Shown: positions 1 through 64,000 of the stretch, in pieces
Position numbering within the stretch: the stretch's first letter is position 1
How the letters are laid out: each line of letters begins with the position of its first letter
NCBI GenBank assembly: GCA_963759775.1
Contig: CAVXAH010000001.1
Location: 38,787-102,786 of the forward strand
DNA from: an uncultured bacterium
Lineage (GTDB): Bacteria; Patescibacteriota; Minisyncoccia; Phycocordibacterales; Phycocordibacteraceae
Length of the DNA stretch: 64,000 nt
Reading direction: 5' to 3'
Notes under the pieces: model-generated
What the model saw: only the letters and a program-made list of their open reading frames with translations
Database searches by the model: none
Told to the model about the DNA's origin: nothing
Made by a program: the position numbers and the translations under genes

Positions 1-139
1 AACCATCACGATTTATAATACTCAGCCAAAAACCCAACCGCTTGTCGCAAGCACGCGCTTTGCTACCAAAAGCGGGCTCGTCTTCCGTATAAAAACGGCA
101 ATAAATGTCCCCAAAGGTAGCCCGCAAAGTCCGGGGAGT

Positions 140-862
140 GTGCAAACAACGGTATATGCCGACCGTCCTGGCGAGACCTATAACGTAGGCCCAACGACCT
201 TTGTTCTTCCTGGGCTTTCAGGGACACCGCAATACGCGCAAGTGACCGCTGTTTCAAGCGCCCCTATGCAAGGAGGAGCTTCCGGTACCGTACCTGTCGT
301 GCTTCCCGACGCGGAAGCAACTGCGCGTGCGTCCCTCAAGACCGCTCTCGCTCCGCAACTTGAGGCAGCACTTCGTGAGTCAGTCCCGGAGGGATACGTA
401 CTTCTTCCTGGTGCTGCTACAACCGTGTATACAAAGGAGTCGTCTGTTCCTTCTGAGACGACGGGAATGGTTGAAATACGAGAGAAGGGAACGATTACAG
501 GTGCGATATTCCCCGTACAGGCTCTTGCCTCTGCAATTGCAAAAAATAGCCTCTCGGGAAGATATGCCGGTGAACCGGTAACTCTCAAAACGATTGAGGG
601 ACTTGTGCTTACGGCAGAAGTGGCGCCGCACGCGACTCTCCCAAGCTACAGTTTCTCACTTGCAGGCAGCGCCACCCTCGTCTATGTGATTGATCCAGGT
701 CGTATCACCGCCGCCATTTCTGGAAAAACACGTGCCGCCGCTGAAGTAGCGCTCACCAACTACCCAGAGATAAAAAAAGCAAAACTTATCCTGCGTCCAT
801 TTTGGCGACAGAGTTTTCCCGAGGATCCCGCTTCAATTGACGTTGAAGTTGGAAAGCCTTAA
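140..862 (+). CDS. hypothetical protein (possibly C-terminal part of a larger secreted protein; may start upstream of the window)
   Basis: 240-aa ORF, no recognisable motifs, Ala/Thr/Ser/Gly-rich; followed by a hairpin terminator. Confidence 0.4.
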   Translation: MQTTVYADRPGETYNVGPTTFVLPGLSGTPQYAQVTAVSSAPMQGGASGTVPVVLPDAEATARASLKTALAPQLEAALRESVPEGYVLLPGAATTVYTKESSVPSETTGMVEIREKGTITGAIFPVQALASAIAKNSLSGRYAGEPVTLKTIEGLVLTAEVAPHATLPSYSFSLAGSATLVYVIDPGRITAAISGKTRAAAEVALTNYPEIKKAKLILRPFWRQSFPEDPASIDVEVGKP

Positions 863-887
863 GCGGTAGGGAGGGCTCAGAATTTGA

Positions 888-920
888 CCCGCCACACTTC
901 TGCAGTGTGGCGGGTTTGAC
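888..920 (+). terminator. rho-independent terminator
   Basis: cccgccacac-ttctgca-gtgtggcggg followed by tttgac. Confidence 0.6.
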
Positions 921-959
921 TCCTTTTAAAGTTTCTGCTACATTCATCTCTACATCCAC

Positions 960-1175
960 ATGGCGGAAGAAGCGGATAAAAAAACGGCAACCGGTACCGT
1001 TGAGGAGGTGTTGCCGAACTCCCTTTTTCGAGTTCGCGTCGGTGAGGAACTTATCCTCGCATATCTTGCGGGGAAGATGCGTTTAAACCGCATCAGGGTC
1101 CTCGTCGGCGATCAGGTGGAAATGGTTCTCGACCCGTATGGCGGACGAGCACGTATTGTGCGAAGACTCACATAA
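960..1175 (+). CDS. infA: translation initiation factor IF-1
   Basis: 71 aa; [14 protein letters not shown]...[13 protein letters not shown] motif typical of the IF-1 S1-like fold; position upstream of rpmJ-rpsM. Confidence 0.9.
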
Positions 1176-1194
1176 AAATATTTACAAAATCAAG

Positions 1195-1311
1195 ATGAAA
1201 GTCCGCGCGTCAGTAAAAAAACAACAGCCAGGAGACATCATCGTCCGCCGCCACGGACGCTTGTATCGTATTAATAAGAAGAATCCGCGCCGTAAGATGC
1301 GTCAGGGTTAG
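1195..1311 (+). CDS. rpmJ: 50S ribosomal protein L36 (Cys-less C-minus form)
   Basis: 38-aa [12 protein letters not shown]...RRKMRQG not in the ORF track (<60 aa); canonical position between infA and rpsM; lacks the Zn-ribbon cysteines. Confidence 0.8.
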
Positions 1312-1340
1312 TTTTTATATTTGAATTTTACTTCTTCTCT

Positions 1341-1721
1341 ATGCGTATTGCTGGTGTAACCATTCCCGATAACAAACAACTCGCGTATTCGCTGCCGCTT
1401 ATTTATGGCATCGGTCCAACTCGTGCACGTGAGATTTTGGTCAAAGCAGAGATTCCTTTCACCGCGATGGGTAAGGACCTTTCTGCAGAAAAAGAGCAGA
1501 AGCTCCGCTTGCTTGCGGAAGCGTTTACCATTGAAGGCGAACTACGTCGTGAAATCGGTCAGAATATCAAACGCCTCAAAGACATTCGCTCAGCACGAGG
1601 CATTCGCCACGAACGCGGGCTACCGGTTCGAAACCAGCGCACCAAGACCAACTCCCGTACGCGTCGCGGAAACGTCCGTAAGACTATGGGTAGCGGTCGC
1701 CGTACGCTTGAAAAGACATAA
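1341..1721 (+). CDS. rpsM: 30S ribosomal protein S13
   Basis: 126 aa, MRIAGV.IP....L..IYGIG motif, basic C-terminus. Confidence 0.95.
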   Translation: MRIAGVTIPDNKQLAYSLPLIYGIGPTRAREILVKAEIPFTAMGKDLSAEKEQKLRLLAEAFTIEGELRREIGQNIKRLKDIRSARGIRHERGLPVRNQRTKTNSRTRRGNVRKTMGSGRRTLEKT

Positions 1722-1724
1722 AAT

Positions 1725-2159
1725 ATGGGAAAAAAACGCATCATTAAGAAGAGCGGACGCGGTCTTGACCAAGGACGCAAAGAACGCGCACTCGCAAAGG
1801 TTTCTAAAAAGCATCTTGAAAAGGGCGTGCTTCACATTGAAGCAACGTTTAACAATACAAAGGCTGTGCTCACCGATGAGACGGGAAACGCAATCGTCTC
1901 GTCTTCCGCAGGAGCTCTCGGCTTCTCAGGCGCTCGTAAGTCAACTCCCTACGCGGCTGCGAAAGTAGGTGAACTTATCGGTGAGAAGGGCGCAATGATT
2001 GGTCTTAAAGAAGCGGTTGTCATCATCCGCGGAGTCGGTGCTGGCCGCGAGTCTGCTCTTCGCGCGTTTGCCAGCAAGGGTATACAGATTAAAAGCATCA
2101 AGGATGCGACCCCTGTGCCACACAATGGTCCGCGCCCACCTAAACCCCGCCGTATATAA
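1725..2159 (+). CDS. rpsK: 30S ribosomal protein S11
   Basis: HIEATFNNT...SSAG..GF.GARKSTP...TPVPHNGPRPPK motifs. Confidence 0.95.
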   Translation: MGKKRIIKKSGRGLDQGRKERALAKVSKKHLEKGVLHIEATFNNTKAVLTDETGNAIVSSSAGALGFSGARKSTPYAAAKVGELIGEKGAMIGLKEAVVIIRGVGAGRESALRAFASKGIQIKSIKDATPVPHNGPRPPKPRRI

Positions 2160-2162
2160 CCT

Positions 2163-2777
2163 ATGAAAACTGGACCTCGATATAAAATTGCAAAGCGACT
2201 TGGTGTAAGTGTCTTTGAAAAGGCACAGACACAGAAGTTTGCTGTTTCTGAAGCCAGGAGCGCTAAGAATAAGAAGGGTGGCGGACGCCGTGGCCGAAGC
2301 GAGTTCGGTCGCCAAATGCTTGAGAAGCAGAAGGTACGCGTGACTTACGGCGTTACCGAGCGTCAGTTCAGAAACTACGTCCGTGAAGCTCTTACCGCTG
2401 CCGGCACAAACCCAACCGACAGGCTTCATGAGTTCCTTGAACTTCGTTTCGATAACGTGGCGTATCGCCTCGGTCTTGCGCCAACGCGCCGAGCGGCACG
2501 CCAGATGGTTGCGCACGGACACCTCATGGTAAATGGAAAGAAGGTACGCGTTCCAAGCCATCGTGTGTACGTCGCGGACCGCATTGCGATCCGTGAGGGA
2601 AGCAGACCGCATGCATTTTTGACGAATTTCAACGAGAAGTTCCTAGAGCGGCCATTGCCGTCTTGGCTCTCGTGGAATCCGAAAGATATGGAAGGCGGGG
2701 TTGCTGAGCGTCCTACCCAAGCCGTGGTAGGGACCGCAGGGGATCTTTCGGCAGTGCTGTCTTTTTACACACGTTAA
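2163..2777 (+). CDS. rpsD: 30S ribosomal protein S4
   Basis: 204 aa, PRYKIAKRLG N-terminus, S4 domain; operon position. Confidence 0.95.
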   Translation: MKTGPRYKIAKRLGVSVFEKAQTQKFAVSEARSAKNKKGGGRRGRSEFGRQMLEKQKVRVTYGVTERQFRNYVREALTAAGTNPTDRLHEFLELRFDNVAYRLGLAPTRRAARQMVAHGHLMVNGKKVRVPSHRVYVADRIAIREGSRPHAFLTNFNEKFLERPLPSWLSWNPKDMEGGVAERPTQAVVGTAGDLSAVLSFYTR

Positions 2778-2799
2778 TAATTAGGTAACTGATTGAGTT

Positions 2800-3744
2800 A
2801 TGGAATACCACATCACACTTCCGAGTAAGCCGCGCGTTGTTTCAGAGGAAAATGTTTCAGGAACATACGAAATTGATTCACTGTATCCGGGCTACGGCCA
2901 TACACTTGGCAACTCGCTTCGCCGCATTATCCTCTCTTCGCTTCCAGGCGCCGCAGTAACCCAGGTCAAAATTGAAGGTGTTTCGCACGAATTTGCCACC
3001 ATGGAAGGCGTTCGTGAGAGCGTCATGGAGCTTTTGCTTAACCTGAAGCGTGTCCACTTCGTCCTACACGGAGATGAGCCACAAACCATTCGCCTCACCG
3101 CGAAGGGTTCAAAGGAAGTAACCGCAAAAGATTTTACGCTCCCAAGCCAAGTAGAAATCACCAATCCCGATCAGCACGTCGCTGATCTCTCAGGAAAGGT
3201 AGCGCTTGAGCTTGAGGCAACTATTGAGCGCGGCATTGGCTACGTGCCACGCGAAGTGCTCACGAAAGATAAGGTAGACATTGGCACGATTGCACTGGAC
3301 GCCGCTTTTACACCTATCAGGCGCTGTAACTACGAAGTAGAAAACATGCGCGTCGGAGACCGCACCGACTTTAACCGTTTGCGCATTCTTATTGAGACCA
3401 ACGGAACCATCGCACCACGTGTGGCACTTGAGCGCGCTATTGAGACAATGATTCACCAGCTCTCAGCCGTCATCGGTTTCCAGGAACTTGCCGCGGTGTC
3501 GGAAGAGGAGGGTGCTGATTCAGCTATGGGAGGCGAGAAGGATGGAGCGAAGATGAAAATCTCTGACCTCGGCCTCTCAACTCGCGTTACTACTTCTCTT
3601 GAGGAAGCAGGCATCAAGTCTGCAGCTGGTCTCGCACGCAAAACCGCAAGCTCGCTCAAGGAGCTTGATGGCATTGGCGACAAAGCAATTACTGAGATTG
3701 GAACCGCGCTCGCCAAAGTGGGTCTTGCGCTCAAGGGCGAATAA
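2800..3744 (+). CDS. rpoA: DNA-directed RNA polymerase subunit alpha
   Basis: 314 aa; N-terminal GHTLGNSLRR motif, C-terminal alpha-CTD; follows rpsD. Confidence 0.95.
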   Translation: MEYHITLPSKPRVVSEENVSGTYEIDSLYPGYGHTLGNSLRRIILSSLPGAAVTQVKIEGVSHEFATMEGVRESVMELLLNLKRVHFVLHGDEPQTIRLTAKGSKEVTAKDFTLPSQVEITNPDQHVADLSGKVALELEATIERGIGYVPREVLTKDKVDIGTIALDAAFTPIRRCNYEVENMRVGDRTDFNRLRILIETNGTIAPRVALERAIETMIHQLSAVIGFQELAAVSEEEGADSAMGGEKDGAKMKISDLGLSTRVTTSLEEAGIKSAAGLARKTASSLKELDGIGDKAITEIGTALAKVGLALKGE

Positions 3745-3749
3745 TCACC

Positions 3750-4104
3750 ATGAGTTCCCGAAACAAAACACGCTCATTCAACCGCCCCGCAAACCAACGC
3801 CGGGCACTCATCCGCTCCTTGGCGCGCTCTCTTATCATGCACGAGCGTATCTCAACCACGGAAATGAAGGCCAAAGAGCTTCGTCCGTATATTGAACGTC
3901 TCGTCACCTACGGCAAAAAGGGCACCCTCGCATCACGCCGTCTTGCTATCGCGAGCCTCCATGACGCCAGCTGCGGTTAAGAAGCTTTTCGGAGCAATCG
4001 CGCCTCGCTATAAGGAGCGCGCGGGTGGGTACACGCGCGTTGTGAAGCGTGCTCATCGCGGCTCAAACGACGCCCGCAAGCTTGCCTACATCCTGTTCGT
4101 ATAA
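3750..4104 (+). CDS. rplQ: 50S ribosomal protein L17, interrupted by an apparent single-nt frameshift near 3961-3975
   Basis: N-terminal 76 aa in frame 0 (to a stop at 3980) and C-terminal ...[26 protein letters not shown]... in frame +1 (to 4104); together a full-length L17. Confidence 0.8.
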
Positions 4105-4118
4105 TAACTAGCTACTTG

Positions 4119-4131
4119 CCCCGTTAGAGGC
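4119..4131. repeat. solo copy of the CCCCGTTAGAGGC terminal-repeat motif (family A) between rplQ and rplM
   Basis: 13-nt identity with the left end of the 55758-55876 element; no partner within 150 bp. Confidence 0.4.
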
Positions 4132-4147
4132 TCCACGATATAACCCT

Positions 4148-4549
4148 ATGACATCAACCATGACATCAACCCCAAAAACCAAAGCCTCTAATGGGGTGCA
4201 AGAAACGAGCTTCACCATTGACGCAACGAACCGCACACTTGGCCGTGTGGCAAGCGAGGCGGCGCATGCGCTTCTTGGGAAGCGTTCCGTGCACTTCGCA
4301 AAGCATATTCCACTTCCCGTGAACGTCACAATAGAAAACGTCGCCAAGCTCCACCTCCCCGAGCGCCGCACAAAAGGAAAGGTGTACCTCTACTACACCG
4401 GTTATCCAGGCGGCCAGAGGGCAGTACGCATGGACGAATTCATCGCTAAGAAGGGCATTGAAGAAGCTGTTCGTAAAACGGTAGATGGCATGATTCCTCG
4501 TAACAAGCTCCGCCGCGAGCGCATGAAGCGCCTTACGGTCACCAAATAA
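4148..4549 (+). CDS. rplM: 50S ribosomal protein L13
   Basis: 133 aa, L13 core similarity (NRTLGRVASE..., RMIPRNKL). Confidence 0.9.
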   Translation: MTSTMTSTPKTKASNGVQETSFTIDATNRTLGRVASEAAHALLGKRSVHFAKHIPLPVNVTIENVAKLHLPERRTKGKVYLYYTGYPGGQRAVRMDEFIAKKGIEEAVRKTVDGMIPRNKLRRERMKRLTVTK

Positions 4550-4550
4550 T

Positions 4551-4949
4551 ATGTCTACTTCTCATTTCATTACTGCCGTTGGTCGCCGCAAAACTGCGGT
4601 TGCAACGGTCCGTGTCACCAAGGCCGCCAAAGCTAGCGTGGTAGTAAACGGCAAGACTCCGAAGGAATATTTCAAGACTGATGAGCGTGCAAAAGTTGCT
4701 GAGGAAGCACTTGGAGGTGCAGAGAGTGCTGAACACTATGCAGTCGTTGCCCGTGTTCACGGTGGCGGTATCGCCGCTCAGGCAGGCGCACTTCGTCACG
4801 CTATTGCTCGAGCAATCATTGAGGCAGAGCCAAACACTCGCGCAAAACTGAAAAGCATTGGTTTCCTTACCCGCGACTCACGCGCAAAGGAGCGCAAGAA
4901 GCCAGGTCTCAAGAAGGCGAGAAAAGCCCCTCAGTGGTCAAAGCGATAG
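4551..4949 (+). CDS. rpsI: 30S ribosomal protein S9
   Basis: 132 aa, GRRKTAVA N-terminus, basic KKPGLKKARKAPQ.SKR C-terminus. Confidence 0.95.
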   Translation: MSTSHFITAVGRRKTAVATVRVTKAAKASVVVNGKTPKEYFKTDERAKVAEEALGGAESAEHYAVVARVHGGGIAAQAGALRHAIARAIIEAEPNTRAKLKSIGFLTRDSRAKERKKPGLKKARKAPQWSKR

Positions 4950-4958
4950 AAAAACCAA

Positions 4959-4990
4959 AAGAACGTCCGCAAAATGCGGACGTTCTTTAT
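4959..4990 (+). terminator. rho-independent terminator after rpsI
   Basis: gaacgtccgc-aaaat-gcggacgttc followed by tttat. Confidence 0.7.
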
Positions 4991-4992
4991 AA

Positions 4993-5022
4993 TTGACAGC
5001 GCGCTTGTGGCGCGTTTATAGT
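4993..5022 (+). promoter_or_regulatory. sigma70-like promoter (TTGACA-17-TATAGT) with a GC palindrome in the spacer
   Basis: ttgaca gcgcgcttgtggcgcgt ttatagt, then the RBS aaaggag ahead of the 5082 ORF. Confidence 0.5.
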
Positions 5023-5081
5023 GCAGACAGAGGTAGAGCACATTTTGTGGTAAACCAACCCAAACCAAAAGGAGCCCGACA

Positions 5082-5741
5082 ATGCACAAGCAGATAGGTA
5101 TGGCCTTCATGGCCATGTTTTTTGTTTCGGGGGTGGCATTTGCGGAGGACGAACAGTCCAAAGCACCTACCCTAAAGTCCTGCCAGGTTGCCAACAAGGA
5201 CAGTCGGTTGTGCCTGTTGCACGTTGACTATGGCCGGCCGCTTCAGCAGATGGTGATTGACGGCATGTTCAAGACTGTGGAAGAGCAAATCGACCTACAG
5301 AAATGGTCGGTCGTGCTGGAACCGGAAGCTCCAAGATTGGTTGCTGTCGGGATTCTTCGGCTTACGGCGAAGGGTATGGAGTCACTTTCCATCGATGGGC
5401 AAGGCATCTCCTCCACGATAGTGAGGGACTGGATGGCCGCCCATCGCTTACGTCCGGCAAATTTGCACGAACTGCTTGCTTTCCGTCTCGCCGGATCGGC
5501 ATGGGACCCTGAGCCATATTCGTGGCTTGTGGCACTTGGATTTGTCGCCACCCTAAATGGCGCCGACTACGTGCCACTGATTGATCTTGCTGAGGGTGGT
5601 TGGCAGCTCATTTTGTCGGAAGATGATTATTGGGACCCCGATACTCGGTTCCTCGCCGTTCTTGAAGATCAGCGGACGCCAGGCGACGTGATTCGTGAAC
5701 AGCTCCGGAAAACGCTGGACTCAGAAGTTTCTACGAGGTAA
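5082..5741 (+). CDS. hypothetical secreted protein (signal peptide)
   Basis: 219 aa; N-terminal hydrophobic signal-like segment MAFMAMFFVSGVAFA; strong RBS; no known domain recognised. Confidence 0.5.
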   Translation: MHKQIGMAFMAMFFVSGVAFAEDEQSKAPTLKSCQVANKDSRLCLLHVDYGRPLQQMVIDGMFKTVEEQIDLQKWSVVLEPEAPRLVAVGILRLTAKGMESLSIDGQGISSTIVRDWMAAHRLRPANLHELLAFRLAGSAWDPEPYSWLVALGFVATLNGADYVPLIDLAEGGWQLILSEDDYWDPDTRFLAVLEDQRTPGDVIREQLRKTLDSEVSTR

Positions 5742-5765
5742 TTTCGTTCTTCGTTTCATCCCAAA

Positions 5766-5798
5766 GACCCAGCACTTACGCTGGGTCTTTTATTTTTG
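5766..5798 (+). terminator. rho-independent terminator
   Basis: agacccagc-acttac-gctgggtct followed by tttattttt. Confidence 0.7.
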
Positions 5799-5822
5799 AC
5801 TCCAGACTTTCTTTCAGGCATA

Positions 5823-5871
5823 CCCCGTATAAGAACTTTCTATAAAACTTGAAAAAAGTTTCTATACGGGG
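5823..5871. promoter_or_regulatory. inverted repeat CCCCGTATA-N31-TATACGGGG with nested AT-rich hairpin, 15 nt upstream of grpE; candidate heat-shock operator
   Basis: 9-bp perfect arms; internal aaactt-gaaaa-aagttt hairpin and a TTTCTATA direct repeat; not CIRCE or HAIR consensus. Confidence 0.4.
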
Positions 5872-5885
5872 CATAGTGGAGACCA

Positions 5886-6444
5886 ATGAGTGATAATGAT
5901 GATGTACATATTGAATCCGATGACGCTGAAAGCGGTGCGAGCGAGTCTGAAATAGCCGAGAATGAGTCGCGTGCCGAAACAAAGCTCGGGAAGCTCCACG
6001 CAGAACTTGATGCGTGCAAGAAAGAGAAACAGGAGTACCTGGACGGCTGGCAGCGCTCAAAGGCAGACTATGTAAATGCGTTGAAACGTTCTGAGGGCGA
6101 TTTAAAAACGGCCCGGTCAGTGGGGCTTATGAAGGCTGTAGAAGCCCTTCTCCCTGCGTATGACGCTCTTGGGCGCGCGACCGGGCACGGCGAAGTACCT
6201 GCTGGTTTTCAGGCTATTGCTAAGCAACTAGAAAGTTCCTTCGCTACGCTCTGGGCTCACGGAGGTGGGGAAGGTCGGTGAGAAGTTTGACCCTCTGATT
6301 CACGAGGCCCTGGGACAGGATCCCGTAGACTCAGAAAACAAGGATGACACGGTCACGGCAGTTCTTGAGACAGGTTGGAAGATTCAAGATACAATCATCC
6401 GACCAGCAAAAGTGCGCGTCGGGCGTTTTCAGGAAAATAAATAG
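5886..6444 (+). CDS. grpE: nucleotide exchange factor GrpE, with apparent +1 frameshift near 6273
   Basis: N-terminal 131 aa in frame 0, GrpE C-terminus (GEKFDPLIHEAL...VRVGRF) in frame +1; an extra g in the aagg run restores one ORF. Confidence 0.85.
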
Positions 6445-6490
6445 TTGCATTTGTTTTCCTTTTTTTGTATTTTTTATTATCTTACTATAA

Positions 6491-8388
<1,898 letters not shown>

Positions 8389-8396
8389 AAGTTTAA

Positions 8397-8432
8397 ACCG
8401 CGCGAGAGCTATCTCGCGCGGTTTCTTTTTGC
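8397..8432 (+). terminator. rho-independent terminator after dnaK
   Basis: ccgcgcgag-agctat-ctcgcgcgg followed by tttcttttt. Confidence 0.7.
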
Positions 8433-8459
8433 ATTGCTAAAAGCACAGGAGTATAATCG
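8431..8459 (+). promoter_or_regulatory. sigma70-like promoter for dnaJ (TTGCAT-17-TATAAT)
   Basis: ttgcat tgctaaaagcacaggag tataat, immediately upstream of dnaJ. Confidence 0.5.
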
Positions 8460-8465
8460 GTTCCA

Positions 8466-9554
8466 ATGGCTAAGGACTACTACTCAGTGCTGGGAGTTGA
8501 TAAGAAGGCAAGTACGGACGATATTAAGAAGGCGTTCCGCAAACTTGCTCACAAATACCATCCGGACAAGGGCGACGGGGACGAAGCGAAATTTAAAGAA
8601 GTAACGGAGGCGTACAGCGTCCTTGCGGACGAAAAGAAGCGTCGCGAATACGACACGTACGGTCAGGCATTTGCGGGTGGAGGAAGACGCGGTGGCGCTC
8701 CCGATTTTGGTGGTTTTGATTTTAGCCAGTTCCAACAGGGGTTCGGTAACGGTGGCGTGGAGTTTGACTTCGGAGACGTGTTTGAAGGATTTGGGGACAT
8801 TTTTGGTGGCGGGCGCCGCAGCAACCGCGCGAAGCGCGGTCGTGATATTTCTATTGACCTTGAAGTCACCTTCAAAGAATCCATTTACGGTACGAAGCGC
8901 ACTGTTTTGATAGCGAAAATTGCGACTTGCACCTCCTGCGCAGGCACCGGAGCCAAGTCTGAAACAGAAATGGAGACCTGCAAAACTTGCAATGGTTCAG
9001 GTCGTGTCCACGAGGCAAGGAATTCTATTCTCGGCCAGTTCACGAGCGTGCGCACCTGCGTTATGTGCGACGGGCTCGGAAAGATACCGAAAGAGAAATG
9101 CGCGGAGTGCAAAGGTCATGGCGTTCATCGCAAAGAAGAGGAAATTCAGGTGATGATCCCCGCTGGTCTTGAAAACGGCGAAATGATTCGTCTGCCTGCG
9201 CAAGGCGAAGCAGTGAAGGGCGGTTCTGCCGGTGACCTTTATGTAAAAGTGCATGTTGCGCCACACCCTACGTTTAGAAAGGACGGCAGCAACCTCGTTA
9301 TGGAGCTTCCCGTGAAGCTTACCGACGCGCTCCTTGGGAGCACGGTCTCTATTGAGACACTTGAAGGTAAAACACTTGAGGTGAAGATTCCACAAATGCA
9401 GCGCGCCGAAGAAATACTCCGTGTGAAAGGGAAGGGTGTGTCGTATGAAAACGGACGCGGCGACTTGCTTATCCACGTGCACGCTGCACTCCCGCACAAG
9501 CTCTCCGGTAAAGCGAAGAAGGCGGTAGAGGACCTGAAAGCAGAAGGACTCTAG
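8466..9554 (+). CDS. dnaJ: chaperone DnaJ
   Basis: J-domain with HPD (KYHPDK), G/F-rich linker, four CxxCxGxG zinc-finger repeats, C-terminal domains. Confidence 0.95.
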
Positions 9555-9701
9555 AACCCATTTCAAAATTTCGACACGAGCGGGGCACTGTCTCCGAGGG
9601 GGTCGCGAAGTACGACGGTGCGAGCGTTTCAGGCGTTTTTTGAGCACAAAAATGCCGTACCCGAGAAGGCAGTATCCCGTGAGTGGGTTTTGAAATGGGT
9701 T
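9555..9701. repeat. about 147-bp intergenic element with 14-bp terminal inverted repeat AACCCATTTCAAAA (family D, copy 1)
   Basis: about 85% identical to 51107-51246; internal conserved hairpin ggcgtttttt-gagcac-aaaaa(a)cgcc with a G-U compatible substitution. Confidence 0.7.
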
Positions 9702-9737
9702 CTAAAAGCCGCACCCGCGGTGAGTTAGAATATATGC

Positions 9738-10259
9738 ATGACCGCAGCTGATGGTTTGGCAGAAGTAAACACACTTGCCACCGAAACGGCACTTTCCGCA
9801 TGGGCCTGGGCCGGCGATTTTTTGATAGTCATTATTGTCTTCTCGCTCTTTTTCGTGTTTGCGTGGTACGCCGGGAGAGGACCCTTTGTTGCGCTTCTCT
9901 TGTCCTTGTACGGCGCGTACGCGGTGTACGTCGTATTTCCTTATATGTCGCTCTTACCAAGCGCGCCAGCCTCCACCGCGCTTGCGGCAAATATCGGACT
10001 CTATGCGGCATTTACGCTCGTGATCTACCTCATTTTGCGTCGCGTCATCGTATCTGATTTTCTTTTTATCGGAGTCATCGGAATTATTATCCTTGCCTTG
10101 CTTGGTGCCTGCTTCGTACTCGCACTCGCGCACCATGTATTTCCCGTAGAGAGTGTATACACGTTCACCCCTGCCGTTGATGCCTTGTTCGCGGCAAAAG
10201 AGTGGTTCTTCTGGTGGTTCATTGCTCCACTCGTCGGCCTTCTTTTCCTCGCTCATTAG
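9738..10259 (+). CDS. hypothetical integral membrane protein
   Basis: 173 aa, 4-5 hydrophobic helices, no known motif. Confidence 0.5.
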   Translation: MTAADGLAEVNTLATETALSAWAWAGDFLIVIIVFSLFFVFAWYAGRGPFVALLLSLYGAYAVYVVFPYMSLLPSAPASTALAANIGLYAAFTLVIYLILRRVIVSDFLFIGVIGIIILALLGACFVLALAHHVFPVESVYTFTPAVDALFAAKEWFFWWFIAPLVGLLFLAH

Positions 10260-10302
10260 TCAGCCCGCCTCTTGTGCTCCGTGGTATATTTTTGTCATGA
10301 AT

Positions 10303-10417
10303 CCCGTTAGAAATCGCGGACGCCGTCGAAGCCGTAAAGCGGGTTTTTTTACTAACCTTAATCGGATAGGGTTCGGTCGTGCAGTTACCTGCGTGTCCGC
10401 GTCCTATTTCTAACGGG
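10303..10417. repeat. MITE-like element (family A), TIR CCCGTTAGAAAT / ATTTCTAACGGG, abutting the tyrS ATG
   Basis: 12-bp perfect TIR extended by a covarying stem (atcgcggacgc / gcgtgtccgcg); internal TAATCGGATAGGG core shared, in inverted orientation, with 49096-49198. Confidence 0.7.
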
Positions 10418-11670
10418 ATGAACATCGCTGAGGATTTGAAGGCGCGAGGGCTCGTGGAGCACTCATCTGCTGATGTCGCCACCATTCTTGGCACCCCGCG
10501 TACGGTGTACCTCGGCATAGACCCCACTGCCGACTCACTCCACGTCGGGCACTTAGTTCCCATTCTTTTTATGAAGCGGCTTGCCGCGGCAGGTCATAAG
10601 CTTGTCTTTTTGGTTGGGGGCGGTACCGGCATGATTGGCGATCCGAAAGAGAAAGGGGAGCGCGTACTGCTTGATGAGAAAACCATAAGTAAAAATACGG
10701 AGGCTCTCAAAAAACAACTTGAAGACATTTTGGGACGCTTGCCATTCAAAATGGTAGACAACGCCACATGGCTCTCTAAGGTCCGTCTTGTGCCATTCCT
10801 TCGCGACATAGGAAAACACTTCACCGTAAACGACCTCGTAAAGCGCGACCTCATAGCAAAACGCCTTGCAACTCCGGATGAGAGTATTTCGTACACTGAA
10901 TTCACCTACTCACTTCTCCAGGCCTATGATTATTTGGAATTAAATACTAAATACCACTGCGATCTTCAGGTTGGGGCTTCGGACCAATGGACGAACATTC
11001 TTTCGGGTGTTGACCTTATCCGCAAGAAAAAGGAAAAGAAGCGTTCGCGCTCACGGTTCCTTTGGTTACTGACGCGAGCGGCAAAAAGTTTGGGAAATCC
11101 GAAGGAAATGCAGTATGGCTTGACCCTGAGAAGACATCTCCGTACCAGTTCTATCAGTTTTGGCTTGGCTTACCGGACGAAGGCATAGAAAAGTATCTCA
11201 AGATTTATACTACTCTTCCGCTTGGAGACATTGAGGCACTTATGGAGAAGCATCGCGCGGCTCCACAAGAGCGCGAGGCGCAAGAGGTGCTTGCGCGTTT
11301 CGCGACTGAGTCGTTGCATGGCCCAGCAAATACCGCAGAAGCGGCGGCGGCAACCGATGCGCTTTTTGGCGGACGCTCTCTTGAAAGCCTTAGTCGCGAC
11401 GAGCGTGAGGCGGTCATACGAGAAGTCCCATCCCTCGCACTTTCAAAGAAAGAACTTGAGGCAGGGTATCCACTTACTGAAGCACTAGTGGGAGGTAAGC
11501 TTGCTTCCTCAAAGTCCGATGCGCGCCGACTTATAGAAGGGAAGGCGGTTACTCTAAGCGGGCTGTTAATCGAAAATGCAGATCAAAAACTCTATCCGGG
11601 CGACCTCAGTGGCGGCCTCGCACTCATTCGCAAAGGCAAGCGCGATGTGCTCGTTTTGGTTTTGAAATAA
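10418..11670 (+). CDS. tyrS: tyrosyl-tRNA synthetase, apparent frameshift near 11030-11040 (A-run)
   Basis: class I HIGH motif (LHVGHL), KFGKSEGN (KMSKS-like), C-terminal S4 domain; pieces 10418-11188 and 11062-11670 colinear with TyrRS; start taken as MNIAEDLKARGLVE at 10418. Confidence 0.9.
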
Positions 11671-11699
11671 ATTCCGTCTTCGCGTATACTCAAAAAACT

Positions 11700-11783
11700 G
11701 CGTCGGTAGGTAAGTGGTCAAAACACGCACGCTGTAAACGTGCTGCCCTCGCGGCTTCGGAGGTTCGAATCCTCCCCGGCGCA
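11700..11783 (+). tRNA. tRNA-Tyr (anticodon GTA), type II with long variable arm; CCA not encoded
   Basis: acceptor stem GCGTCGG/CCGGCGC (one G-U), anticodon stem GCACG/CGTGC with loop CTGTAAA, T-arm GGAGG-TTCGAAT-CCTCC; D-arm pairing weak. Confidence 0.7.
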
Positions 11784-11798
11784 CACAAAAAAGGACGT

Positions 11799-11828
11799 CC
11801 CGAGCGTGAGCTCGGGCGTTTCTTTTTG
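11799..11828 (+). terminator. rho-independent terminator after tRNA-Tyr
   Basis: cccgagc-gtga-gctcggg followed by cgtttcttttt. Confidence 0.6.
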
Positions 11829-11833
11829 TGGCA

Positions 11834-11850
11834 GCCGGGGAGGATTCGAA
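11834..11850. repeat. inverted 17-nt copy of the tRNA-Tyr T-arm/acceptor 3' segment
   Basis: gccggggaggattcgaa is the exact reverse complement of ttcgaatcctccccggc at 11764-11780. Confidence 0.8.
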
Positions 11851-12198
11851 GAGACGGAGCGGGGTACCCATTCAGCAGAATGGGTCGCGAGGCGCGGACA
11901 CGACCAAACCCAAGCGACGGCGAGGGTTTGAGTTGCGGAAGAAAAGTGTACTCACGGTCCAATCCCGGCGCTCCGCCCGCGCGGTTACGCGTCGGGCGCT
12001 GGAGCCTATGCCGCTCTCTATGCACGGTTTTGTTGGCGGGGGGTTGCGGAGCGAGGGCACGTAGCTTCGCAAGGTCGGAGCCTGACGAGGCGAGACGGGG
12101 TCGCGGAATCCGCCAGCAGGCGGATATCTGTGACAGAAGCTTGAAAAAGGAATGGAGCGGCAGGGCGAGGGTCGATTTTGGGTTATACTGAAAACTAT

Positions 12199-12996
12199 AT
12201 GGCCACGGCTACACTTACAAAAAACCTTAAACGACCTGCTCCAAAAAATACGGATTCTTTTGATAACTTTTTAAACGAAATAATTTGTGGTGATGTTATG
12301 GATGTGCTGAAAAAGATCCCTGACGGATCAATTGATATTGTCGTCACATCACCTCCCTATAATCTCAAAAACTCTACTGGCAACGGAATGAAAGATGGTC
12401 GTGGCGGTAAATGGGCAAACGCGGCACTTCAAAAAGGATATTCACATCATCATGACTGTATGCCTCACGGTGAGTATGTTCAATGGCAGAGAAATTGTTT
12501 GGCAGAAATGTTAAGAATCGTCCCGGACGATGGTGCAATCTTTTATAATCACAAATGGCGTGTACAAAACGGATTACTACAGGACCGTCAAGATATTGTG
12601 GAGGGTTTACCTGTACGCCAAATCATAATCTGGCGCAGAAAAGGCGGCTTCAATTTTAATCCCGGATATTTCGTGCCCACCTATGAAGTTATCTATCTCA
12701 TCGCCAAAAAAGATTTTAGACTTGCCCCCAAAGCAAATGGTCATGGTGATGTGTGGGAGTTCACGCAAGAAATGAATAATGATCATCCAGCAGCTTTCCC
12801 CATTGATTTGATCGATAGAATTATTGCTTCTACAAACGCGAAGACCGTTTTAGATCCTTTCATGGGTTCTGGCACCACTGCCATTTCAGCCATAAATAAT
12901 GGTCGTCACTATGTTGGTATCGAAATCTCGCCTGAATACTGCGAAATGGCAGAGAAGAGAATAAAAGACCACAAATCCCAAATTAAACTTTGGTAA
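12199..12996 (+). CDS. DNA methyltransferase, beta-class (motif IV SPPY precedes motif I FxGxG); N4-cytosine or N6-adenine
   Basis: VVTSPPYNL then DPFMGSGTT; about 40% GC versus about 55% for flanks; ATG at 12199 preferred over the TTG at 12178 used by the ORF track. Confidence 0.85.
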   Translation: MATATLTKNLKRPAPKNTDSFDNFLNEIICGDVMDVLKKIPDGSIDIVVTSPPYNLKNSTGNGMKDGRGGKWANAALQKGYSHHHDCMPHGEYVQWQRNCLAEMLRIVPDDGAIFYNHKWRVQNGLLQDRQDIVEGLPVRQIIIWRRKGGFNFNPGYFVPTYEVIYLIAKKDFRLAPKANGHGDVWEFTQEMNNDHPAAFPIDLIDRIIASTNAKTVLDPFMGSGTTAISAINNGRHYVGIEISPEYCEMAEKRIKDHKSQIKLW

Positions 12997-13000
12997 TACT

Positions 13001-13798
13001 ATGAAAAAGAAATCGGTTATCTATACCAAACCATCTCTTATCGCAAAACTAAAAGAAATTTCAGCGACGGGATGGATTCCAAATGCTCGTCACGGCAATG
13101 CTGGCGGTATTGGTAATACACTTGAGGATTTGCTCGGTATCAAAGAAAACAATTTGCCAATCCCAAATGCCGCAGAATGGGAACTAAAAACACAAAGAGC
13201 AAACACGACTTCACTCACTACTCTTTTTCACATAGAACCGTCGCCGAGAGCCATTGGCTTTGTGCCAAAAGTGCTTCTGCCGATGTACGGTTGGGCTCAT
13301 CAAGAGGATGGAAAGAAATATCCAAAAGGAGAAAAGAGTTTCCGGCAGACGATACATGGACAATCACCGAGCGACCGAGGATTTAAGGTCGTTATAGATC
13401 GCAAGGAAGAAAAGGTCCTTATCTCTTTTGACGCAGGAGGCGTGGATATAAGACACAAGAAATGGCTAACGACAGTTAAAAAGCGCATAGGGCTTACGGA
13501 ATTAAATCCACAGCCTTATTGGGGCTTTGATGATCTTGAGCATAAGGCAGGAACAAAACTACTCAATTCTTTTTACGTGCAGGCGGAAGTGAAAATTGAA
13601 GAGAAAAAAGAATTCTATCACTACACGAAAGTGATGATGCTTCAGAAGTTCAGCTTTGAGGGATTTCTCAAAGCACTTGAAGAAGGCAAGGTTCTCGTAG
13701 ATTTTGATGCTCGAACGGGACACAACCATGGAACCAAGTTTCGCCTACGCCAGGATTGTTTACCCATGTTGTACGAGAAAATAACGAAAATCCTATGA
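13001..13798 (+). CDS. Type II restriction endonuclease, MutH/MvaI-BcnI-like PD-(D/E)XK fold
   Basis: 265 aa, 5 bp downstream of the MTase; ...IPNAAEWELKT resembles the MutH catalytic (D/E)-X-K segment; size matches MvaI/BcnI family; AT-rich like the MTase. Confidence 0.55.
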   Translation: MKKKSVIYTKPSLIAKLKEISATGWIPNARHGNAGGIGNTLEDLLGIKENNLPIPNAAEWELKTQRANTTSLTTLFHIEPSPRAIGFVPKVLLPMYGWAHQEDGKKYPKGEKSFRQTIHGQSPSDRGFKVVIDRKEEKVLISFDAGGVDIRHKKWLTTVKKRIGLTELNPQPYWGFDDLEHKAGTKLLNSFYVQAEVKIEEKKEFYHYTKVMMLQKFSFEGFLKALEEGKVLVDFDARTGHNHGTKFRLRQDCLPMLYEKITKIL

Positions 13799-13925
13799 GC
13801 GACACAGATGCGCTGTATGTGATCTGGAAGCACTTGAAAGAGATAACGGGTTAACCTATCAGAGCCACCACAAAATAAAGACCGCTCTCGTGAGAGAGCG
13901 GTGAAGGTAGATGAAAGAGCGACTG

Positions 13926-14111
13926 TCAGTTTGGATTGAAGTTCGGATCCTCGGCCTCGTCACCCTCGAACATTTCGAGTTGCGGCCGATCAATCAAGTC
14001 AAACTGTCCCGCGCCCGCCAAAGGGTCACGCGGCGTGTGCGTGTCGGCTGGCCACTCCGCCCTAAACCCTTCCGCGAGCGCGTTGCTACGCGGTCCAGAT
14101 TGTGCACTCAT
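13926..14111 (-). CDS. hypothetical small acidic protein
   Basis: 61-aa ORF, GC-rich, no RBS; weak. Confidence 0.2.
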   Translation of the reverse strand: MSAQSGPRSNALAEGFRAEWPADTHTPRDPLAGAGQFDLIDRPQLEMFEGDEAEDPNFNPN

Positions 14112-14257
14112 AAATTTCCCCCGTATCTGATTCCCTGAACCCCAGGGAGATAAGACCGTCAGTTCTGTAAAGCAACCGACGATACCTCAATGGTATTCCT
14201 GGTATGAGTGATGTCAACGAATAGAGCGTGCATATCTTTATGCGACATATAAAATCT

Positions 14258-14287
14258 TGCATCAAATGCAGGAAGTGGTATAATGTA
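14258..14287 (+). promoter_or_regulatory. sigma70-like promoter (TTGCAT-16-TATAAT)
   Basis: ttgcat caaatgcaggaagtgg tataat, upstream of the 14335 ORF. Confidence 0.45.
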
Positions 14288-14334
14288 TGCAGATTTTAAG
14301 GAGTTCCCACAACACCTATCAACAAGGAGATGTC

Positions 14335-14583
14335 ATGCCCGTAAACGATATTGAGGTACCGATCATTAGTCGGCAGGCGCCTCCAGGAATGGTCCGACTC
14401 ATGCTTGGTCCAAAGGAAGAGACGTCTCGTAACAACGACGAAGAAATGCACATCCTCGATCGTCCGGCTTCGCAGCTCCCATATGTTATCGGCCGAGCGG
14501 AAGCACTTACCACGGAGACTAAGACCGGTCGGATATTTAACGACAAAAAAGTACAGCTCCATCCGAAACGTCCACGACCATGA
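14335..14583 (+). CDS. hypothetical protein
   Basis: 82 aa starting at MPVNDIEV with RBS aaggaga 5 nt upstream; no known domain. Confidence 0.35.
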   Translation: MPVNDIEVPIISRQAPPGMVRLMLGPKEETSRNNDEEMHILDRPASQLPYVIGRAEALTTETKTGRIFNDKKVQLHPKRPRP

Positions 14584-14616
14584 TGCGCCCACAAAACCTC
14601 GCGAACAACACACTGT

Positions 14617-15141
14617 TTGCGAGGTTTTTTATTTCTGCGTTTGTATGGAAGTATGTCGTCGTCAAAGCCGGAATTGGATATTCCCACCTCCTATCGAGCA
14701 ATGATAGAGAGCTCGGTTGGGGCGAATCTCTTCCGCCATCTCTATTTTCGTATAAACGGTAAAACGATTGACGTGCTTGAGGACGGCGATCTCTCCTGCG
14801 CGATGTTTGTTACTACTATTCTTCTCACATTCGGGCTGATTAAAGAATTGCACACTACTGTAAACGAAACCCTCAAAGATATTCAAGAGTCAGGTTGGTA
14901 TGAAATTCCTGAACCGCGGGCAGGAGCTCTTATCTTGTGGGGGTTCAAAAAGAAAGATGGCGGTACGCAGGGGAAACATCGTCATGTTGGATTTTTCATA
15001 GATACCGAAACTGCGATCAGCAATGATTCCGATACTCGAGTGATTCTGCGTCATCATCCAACTTACGGGACATTCCCAAACGGGGAAGCGCGACGCGATA
15101 TTCTTGCGTACTACTGGAACGACAAGTTGAACACAAAATAA
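14617..15141 (+). CDS. putative NlpC/P60- or CHAP-like cysteine hydrolase
   Basis: Cys in DLSCAMFV and His in HRHVGFF spaced about 60 aa apart as in papain-like NlpC/P60 amidases; start may be at the internal Met (14653). Confidence 0.35.
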   Translation: MRGFLFLRLYGSMSSSKPELDIPTSYRAMIESSVGANLFRHLYFRINGKTIDVLEDGDLSCAMFVTTILLTFGLIKELHTTVNETLKDIQESGWYEIPEPRAGALILWGFKKKDGGTQGKHRHVGFFIDTETAISNDSDTRVILRHHPTYGTFPNGEARRDILAYYWNDKLNTK

Positions 15142-15227
15142 AGATATCCCCCAATGAAGCTTGTGTGAATATTCTGTCGCGGTACCGTTACTAGCAGAAC
15201 CCCCGCCACCAACCGAAGGAGAAATCC

Positions 15228-15650
15228 ATGACTAACCTCATACTCCTCTTTCGGCATTGCATCGAAAGGGGTGAAGAACGACCGTACATTGACCGGTTAA
15301 TTGCAGATGCGCAAAAGCGTTTCAAAGGCCTCTACATGAAAGACGCAATGTGGTGGGAGACGAAAGAAGAATTTCACTTCAAGTACCTCATTCCACCCGC
15401 TTCGATCGTGGTTGCCGCACGGCAGTTCGCGATTCCCGTTTCGGAGATGCTCATTGCACGCCTCGTCCCAAACGGCGTTGATGTTTGCGGAAAGATGTTT
15501 CTGCTCCCCCAACGAGTTCGTCTGGAAGTGGAGCATACTTCGCTCCGCAGACCACTTGACCTCATTGCTCGTCCTCTTATTAAGGGCAGGACCAAGGCGG
15601 AAATCGTGCAAATGGCGCGTGCACTGAAACTTGAAGTCACGGCGGAGTAA
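15228..15650 (+). CDS. hypothetical protein
   Basis: 140 aa with good RBS (aaggagaaatcc ATG); no known domain. Confidence 0.5.
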   Translation: MTNLILLFRHCIERGEERPYIDRLIADAQKRFKGLYMKDAMWWETKEEFHFKYLIPPASIVVAARQFAIPVSEMLIARLVPNGVDVCGKMFLLPQRVRLEVEHTSLRRPLDLIARPLIKGRTKAEIVQMARALKLEVTAE

Positions 15651-15668
15651 CCCTCCGCCGTTTTTATT

Positions 15669-16646
15669 TTGTGGTATCTTTTTTACATGATGGGAGCGAA
15701 ACCAGTCCTTGTCTCCGGCGTAAAACCGAGCGGAGTACTCCATATTGGCAACTACTTTGGCGCAATGCGTCAGCAAGTTGAACTCTTTAAGTCGGGGAAA
15801 TACCGCTGTTTCATCTTCGTTGCGGACTATCACGCCCTGAATACAACCCAAGACGCAGCGACGATGCGCGAGCAAATACGCGACCTGGTGATGGCGTATA
15901 TTGCTGTTGGCCTAGACCCAAAAGAGGTAGTGCTCTTTAAGCAATCCGATGTGCCTGCACACACCGAACTCGCGTGGATCTTTGACACCATCACTACCAT
16001 GCCGTATCTGCAGCGCGCACACGCCTACAAAGACGCAACTGCAAAAAACAAAGAAATCAGTGTCGGCACGTTCAACTACCCCATGCTCATGGCATCTGAC
16101 ATTTTGCTCTACGACGCAAAAATTGTACCGGTGGGGCAAGACCAGAAACAGCATGTTGAGTACGCGCGCGATACGGCGGAGAAATTTAACCGTACTTTCA
16201 AAGAAGAAGTTTTCCAACTACCTGAAGCGCACATCATGGCAGACGTTGCGGTAGTGCCAGGCACTGATGGGCAAAAGATGAGCAAGAGCTACGGAAACAT
16301 CATCCCGCTCTTTGCTTCGCACGACGAACTTACGAAGCGCGTCATGAGCATCGTGACCGACTCTTCCGGAAGCCGACCAGAAAACGTATACGCCATCCAC
16401 AAACTCCTCCGCAACGAGAGTGAGCTTACTACCATATATGGTAGTAATGAAGGGAATTATAAAGCGCTTAAAGAGGCGCTTGTCGCTGACCTGGATCGTT
16501 ACCTTGCTCCCATGCGCGCAACGTACGAAGAATTGCAAAACAATCCTGACGTTATTGACGAAGTTCTTGTTGCAGGGAAGAGGGAGGCGCGTGCCGTTTC
16601 GGAGGCGAAGATGGAAAGTGTTCGGAAGGCAATAGGCGTATCATAA
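15669..16646 (+). CDS. trpS: tryptophanyl-tRNA synthetase
   Basis: class I HIGH (LHIGNYFGA) and KMSKS (KMSKSYGN) motifs, about 325 aa; true start may be the internal MMGAKP. Confidence 0.9.
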   Translation: MWYLFYMMGAKPVLVSGVKPSGVLHIGNYFGAMRQQVELFKSGKYRCFIFVADYHALNTTQDAATMREQIRDLVMAYIAVGLDPKEVVLFKQSDVPAHTELAWIFDTITTMPYLQRAHAYKDATAKNKEISVGTFNYPMLMASDILLYDAKIVPVGQDQKQHVEYARDTAEKFNRTFKEEVFQLPEAHIMADVAVVPGTDGQKMSKSYGNIIPLFASHDELTKRVMSIVTDSSGSRPENVYAIHKLLRNESELTTIYGSNEGNYKALKEALVADLDRYLAPMRATYEELQNNPDVIDEVLVAGKREARAVSEAKMESVRKAIGVS

Positions 16647-16654
16647 TTATATAT

Positions 16655-18004
16655 ATGGAACGAACACTCATAGGAGAACTTGGAAAACATACGGGAGAAA
16701 CGATTTCTATCTCAGGGTGGGTAGATGTTCGTCGCGACCAGGGAAAGCTCGTCTTTTTTGATTTCCGCGACCGAACAGGAATCGTCCAGGGCGTAGTGCT
16801 TCCAAAAAGTGAGGCCCTAGAAGCGGCGAAAGGTATCCGCAATGAATACGTCGTCCGCGTCGAGGGGGTCGTCAACAAGCGCCCAGAAAAAAATATCCAG
16901 ACGGACAAAGTAAACGGAGATATTGAACTAGAAATCAAAGCCATTGAGGTTCTCGCGCAAGCGGAAACACTTCCGTTTGACAGTGCCGCTGACCTTAACC
17001 TCGACACCCTTCTTGATTATCGCCCTCTCACCGTGCGCCGTAAGCGCGAACGCGCCCTTTTTAGAATCCAGCATGAACTGATTTCCGCATTTCGAACTTA
17101 CCTGAACGAGCAGGGCTTTACTGAATTCCAAGCTCCCAAAATAGTTGGTCCTGACGCTGAGGGTGGAGCCGGGGTCTTTAAACTTGAATACTTTAAAGAT
17201 AAGAGTGCGTACCTCGCCACCTCACCACAACTCTACAAACAACTCATGGTTGGCGCATTTGAACGCGTGTATGCCACGGGCCCACAATTTCGTGCAGAAA
17301 AACATTCAACCACCCGCCACCTGAATGAAATCTCAATGCTCGATTTTGAAATGGGATTCATCAAAGACTACACGGACGTGATGGATATGGTCGCTGGCTT
17401 TCTTCGGTATGCAACGAAACGTGTGGGAGAACGCCATGCCGAAGAACTCAAGGAATTTGGAACCCCGCTACCTCTTGCTCCAGATGCATTTCCAACGATG
17501 AAGCTTCGCGAGGCGCAGGAAATCATCTTTGCGGAAACAGGAAAAGATAAACGAGAGGAGCCTGATCTTGAGCCAGAAGATGAACGCTGGCTTTCTGAAT
17601 ACGCGCACAAGAAGTTTGGGAGCGATTTCTTGTTTGTGACACACTACCCGGTTTCCAAGCGGCCGTTTTACACGATGGAAGACCCCGAGGATCCTGGTTT
17701 TACAAAAAGCTTCGATCTTTTGTTCCGTGGCGTTGAAATTCTTTCCGGTAGTCAACGCGTTCATGAGTACCATACGCTTGTTGAAAAGATTAAGTCCAAG
17801 GGGCTTAACCCTGACAATTTTGCGTTCTATCTCATGGCCTTCAAGTATGGCCTTCCTCCACACGGTGGCATTGGCTTGGGACTCGAGCGTCTCACACAAA
17901 AATTCGCGGGTATTGAAAACGTAAAAGAGGCAACTCTCTTCCCGCGCGATATGAATCGTATTGACGTGCTTTTGTCAGCTGAAATTCCTGACGAAAAAGC
18001 ATGA
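16655..18004 (+). CDS. aspS: aspartyl-tRNA synthetase, archaeal/eukaryotic type
   Basis: N-terminal OB fold, class II motifs FRAE...HL.E and GIGLGLERL...FPRD; 449 aa without the bacterial insertion domain. Confidence 0.85.
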   Translation: MERTLIGELGKHTGETISISGWVDVRRDQGKLVFFDFRDRTGIVQGVVLPKSEALEAAKGIRNEYVVRVEGVVNKRPEKNIQTDKVNGDIELEIKAIEVLAQAETLPFDSAADLNLDTLLDYRPLTVRRKRERALFRIQHELISAFRTYLNEQGFTEFQAPKIVGPDAEGGAGVFKLEYFKDKSAYLATSPQLYKQLMVGAFERVYATGPQFRAEKHSTTRHLNEISMLDFEMGFIKDYTDVMDMVAGFLRYATKRVGERHAEELKEFGTPLPLAPDAFPTMKLREAQEIIFAETGKDKREEPDLEPEDERWLSEYAHKKFGSDFLFVTHYPVSKRPFYTMEDPEDPGFTKSFDLLFRGVEILSGSQRVHEYHTLVEKIKSKGLNPDNFAFYLMAFKYGLPPHGGIGLGLERLTQKFAGIENVKEATLFPRDMNRIDVLLSAEIPDEKA

Positions 18005-19425
18005 GGCTTGTTTTTACAAAAGGAACGATAGACGCCGCCCCCAAGGGTTATGTACGCGTGCGGATCACTCACGAACCAAAAGGAACGAGGAAGTTTGTTC
18101 GCGAGGGCGCCGTTGAGTGGCTTGAGCTCGGTGCAGGAAAACCAACGGACATGAACTACCGTAAGTTTATGGTGCTGTGCCGATCTGTTGTTCAAACCGC
18201 TAAAGGAAATAAAGCAAGAAAAATTGCTATTCAGTTTGACCGTACTCCTGAATTTTTTGAAAATTTGCAGAACCATACGCCTGAAGAAATTTCACGTGTC
18301 GCGGCAGAGAATTTTGAGATGGCGAACTTTGACTGGAATGTCTTTAAAACGAAACCAAAAGAGGGGTGGAATACGGTAGAAGAAATCCTCCTCTACGGCG
18401 GGTCTTCAAAGTCAATTGAGAAGGCTGCGCAAGTGGGTCAGATGGTGGGGCAGGGCGTAAATGCCTGCCGGGCACTTGCAAACACCCCAGGGGGCGACAT
18501 GACTCCCCTGAAGCTCGCCAAAGCCGCAAAAGAGGCTGTAAAAGGGCTTGCCGGTCAAGGTAACTACCCTTGGGCAAGAAAGAGATGGAAAAGCTTGGTA
18601 TGGGGGCTCTTTTGGGGGTCGCAAAAGGGTCGTCCGAGGAGCCTACATTTACCGTCATGGAGTACCGAGCTGGCGGCAAAGAAAAGCCCAGTCGTGCTTG
18701 CCGGTAAGGGAGTTACGTTTGATAGCGGCGGACTCAATTTGAAACCCTCCGGAAGCATTTATGAAATGCATATGGATATGTCGGGTGCCGCTTCTGTCAT
18801 ACACGCCGTTGCGCTCGCCGCTCGTCTCAAACTCAAAAAGAATGTCATCGGACTTCTTCCGTCCGTTGAAAACATGCCGGGCAATAGCGCGTATCGCCCC
18901 GGAGATGTGCTCAAATCTCTTTCTGGAAAAACTATTGAGGTCTTGAATACGGATGCAGAGGGTCGCCTGATTCTTGCCGATGCACTTACGTATGCAAAAC
19001 GTTTCAATCCGTCAGTTGTATTTGATGTAGCGACACTCACTGGTGCAGCAGTCTCTGCGCTTGGTCTTCATGCAAGCGGACTCATGACGCGCGACGACAA
19101 AGTCGCGAAAAAAGTGGAGGAAGCGGGCGAGGAGTCGGGAGATTATGTGTGGCGTCTCCCGCTTTGGGATGAATACGAAGAAGCGATAAAGGGAACGTTC
19201 GCTGATATCACTAATTCCGCAACGGGCCCGTACGCGCGTTCTGGCGGCGCAATAGAGGGCGGCATGTTCCTCTGGCAATTTGCAAAAGAACTCGGAGTGC
19301 CCGTGGGTGCATCTTGATATTGCGCCACGGATGACTGCGGCGCCGGGAGACGAGCTTGCGAAGGGTGCGGCCGGAGCCCCCGTGCGACTCCTGGTAAAAT
19401 TTATAGAACAATGGCCGTCACACTA
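18001..19425 (+). CDS. pepA: leucyl aminopeptidase (M17 family), with clustered apparent frameshifts (near 18550, 18575, 18690, 19300)
   Basis: NTDAEGRL signature and VLAGKGVTFDSGG; alternative frames encode KKEMEKLGMGALLGVAKGS and the true C-terminus WVHLDIAPRM...VRLLVKFIEQW ending at 19425. Confidence 0.85.
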
Positions 19426-19548
19426 AACAGTGTTGCCGCACGCACGATTACGAGAGTGGTACTATTTAAAAATGACTTTCCCTACACGAAAATCCCCAAG
19501 TCCTAATGACGGTGCGGCCAAAGCCGCGACACCGTTTTAGTGTGTCGG
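19415..19548. repeat. MITE-like element (family B), TIR CCGTCACACTAAAC / GTTTTAGTGTGTCGG, filling the pepA-scpA junction
   Basis: each TIR is the exact reverse complement of the opposite TIR of the GIY-YIG element at 22259-22542; the left TIR contains the pepA stop codon. Confidence 0.75.
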
Positions 19549-19551
19549 CCA

Positions 19552-20289
19552 ATGGAAACCCTAGTTCATCGCACTGGATTTTCTATTAAAACTGCCTCGT
19601 ATGAGGGACCCTTTGAGGTTGTGCTTGACCTTATAGAGGCACGTAAACTTTTGATAAATGAATTTGCGCTCGCAACCATAACTGACGACTACATTCAGCA
19701 TGTTCGAAAGCAGGAAACATTTCCGGTTGAGCAAACGGCAAATTTCATTCAAATCGCTGCAACTCTCCTCCTCATAAAATCAAAGTCGCTTATTCCGGAC
19801 CTTGAGCTCACCGAAGATGAGCAGGGGGATGTGGAGGATTTGAAGAGACGACTTGCTACGTACGAGCGTGTACGAGACGCGGCGCGCGAGCTTGCTCGTG
19901 TGTTTGGAAAAGAAGTGATGCTCCCGGCAGGGGAGAAGAAGCCTGAGGTCATGTTTGCGCCTGCGGCAGATATGACGAGCTTGGCGCTTTCCGAAGCGCT
20001 CGCGCGTGTACTTGCCGCACGCGAAGCAGTGGAAGAACTCCCCGAAGCGCGCGTAAAGCCGATGATTACTATTGAAGAGATGATGGATCGTCTCGCAAAA
20101 CGTGTGCAGTCGGCCATGACGCTTTCTTTCAAGGAATTCTCCGGAACCGCAAAAGAAAAAGTGGAAGTGATTGTTTCTTTCCTCGCTCTCCTTGAGCTTG
20201 TGAAGCAGGGTGCCGTTGGTGCGGAGCAGTTTGAAAACCACGGCGATATTCGTATTTCTCATACCGGCACAGGCGTCCCGAGCTATTGA
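19552..20289 (+). CDS. scpA: segregation and condensation protein A
   Basis: ScpA family N-terminus (FEGPFEVVLDLIEARKL..I.E..LA.ITDDY) and C-terminal winged helix; start taken at METLV. Confidence 0.8.
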   Translation: METLVHRTGFSIKTASYEGPFEVVLDLIEARKLLINEFALATITDDYIQHVRKQETFPVEQTANFIQIAATLLLIKSKSLIPDLELTEDEQGDVEDLKRRLATYERVRDAARELARVFGKEVMLPAGEKKPEVMFAPAADMTSLALSEALARVLAAREAVEELPEARVKPMITIEEMMDRLAKRVQSAMTLSFKEFSGTAKEKVEVIVSFLALLELVKQGAVGAEQFENHGDIRISHTGTGVPSY

Positions 20290-20360
20290 GGTCAGTCATC
20301 GGGTTTGGTACAATCACGCATCTGCGAACATCAGTTCGTAAACAACAAGGAGCGAGGCCA

Positions 20361-20543
20361 ATGTCTTCGGTTCACAAAGTGGTTTTCAAAAATTTGTGTG
20401 ACGTTCGTATGGGCAAGCGAGTTTCTTTGTCAGTTACCGCCGGGCAAGTACGCCAGGCAAAGGAAGTACAAAAACTCGCGCAACAATCAGGAAGAGAAGT
20501 GCGCGATCTGATTGACGGAAAAAAACAGTTCCTTGATCAGTAG
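20361..20543 (+). CDS. hypothetical small protein
   Basis: 61 aa from MSSVHKVVF with RBS aaggag; followed by a strong terminator. Confidence 0.4.
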   Translation: MSSVHKVVFKNLCDVRMGKRVSLSVTAGQVRQAKEVQKLAQQSGREVRDLIDGKKQFLDQ

Positions 20544-20554
20544 ACCAACATCTA

Positions 20555-20597
20555 CAAGCCCCCGCTGCAAAACCTAGGTTTTGCAGCGGGGGCTTTA
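20555..20597 (+). terminator. rho-independent terminator
   Basis: agcccccgctgcaaaacc-tag-ggttttgcagcgggggcttt. Confidence 0.7.
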
Positions 20598-20742
20598 TCG
20601 TTTAGTATATAGAGAACATGTCGAAAAGCTCCCAGATGCGAGGCGCGGGAAGACGAGCGACTGAGGCGTACGTCATGGTACGACAAAGGAGCTCGGCGGG
20701 ACCCGCAACAAAGCAGATGGGGCTTTTAGGCTTGTTCTCACT

Positions 20743-21303
20743 ATGTTGACACCTCCGGCGGCGCTTCTAGCTCTCCTTTTCGCTCATGGGGAACCCATGT
20801 CGAAAAAGGATGCGGTAAAGGTGTTGGAATGCTCGCCGAACGACCTTGTGAAAGCGATTTCTGTACTTCACGAATCCCTCAACTCCACGGGACTTTCTGT
20901 TATTGAAACCGAAGAGGACTTAGAGCTCCGAACGGCTCCCGAAGCAGCGCAGATCGTAAAAGACCTTCGCGAAAGTGAACTTTCAAAGGATCTCGGAAAA
21001 GCTAGTCTTGAAACACTGGCGACTATTGCATACCGTGCGGGCTCCACGCGCGGCGAGGTTGATTGGGTTCGTGGCGTAAATTCTTCTACTTCGCTCCGTA
21101 CACTTCTCATCCGCGGACTTATAGAAGGGAAGGAGGATCCCGCGGACAAACGCCGCATTCGGTACTCGGTGACGACTGAAGCGCTTGCACATCTCGGTGC
21201 AAAACGCCTTGAAGATCTTCCACGCTTTGAAGAGCTCTCCAAAGAAGCTGAGAAAACGGTAGAGGCAGTAGCCGCAGCGGAGAAATCCGAAGTCACGCAG
21301 TAG
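20743..21303 (+). CDS. scpB: segregation and condensation protein B
   Basis: ScpB tandem winged-helix signature (ALLFAHGEP....L, TLATIAYR....R.E...VRGV). Confidence 0.8.
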   Translation: MLTPPAALLALLFAHGEPMSKKDAVKVLECSPNDLVKAISVLHESLNSTGLSVIETEEDLELRTAPEAAQIVKDLRESELSKDLGKASLETLATIAYRAGSTRGEVDWVRGVNSSTSLRTLLIRGLIEGKEDPADKRRIRYSVTTEALAHLGAKRLEDLPRFEELSKEAEKTVEAVAAAEKSEVTQ

Positions 21304-21309
21304 TTCAAT

Positions 21310-22257
21310 ATGGACACTCCAGAACTCCAGGCACTCGCGAAACATGCGCGCTTTATGAAAGAAGCCGGTATCGCGCTCCTCCTCTCTTGTGTGGTTCTTG
21401 CGGCATTTCTTTTTATTCCGCTTACTTCACGCTCAGAAGATACGAACGATGTGCTGATCACAAAACCCGTTGCAATAAACGCATATGCGGACATTCCGCT
21501 TCAAGCGGAAGCCGCGATTGTGTACGACTTGGTAAGCGAGGAAACCCTTTTTGATAAAAACGCAGATGCGCAGTTGCCACTCGCTTCGCTCACAAAACTC
21601 CTCACGGTGTACGCGGCGCTTGCAGAAATTGCACCCGGAACACCAATCACTATTTCAAAAAGCGCCTCGGCAAGTGAGTACCCGCGCCTTTTTGCTTCCG
21701 GCGAAACGCTCTCGCTCGCTGACCTCTCGCGTCTCACGCTTACCGGTTCTCTAAACGATGGTGCCGCCGCAATAGCGGAAACCATAGCCGCGCGCAAACA
21801 AATATCCATGCACGCGATGCTCGCGAGTGCTGCGACGGCGCTCGGTCTTTCACAAACGTACGCCGTAAACGGAAGCGGACTTGATGAGAGCCTGACTGTT
21901 TCTGGCGCATATGGCTCGGCACACGACGTGGCGCTTCTCGCAGGTGCGCTCGTCAAGCGTGCTCCCACCATTGCTTCTGCAACCACCGAATCCTCCGCAA
22001 CTGCTGCCAATGAGTCCGGAAAAACTTATACCGTAAACAATACAAATCCGACTGTTATTTATACGGCACGACTTCTCCTTTCAAAGACCGGATTCACCGA
22101 CCTCGCCGGCGGAAACTTGGTGCTTGTCTTTGATGCCGGAATTGACCATCCTGTTGCGGTTGTCGTGCTCGGCTCCACCGAAAAAGACCGCTTCACCGAT
22201 GCAACTGCACTTGTTGCCGCTACCCTTGCGCACTTCTCAGGAGTTTCTTCTCTATGA
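21310..22257 (+). CDS. D-alanyl-D-alanine carboxypeptidase (S11 serine peptidase, PBP5-like)
   Basis: SxxK (ASLTKLLT), SGN-like (NGSGL) and KTG (KTGFT) motifs; N-terminal membrane anchor. Confidence 0.8.
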   Translation: MDTPELQALAKHARFMKEAGIALLLSCVVLAAFLFIPLTSRSEDTNDVLITKPVAINAYADIPLQAEAAIVYDLVSEETLFDKNADAQLPLASLTKLLTVYAALAEIAPGTPITISKSASASEYPRLFASGETLSLADLSRLTLTGSLNDGAAAIAETIAARKQISMHAMLASAATALGLSQTYAVNGSGLDESLTVSGAYGSAHDVALLAGALVKRAPTIASATTESSATAANESGKTYTVNNTNPTVIYTARLLLSKTGFTDLAGGNLVLVFDAGIDHPVAVVVLGSTEKDRFTDATALVAATLAHFSGVSSL

Positions 22258-22258
22258 C

Positions 22259-22542
22259 CCGACACACTAAAACAACCTTGCGAGACGACTATGTATTACG
22301 TATATATTTTGCAAAGTAAGAAAGACGGGAAGTTTTACACGGGATACACCACTGATTTACGACGTCGTCTCGCAGAACACACGACAAGAGCCTCAATCTC
22401 AACGCGCTCGCGACTTCCTCTGCAACTGTTATATTACGAAGCATATATGTCGCAGGCCGACGCAAAATCTAGAGAGTATCGCCTTAAGACTTCTCAAGGC
22501 GCGCGCACTGCATTAAAGCGACGAGGTCGTTTAGTGTGACGG
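22259..22542 (+). mobile_element. TIR-flanked GIY-YIG gene unit (family B putative autonomous copy)
   Basis: imperfect 15-18 bp TIRs CCGACACACTAAAAC / GTTTAGTGTGACGG immediately flank the ORF; right TIR overlaps the ORF stop and the mraY start; same TIR family as 19415-19548. Confidence 0.55.
22291..22539 (+). CDS. GIY-YIG nuclease superfamily protein (YhbQ/UPF0213-like)
   Basis: 82 aa, YVYIL..K.GK.YTGYT.DL.RRL.EH then Y.E motifs. Confidence 0.8.
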   Translation: MYYVYILQSKKDGKFYTGYTTDLRRRLAEHTTRASISTRSRLPLQLLYYEAYMSQADAKSREYRLKTSQGARTALKRRGRLV

Positions 22543-23606
22543 GTATGATTAGTCTCGCCGCTCAAGTTTTCATCCCATCTGCAATCGCGTTCGCGCTTGG
22601 CATCGTCTTTGCGCCACTTCTCGCTGGAATTTTATATGAAAAGAAAGCGTGGAAAAAGAAAGCGGGGAAGGGTAATGGTATGGGCGGCGGTGGCACTCCT
22701 ATTTTTGATGAACTTCATAAGATACGGGAGGTTTCAACGCCACGCATGGGCGGCATTTTAATCTGGGCATCGGTTTTAGCGACCGCATTTGGAATCTGGC
22801 TCCTCGCTCGAACCGTGGGTGGTGTTTTTCTTGACCTCAACTTCATAGACCGAAGCGAAACGTGGCTCCCCATTTTTGCACTGTTTGTTGGGGCCATTGC
22901 GGGACTCTTTGATGACCTTCTAGAGATATCTTCAGGCACGGGAGGTCTCTCTCTTCGCGGAAGACTCGCCATTGTAGCGGTAATGGGGCTTGCTGCGGGA
23001 TGGTGGTTTTATACAAAACTCGGCGTTACGGCTCTCGGCATTCCTTTCGGGAATCCGCTTGAACTGGGCGCTCTTATCATTCCATTTTTTGCTCTGGTAA
23101 CCCTCGCTATTTATGCGGGCGGGACAATTGATGGAATTGACGGACTTGCGGGGGGAGTTTTTGCAATTATTTTCATGACGTACGCCGGCATCGCCTTTGG
23201 AGAGAGCCAGTTCGCACTCGCAACCTTCGCTGCAACGTGTGCAGGCGCGACACTGGCTTTTCTTTGGTTCAACATCCCACCCGCGCGCTTCTATATGTCG
23301 GAAACCGGCAGTATGGCTCTTACGCTTGCGCTTGCCATGACCGCGTTTGCGGCCGATAACCTTGCAAAGGGCGTGGGGGTGTTCGTGCTTCCTCTCGTCG
23401 CGCTTCCACTCACCGCAACGGTCATTACGACCCTGCTTCAGGTGTTTTGGAAAAAGTCCTTTCATACCAAACTTTTCATGGTCGCGCCTATTCACCATCA
23501 TTTTGAAGCTCTTGGTTGGCCACCCTATAAAGTCACGATGCGCTACTGGGTGATTACGATCATTGCCGGTGTTTTGGGCCTTTCAATCGCGCTCATTTCC
23601 GCGTAG
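22536..23606 (+). CDS. mraY: phospho-N-acetylmuramoyl-pentapeptide transferase
   Basis: DD motif, DGIDGLAGG, HHHFE motif (PIHHHFE), 10 TM helices. Confidence 0.9.
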   Translation: MTGMISLAAQVFIPSAIAFALGIVFAPLLAGILYEKKAWKKKAGKGNGMGGGGTPIFDELHKIREVSTPRMGGILIWASVLATAFGIWLLARTVGGVFLDLNFIDRSETWLPIFALFVGAIAGLFDDLLEISSGTGGLSLRGRLAIVAVMGLAAGWWFYTKLGVTALGIPFGNPLELGALIIPFFALVTLAIYAGGTIDGIDGLAGGVFAIIFMTYAGIAFGESQFALATFAATCAGATLAFLWFNIPPARFYMSETGSMALTLALAMTAFAADNLAKGVGVFVLPLVALPLTATVITTLLQVFWKKSFHTKLFMVAPIHHHFEALGWPPYKVTMRYWVITIIAGVLGLSIALISA

Positions 23607-23611
23607 TAGCT

Positions 23612-24715
23612 ATGATAAAAGGATTCTCCGGCGATCGACCCTTTTTCGCGATCGCGGTTACGCTTGCACTCACGGGCATAGCTATTTTCGCTTCTGCAAC
23701 ACTCGGACTTCTCGCTCGCGAGGGATCCTCTATCTCTCACAACATTCTCGTTCAAACGACACTCGGACTTGGGCTTGGCGTCCTTGCGCTCGCGTTTATG
23801 CGCTCCATTTCTATCGCCTTTATACGAAGCGTGGCGCCGTGGGTATACTTCGCAACTCTCGGCCTCACCGCTCTCGTTTTTATTCCCGGCATTGGAACCT
23901 TCGCAAATGGCGCGACACGCTGGATTGACCTCGGCTTCATTACCCTCCAACCTGCTGAGTTCTTAAAAATTGGCATCGTACTTATGCTCGCCTGGTGGCT
24001 CGCTCCAAGAGCACGAATGCTCAGTGAGCCACGGCGCGGCCTTATCCCTTTTCTTGCGATCCTCTCGCCGGCCGTACTACTTCTTCTCCTCCAGCCAAAC
24101 ACCTCCACCACTATTTTAGTCGTCGCGACAGGCGTGGTGATGTATTTTGTCGCCGGGGCACCATGGAGAGATTTGGGGATTCTTCTCTTACTTAGTGTTG
24201 CGGCAATCGGACTCATTCTCATTGCGCGCCCCTATACGCTTGAGCGTGTAAAAACATTTCTTGACCCATCTCAAGACGCGCTCGGCGCGAGCTATCAAAT
24301 CCAGCAATCGTTGATTGCGGTTGGGTCAGGCGAGCTTTTTGGACGTGGTTTCGGACAGGGAATAGAGAAGTTCAATTATTTACCGGAGCCTTCCGGTGAT
24401 TCCGTATTTGCCGTCTTTGCTGAAGAAACGGGGTTTGTGGGAAGCATATTCCTTCTCTTTCTCTTTGTGCTCCTTGGCGCACGTGGAATTGTGATAGCGG
24501 GGGACTCCCGGGACCTGTTTGGTGGACTGGTCGCGCTTGGATTCTCTTTTTTGATTGTGTTTCAAGCATTCATAAATATCTGCGCCATGATCGGCATTAT
24601 TCCCCTCACGGGACTCCCGCTCCCATTCGTCTCCCACGGCGGCACCGCACTCCTCGCTGTCCTTGCAATGTGCGGACTTATCTTGAACGTCGCCGCGCAT
24701 CGGAAAAGTAGTTAA
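23612..24715 (+). CDS. ftsW: SEDS-family peptidoglycan glycosyltransferase FtsW
   Basis: FtsW/RodA family membrane protein, PE.SGDSVF and HGGTA motifs; dcw position between mraY and murG. Confidence 0.9.
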   Translation: MIKGFSGDRPFFAIAVTLALTGIAIFASATLGLLAREGSSISHNILVQTTLGLGLGVLALAFMRSISIAFIRSVAPWVYFATLGLTALVFIPGIGTFANGATRWIDLGFITLQPAEFLKIGIVLMLAWWLAPRARMLSEPRRGLIPFLAILSPAVLLLLLQPNTSTTILVVATGVVMYFVAGAPWRDLGILLLLSVAAIGLILIARPYTLERVKTFLDPSQDALGASYQIQQSLIAVGSGELFGRGFGQGIEKFNYLPEPSGDSVFAVFAEETGFVGSIFLLFLFVLLGARGIVIAGDSRDLFGGLVALGFSFLIVFQAFINICAMIGIIPLTGLPLPFVSHGGTALLAVLAMCGLILNVAAHRKSS

Positions 24716-24733
24716 AGCTGTTATACTTTCCGT

Positions 24734-25876
24734 ATGACTATCGTGTTTACTGGGGGCGGGACTGGCGGACATTTCTACCCCCTCATTGCTATCGCAGAAT
24801 CTCTGAAAGACATCGCGCGGGAGCGACGTCTTCTTGACCCCAAACTTTACTTCCTTGCGCCCGCACCCTTTGATGAAAACGCGCTCTTTGAAAACGGCAT
24901 TACTTTCGTGAAAATTCCTGCAGGAAAGCGTCGTCGGTACTTTTCTATTGAAAACTTCACGGGCACGTTTACTTCATTTTTTGGTCTCATACAAGCTCTT
25001 TTTACTCTCTTCAGGCTTTATCCGGACGTCGTCGTGTCAAAAGGCGGGTACGGCAGTGTGCCTACCACCGTCGCGGCACGTATCCTTAACATCCCCGTCA
25101 TTATCCATGAGTCGGATGCAAAGCCGGGTCGTGCAAACCTTTTTGCATCAAAATGGGCAAAACGAGTTGCGATTTCCTTTGACAGCGCTGCGCAGTATTT
25201 TCCGGAGAAGGTGCGTAGCAAAATCGCACGCACGGGTATTCCTGTTCGTAAAGCACTGATGCGTATTGAAGCCGAAGGCGCAAGACAATATTTGGGTCTT
25301 GAGCAGGGTATTCCGACCGTGCTGGTGCTTGGCGGCTCACTGGGGTCACTACGCATCAACGAAGCAATCCTCGGTTCACTTCCTGACCTCGTGTCGTTTG
25401 GAAATGTGATTCATCAAACAGGACGCGACCATCTCGTCCAAGTAAAAAGCCTTGCGAGTGTCGTCCTTGGGGGCAATCCGCACGCTGACCGCTACCACCC
25501 ATTTGATTATCTTTCTGAACTCTCCATGCAGAGGGCAGGCGGCGTTGCCGATGTCATTATTTCCCGTGCAGGCTCTGGCACCATTACTGAAATCGGTCTC
25601 TGGAAAAAACCCGCAATCTTGATTCCCATTCCAGAGGAGGTAAGCCATGATCAGCGCACCAACGCCTACGCATTTGCACAGACGGGCGCAGCCATTGTTA
25701 TTGAAGAGCAGAACTTGTCTTCACACATCCTTAGTTCCGAAGCAAAACGTATTGCGGGGAACAAAGAACTTTCGCGAAGCATGGGGGAGCGCGCGGCGCA
25801 GTTTTCTGACCCAAATGCGGCCCGTGTTCTTGCTGAAGAAATTGTCTCAATGGCGCTCGCCCACGAAGCCCAATGA
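24734..25876 (+). CDS. murG: undecaprenyldiphospho-muramoylpentapeptide beta-N-acetylglucosaminyltransferase
   Basis: TGGGTGGHFYP N-terminus, GT28 C-terminal domain. Confidence 0.9.
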   Translation: MTIVFTGGGTGGHFYPLIAIAESLKDIARERRLLDPKLYFLAPAPFDENALFENGITFVKIPAGKRRRYFSIENFTGTFTSFFGLIQALFTLFRLYPDVVVSKGGYGSVPTTVAARILNIPVIIHESDAKPGRANLFASKWAKRVAISFDSAAQYFPEKVRSKIARTGIPVRKALMRIEAEGARQYLGLEQGIPTVLVLGGSLGSLRINEAILGSLPDLVSFGNVIHQTGRDHLVQVKSLASVVLGGNPHADRYHPFDYLSELSMQRAGGVADVIISRAGSGTITEIGLWKKPAILIPIPEEVSHDQRTNAYAFAQTGAAIVIEEQNLSSHILSSEAKRIAGNKELSRSMGERAAQFSDPNAARVLAEEIVSMALAHEAQ

Positions 25877-27210
25877 AAGACTCTAAGGTCGTCACTCGAT
25901 TTGCACCGAGTCCCACAGGTTTTTTACATGCGGGGAATTACCGCACCGCAGTATTTGCCTATCTCTTTGCAAAAAAACATGGCGGCGAATTTATCGTGCG
26001 CATTGAGGATACGGATCGAGAGCGTTCAAAAAAAGAATACGAGGATAATATTTTTGAAGCGCTCTCATGGCTTGGCTTGCCCTACGACAAAAAGTTTCGC
26101 CAAAGCGAGCACGCCGCACGACATCGAACGCTTCTTGAAGAGCTTATAGCGAAAGACAAGGCGTACATTTCAAAAGAAGCGCCAAAGAACCCTGCAGACC
26201 GTGATGAGGTGGTTCGATTCCGAAACCCGGGTGGAACGGTGTCTTTGACTGACGAAATCCGTGGAGAAATTACAATGGATGTGTCTGACCTTGGTGATTT
26301 TGTTATTGCGAAATCGCTTGATGAACCGATATTCCACTTTGCAGTGGTTGCGGACGACGCTGACGAGGGTGTGACACATGTGATTCGCGGCGAGGATCAT
26401 ATCTCTAACACGCCACGGCAGATTTTGATTCAACGCGCACTCGGTGTTCCAACTCCTTTCTATGCACATTTGCCGCTCATCCTTGGGGCGGATCGTTCAA
26501 AGCTCTCAAAGCGCCGAGGTGCGAAAGCGATTACAGAATACCGCGATGCGGGTGTTCTCTCGGAGGCGATGCGTAATTATCTGTCACTTCTTGGTTGGAA
26601 TCCTGGAGATGACCGAGAGTATTTCACACGTGAAGAGCTCGTTGCCTCATTTGAAATTTCACGTGTCCAAAAGGGAAGTGCTATTTTCGACGAGACCAAG
26701 CTTTTTTCGGTGAACCAACATTGGATGCGTCTGCTTTCCGACGACGAATTCATTTTGCGCGGAAATCTCTCTGCGTCCGAGCACAGCTTACTGCGAAAAG
26801 TAGTACCACTCCTTAAGGAACGCGCGCATACTTTTGGCCAGGCACGAGAAATACTCGCAGGCGAACTTGCCTGCATTTTTACACTGCCGACGCTCGCAAC
26901 CAACCAGCTTGTCGCAAAAGAGCCTTCTGGAGCGCCTGCATCAGCCGGTACGCGCCTCGCCCAGATAGCGAAGGTCATTTCATCAGGCCTAGAAGATCCA
27001 TCTTCGGCCGAAAGCGTAAAAGCTCTCGTTATGCCGTATGCCGACCAGAACCTAAAAGAAAATGGTGGCCGTGGCGCTGTTTTATGGCCACTCCGCTACG
27101 CACTTTCCGGGCAAGAGAAATCTCCTGACCCTTTTACCCTCATCTCTATACTTGGCAAAGAGGAGTCTCTTTCGCGTATTCAAAAAGCAATTGATATACT
27201 GAGCCAATGA
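25873..27210 (+). CDS. gltX: glutamyl-tRNA synthetase
   Basis: RFAPSPTGFLHAGN (HIGH-like) and KLSKRRG (KMSKS) motifs. Confidence 0.9.
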   Translation: MKDSKVVTRFAPSPTGFLHAGNYRTAVFAYLFAKKHGGEFIVRIEDTDRERSKKEYEDNIFEALSWLGLPYDKKFRQSEHAARHRTLLEELIAKDKAYISKEAPKNPADRDEVVRFRNPGGTVSLTDEIRGEITMDVSDLGDFVIAKSLDEPIFHFAVVADDADEGVTHVIRGEDHISNTPRQILIQRALGVPTPFYAHLPLILGADRSKLSKRRGAKAITEYRDAGVLSEAMRNYLSLLGWNPGDDREYFTREELVASFEISRVQKGSAIFDETKLFSVNQHWMRLLSDDEFILRGNLSASEHSLLRKVVPLLKERAHTFGQAREILAGELACIFTLPTLATNQLVAKEPSGAPASAGTRLAQIAKVISSGLEDPSSAESVKALVMPYADQNLKENGGRGAVLWPLRYALSGQEKSPDPFTLISILGKEESLSRIQKAIDILSQ

Positions 27211-28458
27211 AGCTCTGGCTGGCCGCTTTTTTTCTTCTCCTTTCTTGGTCATTTTTGCCTCATATAGTCTACGCGCAGTCGGCAAGCGAGCTCCAGGCAC
27301 AAATCGCGGAGCACAACAAGCAAATATCGGCTCTGCAGGCGGAAATTGCGAAATACCAGAAGGAGCTTGATACGCTTGGCAAAGCAGAAAAATACGCTCC
27401 AAGGGACGGTTAATACGCTCGCACTTCAGCAGAAACAGCTGGCGACGCAAATACAGGTGACTCAAAATAAAATTAGTTCGGCAAACTTGAAAATCTCCGA
27501 ACTCAGTCTTTCCATTGGAGACAAGGAGAAAACTATTAAAAATCAGCAGGCAACGATCGGCAAAATGTTTCGCGATGCCGCACAAAACGAGTCGGTACCG
27601 CTAGTCGCGCGCATGCTCGGGGCCGGATCGCTTGGCGACGCGTGGGTTGCGGTGGACGAAACGGTGCAACTGAACCGCGCACTTCAGGAAAATATAAAAA
27701 TTCTTGAGACCGTGCGCGAGGAGCTCACGGACAATCGCGACGCCGTCTCAAAGACGAAAGCGACTCTCGTTGCGCTCCAAAACCAACTCGCAACTGAAAA
27801 GCGCTCCGTAGACATTAGTAAGGCGGCACAACAAAAACTTTTGACCGACACGAAAAACCAGGAAGGTGCATATCAAAAACTGCTCGCTGACAAACGTGCA
27901 GAAGAAGTTGCGTTTGAGGCCGCGTTGTTCAATCTTGAATCACAACTCCAATATATTGTTGACCCGAAGCATATTCCGCCAGCAGGAAAGGGAATACTGC
28001 GCTGGCCACTCGCTGAGGTGTATATAACCCAGCAGTTTGGAAAAACGTCTTCATCAGGTCGTCTCTATGCCTCTGGTACCCATAACGGCATAGACTTCCG
28101 CGCCTCCATTGGCACACCGGTTCGCGCGGCGCTCTCGGGAACGGTGGTTGAAATCAATCAGGGGGCCGTACAAAACTGCCAATACGGAAAATGGGTTCTT
28201 ATTAGGCACAACAATGGCTTGGGAACGCTGTACGCCCACCTCTCGGATATCGGCGTGAGAAAAGGTGGGGAAGTTACGACAGGGCAGGTGATTGGCTATT
28301 CGGGGAATACGGGCTACGCAACGGGACCGCACCTTCATTTCGGTGCGTACCTCGCTGAAGCAGTTTCCTTTAAACAGTACGCGTGTAAGAGCGGCTACGT
28401 AGTGACTATCCCTGTAGCGCCTATAACTGCATATTTAGATCCATTGTCCTATCTTTAA
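27207..28458 (+). CDS. M23 family metallopeptidase with signal peptide and coiled coil (EnvC/LytM-like), apparent frameshift near 27381 (A-run)
   Basis: pieces 27207-27413 and 27346-28458 are both open through the overlap; HNGIDF...HLHFG LytM motifs at the C-terminus. Confidence 0.8.
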
Positions 28459-28485
28459 ATCTCGGCAAGACCAGAATAGGGTAGA

Positions 28486-28671
28486 ATGGGGGACATGTTG
28501 CGACTTATCTTTTGGGTTGTGGTTGGTGTTCTCGCCCTTTCGTTTTTCGGCATTTCACTCCAGTCAATCATAAGTTCACCTGCGGGACAGGAGAATTTCG
28601 CCTACGTATGGCACCTCGTCGTTTCTCTTTGGAACTGGCTGTTCCAGTTCTTTACTAATCTCATTCCCTAA
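28486..28671 (+). CDS. hypothetical small membrane protein
   Basis: 61 aa, two hydrophobic segments; weak RBS. Confidence 0.3.
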   Translation: MGDMLRLIFWVVVGVLALSFFGISLQSIISSPAGQENFAYVWHLVVSLWNWLFQFFTNLIP

Positions 28672-28673
28672 CT

Positions 28674-28928
28674 ATGGAGCCACAAAAGCCTGTTTCGGTG
28701 GTCATTCCGGCAGATGCGAAGCCTACGTTCTCAAATACGACCCAAATCACTGTTTCAGACGACTCTGTGGTCATGCAGTTTGCCTATGTGCGCCCAAATA
28801 CGCCTACCGGCCAGCTTATTGCCGAGATTATTATGTCTCCCAAACACGCGATTGACTTTAGTAGAGCGCTTGACGCCACCATCAAAAAACACTTTACGCG
28901 GCATCTAGACTCGGGAGAAATTAAATAG
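28674..28928 (+). CDS. hypothetical protein
   Basis: 84-aa ORF tightly following the previous one. Confidence 0.4.
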   Translation: MEPQKPVSVVIPADAKPTFSNTTQITVSDDSVVMQFAYVRPNTPTGQLIAEIIMSPKHAIDFSRALDATIKKHFTRHLDSGEIK

Positions 28929-28935
28929 GGATGCC

Positions 28936-29019
28936 GCGGAAGATTGTACGGTGCGCAAGTAGCATCGATACAATCTTGCGTATCTTTTACGACGTTCAGG
29001 AACAACGTCGTAAAAGATA
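28936..29019. promoter_or_regulatory. tandem strong hairpins (9-bp and 16-bp perfect stems); likely bidirectional terminator region
   Basis: aagattgta...tacaatctt and tatcttttacgacgtt-caggaac-aacgtcgtaaaagata. Confidence 0.5.
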
Positions 29020-29073
29020 TATTGTGCGACGTATGGCTATTCTGCCAAGAAGGCAGGAAAACCTCCTCCCTAT

Positions 29074-29219
29074 CACTTAAAGGCCTGAATAAGGACTCCG
29101 GCGAATGAGATGAGTGTGCTTGCAAGTCCGGTAACGAACGCATAAATCTGAAGACTGTCTCTGCGTCGTCGGTGTTTATGAAGCGGTGCGTTGATAAGCT
29201 GTTTTTGTGCGTAGTCCAT
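29074..29219 (-). CDS. hypothetical tail-anchored small membrane protein (48 aa)
   Basis: own translation MDYAQKQLINAPLHKHRRRRDSLQIYAFVTGLASTLISFAGVLIQAFK; basic N-terminus plus one TM; no clear SD. Confidence 0.25.
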
Positions 29220-29228
29220 GGTTAAAAG

Positions 29229-29996
29229 TTAACACGACACATTCGCTGAAATGTACTCCACCGCCTCGTCTACAGTGTCCACCACCCGGTAAAGCTCCAT
29301 ATCGGCCTTATCAACCGCTTTACGGTTCTCGTACATCTCTTTTTCGATAAAGGTGAGGAGGGGTGTCCAGTATTCCCTATCAAAGAGCACGATGGGTACT
29401 TTTCTGATTTTCTTGGTTTGCACCAACGTTACGATTTCAAAAAATTCATCAAGGGTGCCGAAGCCACCAGGAAAATAGACATACACTTCCGAAGCGTAGG
29501 TGAGCATCACTTTGCGCACAAAGAAGTGATCAAAGCTAAAACGTTCGGTAAGATACGGGTTGTACTGCTGTATGGCCGGAAGATTAATGTTGAGACCGAC
29601 CGAGGTGCCGCCCGCCTCAAAGGCACCCTTGTTCCCTGCTTGCATGATGCCGGAACTTCCGCCCGTGACGATTGCAAATCCTTTTTTTGCAAGTTTACCG
29701 GCAAGCTCCGATGCAATTGCATACATGGGACTGTCTGCTGGAACACGCGCGCTACCAAAAAAAGTGGCAGAAAGGCCGTGGCGACCAATGATGTCGAATC
29801 CTTCCACAAATTCCGACATGATTTTGAACACTCTCCACGACTCAACACGGTTTGGTTTACACACAAGGAGCGGCTGGTCTTCCGGCATCGTCGCGTGACC
29901 TTCTCGTACCATGTCTGCGAGATGTGCTCCGCTCTTGGCGACCGATGGAAGGTTTTCCCGAGTTAAATCTTCATTCATTCCTATAAATTCTAACAT
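29229..29996 (-). CDS. LOG family protein (TIGR00730 / cytokinin riboside 5'-monophosphate phosphoribohydrolase-like)
   Basis: GGSSGIMQAGNKGA and PGGFGTLDEFFE motifs. Confidence 0.85.
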   Translation of the reverse strand: MLEFIGMNEDLTRENLPSVAKSGAHLADMVREGHATMPEDQPLLVCKPNRVESWRVFKIMSEFVEGFDIIGRHGLSATFFGSARVPADSPMYAIASELAGKLAKKGFAIVTGGSSGIMQAGNKGAFEAGGTSVGLNINLPAIQQYNPYLTERFSFDHFFVRKVMLTYASEVYVYFPGGFGTLDEFFEIVTLVQTKKIRKVPIVLFDREYWTPLLTFIEKEMYENRKAVDKADMELYRVVDTVDEAVEYISANVSC

Positions 29997-30013
29997 GAGT
30001 AAACCAACCTTTG

Positions 30014-30442
30014 TTATGGAGCTTTGCAGGTACTTGAGCGTGTATATCCCTTGGTTTCAGCTGCAGTCGCTGAGGTGAACTTCACAAGGTTTGCGGGGCT
30101 AATACGCGAGATACCGGAGCACCAAGAATAGTAATATTTGGTGCCATTTTTTGAGGCCACGACTTCCCCACTCTCTGTAGGAAGTGTCATAGGCGCGGGT
30201 GTGACCCCCTGCACGACTGCAGCACTCAAATTCTCAAAGGGAACCTCTTGTATGGTGAAAGCATCCCGCTCTCCGAGGTCGCGCTCAACAAGCATCCCAA
30301 GCCAAAAGGTTGTGGAGCAACACAACACAAGGATTCCAACCGCAAAAACATCTTTGGGGATGGTCTCAAAGCGGGCTCGCAACCGATCCAAAAGTCCTGA
30401 CCAAAAGGTCTTGCTTCGTTCAATAAGTCCTGCTATAGTCAT
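30014..30442 (-). CDS. hypothetical membrane-anchored protein
   Basis: 142 aa with one TM; Cys-containing C-terminal domain (YYYSWCSG...C). Confidence 0.4.
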   Translation of the reverse strand: MTIAGLIERSKTFWSGLLDRLRARFETIPKDVFAVGILVLCCSTTFWLGMLVERDLGERDAFTIQEVPFENLSAAVVQGVTPAPMTLPTESGEVVASKNGTKYYYSWCSGISRISPANLVKFTSATAAETKGYTRSSTCKAP

Positions 30443-30462
30443 GCGACATTTAGCTTAGCACT

Positions 30463-30735
30463 ATGGCATCAACCAAAGCCGGCGGATCAACAAGTAACCT
30501 ACGCGACTCAAACCCGAAGTATTTGGGTGTGAAGCTCGGCGACGGCGCAAAAGCTCGTCCAGGCATGATTATCGTCCGCCAGCGCGGCACAAAGATTGAG
30601 GCCGGAAAGAACGTAAGAGTTGGCAAAGACCATACCCTTTTCTCAATGACCGAGGGCACTGTTACCTTTAAACAAAAGCGTTTTACCCGCTACGACGGCC
30701 AGATCGTCTCAAAGAAAGTCGCGCACGTAGTTTAG
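30463..30735 (+). CDS. rpmA: 50S ribosomal protein L27
   Basis: [19 protein letters not shown]...IIVRQRGTK...G.NVG.GKDHTLF signature. Confidence 0.95.
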
Positions 30736-30760
30736 AGTTTTTAGTTTGCAGTTTTGAATA

Positions 30761-30794
30761 AGAAAACCCGGCGCTTTGCGCCGGGTTTTCTAAA
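30761..30794. terminator. bidirectional rho-independent terminator between rpmA (+) and rplI (-)
   Basis: aaaacccggcgc-tttg-cgccgggtttt with T/A runs on both sides. Confidence 0.75.
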
Positions 30795-30823
30795 AACTAA
30801 AAACTTGAAACTGAAAACTTCTT

Positions 30824-31267
30824 CTATTCTGCCTCAACGATTATTTGGAACTTGCCGAAACTCTCTCCTGCAGAGACTGGGACATCAAACGTGCCGACTT
30901 CTTTGATTGGCTTTTCAAGGCGAACTACGTCTTCTGGGAGTTCAATGTGAGCCTGCTCACGAACTGCATCGAGAATCTCTGTCTCCCCCACTGCGTCGTA
31001 GAGGTGCCCTTTCTCGTTCACCTTCATCTTGATTACAATGCGCTTCTCGCCAAGCGTCTCCAAGCTCTGGGCTACCAAGGTTCCCTGCATTTTGCGCTGT
31101 ACGTCCATCTGCTTCTTCCTGAGCTCTGCGTTCTTGCTAGCCGCCGGAGTAGCAGGAATGGCCATTTTCTTAGGGATAAGGAAGTTCAGGCCATGCCCGT
31201 CCGACACCGTGATGGTGTCGTGCATTCGGCCTGTGTCCTTCACATCTTTCGTCAATATAACTTTCAT
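30824..31267 (-). CDS. rplI: 50S ribosomal protein L9
   Basis: MKVILTKDVK..G..GD...V..G...NFL N-terminal domain, 147 aa. Confidence 0.9.
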   Translation of the reverse strand: MKVILTKDVKDTGRMHDTITVSDGHGLNFLIPKKMAIPATPAASKNAELRKKQMDVQRKMQGTLVAQSLETLGEKRIVIKMKVNEKGHLYDAVGETEILDAVREQAHIELPEDVVRLEKPIKEVGTFDVPVSAGESFGKFQIIVEAE

Positions 31268-31268
31268 A

Positions 31269-31404
31269 CCCTGGGGTACAGCATGGCATTGCTCCTAAGT
31301 GGCTAGCCGTGACGTAGAAATATAGAGATTATTAAATCAATACCGCACGAGGAGCAGAGCGGACATCGGAGCAAAAAGCCACGATGCCATGCTGTCCCAC
31401 GGGG
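31269..31404. repeat. MITE-like element (family C), 21-bp TIR CCCTGGGGTACAGCATGGCAT, directly upstream of the rplI start
   Basis: right end ATGCCATGCTGTCCCACGGGG is a near-perfect reverse complement; second copy at 53369-53500. Confidence 0.7.
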
Positions 31405-31446
31405 CATAGTCAGGCTATCCTAACCGTTTAAACGCCAAAAGGCAAC

Positions 31447-33345
31447 TTATTTGGACTCGTGATCGTAGACGCCGTCCCAGGCAGTGGGCGGGTCTTTTTT
31501 GAGGTCTTCGCAACGTTCAATAAACATTTCACTTGTCGCGTCGGGTCCGTATGAGAGCACCTTCTTGAAATGACTTATCGCTTCGTCCCACTTCCCTGCC
31601 GCATACGCTTTGCGGCCGAGCTCAAACTCGGCAACTGACTCTTTCGCGACAGGTGCAGTAATAAGTTCGTAAATCTTTTTTGGTTCTCGCTTTCCTTTCA
31701 CGCGCACCGTGTCTATTTCGCGGGTCGTAAACTGTTTATCAGCCTTAATCTTTTCATACGTGCTCTCGCTTATAAGGCAGGTGACGCCATACTTCTTGGT
31801 AAGACTTTCCACTCGCGAAGCGAAGTTCACCTCGTCGCCCATGATCGTGTAATTAAAGCGCTTTGTGGAGCCCATATTGCCCACAATGACCTCGCCCGTG
31901 TTGAGACCGACGCCAATTTTGATTTCCGGAATGCCGCGTTTCTTCCATTCCACGTTGAGCTCCTTGAGCTTCTTAGTCATATCTTGCACCGCGCTTGCTG
32001 CACGCTTTTCTTGTAGAGAATCCTCTATTGGTGCGCCCCAAAACGCCATAATTGCGTCGCCAATGTATTTGTCCACAAGTCCGCCATGTTCCATGATGAT
32101 GTCCGTCATCGCGGTCAGATACTCGTTCATCAGGTGCGTCAGATTTTCAGGTGTTAGGCCCTCCGAAATGGTAGTGAAGCCTCGGATGTCTGAGAAAAGA
32201 ACCGTCACCCGTTTCCTTTCGCCTCCAAGTGAAAGCTTCTTTGGGTCTTTCATGAGCTCAACGACGACTGCAGGAGAAAGGTACTGCTGGAAACTCTTTT
32301 TAATAAACTGTTTTTCTTTGGACTCGGATACGTATTCAAATGCAAGCATCGCCGCGCTTCCTAGAAACAGAGCAATCAGTACATACAAAAGAGGGATAAC
32401 GATGCCAAACGAAAAGAGAACCAACGCTTTCACCGAGAGCGTGACCACAAACACGGCGAGGATGGCCGTGAGTGCAAGGAAATTCCTAAAGTACGTTACC
32501 GCAAGTCCCGCGAACGTTGCGACCACAAGGAGCAATGGCCACACAAGAAATGGGGGTAGATCGTACATAAAGCGCTTTTCAACAAGAGTATTGAGTGCGT
32601 TTGCATGCACCTCGACCCCCGGCATGAGCCCAAATGGCGTCTTGAAATTATCTCGCAGGCTTTCAGCGGTTGCACCAATGAGTACATACGAGTCTTTGAA
32701 AACAGCGGGCGGAATAGTCCCGTCCACGACGTCTCTCATGGAGACCGTGAGGATGGTCTCTGCTGGTCCGGAATATGCTATACGCAAACGCTCGGGGGTT
32801 CCTTCGACTATCTCCCCGAAAAGCGCGGCCGAGAAGCTGTGGACTGTTTCTCCCGAACGGAGAGTCAAGGATGTGTCCGTTGCGCGCAAAATGCCGTCAG
32901 GACTAAAACTAACGTTTACGAACCCTGTCTGGCTCAACGCTTCAATCACCCCGAGCGGTTTGGTTATGATATTCCCTTTTGCCACTTCAATAGGCAAGAC
33001 AATCGGGACATTTGACTCTTGAATGGCGCGCGCAAGCGCGGCATCGTCGCTTGCACCCGCGCGCGAAGGCTCTGCAAAATGAATATCGATGCCGATTGTC
33101 TTCGCGCTTTGGAGATTCCGAATAGCCTTCGCAAACTCTTCGCGCGCCCATGGCCACTGGCCAAGTGCGGCAAGGCTTGCTTCGTCCGCGGCAACAATAA
33201 CGATGTGGCGTGGTTGCTCGGATTTGATGAACAGTCGGTCGGTGAGCTGTTCCTGCCATGAGTTAAAAAAACCATAGTGAAAACACAAAATCACGAAACC
33301 GGCCGTTCCACACACAATGCTCGCGCGGTAAAAAGTCCGCGACAT
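31447..33345 (-). CDS. CHASE2-sensor class III adenylate/guanylate cyclase with C-terminal TPR-like region
   Basis: N-terminal CHASE2-like periplasmic domain, multi-TM block, cyclase core VTVLFSDIRGFT...KYIGDAIMAFWGAP, 632 aa. Confidence 0.85.
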   Translation of the reverse strand: MSRTFYRASIVCGTAGFVILCFHYGFFNSWQEQLTDRLFIKSEQPRHIVIVAADEASLAALGQWPWAREEFAKAIRNLQSAKTIGIDIHFAEPSRAGASDDAALARAIQESNVPIVLPIEVAKGNIITKPLGVIEALSQTGFVNVSFSPDGILRATDTSLTLRSGETVHSFSAALFGEIVEGTPERLRIAYSGPAETILTVSMRDVVDGTIPPAVFKDSYVLIGATAESLRDNFKTPFGLMPGVEVHANALNTLVEKRFMYDLPPFLVWPLLLVVATFAGLAVTYFRNFLALTAILAVFVVTLSVKALVLFSFGIVIPLLYVLIALFLGSAAMLAFEYVSESKEKQFIKKSFQQYLSPAVVVELMKDPKKLSLGGERKRVTVLFSDIRGFTTISEGLTPENLTHLMNEYLTAMTDIIMEHGGLVDKYIGDAIMAFWGAPIEDSLQEKRAASAVQDMTKKLKELNVEWKKRGIPEIKIGVGLNTGEVIVGNMGSTKRFNYTIMGDEVNFASRVESLTKKYGVTCLISESTYEKIKADKQFTTREIDTVRVKGKREPKKIYELITAPVAKESVAEFELGRKAYAAGKWDEAISHFKKVLSYGPDATSEMFIERCEDLKKDPPTAWDGVYDHESK

Positions 33346-33349
33346 GGGG

Positions 33350-34702
33350 CTAGAAAATAGTGAGCGCCTCTTTCAGGCTCGCACCCTGCTCTTGATCATT
33401 TGCGACCACCACCGTATATACATCGGGTTTAATAGCGCCAGAAAGGAGGAACGTAATCGTTGTGTCATCAACAATTTTAAAACGGAGGGAGATGGAAGAT
33501 TCAAGACCTTTTCGGGTTAAGAAAACGCCCACGGTACGAGAAAGTCCTTGCCCCTGAAGCGTAAGGGTCTCCGATGACTTCTCAGAGATTTTTGATGGTG
33601 AGATATCTTTAAGCTCAACTTTGTCCAGGCGGGAATCTGACTTTTCTTTCTCTTCCTGCTCTTCCTCCGACTTATTATCGTCGTTTTTCTTTTTCCTCTT
33701 GCTCGTTTCTGATTCTGAAGAAGACGTTGCTTGGATTTTCTGTTCTTCACCTTGGAGCACTTCCTTCTCTTTCTTTTCCTTTCCCTTCTTTTCTTCTTGC
33801 TTTTTCGTTTCTGTTTCTGTCTCTGTCTTACTTTGGAGAAGTTTTGCTTTCTCGTTCGCCTTTTCTCTCAGTGATTCTTTTAAAGATTCGTTCGCTTCAT
33901 TAAGACGTTTTTTGGCTGCTTCCACAGAATCCTTCTTGTTTTCGCTGTCGCCCTTATCACGCTTATCTTCTCTCTCTTCTTTCTCTTTTACTTCTTTTAT
34001 TCTTTTTTCCTCAAGCTGTTTATTAAACTTAAACCACGCCCTCTCGGTGTCGTCCTTTGTCATTTTTGAGACGAGCATCTTCTCGGCGCGGTGCTTCATA
34101 ACCGCCTTCTCTCCGACAGAGGTCACAACCATTTTGTCTAACTCTGGCTCTCCCGACGTCTCGTCAATTGGGGTAACCGCAACAGCGCTCTCCTCAACTT
34201 CAACGGTGGTGATGCCATCTTGGTAGGTAACATTGAAGGATGTTCCGCGAACGGCAGCGACCGTGTTCTGGGTTTTGATTTCAAAGTACTCGCCTCTCTC
34301 AAATATTTTCTCAACTCGCGACCAAATGGAACCGCCGAGGAGAACTATCGTGCTAACTTTTTCGTTGTTCTCTGCTGGAATTGTGATCTGCGTGTCGCTG
34401 TCAAGCACCATGCGCTTATCCAAAGAAGTGATAAGAGCGCGCCCCGTGGAAGAAGTGCGTATTGTGGCACCCACACTCGTCGTCGCCTGCTTGTTAACCT
34501 TCACCACGTCAAGCGAGCCTTTCTGGCTTATGAAAACGTCGTCTGCGAGGACGGTGACCATAATGCTGCCTGCGGTATCTACAACCACTCCTTCGCTCGG
34601 TGCCTCGCTCTTGGACCCGTTCTCCACATACACGTAGCTTCCTCCACCAACCGCAAGAAGAACGAGCGCCCCGACAATAAGTTTTATGTGCATAGTAAAC
34701 AT
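33350..34702 (-). CDS. FecR-domain protein with K/E-rich low-complexity linker; start placed at MFTMHIK
   Basis: signal anchor, FecR-like beta domain (GGSIW...AAVRGTSF), long KE-rich repeat region; immediately upstream of the cyclase in the same orientation. Confidence 0.65.
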   Translation of the reverse strand: MFTMHIKLIVGALVLLAVGGGSYVYVENGSKSEAPSEGVVVDTAGSIMVTVLADDVFISQKGSLDVVKVNKQATTSVGATIRTSSTGRALITSLDKRMVLDSDTQITIPAENNEKVSTIVLLGGSIWSRVEKIFERGEYFEIKTQNTVAAVRGTSFNVTYQDGITTVEVEESAVAVTPIDETSGEPELDKMVVTSVGEKAVMKHRAEKMLVSKMTKDDTERAWFKFNKQLEEKRIKEVKEKEEREDKRDKGDSENKKDSVEAAKKRLNEANESLKESLREKANEKAKLLQSKTETETETKKQEEKKGKEKKEKEVLQGEEQKIQATSSSESETSKRKKKNDDNKSEEEQEEKEKSDSRLDKVELKDISPSKISEKSSETLTLQGQGLSRTVGVFLTRKGLESSISLRFKIVDDTTITFLLSGAIKPDVYTVVVANDQEQGASLKEALTIF

Positions 34703-34704
34703 AC

Positions 34705-35943
34705 CTATTTTCCTGTAGTTAGAAACTGCACGGCGCGTTCCATCTGCGGATCTTTTTTCGCCTCTACATCTGCCCGTGTACGCTCTACTTTGATGTCGGG
34801 AGTAACTCCGCTCTCTGCTATCCAATGTCCTGCCGGAGTAACCCAGCGCGCAACGGTTATTTTAAGGGACCCTTCGCCAAGGTCAGTAAGCTGTTGTACC
34901 GAACCTTTGCCAAATGAATGCGTGCCGATAATCGTGGCTTTTTTCGTGTCCTGGAGCGCGCCTGCAAAAATCTCTGAGGCAGAAGCAGAGCCTCCGTCAA
35001 TAAGCACCACGATTTTCGTGCCCTTCGGCACATCGTTGTACCCAACACTTGTGTGAACTTCGTTTTCTGTTTTGCCACCGAAATCTTCGGTTACTACGGG
35101 AGCGCCTTTTGGAAGGAAGTGGCTTGCGATGCGTACGGCGCTTTCAAGATACCCGCCCGGGTTGCCGCGAAGATCAATGACAAGATTCTTGGAGCCTGAA
35201 TTTTTAAACCTGACAAATGCTTGATTAAAAAGCTGACTTGAATTTGCCGTAAAGGCATAGAGCGCGATGTGGTACACACCACTTTTTGCATCAAGCCCAT
35301 CTTCTGTTTCGATCATTTGGATAATCGCTCGCGTAACCGTAACCGTGAGCTTCTTACCGTCTCGGAGAATGATAAGCGTCACCGTGGTTCCTGCGGGACC
35401 ACGAATCTTACCGACCGCATGGTCGGTTGAAATACCGTCCGTGCTTTCTCCATCAATGCCTATAATCTGGTCCCCCGCAAGAATACCGGCCGCCTCAGCG
35501 GGCGTACCCTTGAGTGGCGCAATGACTGTCAAAACGCCGTCCTTTACGTCTATTTCCATTCCCACGCCTGCAAATGTTCCTGAAATCGTTTCTGCGAATT
35601 CCTGCGCTTCTTCAGGAGGAAAATATACGGTGTAGGGGTCACCATAGGAAGCGGCGAGGCCTTCAATGGCACCCCACATACGCTCCTTTACGGAAGGCAG
35701 CGTAGAAGAGGCGTGCGTAATCACGTAGTTTGAATTAAGGGTATTCCATGCCTTCCAAAAATCAGTGAAGTCCGCCGTCTCGTCCGGAGTTGCATCAAGC
35801 CTGTCGCCCACAAGGGGTAAGTGCGCGGCAACGGAAGCGGGAGTAATGCCTGCTCCGCCAACGGTAATGCCAGCGGAGAAAGCCGCCGCCGCCACGAGCG
35901 CGAAAGAAATAGCGCGAAGGGTAAGTGAAGCTCCGGAGCGCAT
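34705..35943 (-). CDS. ctpA: carboxyl-terminal processing protease (S41 family) with PDZ domain
   Basis: PDZ then S41 catalytic segment NPGGYLESAV and ...GKGS.Q; start placed at the internal Met before the signal peptide. Confidence 0.85.
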   Translation of the reverse strand: MRSGASLTLRAISFALVAAAAFSAGITVGGAGITPASVAAHLPLVGDRLDATPDETADFTDFWKAWNTLNSNYVITHASSTLPSVKERMWGAIEGLAASYGDPYTVYFPPEEAQEFAETISGTFAGVGMEIDVKDGVLTVIAPLKGTPAEAAGILAGDQIIGIDGESTDGISTDHAVGKIRGPAGTTVTLIILRDGKKLTVTVTRAIIQMIETEDGLDAKSGVYHIALYAFTANSSQLFNQAFVRFKNSGSKNLVIDLRGNPGGYLESAVRIASHFLPKGAPVVTEDFGGKTENEVHTSVGYNDVPKGTKIVVLIDGGSASASEIFAGALQDTKKATIIGTHSFGKGSVQQLTDLGEGSLKITVARWVTPAGHWIAESGVTPDIKVERTRADVEAKKDPQMERAVQFLTTGK

Positions 35944-35981
35944 ACGATTTCCCGTAGTATACCACGTGCTATTATTTTTAT

Positions 35982-36899
35982 ATGATCTTCCGGCATGAAA
36001 GCGCGGGAATGTTTTGGATCGATGTGGAGCATCCATCGCCGGGAGAAATTCGCACCATCGCGCGCGAATTCTCTATCGGAGAACGCATTGAGACAGAACT
36101 TCTCTCCCCTACCCCACTCCCGCTCGTCGCTAGTGATAATGAGCACGTTCTTCTTGTTCTCCATGTACCAAGCCATGCAGGCGAGGATCAATATTTTAAA
36201 AATCAGGAGGTGGATTTTGTGGTGGGAAAGAACTTCATTTTAACCGTGCGCTATGAAGTCGTTGCTCCTTTTCACCGTCTTCGTAAAATCCTTGAAACGA
36301 CCGGTATGGTAGGTGACACTCCTGAGCTCGGTACTGATGTTCTTCTTGAAATACTCTTTGCACACCTTTTTTCATCTATTCGCGATCATGCAAATCATGT
36401 TTCCGGCCGCTTAGAAAGAATTGAGCATCAAGTCCGTGAAGGTAACGAACGGGAGGCTGTGCTTCGCATTTCAGAAACCAGTCGTGAGTTCCTCCATCTT
36501 TCTTCAGTCACGAGAAATAATGAAGAACCTTTGTCTCGCTTTCTTGACGCACTTCATAGGCGGCATTTCTTTGGAGTTGGTTTTGTAGAGCGTGCGCAGC
36601 GCCTGCGTGCGGAACACGAGCAACTTTCGCGCCTCATAGATACCCATCGCGCAATTGCAACCGAACTTAGAGAGACCAATGACGCTCTTCTTTCGGCAAA
36701 ACAGAATGACGTTATGAAGAAACTAACCGTTATTATCTTTTTGATCCTTCCCGCAGAGCTTACTATTTTCATTTTTGATATGGCATTGCCTGGAGCTCCT
36801 CTTGCGGGAAATCCAAATGCATTTTGGATTGTCATAGGAGTTATTGTGGCGGTTGTTGGTTGCTTATCTTTGTTTGTTGCTCATAAGCGCTGGTTTTAG
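35982..36899 (+). CDS. CorA-family divalent cation transporter with non-canonical DMA in place of the GMN motif
   Basis: CorA-like cytoplasmic domain and two C-terminal TM helices; loop reads IFDMALPG where CorA has YGMNF. Confidence 0.7.
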   Translation: MIFRHESAGMFWIDVEHPSPGEIRTIAREFSIGERIETELLSPTPLPLVASDNEHVLLVLHVPSHAGEDQYFKNQEVDFVVGKNFILTVRYEVVAPFHRLRKILETTGMVGDTPELGTDVLLEILFAHLFSSIRDHANHVSGRLERIEHQVREGNEREAVLRISETSREFLHLSSVTRNNEEPLSRFLDALHRRHFFGVGFVERAQRLRAEHEQLSRLIDTHRAIATELRETNDALLSAKQNDVMKKLTVIIFLILPAELTIFIFDMALPGAPLAGNPNAFWIVIGVIVAVVGCLSLFVAHKRWF

Positions 36900-36901
36900 C
36901 T

Positions 36902-38362
36902 ATGGCATTACTTGATCGAATCTTTGGTGCATTTCAGAAGAAAAGTAAGGCGGTACCGGCATCGCTCTTCTTTACCAACACCTTGTCGGGAAAAAAGGAG
37001 CGCTTCATGCCAACTAAACCTGGCGTTGTCACCATGTATTCCTGCGGACCGACCGTGTATGGTCCCCAGCATGTGGGAAACTTGCGCGCCGCTGTCTTTG
37101 CCGACACCCTAGCGCGCGTGCTCCTTGATGCAGGGTTTCATGTGCGCAGAGTCATCAACATCACTGACGTTGGTCACATGGTCGGAGATGGCGACCAAGG
37201 AGAGGACAAGATGGCTTTTGGCGCTGCGCGCGAAAAGAAATCTCCAAAAGAAATAGCAGACCTTTATACGAAGCGTTACTTAGATGACATTCGCGCGCTT
37301 AACATTGATACCGACCATATTGTCTTCCCGCGCGCGACCGAGTACATCAAGGAGCAAATAGCGCTCGCAAAAACACTTGAAGAAAAAGGCTTTGCGTATA
37401 AAACATCAGACGGGCTTTATTTTGATACGGCAAAATTCCCCAGTTACGGAAAATTGGGCGGCGCCGTGCATGCCGAACTTGAAGCGGGAAAGCGTGTGGA
37501 GGTTGGCGGCAAGCACCGTGCCGCCGACTTCGCCCTCTGGCGCCTCGCAAAGCCACATGACCTCCAGCAATGGGATTCTCCCTGGGGCCGTGGGAACCCC
37601 GGCTGGCACATTGAGTGCTCGGCGATGAGCCGGGCGCTTCTGGGGCAAGATATAGACATTCACACCGGAGGCGAAGACCATATTGCGGTTCACCACAACA
37701 ACGAGATCGCGCAGTCGGAGGCGGCGACCGGCCGTCCCTACGTGCGCTACTGGATGCACAACGCCTTTCTCACCATGCAAGGAGAAAAAATCGCAAAGTC
37801 GGTCGGGAACGTAGCGTACCTTTCCGACCTTGCCGAACATGGTCTCCATCCGCTCGCGCTTCGTTATTTTTTCATACAGGCCCACTACCGCACTCCCCTT
37901 TCTTTTTCGTGGGCTGCGCTTGAAGGTGCAAATGAAGCACTCATGCGCCTCTGGAAAATTGCAAAAGAAATCAAGACTGAATCGGGAAAGCGCGGTGCGC
38001 CCTCGGACGTGCTTGACCGTTTCAATGCGTCCGTGAGGGATGACCTCGGCACATCCCAGGCGCTCGCTATGGTTTGGGAGAATGTGAAAAGTGAGGAATA
38101 CACCTGGAACCAGAAGTGGGCTCTGTTGGAGCGTGCAGACCACGTACTCGGCCTTTCGCTCATTGAGCCGCCGATAGAAAATGCGGAAATTGCGAAAGAG
38201 AACATTCCAAAAGAGGTGGAGGAACTACTCGCAAAACGCGAAGCGGCGCGTGCGGCGAAGGATTTTGGAGCTGCAGATGCACTCCGAAGCGAAATTGAAA
38301 ACCGTGGATATCGTGTGGAAGACGGCCTGAAAGGACCAGGATTGACCAGAAGCACGCAGTAA
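36902..38362 (+). CDS. cysS: cysteinyl-tRNA synthetase
   Basis: MYSCGPTVY..QHVGN (HIGH-like), KIAKSVGN (KMSKS-like), Zn-binding Cys. Confidence 0.95.
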   Translation: MALLDRIFGAFQKKSKAVPASLFFTNTLSGKKERFMPTKPGVVTMYSCGPTVYGPQHVGNLRAAVFADTLARVLLDAGFHVRRVINITDVGHMVGDGDQGEDKMAFGAAREKKSPKEIADLYTKRYLDDIRALNIDTDHIVFPRATEYIKEQIALAKTLEEKGFAYKTSDGLYFDTAKFPSYGKLGGAVHAELEAGKRVEVGGKHRAADFALWRLAKPHDLQQWDSPWGRGNPGWHIECSAMSRALLGQDIDIHTGGEDHIAVHHNNEIAQSEAATGRPYVRYWMHNAFLTMQGEKIAKSVGNVAYLSDLAEHGLHPLALRYFFIQAHYRTPLSFSWAALEGANEALMRLWKIAKEIKTESGKRGAPSDVLDRFNASVRDDLGTSQALAMVWENVKSEEYTWNQKWALLERADHVLGLSLIEPPIENAEIAKENIPKEVEELLAKREAARAAKDFGAADALRSEIENRGYRVEDGLKGPGLTRSTQ

Positions 38363-38377
38363 GGGAAAATTGCCTGA

Positions 38378-39733
38378 ATGGCAACCGATCGCATTCCTCC
38401 ACAAAGTCTTGAGTCCGAACGCGCACTCCTCGGCGCACTCCTCTTAAAGCCAGACGCTATCCACGACGTCGGCGACCTTATTAAGCCGGATTCTTTTTAC
38501 GCAGAGAAACACCGCCTCATTTTTGCCGCGATGCGCGACCTCTCCGATCGCGGAGAGCCCCTTGACCAGCTCACCCTTTCCGAGCGACTCACTGGCCAGG
38601 GACTTCTTGAGCGCGCGGGCGGCCGTGCCTATCTCGCAGAGCTTGCGGCTGCGGCACCCGCGCCAGGTAACTACGCCCACTACGCTGACCTCGTCTCCCG
38701 CAAACACTTGATGCGCGGTTTGATAGACGCTTCCTACGAAATAACGGAGGCGGCGTACGATGAAGCCCGCGACACTCCCGAAGTGCTTGATGAAGCTGAA
38801 AAGAAAATCTACGCCATTGGGAATGCGTCGGCGATGCACAAGTTCGTCGCTATTGGCGACAAGGTGCACGACGCGTGGGAACGTCTTGAGTTGCTTTCAA
38901 AAAAAGAAGACGGTATTCGTGGTGTTTCTTCTGGCTTCCCCGACCTTGATGCTCTGCTTTCAGGCTTTCATCCTTCCGATCTCGTCATTCTCGCGGCGAG
39001 ACCTTCCATGGGTAAGACGTCGCTTGCACTTGATATCGCCCGGAACGCCGCTGTCCAGCACAAAGTGCCAGTGGGAATCTTCTCCCTTGAAATGAGCTCC
39101 GAACAACTCGTTGACCGCATGCTTGCCGCCGAGTCCTATGTGAATGCGTGGAAAATCCGCACCGGCGCCATCAAGGCGGAAGAGGACTTTGACAAAATTC
39201 GCGATGCGCTTGAAAGCCTCTCAAAGGCACCTATTTATATTGACGACAAGCCGGGCAACAACATCCTCGCCATGCGCGCGGTGGCGCGTCGCCTGAAGCG
39301 TGAGCGTGGTATTGGCCTCTTGGTAGTGGACTACCTCCAGCTTATGGCTCCCACTTCAACCAAGTCGTCCGACTCTCTGGTTCAGCAGGTCACCGAAATA
39401 TCGCGCTCTCTGAAAGGCCTTGCGCGCGAGCTTGAAGTGCCGGTCATTGCCCTCTCCCAGCTCTCGCGCGCAGTTGAACAGCGCGGTGGCAAGCCGCGGC
39501 TCTCCGACCTCCGCGACTCAGGTTCTATTGAGCAAGACGCCGACGTGGTGATGTTCATTCACCGTGACGATAAATCAAATAAAGACAGCGACAAGCCAGG
39601 TGTTGCTGAAATTTTGATTGAAAAGCACCGCAACGGTCCGACCGGAAAGATTGAACTCTATTTTGATGAGAAACGCGCGACCTTCATGCCGATTGACAAA
39701 TCTGGCTACGGCGACCTCGCAAAAGAATTTTAA
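38378..39733 (+). CDS. dnaB: replicative DNA helicase
   Basis: DnaB N-terminal domain (PQSLESERALLGALL), Walker A GARPSMGKTS, RecA-like C-terminal domain. Confidence 0.95.
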   Translation: MATDRIPPQSLESERALLGALLLKPDAIHDVGDLIKPDSFYAEKHRLIFAAMRDLSDRGEPLDQLTLSERLTGQGLLERAGGRAYLAELAAAAPAPGNYAHYADLVSRKHLMRGLIDASYEITEAAYDEARDTPEVLDEAEKKIYAIGNASAMHKFVAIGDKVHDAWERLELLSKKEDGIRGVSSGFPDLDALLSGFHPSDLVILAARPSMGKTSLALDIARNAAVQHKVPVGIFSLEMSSEQLVDRMLAAESYVNAWKIRTGAIKAEEDFDKIRDALESLSKAPIYIDDKPGNNILAMRAVARRLKRERGIGLLVVDYLQLMAPTSTKSSDSLVQQVTEISRSLKGLARELEVPVIALSQLSRAVEQRGGKPRLSDLRDSGSIEQDADVVMFIHRDDKSNKDSDKPGVAEILIEKHRNGPTGKIELYFDEKRATFMPIDKSGYGDLAKEF

Positions 39734-39735
39734 AT

Positions 39736-40335
39736 ATGGACCGCATTGAGGAGCTGGCGCAAGCATTCACTCGGTTCCCCGGCATCGGACCACGACAGGC
39801 AAAGAGGTTTGTGTTTCATCTTCTTTCTGTTGCTCAAAGTGAACGACTAAAACTTTCTGAACTCATCGGTGCGCTTGGAAAAGACGTGCACCAGTGTCCC
39901 GAATGTCTCCGCTACGCAACTGGTTCAAGTGCTGTGTGTAATTATTGCGTCGACAAGTCGCGCGACGATTCCCTGCTCATGCTTATAGAGAAGGATCAAG
40001 ACCTTGCCGCCGTTGAACGCGCCGGCACCTACAAGGGCCGCTATTTCGTACTTGGTGGCGTGCTCACCCTCTCTGGGAAAGGATCTATCCGCGAGAAAGA
40101 GCTTGGAAAAGCTATTGAAAAACGTCTTGCAAAGGGTCTAAAAGAAATCGTACTTGCCCTTTCAGCAACGAGTGAGGGGGAGCATACTGCCGACCACCTT
40201 CGTGAACTCCTCGCTTCCTACCGCGACAAGGTTCACTTTTCAGAACTAGGCCGAGGGCTCGCGACCGGCAGTGAGCTTGAGTACTCTGACGGCGAGACGC
40301 TGCGCGCTGCCCTCTCAAACCGCAAGGATGCATAA
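39736..40335 (+). CDS. recR: recombination protein RecR
   Basis: HhH (FPGIGPRQAKR), C4 zinc finger (CPEC..C..C), Toprim domain. Confidence 0.95.
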   Translation: MDRIEELAQAFTRFPGIGPRQAKRFVFHLLSVAQSERLKLSELIGALGKDVHQCPECLRYATGSSAVCNYCVDKSRDDSLLMLIEKDQDLAAVERAGTYKGRYFVLGGVLTLSGKGSIREKELGKAIEKRLAKGLKEIVLALSATSEGEHTADHLRELLASYRDKVHFSELGRGLATGSELEYSDGETLRAALSNRKDA

Positions 40336-40342
40336 CAAAGAT

Positions 40343-40371
40343 TGACTTTTACTGTGGTATGGTGTATAATA
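40343..40371 (+). promoter_or_regulatory. consensus sigma70 promoter (TTGACT-17-TATAAT)
   Basis: ttgact tttactgtggtatggtg tataat, then RBS aggagag and a TTG start. Confidence 0.55.
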
Positions 40372-40401
40372 AGGTTTGGCCTTTAGTTATAGGAGAGAAC
40401 C

Positions 40402-40728
40402 TTGAGAGACCGCAACGAGTACTACGGAGTTGATTGGAGCGATAAGTCTCCTCCACTTTCATTTTTCGCAAAGATCATGGTGGCGTTGGGCACTCTCGCG
40501 TTCGTTGTATTCTTGTTGTCGTTTTTTTACAACCGTCTTTATGAGGTTGCAACGGCGCCAACAATGTTTGCGAACCAAGACACCTGCCTGTGCGTTCACG
40601 GTAAGAACGCGGACGGCAGTCCGGCCGCGTGCAGTAGCATGCGCGGGCACTACGCTGTCTCGTGGGTGCCACGCGAAGCGGCTCCCACGGAAACTGTCCG
40701 CGCCGAGCCCTGCTGGCTCGATGGATAG
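40402..40728 (+). CDS. hypothetical membrane protein (TTG start)
   Basis: 108 aa, one TM, Cys-rich C-terminal part; own promoter and terminator. Confidence 0.4.
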   Translation: MRDRNEYYGVDWSDKSPPLSFFAKIMVALGTLAFVVFLLSFFYNRLYEVATAPTMFANQDTCLCVHGKNADGSPAACSSMRGHYAVSWVPREAAPTETVRAEPCWLDG

Positions 40729-40740
40729 AAAACTCTAAAA

Positions 40741-40785
40741 GCGCTGTTGTTCTTCGGAACACAGCGCTTTTTTCTTTTTTTACTG
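40741..40785 (+). terminator. rho-independent terminator
   Basis: agcgctgtt-gttcttcggaac-acagcgct followed by tttttc. Confidence 0.7.
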
Positions 40786-40798
40786 CAAGAAGTTTAGT

Positions 40799-42142
40799 TT
40801 AACGTTCCTCCACGAAGGTAAGAGCCTTACCTTTCATAGATGCGCGGCCGGTGCGGCCAATGCGGTGCACATAATCTTCATACGTTCCCGGGAGGTCGTA
40901 GTTGATGACGTGTGAGACGGCGGGGATATCAAGGCCGCGTGCCGCAACGTCGGTTGCGACGAGTGCTTGCACCTGACCGTTCTTAAATGCCTGGAGCGCC
41001 TTCATGCGTGCATTGTGGCTTTTGTTGCCGTGGATAGATTCCGCGTGAATATGTGCGCGTGAGAGCATCTTGGCGAGGCGCTCAACACCATGCTTGGTGC
41101 GACCGAAAATGAGTACGCGACTGAATTCTGATGTTGAAAGGAGTTCGGTAAGAACCACAAACTTGTCCTTGCCGCGCGGGATGCGCACGACGTCTTGGTC
41201 AACGTTTTTTGAGGTATCGCGCGTCTTTACGGAAATACGAACCGGGTTTTTAAGAAAATCGCCAATCAACTTCTCAATATCCCGCGACATGGTCGCTGAA
41301 AAGAAAAGCGTGTGGCGCTCGGTACGCATCTTCGCCAAGATAAAACGCATGTCATCAATGAAACCCATATCAAGCATGCGATCTGCCTCATCAAGCACCA
41401 CGCTTCCAAAACCAGAAAGCTCAAGCGCACGGCGCTCCATGAGGTCCTTCAGGCGACCTGGGGTACCAATAACAAACGCGGGGTTGTAGCGAAGTTGTGA
41501 GATCTGCGGACCGATGTTTGCCCCGCCCACCGCGACCATGCCGCGAAAACCAAGTCCCTTTGCAAACCCCGCAAGCTCACGCTCAATTTGAACCGCGAGT
41601 TCGCGCGTTGGCGCCATGATAAGCACACGCTCGTTCTCTTTCGTTATTACTTTGTTGATGAGCGGAATAAGAAAAGCGGCGGTTTTGCCGGTCCCCGTCT
41701 CTGCGAGCCCAACAACGTCTTCGCCGCGCAAAATGTGCGGAATAGTCTTGTCTTGAATCGGGGTGGGGAGCTCATAGCCCTTCGCAATGACATTCTTTTT
41801 CAAACGCTCATCAATCAGGAAATCGCTAAATTTGTGCTCGGGTACGAAATGTTCTGCTACCTCGGTGATGACCGCTTTGTTGATGAGCTTTGCGAGGTCC
41901 GCTTCGGTGCGTCCGAAAGAACCGCCCATGTTCCCGCGTCCGCCGCCTCTGCCTCCGCCACCACGATAGCCTCCACGGCCTCCGCTGTAGCCACCTCGGC
42001 TCGGGTAACCACCTCCACGACTAGGACGAGAACCACCGTCGCGGCTAGGCCGTGACGGACCATGTGCAGAACGACCCTCGCCTCCGCGCGAGTGCCCTCC
42101 TCCCCCTCCCACGCCCTGATGAATCCAACGCCCGTGTTGCAT
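40799..42142 (-). CDS. DEAD-box ATP-dependent RNA helicase with N-terminal RGG/GR-rich extension
   Basis: Q motif, Walker A AETGTGKT, DEAD (VLDEADRM), SAT, HRIGRTGR motifs; first about 70 aa are Gly/Arg repeats (start uncertain). Confidence 0.9.
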   Translation of the reverse strand: MQHGRWIHQGVGGGGGHSRGGEGRSAHGPSRPSRDGGSRPSRGGGYPSRGGYSGGRGGYRGGGGRGGGRGNMGGSFGRTEADLAKLINKAVITEVAEHFVPEHKFSDFLIDERLKKNVIAKGYELPTPIQDKTIPHILRGEDVVGLAETGTGKTAAFLIPLINKVITKENERVLIMAPTRELAVQIERELAGFAKGLGFRGMVAVGGANIGPQISQLRYNPAFVIGTPGRLKDLMERRALELSGFGSVVLDEADRMLDMGFIDDMRFILAKMRTERHTLFFSATMSRDIEKLIGDFLKNPVRISVKTRDTSKNVDQDVVRIPRGKDKFVVLTELLSTSEFSRVLIFGRTKHGVERLAKMLSRAHIHAESIHGNKSHNARMKALQAFKNGQVQALVATDVAARGLDIPAVSHVINYDLPGTYEDYVHRIGRTGRASMKGKALTFVEER

Positions 42143-42191
42143 ACTAAAAAACTATAAATAGAAAGGTTTACGAAACCCTTCGTTGATTAAA

Positions 42192-42509
42192 TTAGGAGAT
42201 CGAATCGATCTTTACCTTCAGGAATGGCTGGCGATGTCCGCGACGCTTGTGGTATCGGCTCTTTGCCTTGTACTTCACCACGTCAATTTTCGGCGCTCTG
42301 CCTGCCATCACTACCGTACCCTTGACCTCTGCGCCCTTGATAGTGGGAGCGCCGATAGTCGTATCTGATCCATTATCAACCAATAGGACCTCATCAAAAA
42401 CAACCGAGTCACCAGCTTTCTTTTCGCCTGGGAGTTTCTCAATAAAAAGCGTGTCGCCTTTCGAGACGACATACTGCTTTCCGCCAGTCTTAATAACGGC
42501 AATTTCCAT
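42192..42509 (-). CDS. rplU: 50S ribosomal protein L21
   Basis: MEIAVIKTGGKQY.VS.GD...EKL signature; internal Met chosen as start. Confidence 0.9.
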   Translation of the reverse strand: MEIAVIKTGGKQYVVSKGDTLFIEKLPGEKKAGDSVVFDEVLLVDNGSDTTIGAPTIKGAEVKGTVVMAGRAPKIDVVKYKAKSRYHKRRGHRQPFLKVKIDSIS

Positions 42510-42662
42510 GTCCTCGCAATGTACCGTTTTTAGGCTGAAAAGGCAATAGCGACGGGTTATGCACCCCCTCTCTTCCCTTCTTGTCTCCAAAAGTTATAAA
42601 CTTACACGTGGGGGATACCGTGCGGACACTTCTGTCCGCGACAACTGTGGAGAATCTGTGCC

Positions 42663-43031
42663 GTGAACATAATAAGAGTGTTGTTCTTTGTGGGCATTAT
42701 CGGTATAAGCCCTACTGCATATGCCGATGTGCCGCGCTGTGATGAGGTTCGGAAAGTATCGCTTTCGGTTGGTGCTGAGGCCGAGCAGCAACGGCAACTC
42801 GATTCCAACAAATTGCAGGATGATGTTCGTATATGGGTTTGTCGTGCGATTCATCTCAACCAAGTACCGGTTTCGGTTAAATACCAACCCAGTATGCGGG
42901 CGCTTCGTGTGCTCGAGTACCGCTGGTTTTCTCCGACACGATACGAAGGAGATGTGCCTGCGTTTGAGTTTCGGGTTTCTCTCACTATCCTCGACGTACC
43001 CCGTCCGCCTCTTTGGTTTTTGTTTAAGTGA
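42663..43031 (+). CDS. hypothetical secreted protein
   Basis: 122 aa with signal peptide; followed by terminator. Confidence 0.45.
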   Translation: MNIIRVLFFVGIIGISPTAYADVPRCDEVRKVSLSVGAEAEQQRQLDSNKLQDDVRIWVCRAIHLNQVPVSVKYQPSMRALRVLEYRWFSPTRYEGDVPAFEFRVSLTILDVPRPPLWFLFK

Positions 43032-43067
43032 GCGGGGCGAACCTTTGGTTCGCCCCGTTTTTTATTC
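43032..43067 (+). terminator. rho-independent terminator
   Basis: ggggcgaacc-tttg-gttcgcccc followed by gtttttt. Confidence 0.75.
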
Positions 43068-43309
43068 CTCAACTGTTGGTTTATCAAGTGGATGGTCGAT
43101 AGACGCATGTGAAGACAACATCACTTCGTGTAAGTGGCTCGAGGCTGTATCACATAATTTCCTTCCCCTCTTTTCAAAAAGACGCTTTGCTTGAGCTTCA
43201 GGTGCCAAGAGGCGTACGCTTAAACGCATTTACGTTTGGGAGTTAGTTTTGTTGCAAAACGGACAAGCCAGGCGTAGGGTATGCCCGGAATCCACAAAGG
43301 AGAATTGTA

Positions 43310-43843
43310 GTGAACATTGACGAAACAGTTGCCCTTGCAGACGAGTTGAGATTGTCTTATGTCGAAAAGAAAACTCCGCCACAGGAGATGATCGACAAAC
43401 TCACTGAAGGCATAGCGAAGTGTCTCGCACATCAAAAGGTTTCTGAACTTAAGCGCGTTACAGAAGCCCTGGGTCCGCTCATTATGGTGTGTGAAGCACG
43501 TGATATTCGAGAGGAGGGACGCTGGCGCGGACTCGCCTATGTCGGAGGATTGTTCCGCGACTACCCGCAACAGCTTGAGATCGAGCGCTGGCTTCACCCA
43601 ACTAACGTGAAGCGCAAGATCCTCGACAGAATTATTGGTGAACCTGGCATTTCGTTTGAAACACTTCGACATCTTTTCAAAGACGAAGATGCTCCGCAAG
43701 AACTTGCTTTGCTCTACGGTGCCGGACTGCTGACGGAAATGCCCGGGAAACATTCCAAAGCACATTTCTTCGTCAGCAGCGTTTCAAAACGACGTATCAA
43801 GCAATATGACGAGGAGCGATGTACGCCCGAACCACCTCCATGA
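43310..43843 (+). CDS. hypothetical protein (GTG start)
   Basis: 177 aa; RBS aggagaa upstream of GTG; no known domain recognised. Confidence 0.4.
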   Translation: MNIDETVALADELRLSYVEKKTPPQEMIDKLTEGIAKCLAHQKVSELKRVTEALGPLIMVCEARDIREEGRWRGLAYVGGLFRDYPQQLEIERWLHPTNVKRKILDRIIGEPGISFETLRHLFKDEDAPQELALLYGAGLLTEMPGKHSKAHFFVSSVSKRRIKQYDEERCTPEPPP

Positions 43844-43881
43844 GAACTGTTCTCTTAAGACCGCGAATACTTCGCGGTTTT

Positions 43882-44943
43882 TTATTCAGGTTCTATTGAA
43901 GGTTTCTCAAGAACAAGTGCGTCGACTCCAATCTTCGTACCTTCAATGCGGAATACGTCTTTTTCTATTTTTCCGAGTTCTTTATAGCCCGCGTTGTAGT
44001 GAGAGACGGCGGTGCCAAGCGTCGTGCCGAGTTTTCGATAATACTCTTCATAGGTGCCAATGTGCTTTCCCAGCTCCCCCACCCTTTTCTTTATTTCTTC
44101 CGCCTGTTCTTCAATTTGAAGCGCTTTGAGGCCCTGGAGCACGGTCTGTAGATACGCAAGGAAAGAGGTCGGTGAGACGATAATCACTTTCTTTTGAAAT
44201 GCGTATTCAATAAGATCGCGGGTTTGGGTTTTCATTGCTCCCACCTGATTCGTCAAAAGGTCGTAGTAAATGCCTTCCGAAGGAATAAACATAAACGCAA
44301 ATTCCATGGTGTTTTCTTCCGGTCGCACGTATTTGGAAGTCTCATCAATACGAAGTTTGAGGTCGCCCTTAAACGCTTTTTCATACCCTTCGCGCTCCGC
44401 GGCGTCGCGCGCGCCAACTGCGCGATTATAGTTTTCAAGCGAAAACTTGGAGTCTATCGGGATGATGCGTTCTTTCACGAATACCACCGCGTCTACGATT
44501 TCTCCGTTTTTGAATGGGTACTGCATTTGGAACTGCCCGGGCGCAAGCACGTTCTTGAGAACCGTCTCAAGGTAGTACTCGCCGAGAATTCCCCGCTGTT
44601 TCGGGTTCTGCAGTACGTCCTGAAGGTTCTGAAGCTGGTCGGCAAAGGAGACGACTTGGCGGTTTGTTTCATCTAGCTTTGCAAGGCGATCCGTGACGTC
44701 CCGCACAATCTTTGTGGATTCTGAGATTTGCCGATGTGCGCTGTCTTGCATGGCCTTAGTGGACTCTGAAACACGCGCATCAAGTGTGCGCGTGAGCTCC
44801 TGCATCTGCTGTTGGATAAGCATGAGGCCGCCTTCCTCCGGCGCCGCATTTTTCTTCTTTAACCATCCAAATACAATAGAAAGTCCGATAATTTGAACGA
44901 GTACAAGGACAATAACGATAATGGCGATTTCAAGGGGACTCAT
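43882..44943 (-). CDS. rmuC: DNA recombination protein RmuC
   Basis: N-terminal TM plus coiled coil, RmuC nuclease-like C-terminal domain. Confidence 0.85.
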   Translation of the reverse strand: MSPLEIAIIVIVLVLVQIIGLSIVFGWLKKKNAAPEEGGLMLIQQQMQELTRTLDARVSESTKAMQDSAHRQISESTKIVRDVTDRLAKLDETNRQVVSFADQLQNLQDVLQNPKQRGILGEYYLETVLKNVLAPGQFQMQYPFKNGEIVDAVVFVKERIIPIDSKFSLENYNRAVGARDAAEREGYEKAFKGDLKLRIDETSKYVRPEENTMEFAFMFIPSEGIYYDLLTNQVGAMKTQTRDLIEYAFQKKVIIVSPTSFLAYLQTVLQGLKALQIEEQAEEIKKRVGELGKHIGTYEEYYRKLGTTLGTAVSHYNAGYKELGKIEKDVFRIEGTKIGVDALVLEKPSIEPE

Positions 44944-44996
44944 AGGTTTTATGATATTCTACTACACACTACTCACTACCAACTACCCACTGTTTT

Positions 44997-45449
44997 ATGA
45001 TTCACGAAAACATTAAATCTTCTATCCCGGCCGCTATGCGTGCGAAAGACGAGGTAGAGCTTCGTACGCTACGCTCTCTCGTAACCGCTATGACAAACGA
45101 GGTGGTCGCAAAAAAGCGTAAACCGGATGAGTTCCTTACCGACGAAGAGGCACTTGCAGTCTTGAAGCGCGCCGCGAGCCAACGAAAGGATTCTATTGAG
45201 CAATTTGAAAAAGCAGGACGAAATGAGCTTGCGGTGCCGGAGAAAGCGGAGCTCGCAATTATTGAAGTCCTCCTCCCTGCCCAAATGCCGAAAAGCGAAA
45301 TTGAGGCATTCGTAAAGAAAAAGATGACTGAAATGGGAGTCACGAACCGAGCAGATGCGGGCAAGTTTGTCGGTACCCTTATGAAAGAGCTCAAGGGTAA
45401 GGCAGATGGCGCTGATGTAAAAGCCGTTGTGGATTCACTGCTTCTTTAG
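44997..45449 (+). CDS. GatB/YqeY domain protein
   Basis: 150 aa, YqeY family pattern throughout. Confidence 0.85.
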   Translation: MIHENIKSSIPAAMRAKDEVELRTLRSLVTAMTNEVVAKKRKPDEFLTDEEALAVLKRAASQRKDSIEQFEKAGRNELAVPEKAELAIIEVLLPAQMPKSEIEAFVKKKMTEMGVTNRADAGKFVGTLMKELKGKADGADVKAVVDSLLL

Positions 45450-45505
45450 AAAATCGTGGTATAATGCAGGTTGGTATGGAAAATCAGCCAACTGGAGGTA
45501 AAAAG

Positions 45506-45727
45506 ATGGCAAGAACACCGGAAGAGATGCGGTTGCTCTGGGTTAAAGATCCTGAGAAAGCTCGAGCATTGTCCGACTTTGGACGCCAAAAAGCACAAGT
45601 CCTTCGTGGAGTGAAAAAGGTTGAAGTGGAAAAAGAAAAACCCTCAATCAATCACTTCGTTTCAGATGAGGTGCTCAGAAAAATGGAGAAGCACTTTCGA
45701 CCAGACACTCGAGTCAAGGACGACTAG
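45506..45727 (+). CDS. hypothetical small protein
   Basis: 73 aa from MARTPEEM with RBS ggaggt; extended -10 (tggtataat) upstream; terminator downstream. Confidence 0.4.
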   Translation: MARTPEEMRLLWVKDPEKARALSDFGRQKAQVLRGVKKVEVEKEKPSINHFVSDEVLRKMEKHFRPDTRVKDD

Positions 45728-45741
45728 CTCCCACCAACCAC

Positions 45742-45790
45742 CCCGCAGTGCCACAAGCACTGCGGGGGTTTGTTTTGTTTTTATGAGTTT
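45742..45790 (+). terminator. rho-independent terminator
   Basis: ccccgcagtgc-cacaa-gcactgcgggg followed by gtttgttttgttttt. Confidence 0.75.
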
Positions 45791-45810
45791 TCTTGTTATA
45801 AAAGCCACAC

Positions 45811-45882
45811 GGCCCTATCGTCTAACGGTTAGGACGGAGCCTTCTCAAGGCTTAAATCGGGGTTCGATTCCCCGTAGGGTCA
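45811..45882 (+). tRNA. tRNA-Glu (anticodon CTC); CCA not encoded
   Basis: acceptor GGCCCTA/TAGGGTC, D-arm GTC-TAACGGTTA-GAC, anticodon stem GAGCC/GGCTT with loop TTCTCAA, T-arm CGGGG-TTCGATT-CCCCG; close to the E. coli tRNA-Glu layout. Confidence 0.8.
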
Positions 45883-45955
45883 TGACGCACCGCACGGCCG
45901 CCGAAAGGCGGCTTTGTGCGTCATGATCCTAAGCAAAGCCTGGGAGGCTTTGCGT

Positions 45956-45971
45956 CGGGGAATCGAAAACC
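45956..45971. repeat. inverted partial copy of the tRNA-Glu T-loop
   Basis: ggggaatcgaa is the reverse complement of ttcgattcccc. Confidence 0.5.
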
Positions 45972-46054
45972 TTGCGAGCATATTTTGCAATTTCCTGAAG
46001 CAAAATATCCGCAAGGTGTACTGAAACTGTAAGTTTCGATAAGCGTACTCGCGG

Positions 46055-46068
46055 TCCCCGTAGGGTCA
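46055..46068 (+). repeat. 14-nt direct repeat of the tRNA-Glu 3' end (TCCCCGTAGGGTCA)
   Basis: exact match to 45869-45882, 173 bp downstream; att-site-like. Confidence 0.8.
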
Positions 46069-46072
46069 CAAA

Positions 46073-47362
46073 TTATCTCCGTTTCCACTCCTTCTCTTGC
46101 CTTACCAATTTAGAGACGTTTGCGGGGTCGGCAAGAAGTGCCTCCACAATGCGTTCGGTCCGGATAGACTGCGAACCTTTTATAAGTACTACGTCCCCTT
46201 CTTTCACAAAGGTAGGCAGGGTGGCGGCCGCGGCATGAGAATCTTCAAGAGCAAATGCACGCTCGGCCGACATGCCCGCAAGACGTGCCGCCTCTACCAT
46301 TTGCTTTGAGCGAATCCCTACCCCCACCACCACGTCTGCCGCATCTGCCGCAGAAGCGCCGATGCGGGAGTGTTCAGTCACGGAGTAGCGACCAAGCTCA
46401 AGCATGTCTCCCAGCACGGCGATACGACGACCGCGACAAGGAAACTCTTTCAAATTCCACAACGCTTCTTCAACTGCAGCAGGAGAAGAATTATAGGATT
46501 CATCAATAAGATACGAGCCATGTTTCCCCAAAAGGAGCCGACCGCGTCCGGGCGGAGGAACAAAAGCAGCGAGTGCCTCTATCGCCTCTTTGAGTGAGAT
46601 ACCAAATACGCTTGCCGCGGCGATGGCCGACCCCACAGAAAGCATCTGTGTGCGACCTATAGAACCCCTCACTATAGCGGGAACCTTTTTACCCGCGAAA
46701 GTTACGATGGCTTGCATGCCGGAGGCCATGCCGCTCTCTTCGTACAATTCAATTTGATCCAATCGCACATTTGATTCCGGCTCAACGCCGTACGTGACCA
46801 GACGCACCGGAAGACGCTTTGCCATTTCTTTCGCAAACGAATCGCTTTCCGAAATGATGAGTGGCGCGGCAGACGGAAGTGCATACGCCGGTGAGAATTC
46901 TTCTTCTCTGACCGCCTGTGGGGTTGCGTACGCCTCTACGTGCACAGGGACGTCCGGCAAGCGCGTAATGACGACCGCGTCTGGGGTTGCGATTTTGAGT
47001 ATTTTCGCGAGGTCGCCTGGTCGGTCCGCTCCCACTTCAAGCACCAAGAGGTTTGGGTAATGGTTCGGGAGAAAGAGAAGCGAGAAAATCTGCTTTATAA
47101 TTTTTGTCCACGCAAGCGGGTTTCCCCATGGGTTGGGAACTCCAAAAACAGTAAAAGGAACTCCAAACTCTGTGTTGTAGCTCTTCTCACTTTTGCGGAC
47201 AAAGAAACGCGAAGAAAGTGCGGCAGCTACCGCATCTTTCGTTGAGGTCTTCCCCACCGAGCCACTAATCATCACTACCTTGGGGCGATAGCGCCGCACC
47301 ACCTGGTGCGCCGCTATGGCGAGAACGCGCGCAACACACGATTTGAGAAAATCCCTAATCAT
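46073..47362 (-). CDS. murF: UDP-N-acetylmuramoyl-tripeptide--D-alanyl-D-alanine ligase
   Basis: Mur ligase P-loop GSVGKTSTKD, GDMLELG motif characteristic of MurF. Confidence 0.9.
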   Translation of the reverse strand: MIRDFLKSCVARVLAIAAHQVVRRYRPKVVMISGSVGKTSTKDAVAAALSSRFFVRKSEKSYNTEFGVPFTVFGVPNPWGNPLAWTKIIKQIFSLLFLPNHYPNLLVLEVGADRPGDLAKILKIATPDAVVITRLPDVPVHVEAYATPQAVREEEFSPAYALPSAAPLIISESDSFAKEMAKRLPVRLVTYGVEPESNVRLDQIELYEESGMASGMQAIVTFAGKKVPAIVRGSIGRTQMLSVGSAIAAASVFGISLKEAIEALAAFVPPPGRGRLLLGKHGSYLIDESYNSSPAAVEEALWNLKEFPCRGRRIAVLGDMLELGRYSVTEHSRIGASAADAADVVVGVGIRSKQMVEAARLAGMSAERAFALEDSHAAAATLPTFVKEGDVVLIKGSQSIRTERIVEALLADPANVSKLVRQEKEWKRR

Positions 47363-49095
47363 AGTGAGGAGGGCGTAGTGGCACGGTCGGGCGGTACGTC
47401 GTAGTAATTAATCAGGAAGTGAGTCAGGTTCATGAAGGTAGAAGTGAGTGTTTCGGATGCGTAGCGAACCCCTTGCGGATCGTTGGTGTAAAGGAGAATG
47501 ATAAACCGCGGCGCGTACGAAGGAAAGTAGCCGAAGAAGGAGTGGAAGTACCTATCTTTGTAGTACCCGCCTCCGGGCATGGTGAGCTGGGCAGTTCCGG
47601 TCTTTGCCGCAACAGACATAGACGCTATTTTTTCCTTTCCCTGCGCAAGGTCAAAGTCAACGACGTGAGTAAGCATTCCCGCGACCGTGCGCACTGCCTC
47701 CGGAGAAAACACCTCCACTGTCTCCGGTGGCTCAAGAGTCCGCGTGATGCCGGTATCAAGCTTAATGGCGCGCGTGAGGTAGGGCCGAGCCATTGCCCCG
47801 TCGTTTGCGAGCGCACTTAAGGCACTTATCATTTGCACCGGTGTTACCGCGATACCTTGGCCAAATGAGGCGGTGTCGTAACCTACCTGCTGCGGCCTTG
47901 AGATGTTTTGGAGAAGACTTCCCGTTTCACTTGGAAGGTCAATGTGTGTCTTCTCGCCAAAGAGGGTCGTGAAGTACGTTCGGAGTCGCTCTTTGCCGAG
48001 TTGTCGCCCAACCCAGGAGGCGCCGAGGTTCAAAGATTCCGACAAAATTTGCTGTACCGCTACCCTTCCGCGCGCCTTGAGGTCAAAGTTGCAAATAGTG
48101 TAGGTATCCACGTCCATACAACCCGTATCGTTATAGGTTGAGTCGGCGGTTATCGCATCCGCATCAAGGCCAGCGGCCACAGTGAGTGGCTTCACTATGG
48201 AGCCAAATTCATACACATGCTCCACAAGCGGATTCCCGAGAACCGCCGGGTCAACACTTGAGAGATCGTTCGGGTTGTAGGTCGGGACCGTGAGAAGAGC
48301 GAGAACGGCTCCTGTGCGCGGGTCCATAATGATTCCGCCTGTTTCTTTGCTCTTAAATTTCGCGTGCACTGCTTTAATTTCACTCTCAAGCCGAGTCGCA
48401 ACCGCGGGCTCAATGGTGGTTACCACATTGCCCTCACGTACGTTTTTTGTATCAATGAGTAAATCCCCCGCGCCTGAGAAAAGGGTTGCGAAGAAATTTT
48501 TATAAAGAGAGTCACCGCTGCGCGCGAGTGTGTGGTCATAGTACGACTCAAGACCTGTTCGTCCGGAAAGACTGTCGCCGCTACCATAGGAAACGATGCC
48601 AACTGACTGTGCCGCAAGCGTCCCTCCAGGATACTCTCTCCAGCGCTCACGAAGCACTATGACGCCGGGTATTTTAAGCGCGGCGAGCGCGCGACCTTCC
48701 TCTTCCAAAAGATGATGCGCTATCTCAACATACACACGCTCGGACCGTAGAGATGCGGCGAGGAATACCTCACGGTCAATGGTAGAGGTGGCGAGTGCGG
48801 TCGTAAGGGAGTTGTAAGCGGCTTCGGGGTCTTTAAGGGTCTGGGGATTCATTGCGAGCAAAAACCCCGTTTGAAGGGTCGCGGCTGAAATGAGTGCTCC
48901 GTCCTTGCGAGTGAAATAAATAGACCCGCGATCAAAAAGTCCACTTATGCCGCCGGAAAACTGCCGCTCGGCCTTGAGCGCATACGTTTCTCCCTGCACG
49001 ATTTGGACAATGTAGAGGCGTCCGGCGATAAGGATCGCGATGATAAGAATTCCGAGAAATACAAGTCGGATACGGAGTCTAAACTGCGCGCGCAT
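47359..49095 (-). CDS. ftsI: penicillin-binding protein (transpeptidase; FtsI/PBP3-like)
   Basis: SxxK (SIVK), KTGTA motifs, N-terminal TM; dcw position before murF. Confidence 0.9.
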   Translation of the reverse strand: MRAQFRLRIRLVFLGILIIAILIAGRLYIVQIVQGETYALKAERQFSGGISGLFDRGSIYFTRKDGALISAATLQTGFLLAMNPQTLKDPEAAYNSLTTALATSTIDREVFLAASLRSERVYVEIAHHLLEEEGRALAALKIPGVIVLRERWREYPGGTLAAQSVGIVSYGSGDSLSGRTGLESYYDHTLARSGDSLYKNFFATLFSGAGDLLIDTKNVREGNVVTTIEPAVATRLESEIKAVHAKFKSKETGGIIMDPRTGAVLALLTVPTYNPNDLSSVDPAVLGNPLVEHVYEFGSIVKPLTVAAGLDADAITADSTYNDTGCMDVDTYTICNFDLKARGRVAVQQILSESLNLGASWVGRQLGKERLRTYFTTLFGEKTHIDLPSETGSLLQNISRPQQVGYDTASFGQGIAVTPVQMISALSALANDGAMARPYLTRAIKLDTGITRTLEPPETVEVFSPEAVRTVAGMLTHVVDFDLAQGKEKIASMSVAAKTGTAQLTMPGGGYYKDRYFHSFFGYFPSYAPRFIILLYTNDPQGVRYASETLTSTFMNLTHFLINYYDVPPDRATTPSSL

Positions 49096-49198
49096 CCCGT
49101 TAGAAATAGAACACGAACACTCTCGAAGTGTTGTGCCCTATCCGATTAGGTCCAATAATCATATGCCTCATCATATCGTGTTCGTGATTTCTAACGGG
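49096..49198. repeat. MITE-like element (family A), TIR CCCGTTAGAAAT / ATTTCTAACGGG, abutting the ftsI start codon
   Basis: 12-bp perfect TIRs, covarying sub-terminal stem (agaacacgaaca / tgttcgtgat), internal CCCTATCCGATTAGG core inverted relative to 10303-10417. Confidence 0.7.
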
Positions 49199-49213
49199 AC
49201 GCATTGTACAAGA

Positions 49214-49510
49214 CTAACGCAAAGCAGTCGTCGGTGCACCGGTCACAAATACTTGTGCGACGGGTTTGCTGTACCCGGCGGCGCTGTAGTTGGTCGCTGT
49301 TACGGACTGAAGCATAGAAAAATAGGAGGATTCAAGAGATGCTACTGCCGCTTCCCCATCGCGCACCGACTCGGCAAACCCTACGGTGAGAGTCGCGTAG
49401 TTCATGACAACCGCAATAAGCGCGACATAGGTGAGTGCGAGTGTGGCGGCGAGCACAGCAAGAGCTCTTACCGGTGAAATATTAAAACGAACGGCAGCAA
49501 CTCTAGACAT
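49214..49510 (-). CDS. putative cell division protein FtsL-like (single TM)
   Basis: small bitopic protein between rsmH and ftsI; internal Met chosen. Confidence 0.45.
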   Translation of the reverse strand: MSRVAAVRFNISPVRALAVLAATLALTYVALIAVVMNYATLTVGFAESVRDGEAAVASLESSYFSMLQSVTATNYSAAGYSKPVAQVFVTGAPTTALR

Positions 49511-50435
49511 AGGCAGGAATACGGGCTTCACGCGCAACCGGTGCGCGCTCAAAGACGCGAAGCTTCGCGCTCCTGGCCCTGCGGTTTTGGAGTACCTCCG
49601 CCCGTGACGGAACGATTGGTTTTTTGTCGACCAAGGTGCCAAGCCCCTCGTGCACCGCATCACGGAACGTACTTTTAACGATGCGGTCCTCTATTGAATG
49701 AAAAGAGATCACCGCTAGACGACCGGAAGGACTGAGATGTTTTAGTGCAGCGGCAAGACCTTCACGAAGTGCATCCAGCTCGTCGTTCGCCGCGATGCGA
49801 AGCGCCTGAAAGGTCTTCGTTGCCGGGTTCATCTTGCCGCGTTGGTACCAATGCGGTGTGCCGTCTTTCACTGCCTCTACGAGTTCCACCGTGGAGAGGA
49901 TGCGGCCCGAACCCCGCTTTGCCACTATCGCGCGCGCAATGCCGCGCGCGAAGCGCTCTTCGCCGTATGCGTAGAAAATATCCGAGAGTTCTTCTTCGGT
50001 TGCGCTGTTCACGATTTCTGCTGCACTTTTTCCATCCGTGCCGTAGGTCATCAAAAGCGGTTCGTCACCCTGGAATGAGAAACCGCGCGGTGAGGCAATT
50101 TGATAACCGCTCCACCCGAGATCAAAAAGGGCTTTATCAATCGTTGGTATACCCAGGCGTTCAAGGACGGTGTCCAACCGACGGAAGTTGTCGTTTACCA
50201 CGTGTGCGACGGGCCGATCTGCACGACGGTCTGCGGCGTATGCCTCTCGCGCACGCTCTACCGCGTCAGCATCGGCATCAATGCCAATAAGCTTTCCGTC
50301 TGCACCAAGGCGCGAAAGGAGTTCTTTGAAATGCCCTGCCCCGCCAAGCGTTGCATCAACTACCACATCGCTCGACTCTACCGCGAGCGCCTCAATCACT
50401 TCTTGTACCAAAACGCTGTCGTGTTTTGCTTCCAT
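49503..50435 (-). CDS. rsmH: 16S rRNA (cytosine1402-N4)-methyltransferase RsmH
   Basis: MraW family: DATLGGAGH, SFHSIEDRIVK motifs; internal Met chosen as start. Confidence 0.9.
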   Translation of the reverse strand: MEAKHDSVLVQEVIEALAVESSDVVVDATLGGAGHFKELLSRLGADGKLIGIDADADAVERAREAYAADRRADRPVAHVVNDNFRRLDTVLERLGIPTIDKALFDLGWSGYQIASPRGFSFQGDEPLLMTYGTDGKSAAEIVNSATEEELSDIFYAYGEERFARGIARAIVAKRGSGRILSTVELVEAVKDGTPHWYQRGKMNPATKTFQALRIAANDELDALREGLAAALKHLSPSGRLAVISFHSIEDRIVKSTFRDAVHEGLGTLVDKKPIVPSRAEVLQNRRARSAKLRVFERAPVAREARIPAYV

Positions 50436-50436
50436 A

Positions 50437-50865
50437 CTATTTTGAGTTGCCGAGCGCCTCAGCGTAAGAATCAGCATTACGCTCAATAGCTGCGGTGTAT
50501 CTCTTCCACGCCGTTTCGTCCCAAAGTTCAACGCGGCCGGCAACGCCGGCAACGACCGCTTTCGCGTTCAGTTTTGCAAATGATTTCAAATGGTCAGGCA
50601 CGAGGATACGGCCCGCGGAGTCCACTTCGGCTTCCATTGCCCCTGCAAGAAAAAGGCGCGCGAGTCCGCGGCCAGCAGTATTTCCTGTTGCGTGGCGGGC
50701 ATAGCCCTCTGCCTCCTTGTCCCACGCCTTCTTGGGGTAAATAAAAAGACAGCGGTCGAGCCCACGAGTGAGCACGACCGAGCTTCCAAGCTCCTTGCGA
50801 AACTTCGCTGGAAGTGAGATGCGATTCTTAGGATCAAGCGTGTGTGTATATTCTCCGATGAACAT
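50437..50865 (-). CDS. mraZ: transcriptional regulator MraZ
   Basis: two MraZ repeats (DPKNRISLPAKFR / DSAGRILVPDHL). Confidence 0.9.
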   Translation of the reverse strand: MFIGEYTHTLDPKNRISLPAKFRKELGSSVVLTRGLDRCLFIYPKKAWDKEAEGYARHATGNTAGRGLARLFLAGAMEAEVDSAGRILVPDHLKSFAKLNAKAVVAGVAGRVELWDETAWKRYTAAIERNADSYAEALGNSK

Positions 50866-50877
50866 AAAGATTTTGTT

Positions 50878-50973
50878 GGGAGCGAAGCGACTTAGAAAAT
50901 CTTTACCCTGTTAAATCTTTCGCCTCTGGCGAAAGGCCGGCGGAGCCGGATTTAACAGGGTGGGACTCGCTCC
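50878..50973. promoter_or_regulatory. about 96-nt nested hairpin in the mraZ upstream/leader region (candidate structured RNA or MITE-like palindrome)
   Basis: outer GGAGCGA/TCGCTCC, perfect 12-bp CCCTGTTAAATC/GATTTAACAGGG, two internal GC hairpins (tttcgcc-tctg-gcgaaa, ggccggc-gga-gccgg). Confidence 0.4.
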
Positions 50974-51069
50974 AAATCCAGCTCGTCCCACTTTCTCCCA
51001 CTAGCAGTGAAGTATATGACACTCTATCCCACCTGACGAATGAGGTTATCCCCACCCCAACATGCAACG

Positions 51070-51096
51070 AAAAACCGCGCCTTTGACGCGGTTTTT
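51070..51096. terminator. bidirectional terminator (serves lysK on the minus strand)
   Basis: aaaaaccgcg-cctttga-cgcggttttt. Confidence 0.65.
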
Positions 51097-51106
51097 CGTC
51101 AAAATC

Positions 51107-51246
51107 TATTTCAAAACCTCAACACGAGCGGGGCACTGCATCCGAGGGGGTCGCGAAGTTGGGCGGTGCGAGCGTTTCAGGCGTTTTTTGAGCACAAAAA
51201 ACGCCGTACCTGAGGAGGTAGTGGCCCGTGAGTGGGTTTTGAAATA
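51107..51246. repeat. about 140-bp element with 12-bp TIR TATTTCAAAACC (family D, copy 2), ending 4 nt from the lysK stop
   Basis: about 85% identity with 9555-9701 including the perfect hairpin ggcgtttttt-gagcac-aaaaaacgcc. Confidence 0.7.
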
Positions 51247-51250
51247 AGCA

Positions 51251-52816
51251 TTAGGCGGAAGCCTCTTTGAGACGTTTTAAAACAAAATCTCGCGGAAGGA
51301 CCGAAAGAAACCACCCGGCTTTCGGCCCGGAGTCGCGCGCAAGGAAAAGCTGATAGAGCGCGACAAATAAATCTTTGGGCGCAATCGGTACTTCTGTCTT
51401 TAATTCATGGAGTCGCGCGTGGACTTCTTCTCCGGTTTTCTTCCCTCCTTCAAAAAACTCTGCAAGCAAAGAGCTCGCTTTCTTCTGCGCATCCGAAAGT
51501 GTAATCTCGGGCATTGTCTCTTGCAGTTCGTAGCGGAATTCTCCCGGTGCGTACGTCGTGAGCCAAAACTTCGCATACCGGGCACGTTCCCGCAGATAAT
51601 GCTTTTCTGTCTCGGTAAGTTGGCTTCCTTTTACGCGCTCCGCTTCCACCACGAGGTCAAGGTGCGGCATTTGCACAATGAACGCGACCTCCTTGAAGCG
51701 AAGCTGCCACGGGGATGGAAGTTCCGCGCGGTCTTCGGGAAGTTCGCAGAGCGCGAAAAGCCGCGAGTAGTCATCGGCCTTCCCTTGTCGCACGCCTTCT
51801 CCCAGGTCGTCATACCAGTCGTACATGCGGGGCACCGAATCTCCTTGCGGATCTACATCAATTTGCTCGCGAATGTCTTTACCGATGAGCACAAGACGAA
51901 AAACTTGTGGGGGGAAAAGATCGGCCATTTCTTTTGCAGAAGAACCACGTCCCTTCGAGGAAGACATCTTTTTTCCTCCAACTAAAAAGAATTCATAGGG
52001 GGTGTCGAAGGGCGGTTCAACATTGAAGATCTCGCGACAAATATGGTTCGCCACATCTCGCGAACCACCTTTTGTTGAATGATCTTTGCCTCCACCTTCA
52101 ATATCAACACCCAGCGCGACCCACTTGGCTGCCCAGTCCACTTTCCAGAAAAACTTCGACCTTCCCCCATAAGGTGCAACACGGCCCGAATGCCCGCACG
52201 GAACACAGCCATCGGGAGAACGATCGCAGTTGTAGGCAACGGTCTTGCCATCAAAGTCAGATGCACGTGTCGTCATCATCTTTCCGCATTTTTCGCACAC
52301 AACTGAAATAGGGAGCCATGACTCTTCCTTTACCGAACCCGAAATTTCTTTCAAAATTCGGCGCACATCCGCAGCTTTTTCAAGCGCTGTTTTAATGAGA
52401 GAGTCCATCGCTCCGGAGCGGTAAAGCTCTGTCGCGCGATAGTATTCTGCTTTAAAACCAGCTTTTTGCTGAACCTGCAAGAATTCTGCCGCGAAAAATT
52501 CCGCGTAATTTGCATATCCATCCTCTGGGCTCGGCACACTGAACAAAGGTTTTCCTAGATGTTCTTTAAATTTTTCTTGATCGAGATATGCAGGAACGGT
52601 ATCTAGGGCATCGAAATCATTAAATTCGTATTTAAAGGTGTTCGCTATTCCATATTCAGATAAGACTTCCGAAACAAGCCCATGAACAGCCACACTTCTC
52701 ATTGAGCCCACATGGACTCGGCCCGACATCGTCTTTTCATCACGGATAAGCAGTTTTTTCCCGCCTTTTGCGCGCGTATTTTGTATTTCTTTTGCAATCC
52801 GATCAGCCCAAAACAT
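51251..52816 (-). CDS. lysK: lysyl-tRNA synthetase, class I
   Basis: HVGSMRSV (HIGH-like) and KMSSSKG (KMSKS) motifs; about 520 aa class I LysRS architecture. Confidence 0.9.
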   Translation of the reverse strand: MFWADRIAKEIQNTRAKGGKKLLIRDEKTMSGRVHVGSMRSVAVHGLVSEVLSEYGIANTFKYEFNDFDALDTVPAYLDQEKFKEHLGKPLFSVPSPEDGYANYAEFFAAEFLQVQQKAGFKAEYYRATELYRSGAMDSLIKTALEKAADVRRILKEISGSVKEESWLPISVVCEKCGKMMTTRASDFDGKTVAYNCDRSPDGCVPCGHSGRVAPYGGRSKFFWKVDWAAKWVALGVDIEGGGKDHSTKGGSRDVANHICREIFNVEPPFDTPYEFFLVGGKKMSSSKGRGSSAKEMADLFPPQVFRLVLIGKDIREQIDVDPQGDSVPRMYDWYDDLGEGVRQGKADDYSRLFALCELPEDRAELPSPWQLRFKEVAFIVQMPHLDLVVEAERVKGSQLTETEKHYLRERARYAKFWLTTYAPGEFRYELQETMPEITLSDAQKKASSLLAEFFEGGKKTGEEVHARLHELKTEVPIAPKDLFVALYQLFLARDSGPKAGWFLSVLPRDFVLKRLKEASA

Positions 52817-52840
52817 ATGGGAATCCTAGCACGTCCCTAC

Positions 52841-53320
52841 TTACGCCACCTTTTCTATCGTGTAGGTCTGTTTGCCGTTTGGAGTCTCAAACGTAAATTC
52901 GTCCCCTTTCTTCTTGCCCATGAGCGCAGCGCCTAGCGGCGAGACGTGCGAAAGCTTGTGGAGACGCATCTCTGCCTCCTCACTACCCACGATTTCGTAT
53001 TCGTGCATGTCTGTTCCCTTCTCTTTCTTAATGGAAACTTTTGAGCCGAAGCCAACGATGTCTTTTCTCTTTTTACCCTCCGTGACAATCTTCGCGTGCT
53101 TCACCAACTCCTCAAGCCTTCTGATACGCTCCTCGGTTGCGGCCTGAAGGTCGCGCGCTTCCTGGTACTCCGCGTTTTCGGAAAGGTCGCCAAGCGAGCG
53201 GGCGTACTCAAGGTTCTTTGCAATCTCGGTACGGCGAACGGTTTTCAAATGCTCGAGCTCCTTCACCATTTCATCAAACTTCTCTTGCGAGACCATCGTC
53301 TCTTGGGTGGCATCGGTCAT
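52841..53320 (-). CDS. greA: transcription elongation factor GreA
   Basis: GreA N-terminal coiled coil and C-terminal FKBP-like domain; start at MTDATQE. Confidence 0.9.
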   Translation of the reverse strand: MTDATQETMVSQEKFDEMVKELEHLKTVRRTEIAKNLEYARSLGDLSENAEYQEARDLQAATEERIRRLEELVKHAKIVTEGKKRKDIVGFGSKVSIKKEKGTDMHEYEIVGSEEAEMRLHKLSHVSPLGAALMGKKKGDEFTFETPNGKQTYTIEKVA

Positions 53321-53368
53321 ACGTGTGCTGTTTGCGGGCATTGTACGTGCTCTGCTCTGAAGCGCAAG

Positions 53369-53500
53369 CCCTGGGGTACAACATGGCATCGTGTCTTTAG
53401 CTCCAACGATCAAAAGCTATAAACCTTTTGTTTTTATGTGACGTCTGGCAACTGAAATAAACGTAGGACACGAAGAGTAATGCCATGTTGTCCCACGGGG
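53369..53500. repeat. MITE-like element (family C) copy 2, TIR CCCTGGGGTACAACATGGCAT / ATGCCATGTTGTCCCACGGGG, 48 nt upstream of greA
   Basis: TIRs match 31269-31404; internal sequence differs but keeps sub-terminal complementarity. Confidence 0.7.
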
Positions 53501-53524
53501 CAAGCCCATAAGGAAAAATCGATT

Positions 53525-55222
53525 TTATTTGAAGTAGTCCGAGGCAGTTTCGCGAAGTTCCGAAAACACCTGGCTCATGACGTAAATACCGCCAAGCGTA
53601 TTTGTTGAAGGACCACGTTCCATAACCACCACATACACATATTTCGGTTTTTCATACGGAAAAAAACCGACTGCCCAAGAGTTGTGGTACTCGTTCCGGA
53701 CGCCTGTCTGCGCCGTGCCTGTTTTTCCTGCAAGATGCGCGAGAGAGTCAAACGAAATAAGTCCGCTTGAAGTACCATCTCGTACTCCTTGCCGCATACC
53801 TTCGCGCACGATTTGAAGTGCCTCTTTAGTAATGGGAAGTTCTACGCCTTCTGACGGCGCGTCCGGAAGACGTGTCGTGGACTCCTTGAGGACGGTCGGG
53901 GTAACAAGCACTCCGTCATTTGCTACCGCCGCAATCGCACGCGCCATTTCAAGAGCTGTCACCTGCATCGCATATTGCCCGATCGCGGTGTGGTACGTGT
54001 TGCCGATATTCCACTTCTCACCATACGTTTCTTCTTTCCAGCTTGGAGTTGGCACAAAGCCGCTCGCTTCCCCGGGAAGCGCCACACCGGCCGGATCCGT
54101 AAGACCAAATGTGCGATACCAGTATGCGAGGCGTTCAATACCAAGTCCCTTCTGAGCGCCGAACCCTCCACCGACGATGTAGAAATAAATGTCGGAAGAC
54201 CATGCAATTGCCCTCCGTAGATCAACGGTCCCATGTATCTTCCAATCTTTAAATATATTGGGATTTTCTGGATTGTAAGGGTTCGGTATGGAAATAAAAC
54301 CTTTGCTGTCGTAAATGGTGTATTCCGGTGTAATGATGCCGTCAGTGAGCGCGCCGGCTGCGAGAAGTGGCTTCACGACAGAGCCTGGCGCATAGAGCCC
54401 CTGCACAGGCCGATTGAGGTACGGACGGCGCGCGTCCTTGCTATAGCCCTCAATAACACTTGAGGGTCCGCCCGAGGCAAGCACGTTCGGGTCGTATTCA
54501 GGATACGAAACGAGTGCGCGTAGTTCTCCCGTATCTACATCCATCAAAATGCCAGAGCCACCGGAAAACGAGACGTTGTCTGCGAGACCCTTGATAGCTT
54601 TATAAAATGCCTCTTGCACACGCGCATCTATGGAAAGCGTGAGGGAGTGCCCAGGCACGGCAGGCACCACAACACCTTGGGACTTCACTTCGCCAAGGGC
54701 ATCTGTTTCAACAAGGAGACGACCTCCCTCTCCGCGAAGTTCTGCATCATAGGAAGCCTCAATACCTGCGAGACCTTTTGTTTCCGTACTGTAGTAATTG
54801 CCCTTGGAATCTTTTTTGGGGTATGAAACGTACCCTAGGAGTGCTCCGAACCCTGGCGTTTTGTATACGCGGCGAACGAAGCCGCCCTCGGTTGCTTCGT
54901 TCGTGATGAGTGGGATGCCGTTAGTGTCAGAAATGATGCCGCGTTCTGCAAACAACACATGCTCCTCAAGCGAGTTTCGTTCGCTCGCCTCGGCATAGGT
55001 GCTCCCCTGTCGGACTTGTAAATTCCAAACCTGTGCAAGAAGGAGAAGCAGAATGAGACCGAGCGACCCACCGAGTAGGACGAACGCAGAGCGCGCGAGC
55101 GGGCGTTCAAGCCTGCCTTCAAAACGCGAGCGGTCAAACTCCGAGACGTTTGCATCATCAAGAAATATTTCGTCTGGATCTATCTCAAAACCTCGTGTTT
55201 TTCTTTTTCCCCACAATCTCAT
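53525..55222 (-). CDS. mrdA: penicillin-binding protein 2 (elongasome transpeptidase)
   Basis: SxxK (SVVKP), KTGTA motifs; upstream of mreD/mreC/mreB. Confidence 0.9.
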   Translation of the reverse strand: MRLWGKRKTRGFEIDPDEIFLDDANVSEFDRSRFEGRLERPLARSAFVLLGGSLGLILLLLLAQVWNLQVRQGSTYAEASERNSLEEHVLFAERGIISDTNGIPLITNEATEGGFVRRVYKTPGFGALLGYVSYPKKDSKGNYYSTETKGLAGIEASYDAELRGEGGRLLVETDALGEVKSQGVVVPAVPGHSLTLSIDARVQEAFYKAIKGLADNVSFSGGSGILMDVDTGELRALVSYPEYDPNVLASGGPSSVIEGYSKDARRPYLNRPVQGLYAPGSVVKPLLAAGALTDGIITPEYTIYDSKGFISIPNPYNPENPNIFKDWKIHGTVDLRRAIAWSSDIYFYIVGGGFGAQKGLGIERLAYWYRTFGLTDPAGVALPGEASGFVPTPSWKEETYGEKWNIGNTYHTAIGQYAMQVTALEMARAIAAVANDGVLVTPTVLKESTTRLPDAPSEGVELPITKEALQIVREGMRQGVRDGTSSGLISFDSLAHLAGKTGTAQTGVRNEYHNSWAVGFFPYEKPKYVYVVVMERGPSTNTLGGIYVMSQVFSELRETASDYFK

Positions 55223-55226
55223 GGAT

Positions 55227-55493
55227 TTATCCCGTTAGAGATAGGAAGCGCTTGAGCCGGTTTTTGAGATAACGCTTACCCATTCCCGTTTTGAGGTACT
55301 TTTCACGCGCAAAAGCATCTTCGGCCGTTTGAGATGCTTCGTAATATATGAGTGTGAATGGACCACGTCCTTTAGTGTACGCCACTCGATTTGAATTGTG
55401 CAGGGCCAAGCGCTTCCGAAGATCTTTCGTGCAGCCGGTATACCATCGACCGTCACTTTTAGCTTGGAGAACGTACACATACACAAACGACAT
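55227..55493 (-). CDS. GIY-YIG nuclease superfamily protein (YhbQ/UPF0213-like), paralog of 22291-22539
   Basis: 88 aa, VYVYVL....G.WYTGCT.DL.KRL..H and YYEA motifs. Confidence 0.8.
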   Translation of the reverse strand: MSFVYVYVLQAKSDGRWYTGCTKDLRKRLALHNSNRVAYTKGRGPFTLIYYEASQTAEDAFAREKYLKTGMGKRYLKNRLKRFLSLTG

Positions 55494-55506
55494 AATCTCT
55501 AACGGG
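55231..55506 (-). mobile_element. TIR-flanked GIY-YIG gene unit (family A putative autonomous copy)
   Basis: perfect 12-bp TIRs CCCGTTAGAGAT / ATCTCTAACGGG lie 1-3 nt outside the stop and start codons of the GIY-YIG ORF; same TIR family as three MITE-like copies. Confidence 0.6.
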
Positions 55507-55758
55507 ACGCGATAATACTCGTCTCAAAGAATCTGCGCACGGAATAGGAAAGCAGTGCGGCGAGTGCCCCAAGAGTGCTGTACAGAAAGGGTGGATGTAT
55601 ACCCGGGACATAGTAGAGAATGTCAGCGAAAAGCCCTATAGCAAGCACCGAAAGTGGCGAGACGATTCCCGCAAGTAGCGCGAGCAGTCCCGATACGACT
55701 GCTGGAAATACAAAAAGTGAGGCGATGGCAGACAAAATAATGGTCGCGCGGATGTTCA
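55499..55758 (-). CDS. mreD: putative rod shape-determining protein MreD (small polytopic membrane protein)
   Basis: position after mreC; hydrophobic 85-110 aa; annotated from the GTG at 55758 because the longer ATG start (55834) lies inside the repeat element. Confidence 0.45.
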
Positions 55759-55876
55759 CCCCGTTAGAGGCAGGTCGCGACCCAACATCAACTCGAGATC
55801 GTTGGGTGAAAAAGAGATTTTTACCGTAATTCATATTTAACTCTTAATCGAACGGGACCGCGGCCTCTAACGGGGG
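55758..55876. repeat. MITE-like element (family A), CCCCGTTAGAGGC / GCCTCTAACGGGG, overlapping the mreC 3' end and mreD 5' end
   Basis: imperfect about 20-bp TIRs including a covarying extension (aggtcgcgac / ggaccgcggc); internal ctcttaatcgaacggg resembles the family core. Confidence 0.6.
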
Positions 55877-56677
55877 TACTGGGAGTGTAAGGCCCGTGTC
55901 TTTCAGGACTACCCACGTTATTGAAAAAGGATTTTGGACAGGGGTAATCAAAAGCGTGGCGGAGGGAGACGCTGGATCTGTTTCCACGTGCGTGACGGTC
56001 CCAACGAAAAGTGCACCGGGACCTGGGGCGTATACGCCGTCGCCAACACCAATGGCGGCACTCTTTGAAACCTGCGCGGTGAATGTTCCCCCACCCGCTC
56101 CTAGAATTGAAAGTGCGGTTCTGTTTTTCCCTACCCACCCGGGCGTTCGCATGCCAGAGGAAGAAAAGAGAGTGATGCGGGCAAATGACGACGTGAGGGA
56201 CGTGACGAGGCCGAGCGGCGTGCCGCCACGGCCAAAGGCCTCCATGCCAAGGGTTACACCTGCGTCTTCACCCGCATTCACGACAAGCGTGTCATACGGA
56301 GCCTGTGGAGGTCGGGCGAGTACGCCCGCGGCAATCCCCGATGGAGACTCAGCCCCTTTCCCAATAAGCGCTTCCAAATCGCTTACTCTTTCTGAGAGGG
56401 TTCGGTTCTCCGTAGATCGCTCGGCATTTTGGAGCATGAGATGTTCATTTTCTGCCCTAAGCTTCTTTGCATCCACAAACCCAGACATCAATGAGTCCGC
56501 CTTTTCTGTTATAGAATCCCCTGCTCGAAAAAGCGGAGTCGCTATTTTAAGGAAAAAGTCCGGCAGAAGAAGCCGGATGGCAAATAAAGCAAGTACGAAC
56601 ACGAACACCACCGCTCCCGCGGTGACCCCCGAAGGAGAGAGTAATGCGTTACGCCTCAGGGAGTATCTCGTCTTCAT
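55844..56677 (-). CDS. mreC: rod shape-determining protein MreC
   Basis: N-terminal TM, coiled coil, MreC beta domains; internal Met start chosen. Confidence 0.85.
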   Translation of the reverse strand: MKTRYSLRRNALLSPSGVTAGAVVFVFVLALFAIRLLLPDFFLKIATPLFRAGDSITEKADSLMSGFVDAKKLRAENEHLMLQNAERSTENRTLSERVSDLEALIGKGAESPSGIAAGVLARPPQAPYDTLVVNAGEDAGVTLGMEAFGRGGTPLGLVTSLTSSFARITLFSSSGMRTPGWVGKNRTALSILGAGGGTFTAQVSKSAAIGVGDGVYAPGPGALFVGTVTHVETDPASPSATLLITPVQNPFSITWVVLKDTGLTLPVPPLEAAVPFD

Positions 56678-57701
56678 CGAGGAAAAAGTCAGCGTAGAGC
56701 TCTGGGTTCTCGGTTGCCATTCCGGTACCGCGCACGACCGCAGAAAGAGGATCCGCCGCAACCTTTACCGGAACACCAAGCATCTTCGCCAGGATTTCCG
56801 GAAGGCCTCGCAGGAGCGCTCCGCCGCCAAACACCGTAACACCACGTTCAAGCACGTCAGACAAAAGCTCAGGCGGCGTTTTCTCAATCACGTCTTTCAT
56901 GGCGTCCATAAGCGCATCAAGCGAGGGCGAAAGAGCTTCGCGCACATGCGCATCAGTGAGTGTAATTTCACGCGGAAGTCCGGTCGCAAGATCGCGGCCG
57001 CGTATTTGGCGCGAGAGTGTCTCTGAAAGCGGCGTCACCGCACCAATAGCAATTTTGGTTTCTTCCGCAGTACGCTCCCCAATGCCGAGTTTGAATTCAC
57101 TTCGTACAAAATCAATTATATTTTCATTGAAACGATCCCCCGCCACTTGTGAGCTTTTTGCAGAGACCGTACCGGAAAGTGAAATGACCGCAATATCAGT
57201 CGTGCCGCCACCAATATCAAGCACCATCGTGCCGATTGCCTCTCCTACAGGAAGCTTTGCACCAATCGCACCTGCAACCGGTTCCTCAAGTATGAATACT
57301 TCGCGCGCGCCGGCGTTTTTAGCAGCATCGCGCACCGCACGGCTTTGCACGTTCGTCACGCCAGTTGGAACTCCTATGACGATACGGGGACCAAAGAGTC
57401 GCGCATGGCCACCCTGTGCTTTATTAATAAGGTACGTGAGGAGTTCTTCAGTCACTTCAAAGTCGGAGATAACACCATGAGAGAGCGGACGTACGGCGCG
57501 GATATGCGGTGGCGTCTTCCCAAGCATACGCTTTGCGCCTGCACCCACAGCGACCACTTGTCCTGTTTTGTCGTTTATCGCCACCACCGATGGCTCGTTA
57601 ATAACAATGCCCCGCCCGCGCACGTAGACGAGAGTATTGGTCGTACCAAGGTCAATGCCAATATCACTTCCGAAAAATGAGTTTTTAGAAAATTTCGCCA
57701 T
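56649..57701 (-). CDS. mreB: rod shape-determining protein MreB
   Basis: actin-like ATPase motifs ([10 protein letters not shown], VxDIGGGTTD), 350 aa. Confidence 0.95.
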   Translation of the reverse strand: MAKFSKNSFFGSDIGIDLGTTNTLVYVRGRGIVINEPSVVAINDKTGQVVAVGAGAKRMLGKTPPHIRAVRPLSHGVISDFEVTEELLTYLINKAQGGHARLFGPRIVIGVPTGVTNVQSRAVRDAAKNAGAREVFILEEPVAGAIGAKLPVGEAIGTMVLDIGGGTTDIAVISLSGTVSAKSSQVAGDRFNENIIDFVRSEFKLGIGERTAEETKIAIGAVTPLSETLSRQIRGRDLATGLPREITLTDAHVREALSPSLDALMDAMKDVIEKTPPELLSDVLERGVTVFGGGALLRGLPEILAKMLGVPVKVAADPLSAVVRGTGMATENPELYADFFLDEDEILPEA

Positions 57702-57703
57702 AC

Positions 57704-58948
57704 CTAGAGCGCAAGTACTTCTTTTCGAGATTTCTTTGAGACCGCTCCACTTGCGCGATCAACCACCTCATACTCCCCGCCTTCAAGCGTCTTCTTCCCA
57801 ACCACAATACGTGTTGGGATACCAAGCAAATCGCTTTCTGCAAATTTCTCTCCCGCACGAAGATCGCGATCGTCGTAGAGCACTTCAACACCCGCCTTCA
57901 CGAGGTCTGCGTAAAGCGCATCCGCCATCTTCGTTGCCTCATCCCCTGCCTGTCCAAGCGAAACCAAGTGAAGGGCGAACGGCGCAACCGACTTTGGCCA
58001 TACCAGGCCCTTTTCGTCCGCAAGCAGCTCAACAATCGCCCCCACGAGTCGTGTGGGACCAATGCCATAACTTCCCATAAACACTGGATGATTGTTCCCT
58101 TCCTTGTCTTTGTAAGAAAGCCCGAGTGCTTCGGAGAAACGCGTACCGAGTGTGAAAATATTCCCAACCTCAATCGCTTTTTTCTCTACAAGATTTTCTC
58201 TATCAAGACCGAGCTTTTTGAGAGTTGCGTCCGTCATCACCTCTTTATTTACGGCTATGTGCTTCTTTTCGTCCACATATATGAGATCTTCACCTGCCTC
58301 CGAAACCATCTGAAATTCTTCGGAAAACTCCGAAAAAATACCACCTGAGGCGAAAGTGACATGGGTGCTTTCTCCAATTCCCAGAGCACTAAAAGAGCGT
58401 ACATACGCCTCGCGTACCTTGGCATAGACCTCCTCGTGCTCTTTTTGGTCCTTACAGAAGGAATACAAGTCTTTCATAAGGAATTCTTTGCCGCGCATAA
58501 CACCGGACTTGGCGCGAAGTTCGTTACGGAATTTGGTTTGAAATTGATATGCAAGAGCGGGAAGGTCGCGATACGAAGAAATATGTTCGCTCATAATCCG
58601 CGTCAGCGGCTCTTCGTGGGTAATCGCAAGCCCTGTTTCTCCACCAGATTTAAAATTGGTCTTGAACCAGTTATCAACTTTCTTATCATCCCAACGATCC
58701 GTGCGCGACCAAAGCTCTTTGTCTTGAAGCGCAGTCATAAGAAGCTCTTGTCCACCCACGGCATTCATTTCGGTGCGGATAATGCCGACTACTTTATTCA
58801 AAACCCGGATGCCAAGCGGAAGATAGGAATACACACCCGCCATTTCCTTGTGTACATATCCGGCACGAATGAGAAGCTGCGCATTCTTTGAAACTTCGTC
58901 CGCGGGTGCGTGTTTGCGGGTTTTGGTGAAAAGCGCGGATTGTCTCAT
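57704..58948 (-). CDS. proS: prolyl-tRNA synthetase (short form without editing insertion)
   Basis: class II motif 2 (YQFQTKFRNE...RGKEF.MKDLYSF), anticodon-binding C-terminal domain. Confidence 0.85.
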   Translation of the reverse strand: MRQSALFTKTRKHAPADEVSKNAQLLIRAGYVHKEMAGVYSYLPLGIRVLNKVVGIIRTEMNAVGGQELLMTALQDKELWSRTDRWDDKKVDNWFKTNFKSGGETGLAITHEEPLTRIMSEHISSYRDLPALAYQFQTKFRNELRAKSGVMRGKEFLMKDLYSFCKDQKEHEEVYAKVREAYVRSFSALGIGESTHVTFASGGIFSEFSEEFQMVSEAGEDLIYVDEKKHIAVNKEVMTDATLKKLGLDRENLVEKKAIEVGNIFTLGTRFSEALGLSYKDKEGNNHPVFMGSYGIGPTRLVGAIVELLADEKGLVWPKSVAPFALHLVSLGQAGDEATKMADALYADLVKAGVEVLYDDRDLRAGEKFAESDLLGIPTRIVVGKKTLEGGEYEVVDRASGAVSKKSRKEVLAL

Positions 58949-59078
58949 GCGGAAAGTATACCCAGTACTAAACTTTGTCGCAAAGTTTTAGTGCCGGGCG
59001 CAAAACGGACGGCGCAATGCTGTTGCGCTTTGAGAATATGTGTTATAATAAAGTTCGTTCAACCAAGGGAGTTAGCAG

Positions 59079-59471
59079 ATGAAAAAAGTGTGCCTACGGG
59101 CAGGCTTCATGCTGGGTTTGATCTTTGGAGTTGTTGGCTGTGCGTCGGAAGAGTGGAAGCCGACGCCGGAAAAGGAGTGGCGCATGGCAAACCTGACGGC
59201 GAGCGATGGCGAAGTCTGGTGCGAAGACATCGGCGCCGCACTCAAGTTTGCGGTGGCTTCTGACGAAGACTCCACGAGGTTTGCTCCCCTCGGGTATGCA
59301 TACGGGTGCGGGAAGTTCACGGTAGAAACCCCTCTTCAGGTCGTCTTCCACGACTGCAAAGCCGTTGATGGATTTCCCGATGATCCACGGGAAGTGTGTC
59401 CCGCAATGATCTTTCAAAGCATGGGCGCACCACGAAAGGCGTACATTGTGGTCTATCCTGAGCGGTATTGA
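59079..59471 (+). CDS. hypothetical lipoprotein
   Basis: lipobox-like LIFGVVGC signal peptide, RBS aagggag. Confidence 0.5.
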   Translation: MKKVCLRAGFMLGLIFGVVGCASEEWKPTPEKEWRMANLTASDGEVWCEDIGAALKFAVASDEDSTRFAPLGYAYGCGKFTVETPLQVVFHDCKAVDGFPDDPREVCPAMIFQSMGAPRKAYIVVYPERY

Positions 59472-59487
59472 TACGCGAGTATCGAAA

Positions 59488-59530
59488 AGGGCTGTCTTTC
59501 AAGATGAAAGACAGCCCTTATGTTTTTATA
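59488..59530 (+). terminator. rho-independent terminator
   Basis: aagggctgtctttc-aaga-tgaaagacagccctt followed by atgttttt. Confidence 0.75.
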
Positions 59531-59603
59531 GGCCGGTGTGATGCCTTGCCTTCTGCCCTAAAAATGGTACGATAATTCCTCGAACCAACCATAGGAGTGA
59601 GTC

Positions 59604-59951
59604 ATGCACAGAGTCTGTACGGTGATTTTCGTCCTTCTGTTCTTTTCGGTCGGAAGTGCGAATGCTCGAGAAGGGTTCAAGAGCACGTATGTGAACCCCG
59701 GCCAGCCTTGGTGTCTGAGCAAAGGCACCATGCAGGTGCTACCAAAAGAACCAAAAAATTCGGCACTGTTTAAAAAAGAGGAGACCGAAAGAGGTTGTGG
59801 AAGATTCAAAAAGAAAGCGCGCGCAACGGTTATTTCGAAAGCCAGCGCCGTGGCAGAACCGAATCCCGACGAGCGGTACGTGTATCAGGTTTTCGTCCAC
59901 GGTACTTCTTCCATCGTTTATATCCAAACGAAAGGGAAAATTCCCGACTGA
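59604..59951 (+). CDS. hypothetical secreted protein
   Basis: 115 aa with signal peptide (VGSANA), RBS taggagtg. Confidence 0.45.
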   Translation: MHRVCTVIFVLLFFSVGSANAREGFKSTYVNPGQPWCLSKGTMQVLPKEPKNSALFKKEETERGCGRFKKKARATVISKASAVAEPNPDERYVYQVFVHGTSSIVYIQTKGKIPD

Positions 59952-60006
59952 AATTCCTACCCAGACCGCCCCTATTATTTTAGGAGCGGTTATTTTTTTG
60001 TGCGTC

Positions 60007-61110
60007 CTACCCCACGATTCTGTAAATGTCGTGGAAGGTTACGACAACCATGAGCACTATAAGGAATACAAACCCAATCCCGTTGGCCGCCTGCGATACC
60101 GCCTTTTTAATAGGGCGCCGAGTGATTGACTCAACGATGACGAAGAGGAGGCGTCCGCCATCAAGCGCTGGTATCGGGATGAGGTTAATGAGGGCAAGAT
60201 TAATAGAAATGATTGCCGTAAGCGCTAAAAGATCGCCAAACCCAGAGGCACTGGCACTCCCAACAGCACCAGCGATGCCGACAGGTCCCGCTACTTGGGA
60301 AAGATCCGCGTTCCCGGTGAACACATTCCCGAAGAACTGGGCGAGTCCAATGGCAGTTGCAGTCGTTGCGCCCCATGTAATCACCCCTCCCTGATAGAGC
60401 GCTTCCCCGAAACCAAGCGGCACGATACCGACGACAGCGACTGAAATGCCGAGCGCGTAGCGCGAAGGCTCAGAGGTCACAAGACCCTGGAGAGGCGTGG
60501 CGCGAAGCGTGAGCATCTCGCTCCCTCGTTTTACGCCGAGCATCACCTCACCTCCTTTGCTTGCTGCAATAAATTTTGTAAAACTTTCCGGATCCACCGC
60601 GTTCCAGGAGCCCTCCGCGTGCGTGGCGACCAGGATTCCGTCTCCTCCCATAAGTCCCGCTTTCGCCGCCGGAGATTCTGGGAGAACGGCCGCTACCGCA
60701 AGCACGGTCTCTTTTGCAATAGAAATTTCTTCAGGAGCAAGGGCTCGGGGGGTTCCCGCAATAAGCGCACCGGTAATGAGCACGTACGCAAACAAAAGAT
60801 TCATCGCAATACCGGCGATAAGCACCATCGCCTGCGCAAAACGATTCTTGTCGGTAAACGCTCGTCCTCCTGTATTTACTTCCCCTTTTGCCTCGCTATT
60901 CTCCCCATATATTTTTACGAATCCGCCAAACGGAATCCAGTTGAGCGTATACAGAGTCTCTCCCTTCCTTGCAAGCAGTGCCGCGCGCGGTGGAAAACCA
61001 ATGCCAAATTCATCAACCCGCATGCCGACCAGCTTTGCAACGACAAAATGTCCAAATTCATGGACAAGAATGAGCAGAACGAGAACGCCAATAAATATCA
61101 GAATCCCCAT
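60007..61110 (-). CDS. rseP: RIP metalloprotease RseP (site-2 protease, M50)
   Basis: HEFGH zinc motif in TM1, PDZ domain. Confidence 0.9.
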   Translation of the reverse strand: MGILIFIGVLVLLILVHEFGHFVVAKLVGMRVDEFGIGFPPRAALLARKGETLYTLNWIPFGGFVKIYGENSEAKGEVNTGGRAFTDKNRFAQAMVLIAGIAMNLLFAYVLITGALIAGTPRALAPEEISIAKETVLAVAAVLPESPAAKAGLMGGDGILVATHAEGSWNAVDPESFTKFIAASKGGEVMLGVKRGSEMLTLRATPLQGLVTSEPSRYALGISVAVVGIVPLGFGEALYQGGVITWGATTATAIGLAQFFGNVFTGNADLSQVAGPVGIAGAVGSASASGFGDLLALTAIISINLALINLIPIPALDGGRLLFVIVESITRRPIKKAVSQAANGIGFVFLIVLMVVVTFHDIYRIVG

Positions 61111-61116
61111 GATGCC

Positions 61117-61668
61117 TTACTGGCTAATTTCCTGTTCCTTCTTTTCCAAATGTTTCAGGAGCGCTGCCGTTCCTGCATCAACCATTTTTTGCATCTCGGC
61201 TTTGAGACGCGCAAGCTCGTCTTTTCCCATCCCGCCTTCCTTTTCCGCCGCTTCAAGTGCATGCATGGTATCGGTCCGGTGCGAGCGGAGCGTCATTTTT
61301 GCCTGCTCAGCTTTCTCTCCCGCAAGTTTTTTGAGTTGGGTGCGGCGGTCTGCGGTGAGCTCCGGAAAAGAAACACGCAGTCCTTGGTCGTCAACAGCAA
61401 CACCAACTCCGAGATCTGCTTCCACAATTCCCTTCTCTATCGTTTTCGTAAGCGACTTATCCCACGGGACAACGCGAAGTGTTCGAGAGTCTTCTACTGA
61501 AATAGCCGCGAGTTCGCGAAGCGGTGTTTGCACGCCGTATGCTTCTGGCTTTACACCATCAAGAAGCGAGGGGCTTGCACGCCCCGTCCGCACGCCCCCA
61601 AGCTCGCGCGAAAGCCACTCTTCTGTTTCCTTAATACCTACTTTGAGTTTTGAAAAGTCGTATGCCAT
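61117..61668 (-). CDS. frr: ribosome recycling factor
   Basis: 183 aa RRF pattern (LRTGRASP.LLD...V..YG...PL). Confidence 0.95.
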   Translation of the reverse strand: MAYDFSKLKVGIKETEEWLSRELGGVRTGRASPSLLDGVKPEAYGVQTPLRELAAISVEDSRTLRVVPWDKSLTKTIEKGIVEADLGVGVAVDDQGLRVSFPELTADRRTQLKKLAGEKAEQAKMTLRSHRTDTMHALEAAEKEGGMGKDELARLKAEMQKMVDAGTAALLKHLEKKEQEISQ

Positions 61669-61680
61669 GCGCCAATTATA

Positions 61681-62397
61681 TCACTTGAGCTCTTTAGGTA
61701 GAACGAGCGAGAGGTGCTCTAAAATCATTCGCACTGGCGCGGCGCGGTCCTGGAGGTGCCCCCGCAACTCTTGAATATCCTCCAATAAGGGAATTATGGA
61801 CATCGTGAGTCCATAATTCCGCGCGGCTATCTCAACTCCATTTAGAATCGTAATCGCTGTGTCTCGATTTTCGCGTCGTTCGTCCTCATCTTTCCCGCTT
61901 ACAAGTCTCTTAATCATCGCGCTCCTTTTCTCTTTGTTTGCTTTCAAGAATTCAGCCACCGCCTCCGGTATTTTCGTTTGGTTCTTCGTGCTTCGTGTTT
62001 CGTGTTTCAAAACACTTACCCGAGACTTGAGTGTCGGAAGTAGCATACCGAGCGTCGGCAGTACCAAAAACAAATAAGTGTTTTGCGGTGGTTCTTCAAA
62101 GAGTTTAAGAAGCGCATTTTGCGCTTCTTGGTATGCACGACTCGCCGCAATGATCACGGCCTTTTTCTCGCCAACAATCGGCGCCTGCGAAGCGAAGCGT
62201 ACCACCTCACGCGCGTCATCTACTGAAAATAGCCCGTACCGAAGCACGACGACATCGGGATTGTTTTTAGTTTGTAGTTTTAAGTTTTGAGAAATCCACA
62301 TCTCTGCGTGCGCAATTCCCTCCTCCACCTCTGCCGGAATGACGAACGCGTGGTGTTGCATAAAGTAAGTATAATCTGTATATAATGGAGGTTCCAC
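61681..62397 (-). CDS. holB: DNA polymerase III delta' subunit-like clamp-loader protein (degenerate P-loop)
   Basis: AQNALLKLFEEPP (sensor-1 / LLKTLEEPP box) and LPTLKSR; lacks Walker A. Confidence 0.6.
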   Translation of the reverse strand: MEPPLYTDYTYFMQHHAFVIPAEVEEGIAHAEMWISQNLKLQTKNNPDVVVLRYGLFSVDDAREVVRFASQAPIVGEKKAVIIAASRAYQEAQNALLKLFEEPPQNTYLFLVLPTLGMLLPTLKSRVSVLKHETRSTKNQTKIPEAVAEFLKANKEKRSAMIKRLVSGKDEDERRENRDTAITILNGVEIAARNYGLTMSIIPLLEDIQELRGHLQDRAAPVRMILEHLSLVLPKELK

Positions 62398-62420
62398 TGG
62401 AACTGTATAAGGAGTCGTAC

Positions 62421-62570
62421 ATGGGAAAGCTGAAAGTGTCGACCGCCAAAAAGTCCCGCAGGCCCGAAGATGAGATCTTCCGCGAAGCGCGCGAAAATTT
62501 GATGTGCGCTCGGGAACTGGTCAAAGAAATGAGAGTTCTCCAGCGTTCTTGGAAGCCCCTACATCGGTAG
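62421..62570 (+). CDS. hypothetical small protein
   Basis: 49 aa from MGKLKV with RBS aaggag; terminator downstream. Confidence 0.3.
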   Translation: MGKLKVSTAKKSRRPEDEIFREARENLMCARELVKEMRVLQRSWKPLHR

Positions 62571-62595
62571 GGGCTTTGTTTTTGTTTTCTAAAAA

Positions 62596-62626
62596 AATAA
62601 CCCCCTCTTTGAGGGGGGTTATAACT
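62596..62626. terminator. bidirectional terminator
   Basis: aaccccctc-tttga-ggggggtt flanked by A and T runs. Confidence 0.7.
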
Positions 62627-62642
62627 GTCAAACTCTGGGCAG

Positions 62643-63737
62643 TTACGAAAGAAAAAGAACGGGTGGGTGCTTGAAAAGACCGCGCTCTTTTGCAATATTC
62701 CGCAGAATTTCGCTATACGGAATGATTGTTTCCGAGTAGAACTGCCAGTCCCGGGAACCTCCACCCAAATATTTTTGGAGCGAATCTTTTTGTGCCGCTG
62801 GGTCGTCCGGCTTCCATCCGCGGTTCACCAGATACTTCGCGACAATCATAATGGAGTCTTCTGGAGAAGACAAAGACGGAATTCCGTCCCCATCTGCATC
62901 CGTGTCCCACATCTGCTCCGCGAATGTATCGGGAACAAACTGTCCACACCCCATCGCCGCCCGGTGAGACCCGCGAATCTCATACGGATCCCATCGGTAC
63001 CGATATGCGAGCGCAAGGTGCGCACGCATCCTCTTGAAAGCATCTGCTGATCTCATCCGTCCATCGGGGATCATGAAGAAACTGTAGAGCATGTTTTGCA
63101 CGCTCCACGCCCCCGCAAACCGACAATGATTACTTTCCATCCGCAGGAGTGCCGCGATTTTGTAGCGGCTCACCTTGTGTTTCTTTTCGGCAAGCGCAAA
63201 CGCAGACTCATGAAGAATAAGGAACATGATTCCGCGTTCCACAGACCCAGGCAGAAGCACTGTCTCTTTGAGAAGAAATTTTCGACACGCGCTTGCAACA
63301 GGGTTTGACTTCTCTTCCTCGTACAACCGCAGTCGATGGTCACCCAGAACTTTTTCAATAAAGTCTTGTGGGAGCCGCGTATTGCCAGAAGAAGATACCG
63401 CCAGCAGTTTGCGAATGAACCATTCAGCCGGATTTTGAGAAAGCTGTCGGATGAGGTCTTTATGCCTTGGTGAGGATCGGCTTGGCATCCGCTCTGTTAT
63501 GGCACGGTACGGAGCAACTCCCTCGCACGTTGTATCAGGGAGTATCTCGCGTGCCGTAAAAGAACGAAACGACTGCTCAAGCTTGTTGCGCCACTTCTCT
63601 TTCGGCGAATACGTCGGCTCCACCTCATACACGTACTGCGTATAAAGCGGCGCTTCCGACTCGGCACAGCGAAGTGGTATCGAACAGACTTCAACATTGA
63701 ACAGCGTCAGCGTTGTGACAATGAGCATGGAAAACAT
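62643..63737 (-). CDS. lytic murein transglycosylase (MltB-like)
   Basis: MGCGQFVPDTF motif (GCGQFMP.TF) of MltB-family transglycosylases; N-terminal signal anchor. Confidence 0.75.
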   Translation of the reverse strand: MFSMLIVTTLTLFNVEVCSIPLRCAESEAPLYTQYVYEVEPTYSPKEKWRNKLEQSFRSFTAREILPDTTCEGVAPYRAITERMPSRSSPRHKDLIRQLSQNPAEWFIRKLLAVSSSGNTRLPQDFIEKVLGDHRLRLYEEEKSNPVASACRKFLLKETVLLPGSVERGIMFLILHESAFALAEKKHKVSRYKIAALLRMESNHCRFAGAWSVQNMLYSFFMIPDGRMRSADAFKRMRAHLALAYRYRWDPYEIRGSHRAAMGCGQFVPDTFAEQMWDTDADGDGIPSLSSPEDSIMIVAKYLVNRGWKPDDPAAQKDSLQKYLGGGSRDWQFYSETIIPYSEILRNIAKERGLFKHPPVLFLS

Positions 63738-64000
63738 GATGTTTCCCCCCGTGATTGGACCCACATAGATCCGCTAATAACTGTAGCGGAAAAATATCAA
63801 AAAGAAAATGGACAACTTTGATGCGAAACCTTGCTGTCTCTAAAACTCTTCAAATTCAGGGAGAATATTCACGATGACGGAATCAGAAACTGTTGATGGA
63901 GAAGTCGTGGTTTGGCAGGTGATGGTGTAGGTAGACTGCTTGGTGATGGTCGGGGTCTTTGGTGATCCTGTTGAGAAGCTACCACCTATGGCAGGTCCTG

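Follow-up and report, generated by a model that had tools for sequence, protein, structure and literature searches.

A short ORF-less insertion at a pepA/scpA junction belongs to a family of very small TIR-bounded mobile elements found at gene boundaries

We show that the sequence lying between pepA and scpA in the window (the whole 64-kb stretch of DNA analyzed here) is a recently inserted copy, non-autonomous and lacking any ORF, of a mobile element that is very small and bounded by TIRs; we call this copy el1. The full form of the element encodes a GIY-YIG nuclease and nothing else. This nuclease probably mobilizes the family, with the gene-boundary sites probably resulting from target preference plus selection.

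As listed in Table 1, the best-placed boundaries of el1 are 19414-19549 with CAATG as the target duplication (TSD). The left end reads CCGTCACACTAAAC at 19415-19428 (+), and the right end reads CCGACACACTAAAA, an imperfect inverted match of CCGTCACACTAAAC, at 19535-19548 (-); the arms run to 26 and 27 nt with 23 matches and one gap. Their core 9-mer, CACACTAAA, occurred four times in the window versus 0.36 expected, a count reached in 0 of 100 shuffles, and the two copies that do not belong to el1 mark the termini of another element, el2. The sequence forms a long hairpin (RNA MFE -50.9 kcal/mol, z = -4.5) and is without coding capacity, being interrupted in all six frames. An Rfam scan of the window returned two tRNAs only and no RNA family at el1. 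A crude count gave 34 inverted-repeat pairs versus 7-14 in shuffles, a rough indication of enrichment that was not relied on.

The element was missing from the orthologous site in three relatives (L085, L086/L087, and L089). At these empty sites the two genes share a 13-nt overlap, as they do in the gene table of an 87%-identical relative, and the refuting condition set originally, that orthologous pepA genes end in the same sequence without an identifiable TIR pair, did not hold. On the ERR12037361 contig, pepA and scpA are separated by 102 nt, which makes it a candidate for an independent insertion at this junction. CAATG was present once at the empty sites of L086 (GAACAATGGA), L087, and L089 (GAAGAATGGAAACCC). 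The single CAATG over the 13-nt overlap in relatives without el1 indicated that el1 is an insertion accompanied by a 5-bp target duplication. The MITE-like nature put forward in the original prediction was thus borne out by the TIRs, the CAATG duplication, and the empty sites.

Both neighboring genes were rebuilt at the junction. Duplication of CAATG regenerated the scpA ATG, which starts 2 nt past the preferred right end at 19549 and, as first proposed, 3 nt past 19548. On the other side, the left TIR does supply the pepA stop codon: the C-terminal frame (19280-19426), ...LLVKFIEQWPSH*, enters the TIR for three codons and then terminates, so that the PepA C terminus changed from ..EQWKP*, the ancestral end rebuilt from L089 and L086, to ..EQWPSH*. 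The pepA gene had been treated as frame-corrected, and rightly so, as its frame shifts once close to 19295 and twice more, in a compensating manner, at about 18560-18690. It is decaying.

The second element, el2, lies 2.7 kb downstream and is the full-length member of the same family (family B), with termini identical to those of el1 over 14-15 nt. The stop codon of its ORF (TGA, 22537-22539) lies within the right TIR. It was inserted in the ATGA overlap of dac and mraY with the TSD TATGA; the empty site, ACCTATGATTAGTCTCGCCGC, is present in L089, and the dac/mraY overlap is 4 nt in the 87%-identical relative. Compared with its closest homologues, the ORF misses 7 residues near the C terminus, which makes the activity of the el2 nuclease uncertain.

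Table 1. Elements, repeats, and adjoining genes in the window
Feature	Position	Strand	Remarks
el1, ORF-less MITE-like family-B element, 136 bp	19414..19549	- (relative to full-length copies)	TIRs, hairpin, empty sites
TIR arm adjoining pepA, GCCGTCACACTAAACAGTGTTGCCGC	19414..19439	.	holds TAA 19424-19426
TIR arm adjoining scpA, GCCGCGACACCGTTTTAGTGTGTCGGC	19523..19549	.	
el1 left TSD copy, CAATG	19409..19413	+	single copy at relatives' empty sites
el1 right TSD copy, CAATG	19550..19554	+	contains scpA start codon 19552-19554
pepA, M17 leucyl aminopeptidase	18001..19426	+	Pfam PF00883, E = 4e-90; 3 frameshifts
scpA, intact	19552..20289	+	Pfam PF02616; 78% identity to L086 ScpA, single frame
el2, full-length family-B element, 286 bp	22258..22543	+	el1 termini: CCGTCACACTAAAC / GTTTTAGTGTGTCGG
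el2 GIY-YIG nuclease ORF, 82 aa	22291..22539	+	PF01541, E = 1.9e-15
el2 left TSD copy, TATGA	22253..22257	+	dac stop codon TGA kept
el2 right TSD copy, TATGA	22544..22548	+	mraY ATG 22545-22547 kept
family-A ORF-less copy, TIR TCCCGTTAGAAAT	10302..10417	.	TSD ATGAA, 10297-10301 and 10418-10422; right copy is tyrS start
family-A ORF-less copy	49096..49199	.	TSD CGCAT, 49091-49095 and 49200-49204
family-A full-length element	55231..55507	-	88-aa GIY-YIG ORF, 55227-55493 (-)

The relationship between el1 and el2 was further examined with nhmmer. A full-length family-B DNA profile recovered el2 and the family-A nuclease gene, while in el1 it matched the terminal ~23-29 nt only, non-significantly when taken alone (E = 2.3 and 9.3), and detected no homology between the el1 interior and the nuclease gene. 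Since these matches are terminal only, derivation of the el1 interior from the nuclease gene cannot be claimed. Within the 64-kb window, el1 is the only short copy of family B. One further family-B short copy, with a different interior, was the single match of one metagenome scan for 120- to 150-bp copies of the family: this 134-nt-class copy in metagenome L088 lies in the rplO/secY overlap with the TSD CCATG and carries 5' and 3' ORF remnants, which a four-way alignment showed to be clear in L088 and weak in el1.

Family A, like family B, occurs in short and full forms in the window (two short copies and one full copy), and the coding partner of each family carries only a small GIY-YIG gene. 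Family-A copies had originally been placed against the tyrS, ftsI, and mreD start codons and the mreC stop codon. The two short copies are indeed flush with the tyrS ATG and with the ATG of a PBP/ftsI-like gene (47359-49095, -), the left CGCAT at 49091-49095 being the reverse complement at that start codon. The assignments to the mreD start and mreC stop, however, did not stand; the third site holds the full-length copy, located between the PBP2 start (55222) and an mreD-like gene that takes its TAG stop from the TIR. No recognizable TSD was found for this full-length copy at 55231-55507.

The same architecture was found in other genomes. The full form is ~275-320 bp, and its sole ORF encodes an ~82- to 90-aa single-domain UPF0213/Slx1-like GIY-YIG nuclease, with the left TIR 10-35 nt upstream of the ATG and the right TIR encoding the last codons and the stop. 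TIRs bracketed the nuclease ORF at about 50 of the 80 homologous loci retrieved from CPR and other phyla. Their sequence varies by subfamily while the arms remain complementary, and the TIR subfamilies follow the protein subfamilies even between phyla that are very distant. Direct repeats of 5 nt or more flanked 33 of 54 elements, versus 4 of 54 when the positions were shifted as a control. Furthermore, short copies occurred alongside matching full-length copies in L028, L032, L035, and L055 (two copies).

Precise insertion at gene boundaries, as originally suggested from a handful of sites, proved to be a real, family-wide property, which in ultra-small (CPR) bacteria falls strikingly on start codons and gene 5' ends. 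All four clear TSDs in the window include the ATG of the neighboring gene. In other genomes, an ORF started within -4 to +3 nt of the right TIR in 11-12 of 32 non-tRNA full-length elements, for which a random-position control gave 7.3% over a wider, 20-nt window. The 5' end of a tRNA gene was adjoined by 17 of 49 elements, and at least two of the 49 involved RNase P RNA genes, one lying inside and one overlapping the 5' end; the element of L068 (9973-10272) falls within the RNase P RNA match at 9898-10550. Four elements were flush with an ATG although 43-280 nt of free spacer lay upstream, which argues for targeting and not only shortage of space, and thus agrees with the preference for start and stop contexts that had been proposed. 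The TSD register was constant within each class, TATGA recurred at three unrelated loci, and a uniform 5-bp TSD model fitted every unambiguous protein-gene case. The tRNA-adjacent copies carried 9- to 14-nt repeats overlapping the TIR ends and did not fit a simple 5-bp model.

The el2 and family-A ORFs belong to the UPF0213/Slx1-like clade of the GIY-YIG superfamily. They scored 57.4 and 53.4 bits against PF01541 (gathering cut-off 22.6), and profile matches included the UPF0213 structures PDB 1zg2 (E = 3e-14) and 1ywl (E = 1e-9) as well as SLX1 (E = 1e-3). The AF2 model of the el2 nuclease (pLDDT 82) has an alpha/beta fold, for which Foldseek returned UPF0213, Slx1, and I-TevI, with UPF0213/Slx1 at ranks 1-8. 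The nearest sequence relatives are likewise UPF0213 proteins, namely BH0048 (41%), YazA (43%), and YhbQ (30%). Among 43 homologues, Y5, Y16, R26, and H30 were invariant and E62 nearly so; a catalytic role is assigned to these five GIY-YIG motif residues by analogy with other enzymes of the superfamily. At 50% identity, 5,734 clusters matched the nuclease profile with E <= 1e-10. The flanks of E. coli yhbQ showed only a weak 13/18 inverted repeat, which was not counted as evidence.

How such elements might move can be outlined from these features. The GIY-YIG protein would be the mobilizing enzyme and would also move the short copies in trans. An analogy to Slx1 and to the characterized 94-aa Ssn nucleases makes it probable that the protein recognizes the paired TIRs as an ssDNA stem or branched structure and cuts at the base of the stem. 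GIY-YIG enzymes are hydrolytic nucleases, and to our knowledge no strand-transfer activity has been reported for them; joining would therefore need a host ligase or repair. Two causes may underlie the boundary placement. One would be sequence preference, in which pentamers of the (T)ATG(A) type are favored, with the first ~10 nt of tRNA genes as the likely preferred target of other subfamilies. The other would be strong purifying selection in a gene-dense genome of ~0.6 Mb, where an insertion may survive only if its TSD restores a start codon and its TIR supplies a stop. Carried further, these elements could represent a new enzymatic class of autonomous DNA transposon, with an ~85-aa UPF0213/Slx1-like GIY-YIG transposase that recognizes the paired TIRs, a 5-bp stagger, and ORF-less copies mobilized in trans, a possible reading that we stop short of calling probable. 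At about 0.28-0.32 kb, transposons of this kind would rank among the smallest known, and they would target (T)ATG(A) start/stop junctions as well as tRNA and RNase P RNA genes at their 5' ends.

Because 5-bp TSDs together with TIRs are the classical signature of DDE-type transposition, because strand-transfer catalysis by GIY-YIG enzymes is not known, and because our inspection covered 64 kb of a genome of ~595 kb, one may ask whether short and nuclease-bearing copies alike are passive TIR cassettes moved by an unlinked conventional transposase, the GIY-YIG gene being cargo such as a repair or anti-phage nuclease. We consider this unlikely. The right TIR belongs to the nuclease coding sequence, the full-length element contains no other ORF, and no longer element with the same TIRs was found in about 1 Mb of flanking DNA; moreover, with TIR and protein subfamilies tracking each other across phyla, a matching unlinked transposase would be required in every lineage. 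It is more doubtful still that the gene is a free-standing homing endonuclease spread by double-strand-break repair, with the repeats as by-products and the short copies as decayed genes. Homing makes no target duplication, whereas clean 5-bp TSDs were seen against empty sites, and the insertion sites are numerous and unrelated. The GIY-YIG fold is common to I-TevI, but the protein, at 82-90 aa, lacks a DNA-binding domain, and its weak TIGR01453 match reached 24 bits versus a cut-off of 56. Phage free-standing homing-endonuclease genes are placed just as precisely between genes, and homing typically targets conserved genes such as those for tRNA and RNase P RNA. Short copies found at new sites with both TIRs and TSDs intact imply that copies lacking the ORF have moved. 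Residence in a group I intron was not observed either, as Rfam revealed nothing but the two tRNAs in the window. A study of CPR rRNA genes similarly placed GIY-YIG insertions 'outside the context of homing' (PMC11270868).

The last alternative, and to us the least probable, holds that el1 has been co-opted and that its TIR stem serves as an RNA-level module, be it an RNase III site, an insulator, or a translational coupling opened by ribosomes as they enter the left arm. Such a role would accord with the strong RNA hairpin, in which the pepA stop lies 10 nt into one arm and the other arm is followed after 2 nt by the scpA ATG, and with the co-variation of the TIR arms. The host of L068 also tolerates an element inside its RNase P RNA gene, and comparable insertions were reported within CPR rRNA genes (PMC11270868). 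Tolerance, however, is not function. The element is absent from relatives whose ScpA is 78-87% identical, and the compact 13-nt overlap persists in them; a scan of 19200-19800 found no promoter or terminator consensus, and pepA is decaying. On these same grounds, the idea that the elements had been domesticated as gene-boundary regulatory modules is not supported.

A family of mobile elements carrying only this nuclease would have several implications. It connects tiny GIY-YIG proteins, which form a large and functionally orphan family, with a selfish-element life style, and it describes a route for colonizing genomes almost devoid of intergenic DNA, through overlapping stop and start codons and the first bases of RNA genes, where the target duplication and the element's own ends rebuild whatever the insertion interrupted. 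For the annotation of CPR genomes, it accounts for altered C termini, apparent 'spacers' of 100-300 nt, and small 'excinuclease-like' ORFs. If the nuclease is structure- or sequence-specific as the Ssn nucleases are, each subfamily would be a candidate programmable ssDNA tool. If the new transposon class is true, it would explain what a large orphan protein family does and how such repeats spread, possibly including those described as Ssn associated.

Among known systems, the UPF0213/YhbQ/YazA/Slx1-like nucleases provide the best sequence and structure matches and share the minimal single-domain layout. E. coli yhbQ, unlike the mobile element here, exists as a single copy, its annotation is that of a DNA-damage-response nuclease, and no description of mobile behavior for it was found in the searchable literature. 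Bacterial MITEs, such as the Correia elements of Neisseria and the Rickettsia palindromic elements, are small, ORF-less, TIR-bounded, and hairpin-forming sequences with a TSD, which lie at gene borders or are tolerated inside genes and have ends common to a longer coding element. With its TIRs, a TSD verified against the empty site, no ORF, and ends common to the coding el2, el1 has these traits. The coding partner, however, measures just ~0.3 kb, and its product is a GIY-YIG nuclease instead of a recognized transposase; the TSD is 5 bp and usually includes a start codon, unlike in the MITEs named. REP/BIME-RAYT systems and the 'peel and paste' IS200/IS605 elements also pair a small nuclease gene with flanking palindromic repeats on which the enzyme acts, use an ssDNA-hairpin mechanism, and have repeats spread through intergenic space. 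They employ HUH/Y1 transposases and subterminal hairpins and make no TSD, whereas a GIY-YIG protein, TIRs, and a TSD are found here; membership in these groups was rejected on that basis. Assignment to the I-TevI-like homing endonucleases is likewise improbable, given the lack of an extra domain, the sub-threshold TIGR01453 score (24 versus 56), and the 5-bp TSDs.

Insertions encoding GIY-YIG proteins have been described in CPR rRNA genes, where they are not introns and were judged not to spread through homing (PMC11270868). They share the host group and the protein superfamily with our elements, lie within structural RNA genes, and are probably the same kind of element. That study mentions inverted repeats, direct repeats, and palindromes 0 times each, and ORF-less derivatives and protein-gene targets are absent from it (PMC11270868). 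In the literature on GIY-YIG elements, we found no account of TIRs, TSDs, and short copies behaving together in this way.

The closest precedent, as far as the accessible part of its description goes, is the Ssn/NTS system, in which single-domain GIY-YIG nucleases cut ssDNA beside flanking hairpin repeats (Chenal et al. 2025, Nat Commun, PMC11893778). There too, a gene for a single-domain GIY-YIG protein of ~90 aa has inverted-repeat motifs on both sides, further copies of the motifs are scattered over the genome, for the most part outside genes, and motif and nuclease co-vary (PMC11893778); the spacing of key residues is alike (Y6/Y17/E64 in SsnA versus Y5/Y16/E62 here). The repeats differ in that those described for Ssn are self-contained hairpins of 20-50 nt, whereas ours are true TIRs 100-280 nt apart, and the SRM pattern HGTCWY..YYVSBRH..WNVSBRG..RNCYNB had 0 matches in the window, including the <=100 nt around all five elements. 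The elements described here have 5-bp TSDs, verified empty sites, and ORF-less derivatives, and they target start codons and the 5' ends of tRNA genes, none of which features in the accessible Ssn account (PMC11893778). In the same portion of that account, the authors remark on an IS-like architecture and leave mobility as a hypothesis (PMC11893778), for which the empty sites, target duplications, and ORF-less derivatives reported here offer sequence-level evidence.

The 136-bp ORF-less family-B element at the pepA/scpA junction (el1; Table) has terminal inverted repeat (TIR) arms reaching 26 and 27 nt and is predicted to form a long RNA hairpin (MFE -50.9 kcal/mol, z = -4.5), with none of 200 shuffles being equally stable. 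As the original prediction held, a TAA in the left TIR ends pepA, the C-terminal frame ...FIEQWPSH* closing at 19424-19426 within the arm, and the right TIR stops 3 nt short of scpA, the imperfect inverted partner of the left TIR extending to 19548 and the ATG beginning at 19552. Relatives' syntenic contigs were reached via ScpA homologues, and comparison of their pepA-scpA spacers, the refuting test put forward with the original prediction, did not refute the reading of el1 as a mobile element. A 13-nt pepA/scpA overlap was found in the fetched loci L085 (82% ScpA identity), L086 and L087 (78%), and L089 (80%), and an 87% relative shows it in its gene table. The empty-site DNA read ...TTTATAGAACAATGGACCCGATAA in L086 and ...ATAGAAGAATGGAAACCCTAA in L089, whereas the filled site in the window was GAACAATG, the 136 bp, and then CAATGGAAACCCTAG. 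This result indicated that el1 entered the overlap with duplication of CAATG, the right copy of which supplies the scpA ATG; the PepA C terminus changed from ..EQWKP* before insertion to ..EQWPSH* now. The frame correction assumed for pepA was also warranted: a single frameshift lies near 19295, and two that offset each other lie at about 18560-18690. The surrounding aspS, scpA, scpB, dac, mraY, and ftsW were single-frame genes. Given three frameshifts and six intact neighbours, pepA is probably a pseudogene, whose decay possibly dates from the insertion-altered C terminus. In the P0125 contig (ERR12037361) of an 81%-identical relative, pepA and scpA were 102 nt apart with no overlap, a gap that may mark a separate insertion into this junction. 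The scpA-scpB spacer was unusually long (about 450 nt) and held a perfect 20+20-nt palindrome; in L086 and L087, two additional ORFs occupy this spacer.

Four copies of the core CACACTAAA were counted in the window, where 0.36 would be expected, and the two outside el1 delimited el2, a 286-bp full-length family-B element. The termini of el1 and el2 had 14 and 15 identical bases, and a DNA profile of full-length copies detected no nuclease-gene homology in the el1 interior beyond the terminal 25-29 nt or so. The only ORF of el2 (82 aa) matched Pfam GIY-YIG (E = 1.9e-15). Its nearest solved structures were UPF0213 (1zg2, E = 3e-14; 1ywl) and SLX1, and its AlphaFold model (pLDDT 82) resembled UPF0213, the Slx1 nuclease domain (TM 0.6-0.68), and the I-TevI catalytic domain. 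Motif residues Y5, Y16, R26, and H30 were invariant among homologues, and E62 nearly so. The L089 empty site carried one TATGA, and the sequence to its right was identical (ACCTATGATTAGTCTCGCCGC); dac and mraY overlapped by 4 nt in the 87% relative. Thus, the dac TGA survives in the left target-site duplication (TSD) of el2 and the mraY ATG in the right one.

With the same DNA profile, a second nuclease gene was found, an 88-aa GIY-YIG ORF (PF01541, E = 3e-14) between family-A TIR arms. Family A is the same kind of element as family B. A TAG in the left arm of this full-length copy stops an upstream mreD-like gene, and PBP2 starts 8 nt past the right arm. The predicted family-A contacts with gene boundaries thus stood for the tyrS and ftsI-like ATGs, which lie in TSDs, but not for the third copy, which had been placed at the mreD start and mreC stop and in fact lies between the mreD-like stop and the PBP2 start. 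All four clear TSDs of the window included the neighbouring start codon. The tyrS ORF ends after 256 aa, and its match to the Pfam profile tRNA-synt_1b (292 positions) reaches only position 181; it may be truncated or frameshifted. Two further repeat families were present, and no coding partner for the third, MITE-like one was seen in the window or the fetched loci.

Table. Features of the window
Feature	Position	Sequence	Context
el1	19414-19549	CAATG (TSD)	pepA/scpA
el1 TIR arms	19414-19439, 19523-19549
el1 outer TIR	19415-19428	CCGTCACACTAAAC	imperfect inverted partner at 19535-19548
pepA	18001-19426
Palindrome	20556-20595	AAGCCCCCGCTGCAAAACCT / AGGTTTTGCAGCGGGGGCTT	scpA-scpB spacer
el2	22258-22543	TATGA (both flanks)	between dac and mraY; opposite to el1
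el2 ORF	22291-22539		stop TGA within right TIR
Family-A short copy	10302-10417	ATGAA (clean 5-bp TSD)	includes tyrS ATG
Family-A short copy	49096-49199	CGCAT (clean 5-bp TSD)	reverse complement of PBP/ftsI-like gene's ATG
Family-A nuclease gene	55289-55483 (-)	TCCCGTTAGAGAT (arms)
tyrS ORF	10418-11188
Third family	31269-31405	CCCTGGGGTACARCATGGCAT (TIR)	flush with CAT, start of minus-strand ORF beginning MKVILTKDV (L9-like by reading)
Third family	53369-53502	CCCTGGGGTACARCATGGCAT (TIR)	just 3' of PBP2 gene
Fourth family (about 150 bp, ~90% identical)	9553-9700, 51101-51247	(G)AACCCATTTCAAAA / TTTTGAAATGGGTT(C)
tRNA-Tyr	11700-11784		followed by its own 3' end in inverted orientation (arms 11764-11800, 11814-11850; 81% complementary)

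Homologues were mostly from Kaiserbacteria and other Parcubacteria. A profile search yielded 5,734 clusters at 50% identity (E ≤ 1e-10), and 80 loci were fetched from species-representative genomes among at least 592 confirmed matches. TIRs bracketed the nuclease ORF in about 50 of the 80, with the left arm 10-35 nt upstream of the ATG and the right arm over the last codons; the TIR sequence was subfamily-specific, and the two arms were complementary in every case. Direct repeats of at least 5 nt flanked 33 of 54 elements, compared with 4 of 54 in a shifted control. Seventeen of 49 elements lay directly 5' of a co-oriented tRNA; here, tRNA nt 1 to 2-10 (usually 4-6) fell inside the TIR end as drawn, and on the opposite side tRNA nt 1 to 9-11 were repeated. 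In L068, an Rfam RNase P RNA match (9898-10550) spanned the whole 300-bp element (9973-10272), which therefore sits inside an essential ribozyme gene, and in L022 the RNase P RNA gene (10253-10703) begins within the right TIR. An ORF (≥80 codons) started within -4 to +3 nt of the right arm in 11-12 of 32 non-tRNA elements, versus 7.3% for random positions with a 20-nt window, and the left arm housed the stop codon of many upstream genes. ORF-less and matching full-length copies occurred together in L028, L032, L035, and L055. Within the rplO/secY overlap of a metagenome contig (L088) lay a short family-B copy (134-nt pattern match); the secY ATG falls in its TSD, CCATG, its TIR provides the rplO stop, and both 5' and 3' remnants of the nuclease ORF persist in it. 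In L021 (1832-2426), a tandem pair of identical nuclease elements, each flanked by the same GGGCCAGTAGT repeat, was located 5' of tRNA-Ala. In L031, L036, and L069 (tRNA-Pro) and L020 (tRNA-Ser), the 4-6 outermost nt of each TIR arm tracked the host tRNA 5' end (CGGGCT/AGCCCG, CGGAGC/GCTCCG, CGGGCC/GGCCCG; flanking repeat 9-14 nt), a pattern that could reflect co-evolution where the site is fixed, or else a target mimicking a TIR-N5-TIR joint.

Scarce intergenic space accounts for part of the boundary placement, because el1, el2, and the L088 copy landed in overlaps. It is insufficient for all of it, since the element was flush with the ATG in A1, L012, L028, and L072 although 43-280 nt of free spacer lay upstream, and since the ATG register within the TSD was constant for each class: ATGAA, ATGAA, and ATGCG in family A, TATGA at three unrelated loci and TATG at two in full-length family-B copies, and CAATG and CCATG in short ones. 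The mobile-element reading was thus borne out, and these observations supported the proposed target preference for start/stop contexts, whereas the alternative, domestication as gene-boundary regulatory modules, was unsupported. We conclude from the sequences that the elements appear to prefer (T)ATG(A)-like pentamers and, in other subfamilies, tRNA 5' segments. After such a preference, selection would filter insertions: those whose duplication restores the start codon (and, in ATGA overlaps, the stop codon too) and whose TIR gives a nearby stop would do no harm. Full-length copies were co-oriented with the downstream gene and el1 was inverted; therefore, the orientation bias probably reflects the nuclease gene's need for expression.

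Insertion occurred with 5-bp duplication, termini were common to ORF-less and nuclease-coding copies in two families, and TIRs co-varied with the nuclease protein. The GIY-YIG nuclease would be expected to mobilise both short and full-length forms, probably by acting on paired TIRs, as suggested by its Slx1/UPF0213 affinity and by the precedent of the single-domain GIY-YIG nucleases (Ssn). GIY-YIG enzymes are hydrolytic. Joining might proceed through ligation of 5-nt cohesive ends, a route that could explain the recurrent TATGA as well, or alternatively through host repair.

The closest known system is Ssn/NTS (Chenal et al. 2025). In PMC11893778, SsnA is described as a GIY-YIG enzyme of 94 aa with a single domain; its binding to the flanking hairpin repeat is restricted to ssDNA, and cleavage falls a few nucleotides upstream of the repeat. 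The authors liken NTS-ssnA-NTS to an insertion sequence. In contrast, the SRM pattern of Ssn gave no matches in the window, the nearest protein relatives here are UPF0213 (BH0048; YazA, 43%; YhbQ, 30%), and the repeats form true TIRs accompanied by TSDs, empty sites, and ORF-less derivatives. The E. coli K-12 yhbQ (L090, 3923-4265), whose annotation is DNA-damage-response nuclease, lies between the arms of a weak 13/18 inverted repeat placed in the same way (one arm upstream of the ATG, the other on the last codons), which may be chance. In a CPR rRNA study (PMC11270868), non-intron insertions that encode GIY-YIG were reported as lying "outside the context of homing", and neither inverted nor direct repeats were mentioned; those insertions and the present elements are probably the same. 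No description of GIY-YIG elements with TIR, TSD, MITE, or transposase behaviour was found in the open-access papers searched, which is not proof of novelty. The element is best classed with MITEs and with Ssn-like repeat-nuclease units, as a variant of both, and the probability that it exemplifies a new enzymatic class of very small transposons is substantial.

Follow-up and report, generated by a model that had tools for sequence, protein, structure and literature searches.

A unit of 286 bp with a single gene, which codes for a GIY-YIG nuclease of 82 aa, has inserted between a dacA-like gene and mraY, where 5 bp of the target (TATGA) have been duplicated. It is one of several related elements, coding and gene-less, which we have grouped into families A, B and C. 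That units of these types are mobile elements is well supported: there are empty orthologous sites, duplications, a nested copy, related copies with different flanks and cognate gene-less copies. We favour, by a modest margin, the interpretation that they form an IS-like family of transposons, with the nuclease as the only gene and with MITE derivatives. The role of the nuclease as the mobility enzyme is an inference, for which there are no biochemical or genetic data. It rests on three observations: no other gene is present, purifying selection on the nuclease is strong, and there is a tie between nuclease and repeat, in that the repeat can be predicted from the clade and extends over the C-terminal codons of the gene.

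The B unit and its gene-less partner

The B unit is found at positions 22258–22543 of the window, the whole 64-kb stretch of DNA which has been analysed. Its intact ORF is placed between imperfect terminal inverted repeats of 15–16 bp, all of them given here on the plus strand. The left, start-side repeat is CCCGACACACTAAAAC (22258–22273), which has an inverted copy at 19534–19549. The right, stop-side repeat is GTTTAGTGTGACGGG (22529–22543): it encodes RLV followed by the stop codon TGA. The ORF (22291–22539, plus strand) is UPF0213/YhbQ/Slx1-like; its catalytic residues are intact and it has a deletion of 7 aa near the C-terminus. Its stop codon (22537–22539) falls within the right repeat. 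In the close homologues the C-terminus is G(R/H)(L/F/S)V, i.e. it is encoded by the same right repeat. The ORF fills about 87% of the element; no further ORF fits in the 286 bp and no promoter-like site is found inside the unit. On one side there is a dacA-like gene with a Peptidase_S11 match and on the other mraY with a Glycos_transf_4 match, and the unit has the same orientation as the surrounding operon. On both sides there is a copy of TATGA on the plus strand: the left one (22253–22257) holds the stop codon of the dacA-like gene (TGA, 22255–22257), the right one (22544–22548) supplies the start codon of mraY (ATG, 22545–22547).

The insertion is demonstrated by comparison with five relatives which share the gene order, among MraY homologues 78–89% identical. 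In their contigs the order is AspRS, PepA (in some of them), ScpA, ScpB, DacA, MraY, FtsW, MurG. The dacA/mraY junction is uninterrupted in all five; in four of them there is a 4-nt overlap and the exception, L224, has a spacer of 9 nt between both genes. A single (T)ATGA is found at the junction in the three closest relatives. The closest one, L201, has a single TATGA and reads ctcTATGAtcag (in a longer form ...ctctcTATGAtcagtc); L202 has a single ATGA and reads ...tctttATGAttagta. The window reads ...tctcTATGA[CCCGACAC...286 bp...GTGACGGG]TATGAttagtc and, when the junction is rebuilt without the unit, it becomes ctcTATGAttag. The uninterrupted junction of the relatives, with only one (T)ATGA in the closest of them, shows that the unit has been inserted and that TATGA is its target-site duplication. 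The target was the ATGA overlap of the dacA stop and the mraY start. The left duplicate keeps the stop of dacA and the right one keeps the start of mraY, therefore neither gene has been damaged. The B unit meets in this way the IS criterion of a target-site duplication together with absence from orthologous sites.

A second element of family B, 136 bp long and without any gene, is found at 19414–19549 on the minus strand. It has the ends of the B unit in the opposite orientation, flanked by CAATG at 19409–19413 and 19550–19554. The sequences CCGTCACACTAAAC at 19415–19428 and GTTTTAGTGTGTCGG at 19534–19548 are exact reverse complements of both ends of the B unit. These are the only matches of the B ends with no mismatch in the 64 kb, and the arrangement is reciprocal. 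According to our own arithmetic, an exact 15-mer should recur by chance about 1e-4 times and an exact 14-mer about 5e-4 times in 128 kb, counting two strands. The interiors of both elements are unrelated, and that of the gene-less element is non-coding.

The gene-less element is also an insertion relative to the orthologous pepA/scpA junction. The frame of pepA now ends at a TAA (19424–19426) within the repeat of the element, and the ATG of scpA (19552) sits in the right copy of CAATG. When the element is deleted together with one CAATG the result is GAACAATGGAAACCCTAG, a 13-nt overlap of pepA and scpA; in the relatives this overlap is exactly 13 nt, as found from gene coordinates and from the DNA of L224. 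The junction rebuilt as empty is GAACAATGGAAACC. The element has the structural features of a MITE: it is short, non-coding, bounded by terminal inverted repeats, flanked by a duplication, and has its ends in common with a coding element of the genome. It is the only gene-less copy of family B in the 64-kb window, a count which does not extend to the remainder of the 595-kb source genome.

A preliminary description, prepared from the sequence alone, had proposed an 82-aa GIY-YIG ORF between imperfect inverted repeats, with the ORF stop in the right one; both points held, the first by the sequence and by a Pfam match. It had limited the unit to 22259–22542, with CCGACACACTAAAAC at 22259–22273 and GTTTAGTGTGACGG at 22529–22542. 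This was partly right: each repeat is one base longer outward. It had stated that the ends of a gene-less element at 19415–19548 are the B repeats in exact reverse complement, as we have confirmed. Its claim that the right repeat overlaps the start of mraY, either GTG 22536 or ATG 22545, has failed. The product of 353 aa in the source genome (P0121) and all homologues begin at ATG 22545, so that the start is in the right copy of TATGA, just outside the repeat. The TATGA direct repeat was missing from that description and is added here.

Other families in the window and in Patescibacteria

Apart from the two elements of family B, the window contains one coding and three gene-less elements of family A and two gene-less elements of family C. 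The repeat families follow the patterns CCCG[AT]CACACTAAA; TCCCGTTAGA; and CCC[CT]G[GT]GG[GT]ACA. Every element occupies a gap between genes, in a window which is about 91% coding according to a crude ORF estimate. The coding unit of family A (55227–55507, minus strand) is found in the gap between mreD-like and pbp2-like genes. It has repeats TCCCGTTAGAGAT at 55230–55242 and 55495–55507, and a GIY-YIG ORF of 88 aa at 55227–55493, also on the minus strand, whose product is identical to P0241 and scores 53.6 bits with Pfam PF01541. One gene-less copy of this family (10302–10418, plus strand) has 117 bp, terminal repeats TCCCGTTAGAAAT, flanks TGA(A) and a DNA fold with z=-5.6; it is placed between divergent genes whose start codons shared CATG. 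Another one (49095–49199, minus strand) has 105 bp, a direct repeat CGCA and a DNA fold with z=-5.8. Both have in common an interior motif AATCGGATAGGG. The third is a diverged A-like element (55759–55875, no strand assigned) with terminal repeats CCCCGTTAGAGGC, between mreC-like and mreD-like genes. The two elements of family C, also without assigned strand, have ends of 21 nt. One has 136 bp (31269–31404), with terminal repeats CCCTGGGGTACAGCATGGCAT and CCCCGTGGGACAGCATGGCAT and a direct repeat CATA; the other has 132 bp (53369–53500), a direct repeat CAAG and a DNA fold with z=-5.2. No cognate nuclease gene for family C is found within the 64-kb window. As single-stranded DNA the gene-less copies fold through their ends, with z values from -2.4 (element 19414–19549) to -5.8, although one of the folds was computed with a mis-set boundary.

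A perfect palindrome of 40 bp at 20556–20595 was considered as a minimal repeat pair and rejected: a T-run comes after its GC stem, and its score is that of an intrinsic terminator.

Related genes are frequent in databases. The B ORF has 184 relatives, almost all in Kaiserbacteria, Parcubacteria and other Patescibacteria; for the A ORF there are 2501 or more. We have studied 80 metagenome loci which encode relatives, 77 of them usable, by searching the flanks of the ORF for inverted repeats. A repeat with a score of 12 or more was found in 44 of the 77 loci, with a length of 13–23 bp and mostly perfect; shuffled controls had a mean score of about 6.3 and a maximum of 13. A wider repeat search gave about 51 positive loci out of 77, around two thirds. 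The left arm begins 13–30 nt upstream of the ATG, the right arm is placed at or over the stop codon, and the unit length varies across loci from 280 to 320 bp. About one third of the family (16–20 loci) has no inverted repeats. In the protein tree these repeat-less loci form separate clades, apart from a B clade and an A clade. In one locus (L205) a repeat-less paralogue adjoins repeat-bearing units. The B clade has ends of the type CCCC[CT]CAC, with repeats in about 28 of its 29 members; the A clade has ends of the type CCCGTTAGA / CCCCGTGAGA, with repeats in most members. Both repeat-bearing clades have their outer 8–10 nt conserved, while inner positions are specific for each subclade and have been altered together in both arms: the inner variants ...CCCAGAATAGTCT, ...CCCAGAAAGCAT and ...CCCAGAAACATT are each perfectly paired with their own partner arm. 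The repeat sequence co-varies with the protein clade.

Gene-less copies are also found in these loci. In L124 an element (4006–4283) encloses a nested copy of 133 bp (4121–4253); their flanks are CTTGA and CTTTG, a 5-bp direct repeat in each case. L154 has a gene-less copy at 4165–4291 with flanks TGCG. L162 has at least four, of 116–125 bp, plus a remnant whose right end abuts the coding unit. A copy of only 66 bp is found in L200 and a hairpin of 37 bp in L131. In the A type the ends of gene-less copies are asymmetric, as in the coding unit, with ...AAATCGCGGAC on the start side and ...AAATAGGACGCGGAC on the stop side; the AGGA of the stop side corresponds to codons of the C-terminus in coding copies. 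This retained asymmetry speaks for an origin of the gene-less copies of A type from coding units. In the B type the ends differ by A/T because the stop-side end carries the TGA stop codon, and this asymmetry is also present in L205 and in the gene-less copy of the window.

The preliminary description had suggested that the design of a coding copy plus a MITE recurs in at least two lineages; this held for families A and B and is extended by a third family, C, which has only gene-less copies in the window, with the family A ORF corrected to the coordinates, length and strand given above. It had proposed an alignment of homologues with their flanks, which we carried out on the 80 metagenome loci: the repeat families do co-vary with the protein clades. 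The idea would have been refuted if other paralogues had no flanking repeats and the gene-less element were unique. This was not borne out, since about two thirds of the loci are flanked by repeats and gene-less partners exist elsewhere.

Several features indicate movement. Direct repeats of at least 5 bp flank 17 of 58 elements, as compared with 1.4% in controls with mismatched flanks; for at least 4 bp the values are 21 of 58 and 4.8%. About half of the elements have no clear direct repeat. The length of the duplication appears to be specific for each family, 5 bp in B and 3–4 bp in A and C. Elements which are 83–89% identical occupy unrelated flanks, with about 50% identity. In viral contigs we found 17 weak relatives (48% identity or less), and flanking repeats were absent in all six that were examined. 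The contig sets of P0044 and P0264, compared for recent movement among identical proteins, show strain-level rearrangements beside the units; a clean presence/absence of a unit was not found in them.

A group of units is associated with tRNA genes: 9 of the 44 coding units overlap the first 2–6 nt of a tRNA gene on the same strand (Ala, Val, Pro, Trp). In these cases the terminal GGGC of the element constitutes tRNA positions 1–4 and is followed by the 5-bp repeat, which is CTATA, CGGTA, CGCTA or TCGTA. On the opposite side there remains an orphan GGGC plus the repeat, a copy of the tRNA 5' end. These insertions rebuild what was cut, as in the ATGA junction of the window.

The ORF has dN/dS values of 0.04–0.11 in the closest pairs, which corresponds to strong purifying selection. 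The nearest copies compared have dS 0.5–2 and there are few gene copies per genome: as the nearest copies are old and the copy number is low, movement must be rare. Neighbour genes are co-oriented with the unit in 25 of 28 loci upstream and in 18 of 23 downstream. This co-orientation, together with the absence of a promoter, fits with expression by read-through.

The pairing of the arms might suggest a different explanation: that the repeats act mainly as RNA, forming a long stem in the operon transcript, for example as an RNase III site or as a translational lock on the mRNA of the nuclease, with the gene-less copies as operon punctuation and mobility as a secondary or ancient feature. In its favour, the arms are mostly perfect over 14–21 nt, and where relatives differ both arms have changed. 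The left arm extends as far as the start codon or over it, folding through the ends is found for the whole unit as well as for the MITEs, and the units are co-oriented with operons. A stem cut by RNase III would also explain the tolerance of insertions in rRNA and tRNA leaders, an inference which we draw from PMC11270868. Against it, a G-U bias of the sense strand is not seen, although 12 G.T versus 9 A.C mismatches are too few to decide. There is no Rfam match: only two tRNAs are found at gathering thresholds, and the MITEs and the unit give none at E<=1. Furthermore, the gene-less copies are found in both orientations, and target-site duplications, empty orthologous sites and the nested insertion are left unexplained. 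We consider this explanation very unlikely. A mobile element could still have such an RNA stem as a further property, which would render its insertions harmless.

The nuclease and how the elements may move

The B ORF matches Pfam PF01541 with E=1.9e-15 and 57.4 bits (cut-off 22.6). Residues Y5, Y16, G18, R26, H30 and E50 do not vary among 42 sequences, to which both ORFs of the window belong. The profile of the family matches BH0048 (1ZG2, E=4.5e-15) and EF2693 (1YWL, E=1.4e-9), and more weakly Slx1. The requirements for membership in the UPF0213/YhbQ-like group are met: the closest relatives are UPF0213 and the protein has a single domain with 82–90 aa. It is a bare catalytic domain with a short basic C-terminal tail or helix of about 15 aa. 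An AlphaFold2 model (pLDDT 82) predicts as closest folds I-TevI (6.8), a GIY-YIG restriction enzyme (6.7) and UvrC (5.8); the structure-specific nucleases Slx1/HIGLE are also named as closest fold from the model. The criterion of an alpha/beta GIY-YIG fold is met by this prediction. In the source annotation the product P0001 has 76 aa from a TTG start, and thereby loses the GIY tyrosine; comparison with homologues places the true start of the ORF at ATG 22291. The window B ORF lacks 7 residues of the C-terminal tail when compared with close homologues, so this copy may be inactive.

A GIY-YIG gene between conserved genes might be a free-standing homing endonuclease gene, whose product cuts alleles without the gene and which is then copied by homologous recombination, with repeats which are either incidental or the recognition site. 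The evidence is strongly against this possibility, which is very unlikely. With 82–90 aa the protein has no DNA-binding domain, and it scores 24 bits with TIGR01453, where the cut-off is 56. Related elements occupy sites which are unrelated to each other: gene junctions, different tRNA genes and the inside of another element. Homing produces no target-site duplication, yet one flanks the insertion, and there are gene-less copies with the same ends.

If the units are instead IS-like transposons moved by their own nuclease, the process may take place as follows. Transcripts of the ORF would arise by read-through from the operon of the host. The nuclease would recognise the ends of the element, where the outer 8–10 nt are specific for the clade and the inner part needs only a match of one arm with the other. 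The form recognised may be paired or branched DNA: this is suggested by arms which match almost perfectly and co-vary, and by a fold like that of Slx1, since enzymes of Slx1 type are structure-specific. The nuclease would then cut at the ends and make a staggered cut in the target, of 5 nt in B and of 3–4 nt in A and C, and host repair (fill-in) and ligation would complete the insertion. Gene-less copies would be non-autonomous derivatives, moved in trans. In streamlined genomes copies would survive mainly where the end plus the duplication rebuild either stop/start overlaps or the first nucleotides of a tRNA. No GIY-YIG enzyme is known to us to perform strand transfer; these enzymes hydrolyse DNA, so the joining would need to come from the host or from another factor. 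A further difficulty for this reading is the small size of the protein: it is unlikely that a single domain of 82–90 aa reads about 20 bp in a sequence-specific way. Other points against it are the repeat-less third of the family, the elements with no clear direct repeat, the age and low number of the copies, the C-terminal deletion in the window B ORF and the single gene-less copy of family B.

The main rival explanation is that of non-autonomous elements moved by an unlinked conventional transposase, with the nuclease as a passenger; coding and gene-less forms alike would then be MITEs. Nicks made by such a passenger might, for example, favour a spread mediated by repair, or the gene might serve for addiction or defence. 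Terminal inverted repeats with a duplication of 3–5 bp are a hallmark of DDE-type transposition. A joining activity is, to our knowledge, not found in GIY-YIG enzymes, and family C has two gene-less copies with no cognate gene in the window. On the other hand, the repeat co-varies with the nuclease clade across dozens of genomes, the right repeat overlaps the C-terminal codons and the stop of the nuclease itself, a larger element with the same repeats is seen neither in the 80 loci nor in the window, and the ORF is under strong purifying selection. We consider an unlinked transposase unlikely.

The preferred reading of an IS-like family can be taken a step further, and here we would not decide for or against. 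The nuclease of 82–90 aa might be itself the transposase, recognising the ends as paired or branched DNA in the way of Slx1. The units of about 285 bp would then be the smallest known autonomous mobile elements, with thousands of them in CPR/Patescibacteria, including those in tRNA and probably in rRNA genes.

If the nuclease does drive the movement, this would be an unrecognised way of DNA transposition, beside those of DDE, HUH, serine, tyrosine and Cas1-type enzymes, and autonomous elements could be smaller than hitherto recognised. It would explain the abundance of genes annotated as 'GIY-YIG nuclease family protein' in CPR/Patescibacteria, as well as the non-intron GIY-YIG insertions and the short ORF-less insertions in CPR rRNA genes. 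Persistence in genomes which are about 91% coding would also be explained, as stop/start overlaps and tRNA 5' ends are rebuilt. A nuclease so small, acting on a defined DNA substrate, would be easily testable and might serve as a tool. Even if the units are moved by something else, they constitute a large undescribed family with terminal inverted repeats and cognate MITEs, overlooked by annotation pipelines.

Comparison with known systems

Insertions of a similar nature have been reported in CPR rRNA genes. Tsurumaki et al. 2024 (PMC11270868) described non-intron insertions which encode GIY-YIG proteins, at scattered and poorly conserved sites, alongside many ORF-less insertions shorter than 200 bp. 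The words 'inverted repeat' and 'palindrom' are absent from the main text of that paper, and the only match for 'transpos' concerns LAGLIDADG proteins. By analogy those insertions are likely to be elements of the same kind, although their sequences were not compared with ours. We found no description of GIY-YIG elements bounded by terminal inverted repeats in prokaryotes in the open-access literature searched, which leaves most subscription journals uncovered. Nor did we find there a mobile-element context for UPF0213/YhbQ proteins (1ZG2, 1YWL) or for Slx1/HIGLE, and none is known to us. Slx1 works together with Slx4 on branched DNA in repair, while structure-specificity of the CPR proteins is only a conjecture.

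GIY-YIG homing endonucleases, such as I-TevI and the Seg enzymes of T4, have in common with our units the GIY-YIG domain and a selfish gene placed between conserved genes. They differ by going to one cognate site through recombination, with no terminal inverted repeats, duplication or MITEs. With over 200 aa, homing enzymes have an additional domain for DNA binding. The criteria which define them, a DNA-binding domain and a single site without duplication, are not met in either case.

Bacterial IS with their MITEs, such as IS630/Tc1-type elements and the orphan MITEs Correia/NEMIS, are similar in many respects: they have terminal inverted repeats, a short duplication, coding copies together with gene-less copies of 100–140 bp, ends common to both forms, intergenic insertion and presence/absence between relatives. 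Our elements differ in that their sole ORF is a GIY-YIG protein of 82–90 aa, which does not belong to the DDE, HUH, serine or tyrosine enzymes. They also differ by their size of about 285–320 bp for the whole unit, by arms which are mostly perfect and co-vary, and by having the start and stop of the ORF inside or against the repeats. The smallest known IS, IS200, has about 700 bp. The IS criterion of terminal inverted repeats is met, but not that of a recognised class of transposase.

The REPIN-RAYT system is similar in a different way: it has a single small nuclease gene flanked by copies of an inverted repeat, with gene-less inverted doublets elsewhere in the genome, a low gene copy number, a long persistence and co-evolution of repeat and protein. 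RAYTs are HUH/Y1 enzymes related to the TnpA of IS200, whereas here the enzyme is GIY-YIG. REPINs are not known to show a target-site duplication, nor has movement of the RAYT gene been seen; in our case the coding unit itself is an insertion with a duplication. The elements described here have a layout like that of IS with MITEs and a logic like that of REPIN-RAYT; they fail the test of the enzyme which defines each of these systems.

Coding units at the starts of tRNA genes

Coding units of the B type, which carry a GIY-YIG nuclease gene between their own terminal repeats, and one unit of the A type are placed on the first 2–6 nt of genes for tRNA-Ala, Val, Pro or Trp. This is the case in the metagenome loci L122, L124, L126, L141, L147, L150, L182, L185, L123 and L205. 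Positions 1–4 of the tRNA are replaced by the terminal GGGC of the element and an orphan 5' tRNA fragment remains upstream. Such a placement suggests either that the target is chosen by its likeness to the element's own end or that there is strong survivorship.

In L205 we have also found a paralogous GIY-YIG gene of 79 aa (4442–4681), which lies 170 bp downstream of a repeat-bearing unit and has no flanking inverted repeat at all. The observation extends to contigs L204, L206, L208, L209 and L212. Among contigs of the same population the neighbours of these genes vary, with breakpoints near positions 3307 and 4738 of L205 and a 689-bp indel. It may be that this region is a rearrangement hotspot.

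Small repeats in the window

Two gene-less elements form family C (window 31269–31404 and 53369–53500): they are 132–136 bp long and have 21-nt ends, with sequences CCCTGGGGTACA[A/G]CATGGCAT and CCCCGTGGGACA... The direct repeats, CATA and CAAG, are 4 bp long. The window contains no GIY-YIG gene cognate to this family; the repeats of the A clade of the nuclease, for example CCCCGTGGAATA in locus L179, are similar to the family C ends.

Another repeat, of 143 bp, has two copies about 90% identical (9555–9697 and 51103–51246), both in intergenic gaps and with the same strand orientation. Its ends are ATTTCAAAA...TTTTGAAAT and its conserved interior is GC-rich. It has no match in Rfam, even at E <= 1, and may be a further small element, the fourth, or else a structured RNA of unknown kind.

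Gene starts and reading frames

A diverged, gene-less A-like element is found at 55759–55875, between the mreC-like and mreD-like genes; 250 bp separate it from the family A coding unit. The apparent N-terminus of a 111-aa ORF (55499–55834) comes from the sequence of this element, so that the annotated start of this gene is probably wrong. The family B ORF (22291–22539) is called in the public annotation of its genome as a protein of 76 aa (P0001), with a TTG start at 22309 which removes the MYYVYI motif and its catalytic tyrosine. Systematic mis-calling is likely for small GIY-YIG genes of this sort.

The gene pepA (M17 leucyl aminopeptidase, 18001–19426) has three frame changes, near 18570, 18700 and 19290; after each of them the true protein sequence resumes in a different frame. 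Either the gene is a pseudogene or the changes are indel errors of the single-contig assembly, in which case other small ORFs of the window could be affected too.

Palindromes and hairpins

An inverted copy of the 3' end of tRNA-Tyr (11700–11784) lies 13 nt downstream of it; the whole structure covers 11764–11850, with arms of 37 nt which are 81% complementary. The tRNA end could thus form half of a terminator hairpin, or the copy could be left over from an integration or rearrangement. A perfect palindrome of 20+20 nt (20556–20595, AAGCCCCCGCTGCAAAACCT / AGGTTTTGCAGCGGGGGCTT) with a T-rich tail behind it lies between a small ORF and scpB. Its miRNA matches in Rfam are weak and spurious. This palindrome has the appearance of an intrinsic terminator of unusual length.

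Follow-up and report, generated by a model that had tools for sequence, protein, structure and literature searches.

Two short elements lie on the minus strand of the window, the whole 64-kb stretch of DNA analysed here, 22 kb apart and each directly upstream of a minus-strand gene. Copy 1 follows the stop (31447) of a CHASE2-cyclase gene and precedes rplI (ATG at 31267), and copy 2 follows the stop (53525) of the gene for PBP2 and precedes greA (ATG at 53320); both rplI and greA are still full length. The features of the two loci are given in Table 1, together with further elements that are bounded by terminal inverted repeats (TIRs) in the window and in related loci.

Table 1. Features of the rplI and greA loci, and other TIR elements in the window and in related loci
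Feature	Position	Strand	Description
rplI (ribosomal protein L9)	30824..31267	-	147 aa, intact; PF01281 and PF03948; 73-78% identical to nearest relatives
rplI promoter-like motif	31417..31445	-	-35 TTGCCT (31445-31440), 17-nt spacer, -10 TAGGAT (31422-31417)
Element copy 1	31269..31404	-	136 bp; gene strand CCCCGTGGGACAGCATGGCAT + 94 nt + ATGCCATGCTGTACCCCAGGG
Copy 1 gene-distal TIR	31384..31404	-	minus strand CCCCGTGGGACAGCATGGCAT
Copy 1 gene-proximal TIR	31269..31289	-	minus strand ATGCCATGCTGTACCCCAGGG
Copy 1 interior	31290..31383	.	unlike copy 2 interior; no structure signal; no GIY-YIG remnant
Copy 1 upstream duplication	31405..31408	-	TATG on gene strand (CATA +); holds ancestral rplI ATG (31407-31405)
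Copy 1 downstream duplication	31265..31268	-	TATG (CATA +); provides present rplI start codon
34-codon ORF	31303..31407	-	opened by ancestral ATG, enters element; stop 35 nt before rplI ATG; putatively translated
greA	52841..53320	-	159 aa from ATG 53320; start backed by GreA homologues of 156-159 aa
greA promoter-like motif	53340..53367	-	-35 TTGCGC (53367-53362), 16-nt spacer, -10 TACAAT (53345-53340)
Element copy 2	53369..53500	-	132 bp; copy 1 arms with A/T at position 13
Copy 2 arms	53369-53389 / 53480-53500
Copy 2 upstream duplication	53501..53504	-	CTTG on gene strand (CAAG +)
Copy 2 downstream duplication	53365..53368	-	CTTG (CAAG +); its TTG is the first half of the greA -35 box
49-bp element	5823-5871		tip CCCCGTATA; repeat CATA; inside -10 box of grpE promoter
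117-bp element	10302-10418		tip TCCCGTTAGAAAT; repeat TGAA; on tyrS ATG
136-bp element	19414-19549		tip GCCGTCACACTAAA; repeat CAATG; on scpA ATG
286-bp element	22258-22543		tip CCCGACACACTAAA; repeat TATGA; on ATGA overlap of D-Ala-D-Ala carboxypeptidase stop and mraY start
105-bp family-B element	49095-49199		repeat TGCG (gene strand); on ftsI ATG
Long form L027-L034			TIR CCTGWCACACTGAA; repeat CTTGG
Long form L017-L026			repeat GCCTGT
Long form L017	90-401

The original prediction described two elements of about 135 bp with 21-bp TIRs. Both are real, with lengths of 136 and 132 bp, and a search of the window with the 21-mer CCCTGGGGTACARCATGGCAT (up to 3 mismatches) recovers exactly four sites forming two inverted pairs, where 100 shuffles give an expectation of 0.00. 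Their predicted positions are also correct: copy 1 lies 1 nt past the rplI start codon and copy 2 lies 48 nt upstream of the greA ATG. The repeats had been called near-perfect, but the arms are only 18/21 complementary within each copy, the three mismatches being identical in the two copies. Corresponding arms differ between the copies at position 13 only, which is G in copy 1 and A in copy 2, and the partner arm co-varies at this position (C in copy 1, T in copy 2), leaving 40 of 42 arm bases identical. This co-variation fits either sibling master elements, the ends of which would have co-evolved with the enzyme, or selection for pairing in the hairpin. A similar arm co-variation, C/T with G/A, is seen in L012 in one of the sister families (family B) described below. 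The orientation relative to the downstream gene is the same for both copies, with arm CCCTGGGG gene-adjacent in each. The arm search pattern of the rplI/greA element family is CCCYGKGGKACARCATGGCAT.

Sequence identity between the copies ends at the inner edge of the arms. The interiors (94 nt and 90 nt) had been predicted to differ, and in either orientation they align no better than shuffled sequence; their GC content is 48% in copy 1 and 39% in copy 2, compared with 51% for the window. A blastn-short search for the source of the interiors gave no match in the window or in any of the fetched loci. On either strand the predicted folds of the interiors are no more stable than those of shuffles (z -0.5 to -1.05), whereas the whole elements fold strongly (z -4.7 to -5.3), so the fold stems entirely from the arms. 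The coding capacity of both copies is limited to chance short ORFs, and tblastn with GIY-YIG proteins found no match in them. In Rfam searches, nothing in the window reached the gathering score, and the two loci gave only noise when matches up to E<=5 were allowed.

Target-site duplications, empty sites, and the host genes

Perfect 4-bp direct repeats, which were not part of the original prediction, flank both copies; by simple arithmetic the probability that two copies both have such repeats by chance is about 1.5e-5. Copy 1 reads, on the gene strand, ...TTAGGATagcctgacTATG, the element (CCCCGTGGG...CCCCAGGG), and TATGAAAGTT; copy 2 reads ...tatgggCTTG, the element (CCCCGTGGG...CCCCAGGG), and CTTGCGCTTCAG.

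Eight syntenic loci of related Paceibacteria (three for rplI and five for greA) do not have the element. L008 and L009, which have the same cyclase-then-rplI order and an L9 that is 73-76% identical, read TTAGGATggggcgacTATGAAAGTT at the empty rplI site, and the site is also uninterrupted in L007. When the element and one repeat are removed from the window, the restored rplI site and L008 align with no gap at 54 of 76 identical positions in total, and the upstream match to L008 is 27/46 for the restored site versus 17/46 for the present sequence. The restored site aligns without gaps to L009 as well. These explicit comparisons were used in place of a MAFFT alignment of the rplI spacers, which was discarded after it wrongly paired the promoter of the relatives with TTAGGAG inside the element. 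For greA, the empty site in L010, L011, L012, and L013 (GreA 91-94% identical) consists of the stop codon, 9-20 nt, and CTTGCGC-16-TACAAT, and the multiple alignment has one clean gap that ends exactly at GCTTGCGC. The PBP2-greA spacer is 204 nt in the window (68 nt, the 132-bp element, and the 4-bp repeat) compared with 57-65 nt in these four loci. L015 and L016 also do not have copy 2, but an unrelated segment of approximately 105 nt occupies their greA site. The 4-bp duplications and the single-copy sites in relatives therefore indicate transposition with a 4-bp staggered target cut and not a conserved leader. The element is absent from the homologous spacers, where an ancient leader would have persisted, and copies 1 and 2 are shown to be insertions.

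The rplI spacers of the window, L007, L008, and L009 are variable apart from a common TTGnnn-17-TAGGAT. In L008, L009, and the restored window site, 9 nt separate the end of TAGGAT from the rplI ATG, compared with 23 nt in L007. TTGCCT-17-TAGGAT is a putative sigma-70-type promoter that scores below the threshold of the promoter scanner. A Shine-Dalgarno-like 4-mer at -18 to -8 is found in 10 of 64 called genes from four related loci, with a background of 13%, and in these loci a -10-like box is found 6-10 nt upstream of the ATG of many genes; the lineage seems to rely mostly on initiation that is leaderless or independent of a Shine-Dalgarno sequence. Since few genes have a Shine-Dalgarno-like motif and many have a near -10-like box, rplI transcription probably begins at the ATG or immediately beside it, and copy 1 probably inserted where a leaderless rplI mRNA starts.

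Copy 1 sits exactly on the rplI start codon, and the TATG duplication rebuilds the ATG. The gene would now be read from its old promoter through a leader of 140 nt. Within this leader, the 34-codon ORF is followed by a 6-codon ORF (MLYPRV) in the proximal arm, the TGA of which overlaps the rplI ATG. The arms are predicted to pair in the transcript as a 21-bp stem, which the UAUG repeats lengthen by pairing with each other, and both AUGs are buried. Candidate routes to L9 are melting of the stem by upstream translation, processing of the RNase III type as in Correia elements, or production at lowered efficiency. A Logan contig of 2,367 bp from ERR12037361 encodes an identical L9 and has a cyclase-rplI spacer of 179 nt, equal to that of the window; judged by this spacer length, copy 1 is probably also present there.

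The insertion point of copy 2 is the TTG of the greA -35 box, and TTGCGC is kept whole by the CTTG duplication. The greA boxes lie 19-26 nt before the ATG, are invariant in the alignment with four relatives, and are the same in L015, for a total of five relatives. Like its rplI counterpart, TTGCGC-16-TACAAT does not reach the scanner threshold and is a putative promoter of the sigma-70 type. Because this promoter is downstream of the element, copy 2 would not be part of the greA mRNA, and greA expression is likely to be essentially unchanged.

Sister elements and GIY-YIG long forms

The 64-kb window has a total of seven short TIR elements, and five of these are on start codons of housekeeping genes (tyrS, scpA, mraY, rplI, and ftsI). 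The five elements in addition to copies 1 and 2 belong to three other families, and were found by a scan for inverted repeats with flanking repeats and by a scan for tips. CCYG-tipped inverted repeats with a 4-bp duplication occur five times in the window, compared with 0.28 expected, and two more CCYG-tipped elements have 5-bp duplications. A CCYG-type tip is present at the start of all four arm families, within the first 1-5 bases of both arms: the rplI/greA family has CCCCGT and CCCTGG, family B has TCCCGT, the 49-bp element has CCCCGT, and family D has CCCGT/CCCGA/CCTGA/CCTTC. The duplications are 4 bp in the rplI/greA family and in family B, and 5-6 bp in family D. The sister elements (families B and D and the 49-bp element) thus share with copies 1 and 2 the CCYG-type tips, the 4-5-bp duplications, short forms of 49-136 bp, insertion into the first bases of a gene or immediately ahead of them, and a constant orientation relative to the gene; however, past the first 4-6 bases their arms are unrelated to CCCCGTGGGACARCATGGCAT.

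Twelve insertions were examined, of which seven are on start codons, three on tRNA 5' ends, one in a -10 box, and one in a -35 box. The same end is next to the target gene in five GIY-YIG long forms and four family-B short copies, with E7 as the sole exception. The ftsI site of family B is empty in L010 and L012; L012 instead has a family-B copy on the murF ATG, a site that is empty in L010 and in the window. An example target site is GACTATGAAAG. A target specificity of simply WTG is weakened by a tRNA-Ala site with the duplication CCCG. The idea that ORFs upstream of family-B target genes are kept open for coupling was dropped, as the L012 copy has an early stop. A further candidate at L010 19319-19386 was rejected as a hairpin built on the 3' end of a tRNA.

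Families B and D have long forms that encode only a UPF0213-type GIY-YIG nuclease of 82-89 aa; for the rplI/greA family no such form was found. Family D includes the 286-bp element of the window and the L017 and L027 forms, and the family-B long form is that of L035. The 286-bp element encodes an 82-aa GIY-YIG protein (PF01541, E 1.9e-15) of the UPF0213 type, with 1zg2 and 1ywl as the nearest solved relatives. Homologues of this protein, usually of 89 aa, are common in Kaiserbacteria and Paceibacteria, and on every contig examined they are bracketed by similar TIRs and a 5-6-bp duplication. L027-L034, L017-L026, and L017 90-401 end on bases 1-3 of tRNA-Phe and two tRNA-Ala genes. In L035, the ATG of an RNase T-like gene is the site of a left repeat of family B, the GIY-YIG gene P0309, and a short element of family B, with TGAA as the repeats. 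All 5 long forms have an ORF directed toward the target gene, and in the four intact family-D forms the right repeat encodes the C-terminus of the ORF, with the stop a few bases upstream of the restored start of the gene. The GIY-YIG clade switches along with the TIR type: P0309, which is 55-60% identical to the others, is found with family-B ends, and GIY-YIG proteins that are 70-78% identical are found with family-D ends. Viral GIY-YIG homologues (38-49% identical) have no bracketing repeats. A literature search turned up no account of bacterial GIY-YIG elements that have terminal repeats and duplicate their target.

The arms of the rplI/greA family have not been encountered elsewhere in the collections scanned. 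Exact-arm scanning of 185,579 species-representative genomes gave five single-arm matches in unrelated phyla, with about four expected by chance, and the same scan of JGI metagenomes gave one match, inside a membrane-protein ORF, which was taken as chance. One-arm and two-arm pattern scans of IMG/VR gave nothing, BLAST of both elements against PLSDB gave only 20-nt chance matches, and approximately 100 kb of related Patescibacteria loci has no similar arm at up to 6 mismatches. One of the five genome matches, in L004, is a 17-bp zero-loop palindrome in an Acidobacteriaceae spacer and was judged coincidental. The original prediction had also suggested looking for a longer copy with these arms and a transposase or GIY-YIG gene; none was found in the window, the 37 related loci, or the scanned collections. 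The rplI/greA elements are a real and previously uncatalogued MITE family, with two copies known, both in the 64-kb window, which is part of a source contig of 594,792 bp.

Origin of the elements and comparison with known systems

Copies 1 and 2 are very probably non-autonomous MITEs of the cut-and-paste type, with imperfect 21-bp TIRs around about 90 bp of unrelated filler, in a Paceibacteria/Kaiserbacteria-like genome, a placement within Patescibacteria that is based on the homologues of L9 and GreA. The MITE reading was already that of the original prediction, and it agrees with the 4-bp duplications, the empty sites at both loci, the lack of coding capacity, and the lack of an Rfam match. 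Each copy entered through a 4-bp staggered cut that left the TATG or CTTG duplication, and its movement would have relied on an enzyme supplied in trans from another part of the genome. Several observations count against this explanation: with two known copies the copy number that defines MITEs is barely reached, wholly unrelated interiors are unusual for a family from one master copy, an autonomous partner with these arms was not found in the window, the 37 loci, or the collections, and the interiors have no GIY-YIG remnant.

Three other accounts of what the copies are carry much less weight. One is a conserved cis-regulatory leader or structured ncRNA, such as an r-protein leader, attenuator, or terminator. 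The strong folding of the whole elements, the paired position that co-varies between copies, and the location of both copies upstream of minus-strand genes are all in its favor, but the sequence is missing from the orthologous spacers of the eight related loci, Rfam has no match, the interiors are unrelated and unstructured, the stem is not followed by a U tract, copy 2 is upstream of the greA promoter and hence outside the greA mRNA, and an RNA gene would not be expected to have 4-bp duplications. The leader reading is largely refuted and has the faintest claim of any. Hardly stronger is the case for a REPIN/REP-like palindromic doublet, or an element moved as single-stranded DNA by an HUH enzyme (RAYT or IS200/IS605-type), which is very unlikely even though the copies are extragenic, hairpin-forming inverted pairs of approximately 20-bp units with arms that co-vary. 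To our knowledge, HUH elements insert without target duplication, while copies 1 and 2 have true 4-bp duplications, proven by the single-copy sites in relatives; in addition, only two copies are known, and the window ORFs have no RAYT, TnpA, or Y1 transposase domain. That the copies form a domesticated module, acting through an outward promoter, an RNase III site, or translational coupling via the short ORFs they create, is improbable, though less so. The near identity of the arms would suit such a module, as would the 34-codon and 6-codon ORFs created by copy 1 and the 49-bp element, which on our reading sets TTGAAA 17 nt before a kept -10 box; in Correia elements, the repeats are where RNase III cleaves (PMC2649163; PMC10969869). 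However, the outward promoters that the original prediction had proposed are not supported: a promoter scan found none inside either copy, no -10-like hexamer is suitably spaced from the rplI ATG, and the native promoters of both genes are conserved in relatives without the element. The predicted rplI leader, which hides both AUGs in a stem, would be a cost and not a benefit, and the relatives fare well without the element.

If the copies are MITEs, the most likely candidate for the mobilizing enzyme, with a little less than an even chance, is a small UPF0213-type GIY-YIG nuclease. This candidate is favored because such a gene is found in sister families that have CCYG-type tips, duplications of 4-5 bp, and insertion sites at gene starts, and because the fixed orientation is alike and no other element-borne protein was found. 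The apparent resemblance of the rplI/greA family to the GIY-YIG families consists of 4-6 tip bases, the duplication length, and the insertion position, and the family may belong to a GIY-YIG-associated group, so far undescribed, that inserts at gene 5' ends. The best-documented GIY-YIG elements (family D) make 5-6-bp and not 4-bp duplications, which counts against the link, and we know of no biochemical precedent for a lone GIY-YIG domain performing TIR-dependent transposition. A fuller version of this proposal is plausible but tentative: copies 1 and 2 would be non-autonomous members of an undescribed class in Patescibacteria, with an autonomous form of approximately 280-400 bp that consists of TIRs and one UPF0213-type GIY-YIG gene of 82-89 aa, without a DDE, HUH, serine, tyrosine, or Cas1 transposase. 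Such elements would insert in fixed orientation at a leaderless start codon or at tRNA position 1-3 with a 4-6-bp duplication. The duplication and the last base or bases of the element would rebuild the 5' end of the gene, the element would be transcribed from the host promoter, and the host gene would survive as a coupled downstream cistron.

Alternatively, a conventional DDE transposase encoded elsewhere may move the MITEs, with the GIY-YIG genes being passengers or homing-endonuclease hitch-hikers; this is possible, if rather doubtful. DDE enzymes are a known route to TIRs with target duplications, and the best candidate is of the IS1380 type. IS1380 is the prokaryotic counterpart of piggyBac, and its ends (ISfinder) begin with CC and its duplications are 4-5 bp. 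The CC(C)...GG(G) termini and 4-5-bp duplications of IS1380/piggyBac have an apparent likeness to the CCC...GGG termini and 4-bp duplications of copies 1 and 2, but no such transposase was seen in the window. The pairing of piggyBac with IS1380 has been reported (PMC5718144). Unrelated interiors between shared ends, as in the two copies, are known for TIMEs derived from Tn3 (PMC4133298). On the other hand, 30 large ORFs of the window are all housekeeping genes without a transposase domain, and the Pfam families listed for approximately 100 kb of related loci include no transposase. GIY-YIG is the only protein found inside this tip class, in five independent long elements; the five ORFs are co-oriented with the target gene, four of them end inside the right TIR, and the switch of GIY-YIG clade together with TIR type also argues against passengers.

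Among described systems, Correia elements have a TA duplication, an IHF site within a conserved core, end-located promoters, and hundreds of copies; copies 1 and 2 instead have a 4-bp duplication, no conserved core, no detected promoter, and two known copies. The Correia elements of Neisseria (CREE) resemble the copies in being approximately 100-150 bp long and near gene starts, with TIRs of approximately 26 bp, and in being transcribed together with the neighboring gene; RNase III could plausibly act on the TIR stem, and the elements can change how the adjacent gene is expressed (PMC2649163). Prokaryotic MITEs in general, for example Chunjie and QMITE1/2, share with copies 1 and 2 a length below 500 bp, TIRs within the 4-30 bp range, direct repeats, intergenic location, the absence of a transposase, and a predicted long hairpin in transcripts (PMC10969869). 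Unlike these MITEs, the family has two known copies with unrelated interiors, is not AT-rich relative to its genome, and is found at the start codon or -35 box of housekeeping genes and not in arbitrary AT-rich spacers. TIMEs are also non-autonomous and share only their terminal repeats around diverse mosaic interiors, but have 38-bp Tn3-type repeats and 5-6-bp duplications (PMC4133298), compared with 21-bp repeats with CCC tips and 4-bp duplications in copies 1 and 2. Free-standing and intron-borne GIY-YIG homing endonuclease genes (I-TevI, Seg) and UPF0213/YhbQ proteins (1zg2, 1ywl) share the PF01541 domain with the sister long forms, and both the homing endonuclease genes and the long forms have specific insertion sites. 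Homing endonucleases carry DNA-binding domains, whereas the proteins of the sister forms are bare catalytic domains of 82-89 aa and copies 1 and 2 encode nothing. Neither terminal inverted repeats nor target duplications are known to us for homing endonuclease genes.

Genomes of CPR/Patescibacteria are approximately 0.6 Mb and tightly packed, and are usually deemed transposon-poor; a literature search found no description of MITEs in this group. The window indicates that such compact genomes tolerate active parasitic DNA, and that starts which are largely free of Shine-Dalgarno sequences, and probably leaderless, can absorb a hairpin of 100-300 bp between promoter and start codon. By itself the rplI/greA family adds one more member to a familiar kind of element; its neighbors in the window suggest a less familiar kind. 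If the GIY-YIG link is true, it would add a new class of enzyme to the few known catalysts of transposition, in a very small insertion system that is specific for site and orientation. The rplI/greA family is also a clean, datable insertion marker, and copy 1 is a testable case of a ribosomal-protein gene parted from its promoter. Gene callers extend greA and scpA into the repeats, and would misplace starts at insertion sites of this kind.

Elements at start codons

The 286-bp GIY-YIG element of the window is inserted at an ATGA overlap, where the stop codon of the upstream D-Ala-D-Ala carboxypeptidase gene meets the mraY start. Its sole coding content is an 82-amino acid GIY-YIG nuclease of the UPF0213 type (ORF 22291-22539), whose stop codon precedes the ATG of mraY by 5 nt. 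The short form at scpA is inverted relative to this longer element. The members of family B, another group of CCYG-tipped TIR elements, coincide precisely with four start codons (those of tyrS, ftsI, murF, and a gene for an RNase T-like protein), and at these sites the ATG is restored from the last A of the element and the duplicated TG. Empty ftsI and murF sites are found in relatives, and in one Patescibacteria locus (L035) a GIY-YIG gene is preceded by the family B left TIR.

Coordinates and ends of the elements, repeats, and gene fragments (L-numbers in the table are Patescibacteria contigs or loci used for comparison)
Feature	Location	TIR, tip, or ends	Duplication	Context or content
GIY-YIG element, 286 bp	window 22258-22543	CCCGACACACTAAA / CCCGTCACACTAAA	TATGA (5 bp)	
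Short form, 136 bp	window 19414-19549	GCCGTCACACTAAA, family as in 22258-22543	CAATG	scpA start codon
Family B elements	window 10302-10418, 49095-49199; L012 16137-16254; L035 2480-2880	TCCCGTTAGAAAT	TGAA or TGCG (4 bp)	
49-bp hairpin element	window 5823-5871	CCCCGTATA	CATA	upstream of grpE
GIY-YIG/TIR elements	L017 90-401, L017 1470-1773, L027 1468-1774			other Patescibacteria contigs
Separate repeat family, ~145 nt	window 9555-9701, 51103-51250	ATTTCAAAA / TTTTGAAAT		downstream of dnaJ and lysS
Restriction-modification pair	window 12178-13798			N6/N4 DNA methylase (PF01555) and MvaI/BcnI-family endonuclease (PF15515)
grpE fragments	window 5886-6281, 6265-6444			separate reading frames
dnaK fragments	window 6503-6778, 6732-7049, 6880-7305, 7079-7360, 7390-8388			separate reading frames

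Insertion at tRNA genes and upstream of greA

The GIY-YIG/TIR elements of L017 and L027 terminate on bases 1-3 of tRNA genes (two for tRNA-Ala and one for tRNA-Phe), and the 5' end of the tRNA is restored by the duplication together with the terminal G or Gs of the element. Across L017-L019, three GIY-YIG genes occur within 2 kb of a tRNA cluster. At greA, two relatives that do not have the main element (L015 741-903 and L016 295-457) carry an extra, unrelated segment of ~105 nt just upstream of the -35 box CTTGCGC. This segment occupies the same spot as the greA-upstream element of the window, which suggests that insertion recurs at this position.

Both in the window (11764-11850) and in L010 (19319-19386), the 3' end of a tRNA gene is followed by a second acceptor/T-arm sequence in inverted orientation. 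The long hairpins that result, 37 nt in the window (81% complementary) and 16 nt in L010 (perfect), are possibly tRNA-embedded terminators.

Promoters, reading frames, and translation initiation

The 49-bp element is located within the -10 box of the promoter that precedes grpE (TTGACT-17-CATAGT). It positions a TTGAAA 17 nt upstream of CATAGT, which is retained, and the two could form a hybrid promoter. Downstream, grpE and dnaK are broken across several frames (5886-8388); most other genes of the window are intact, and tyrS is apparently frameshifted too (10418-11188 and 11062-11670). Either grpE and dnaK are pseudogenes confined to the stretch downstream of the 49-bp element, or their splits are local assembly indels.

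Among 64 called genes of four Patescibacteria loci (L007, L008, L010, and L012), only 10 have a Shine-Dalgarno-like 4-mer, compared with a background of 13%. In many genes at these loci, a TANNNT box precedes the ATG by 6-10 nt. Together, these features suggest that leaderless or Shine-Dalgarno-independent initiation is predominant in the clade.

Other repeats and a restriction-modification pair

The two copies of the ~145-nt repeat are 90% identical over their entire length, have no CCYG tips, and have no match in Rfam; the family may represent a further MITE or a gene for a small RNA. An Acidobacteriaceae spacer (L004 5870-5903) contains ATGCCATGTTGTACCCCGGGGTACAACTTGGCGT, which resembles both arms of the rplI/greA family fused tip to tip, but was judged a chance palindrome. 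The MvaI-type site CCTGG is present in the gene-proximal arms of the elements, and the window also encodes the restriction-modification pair.
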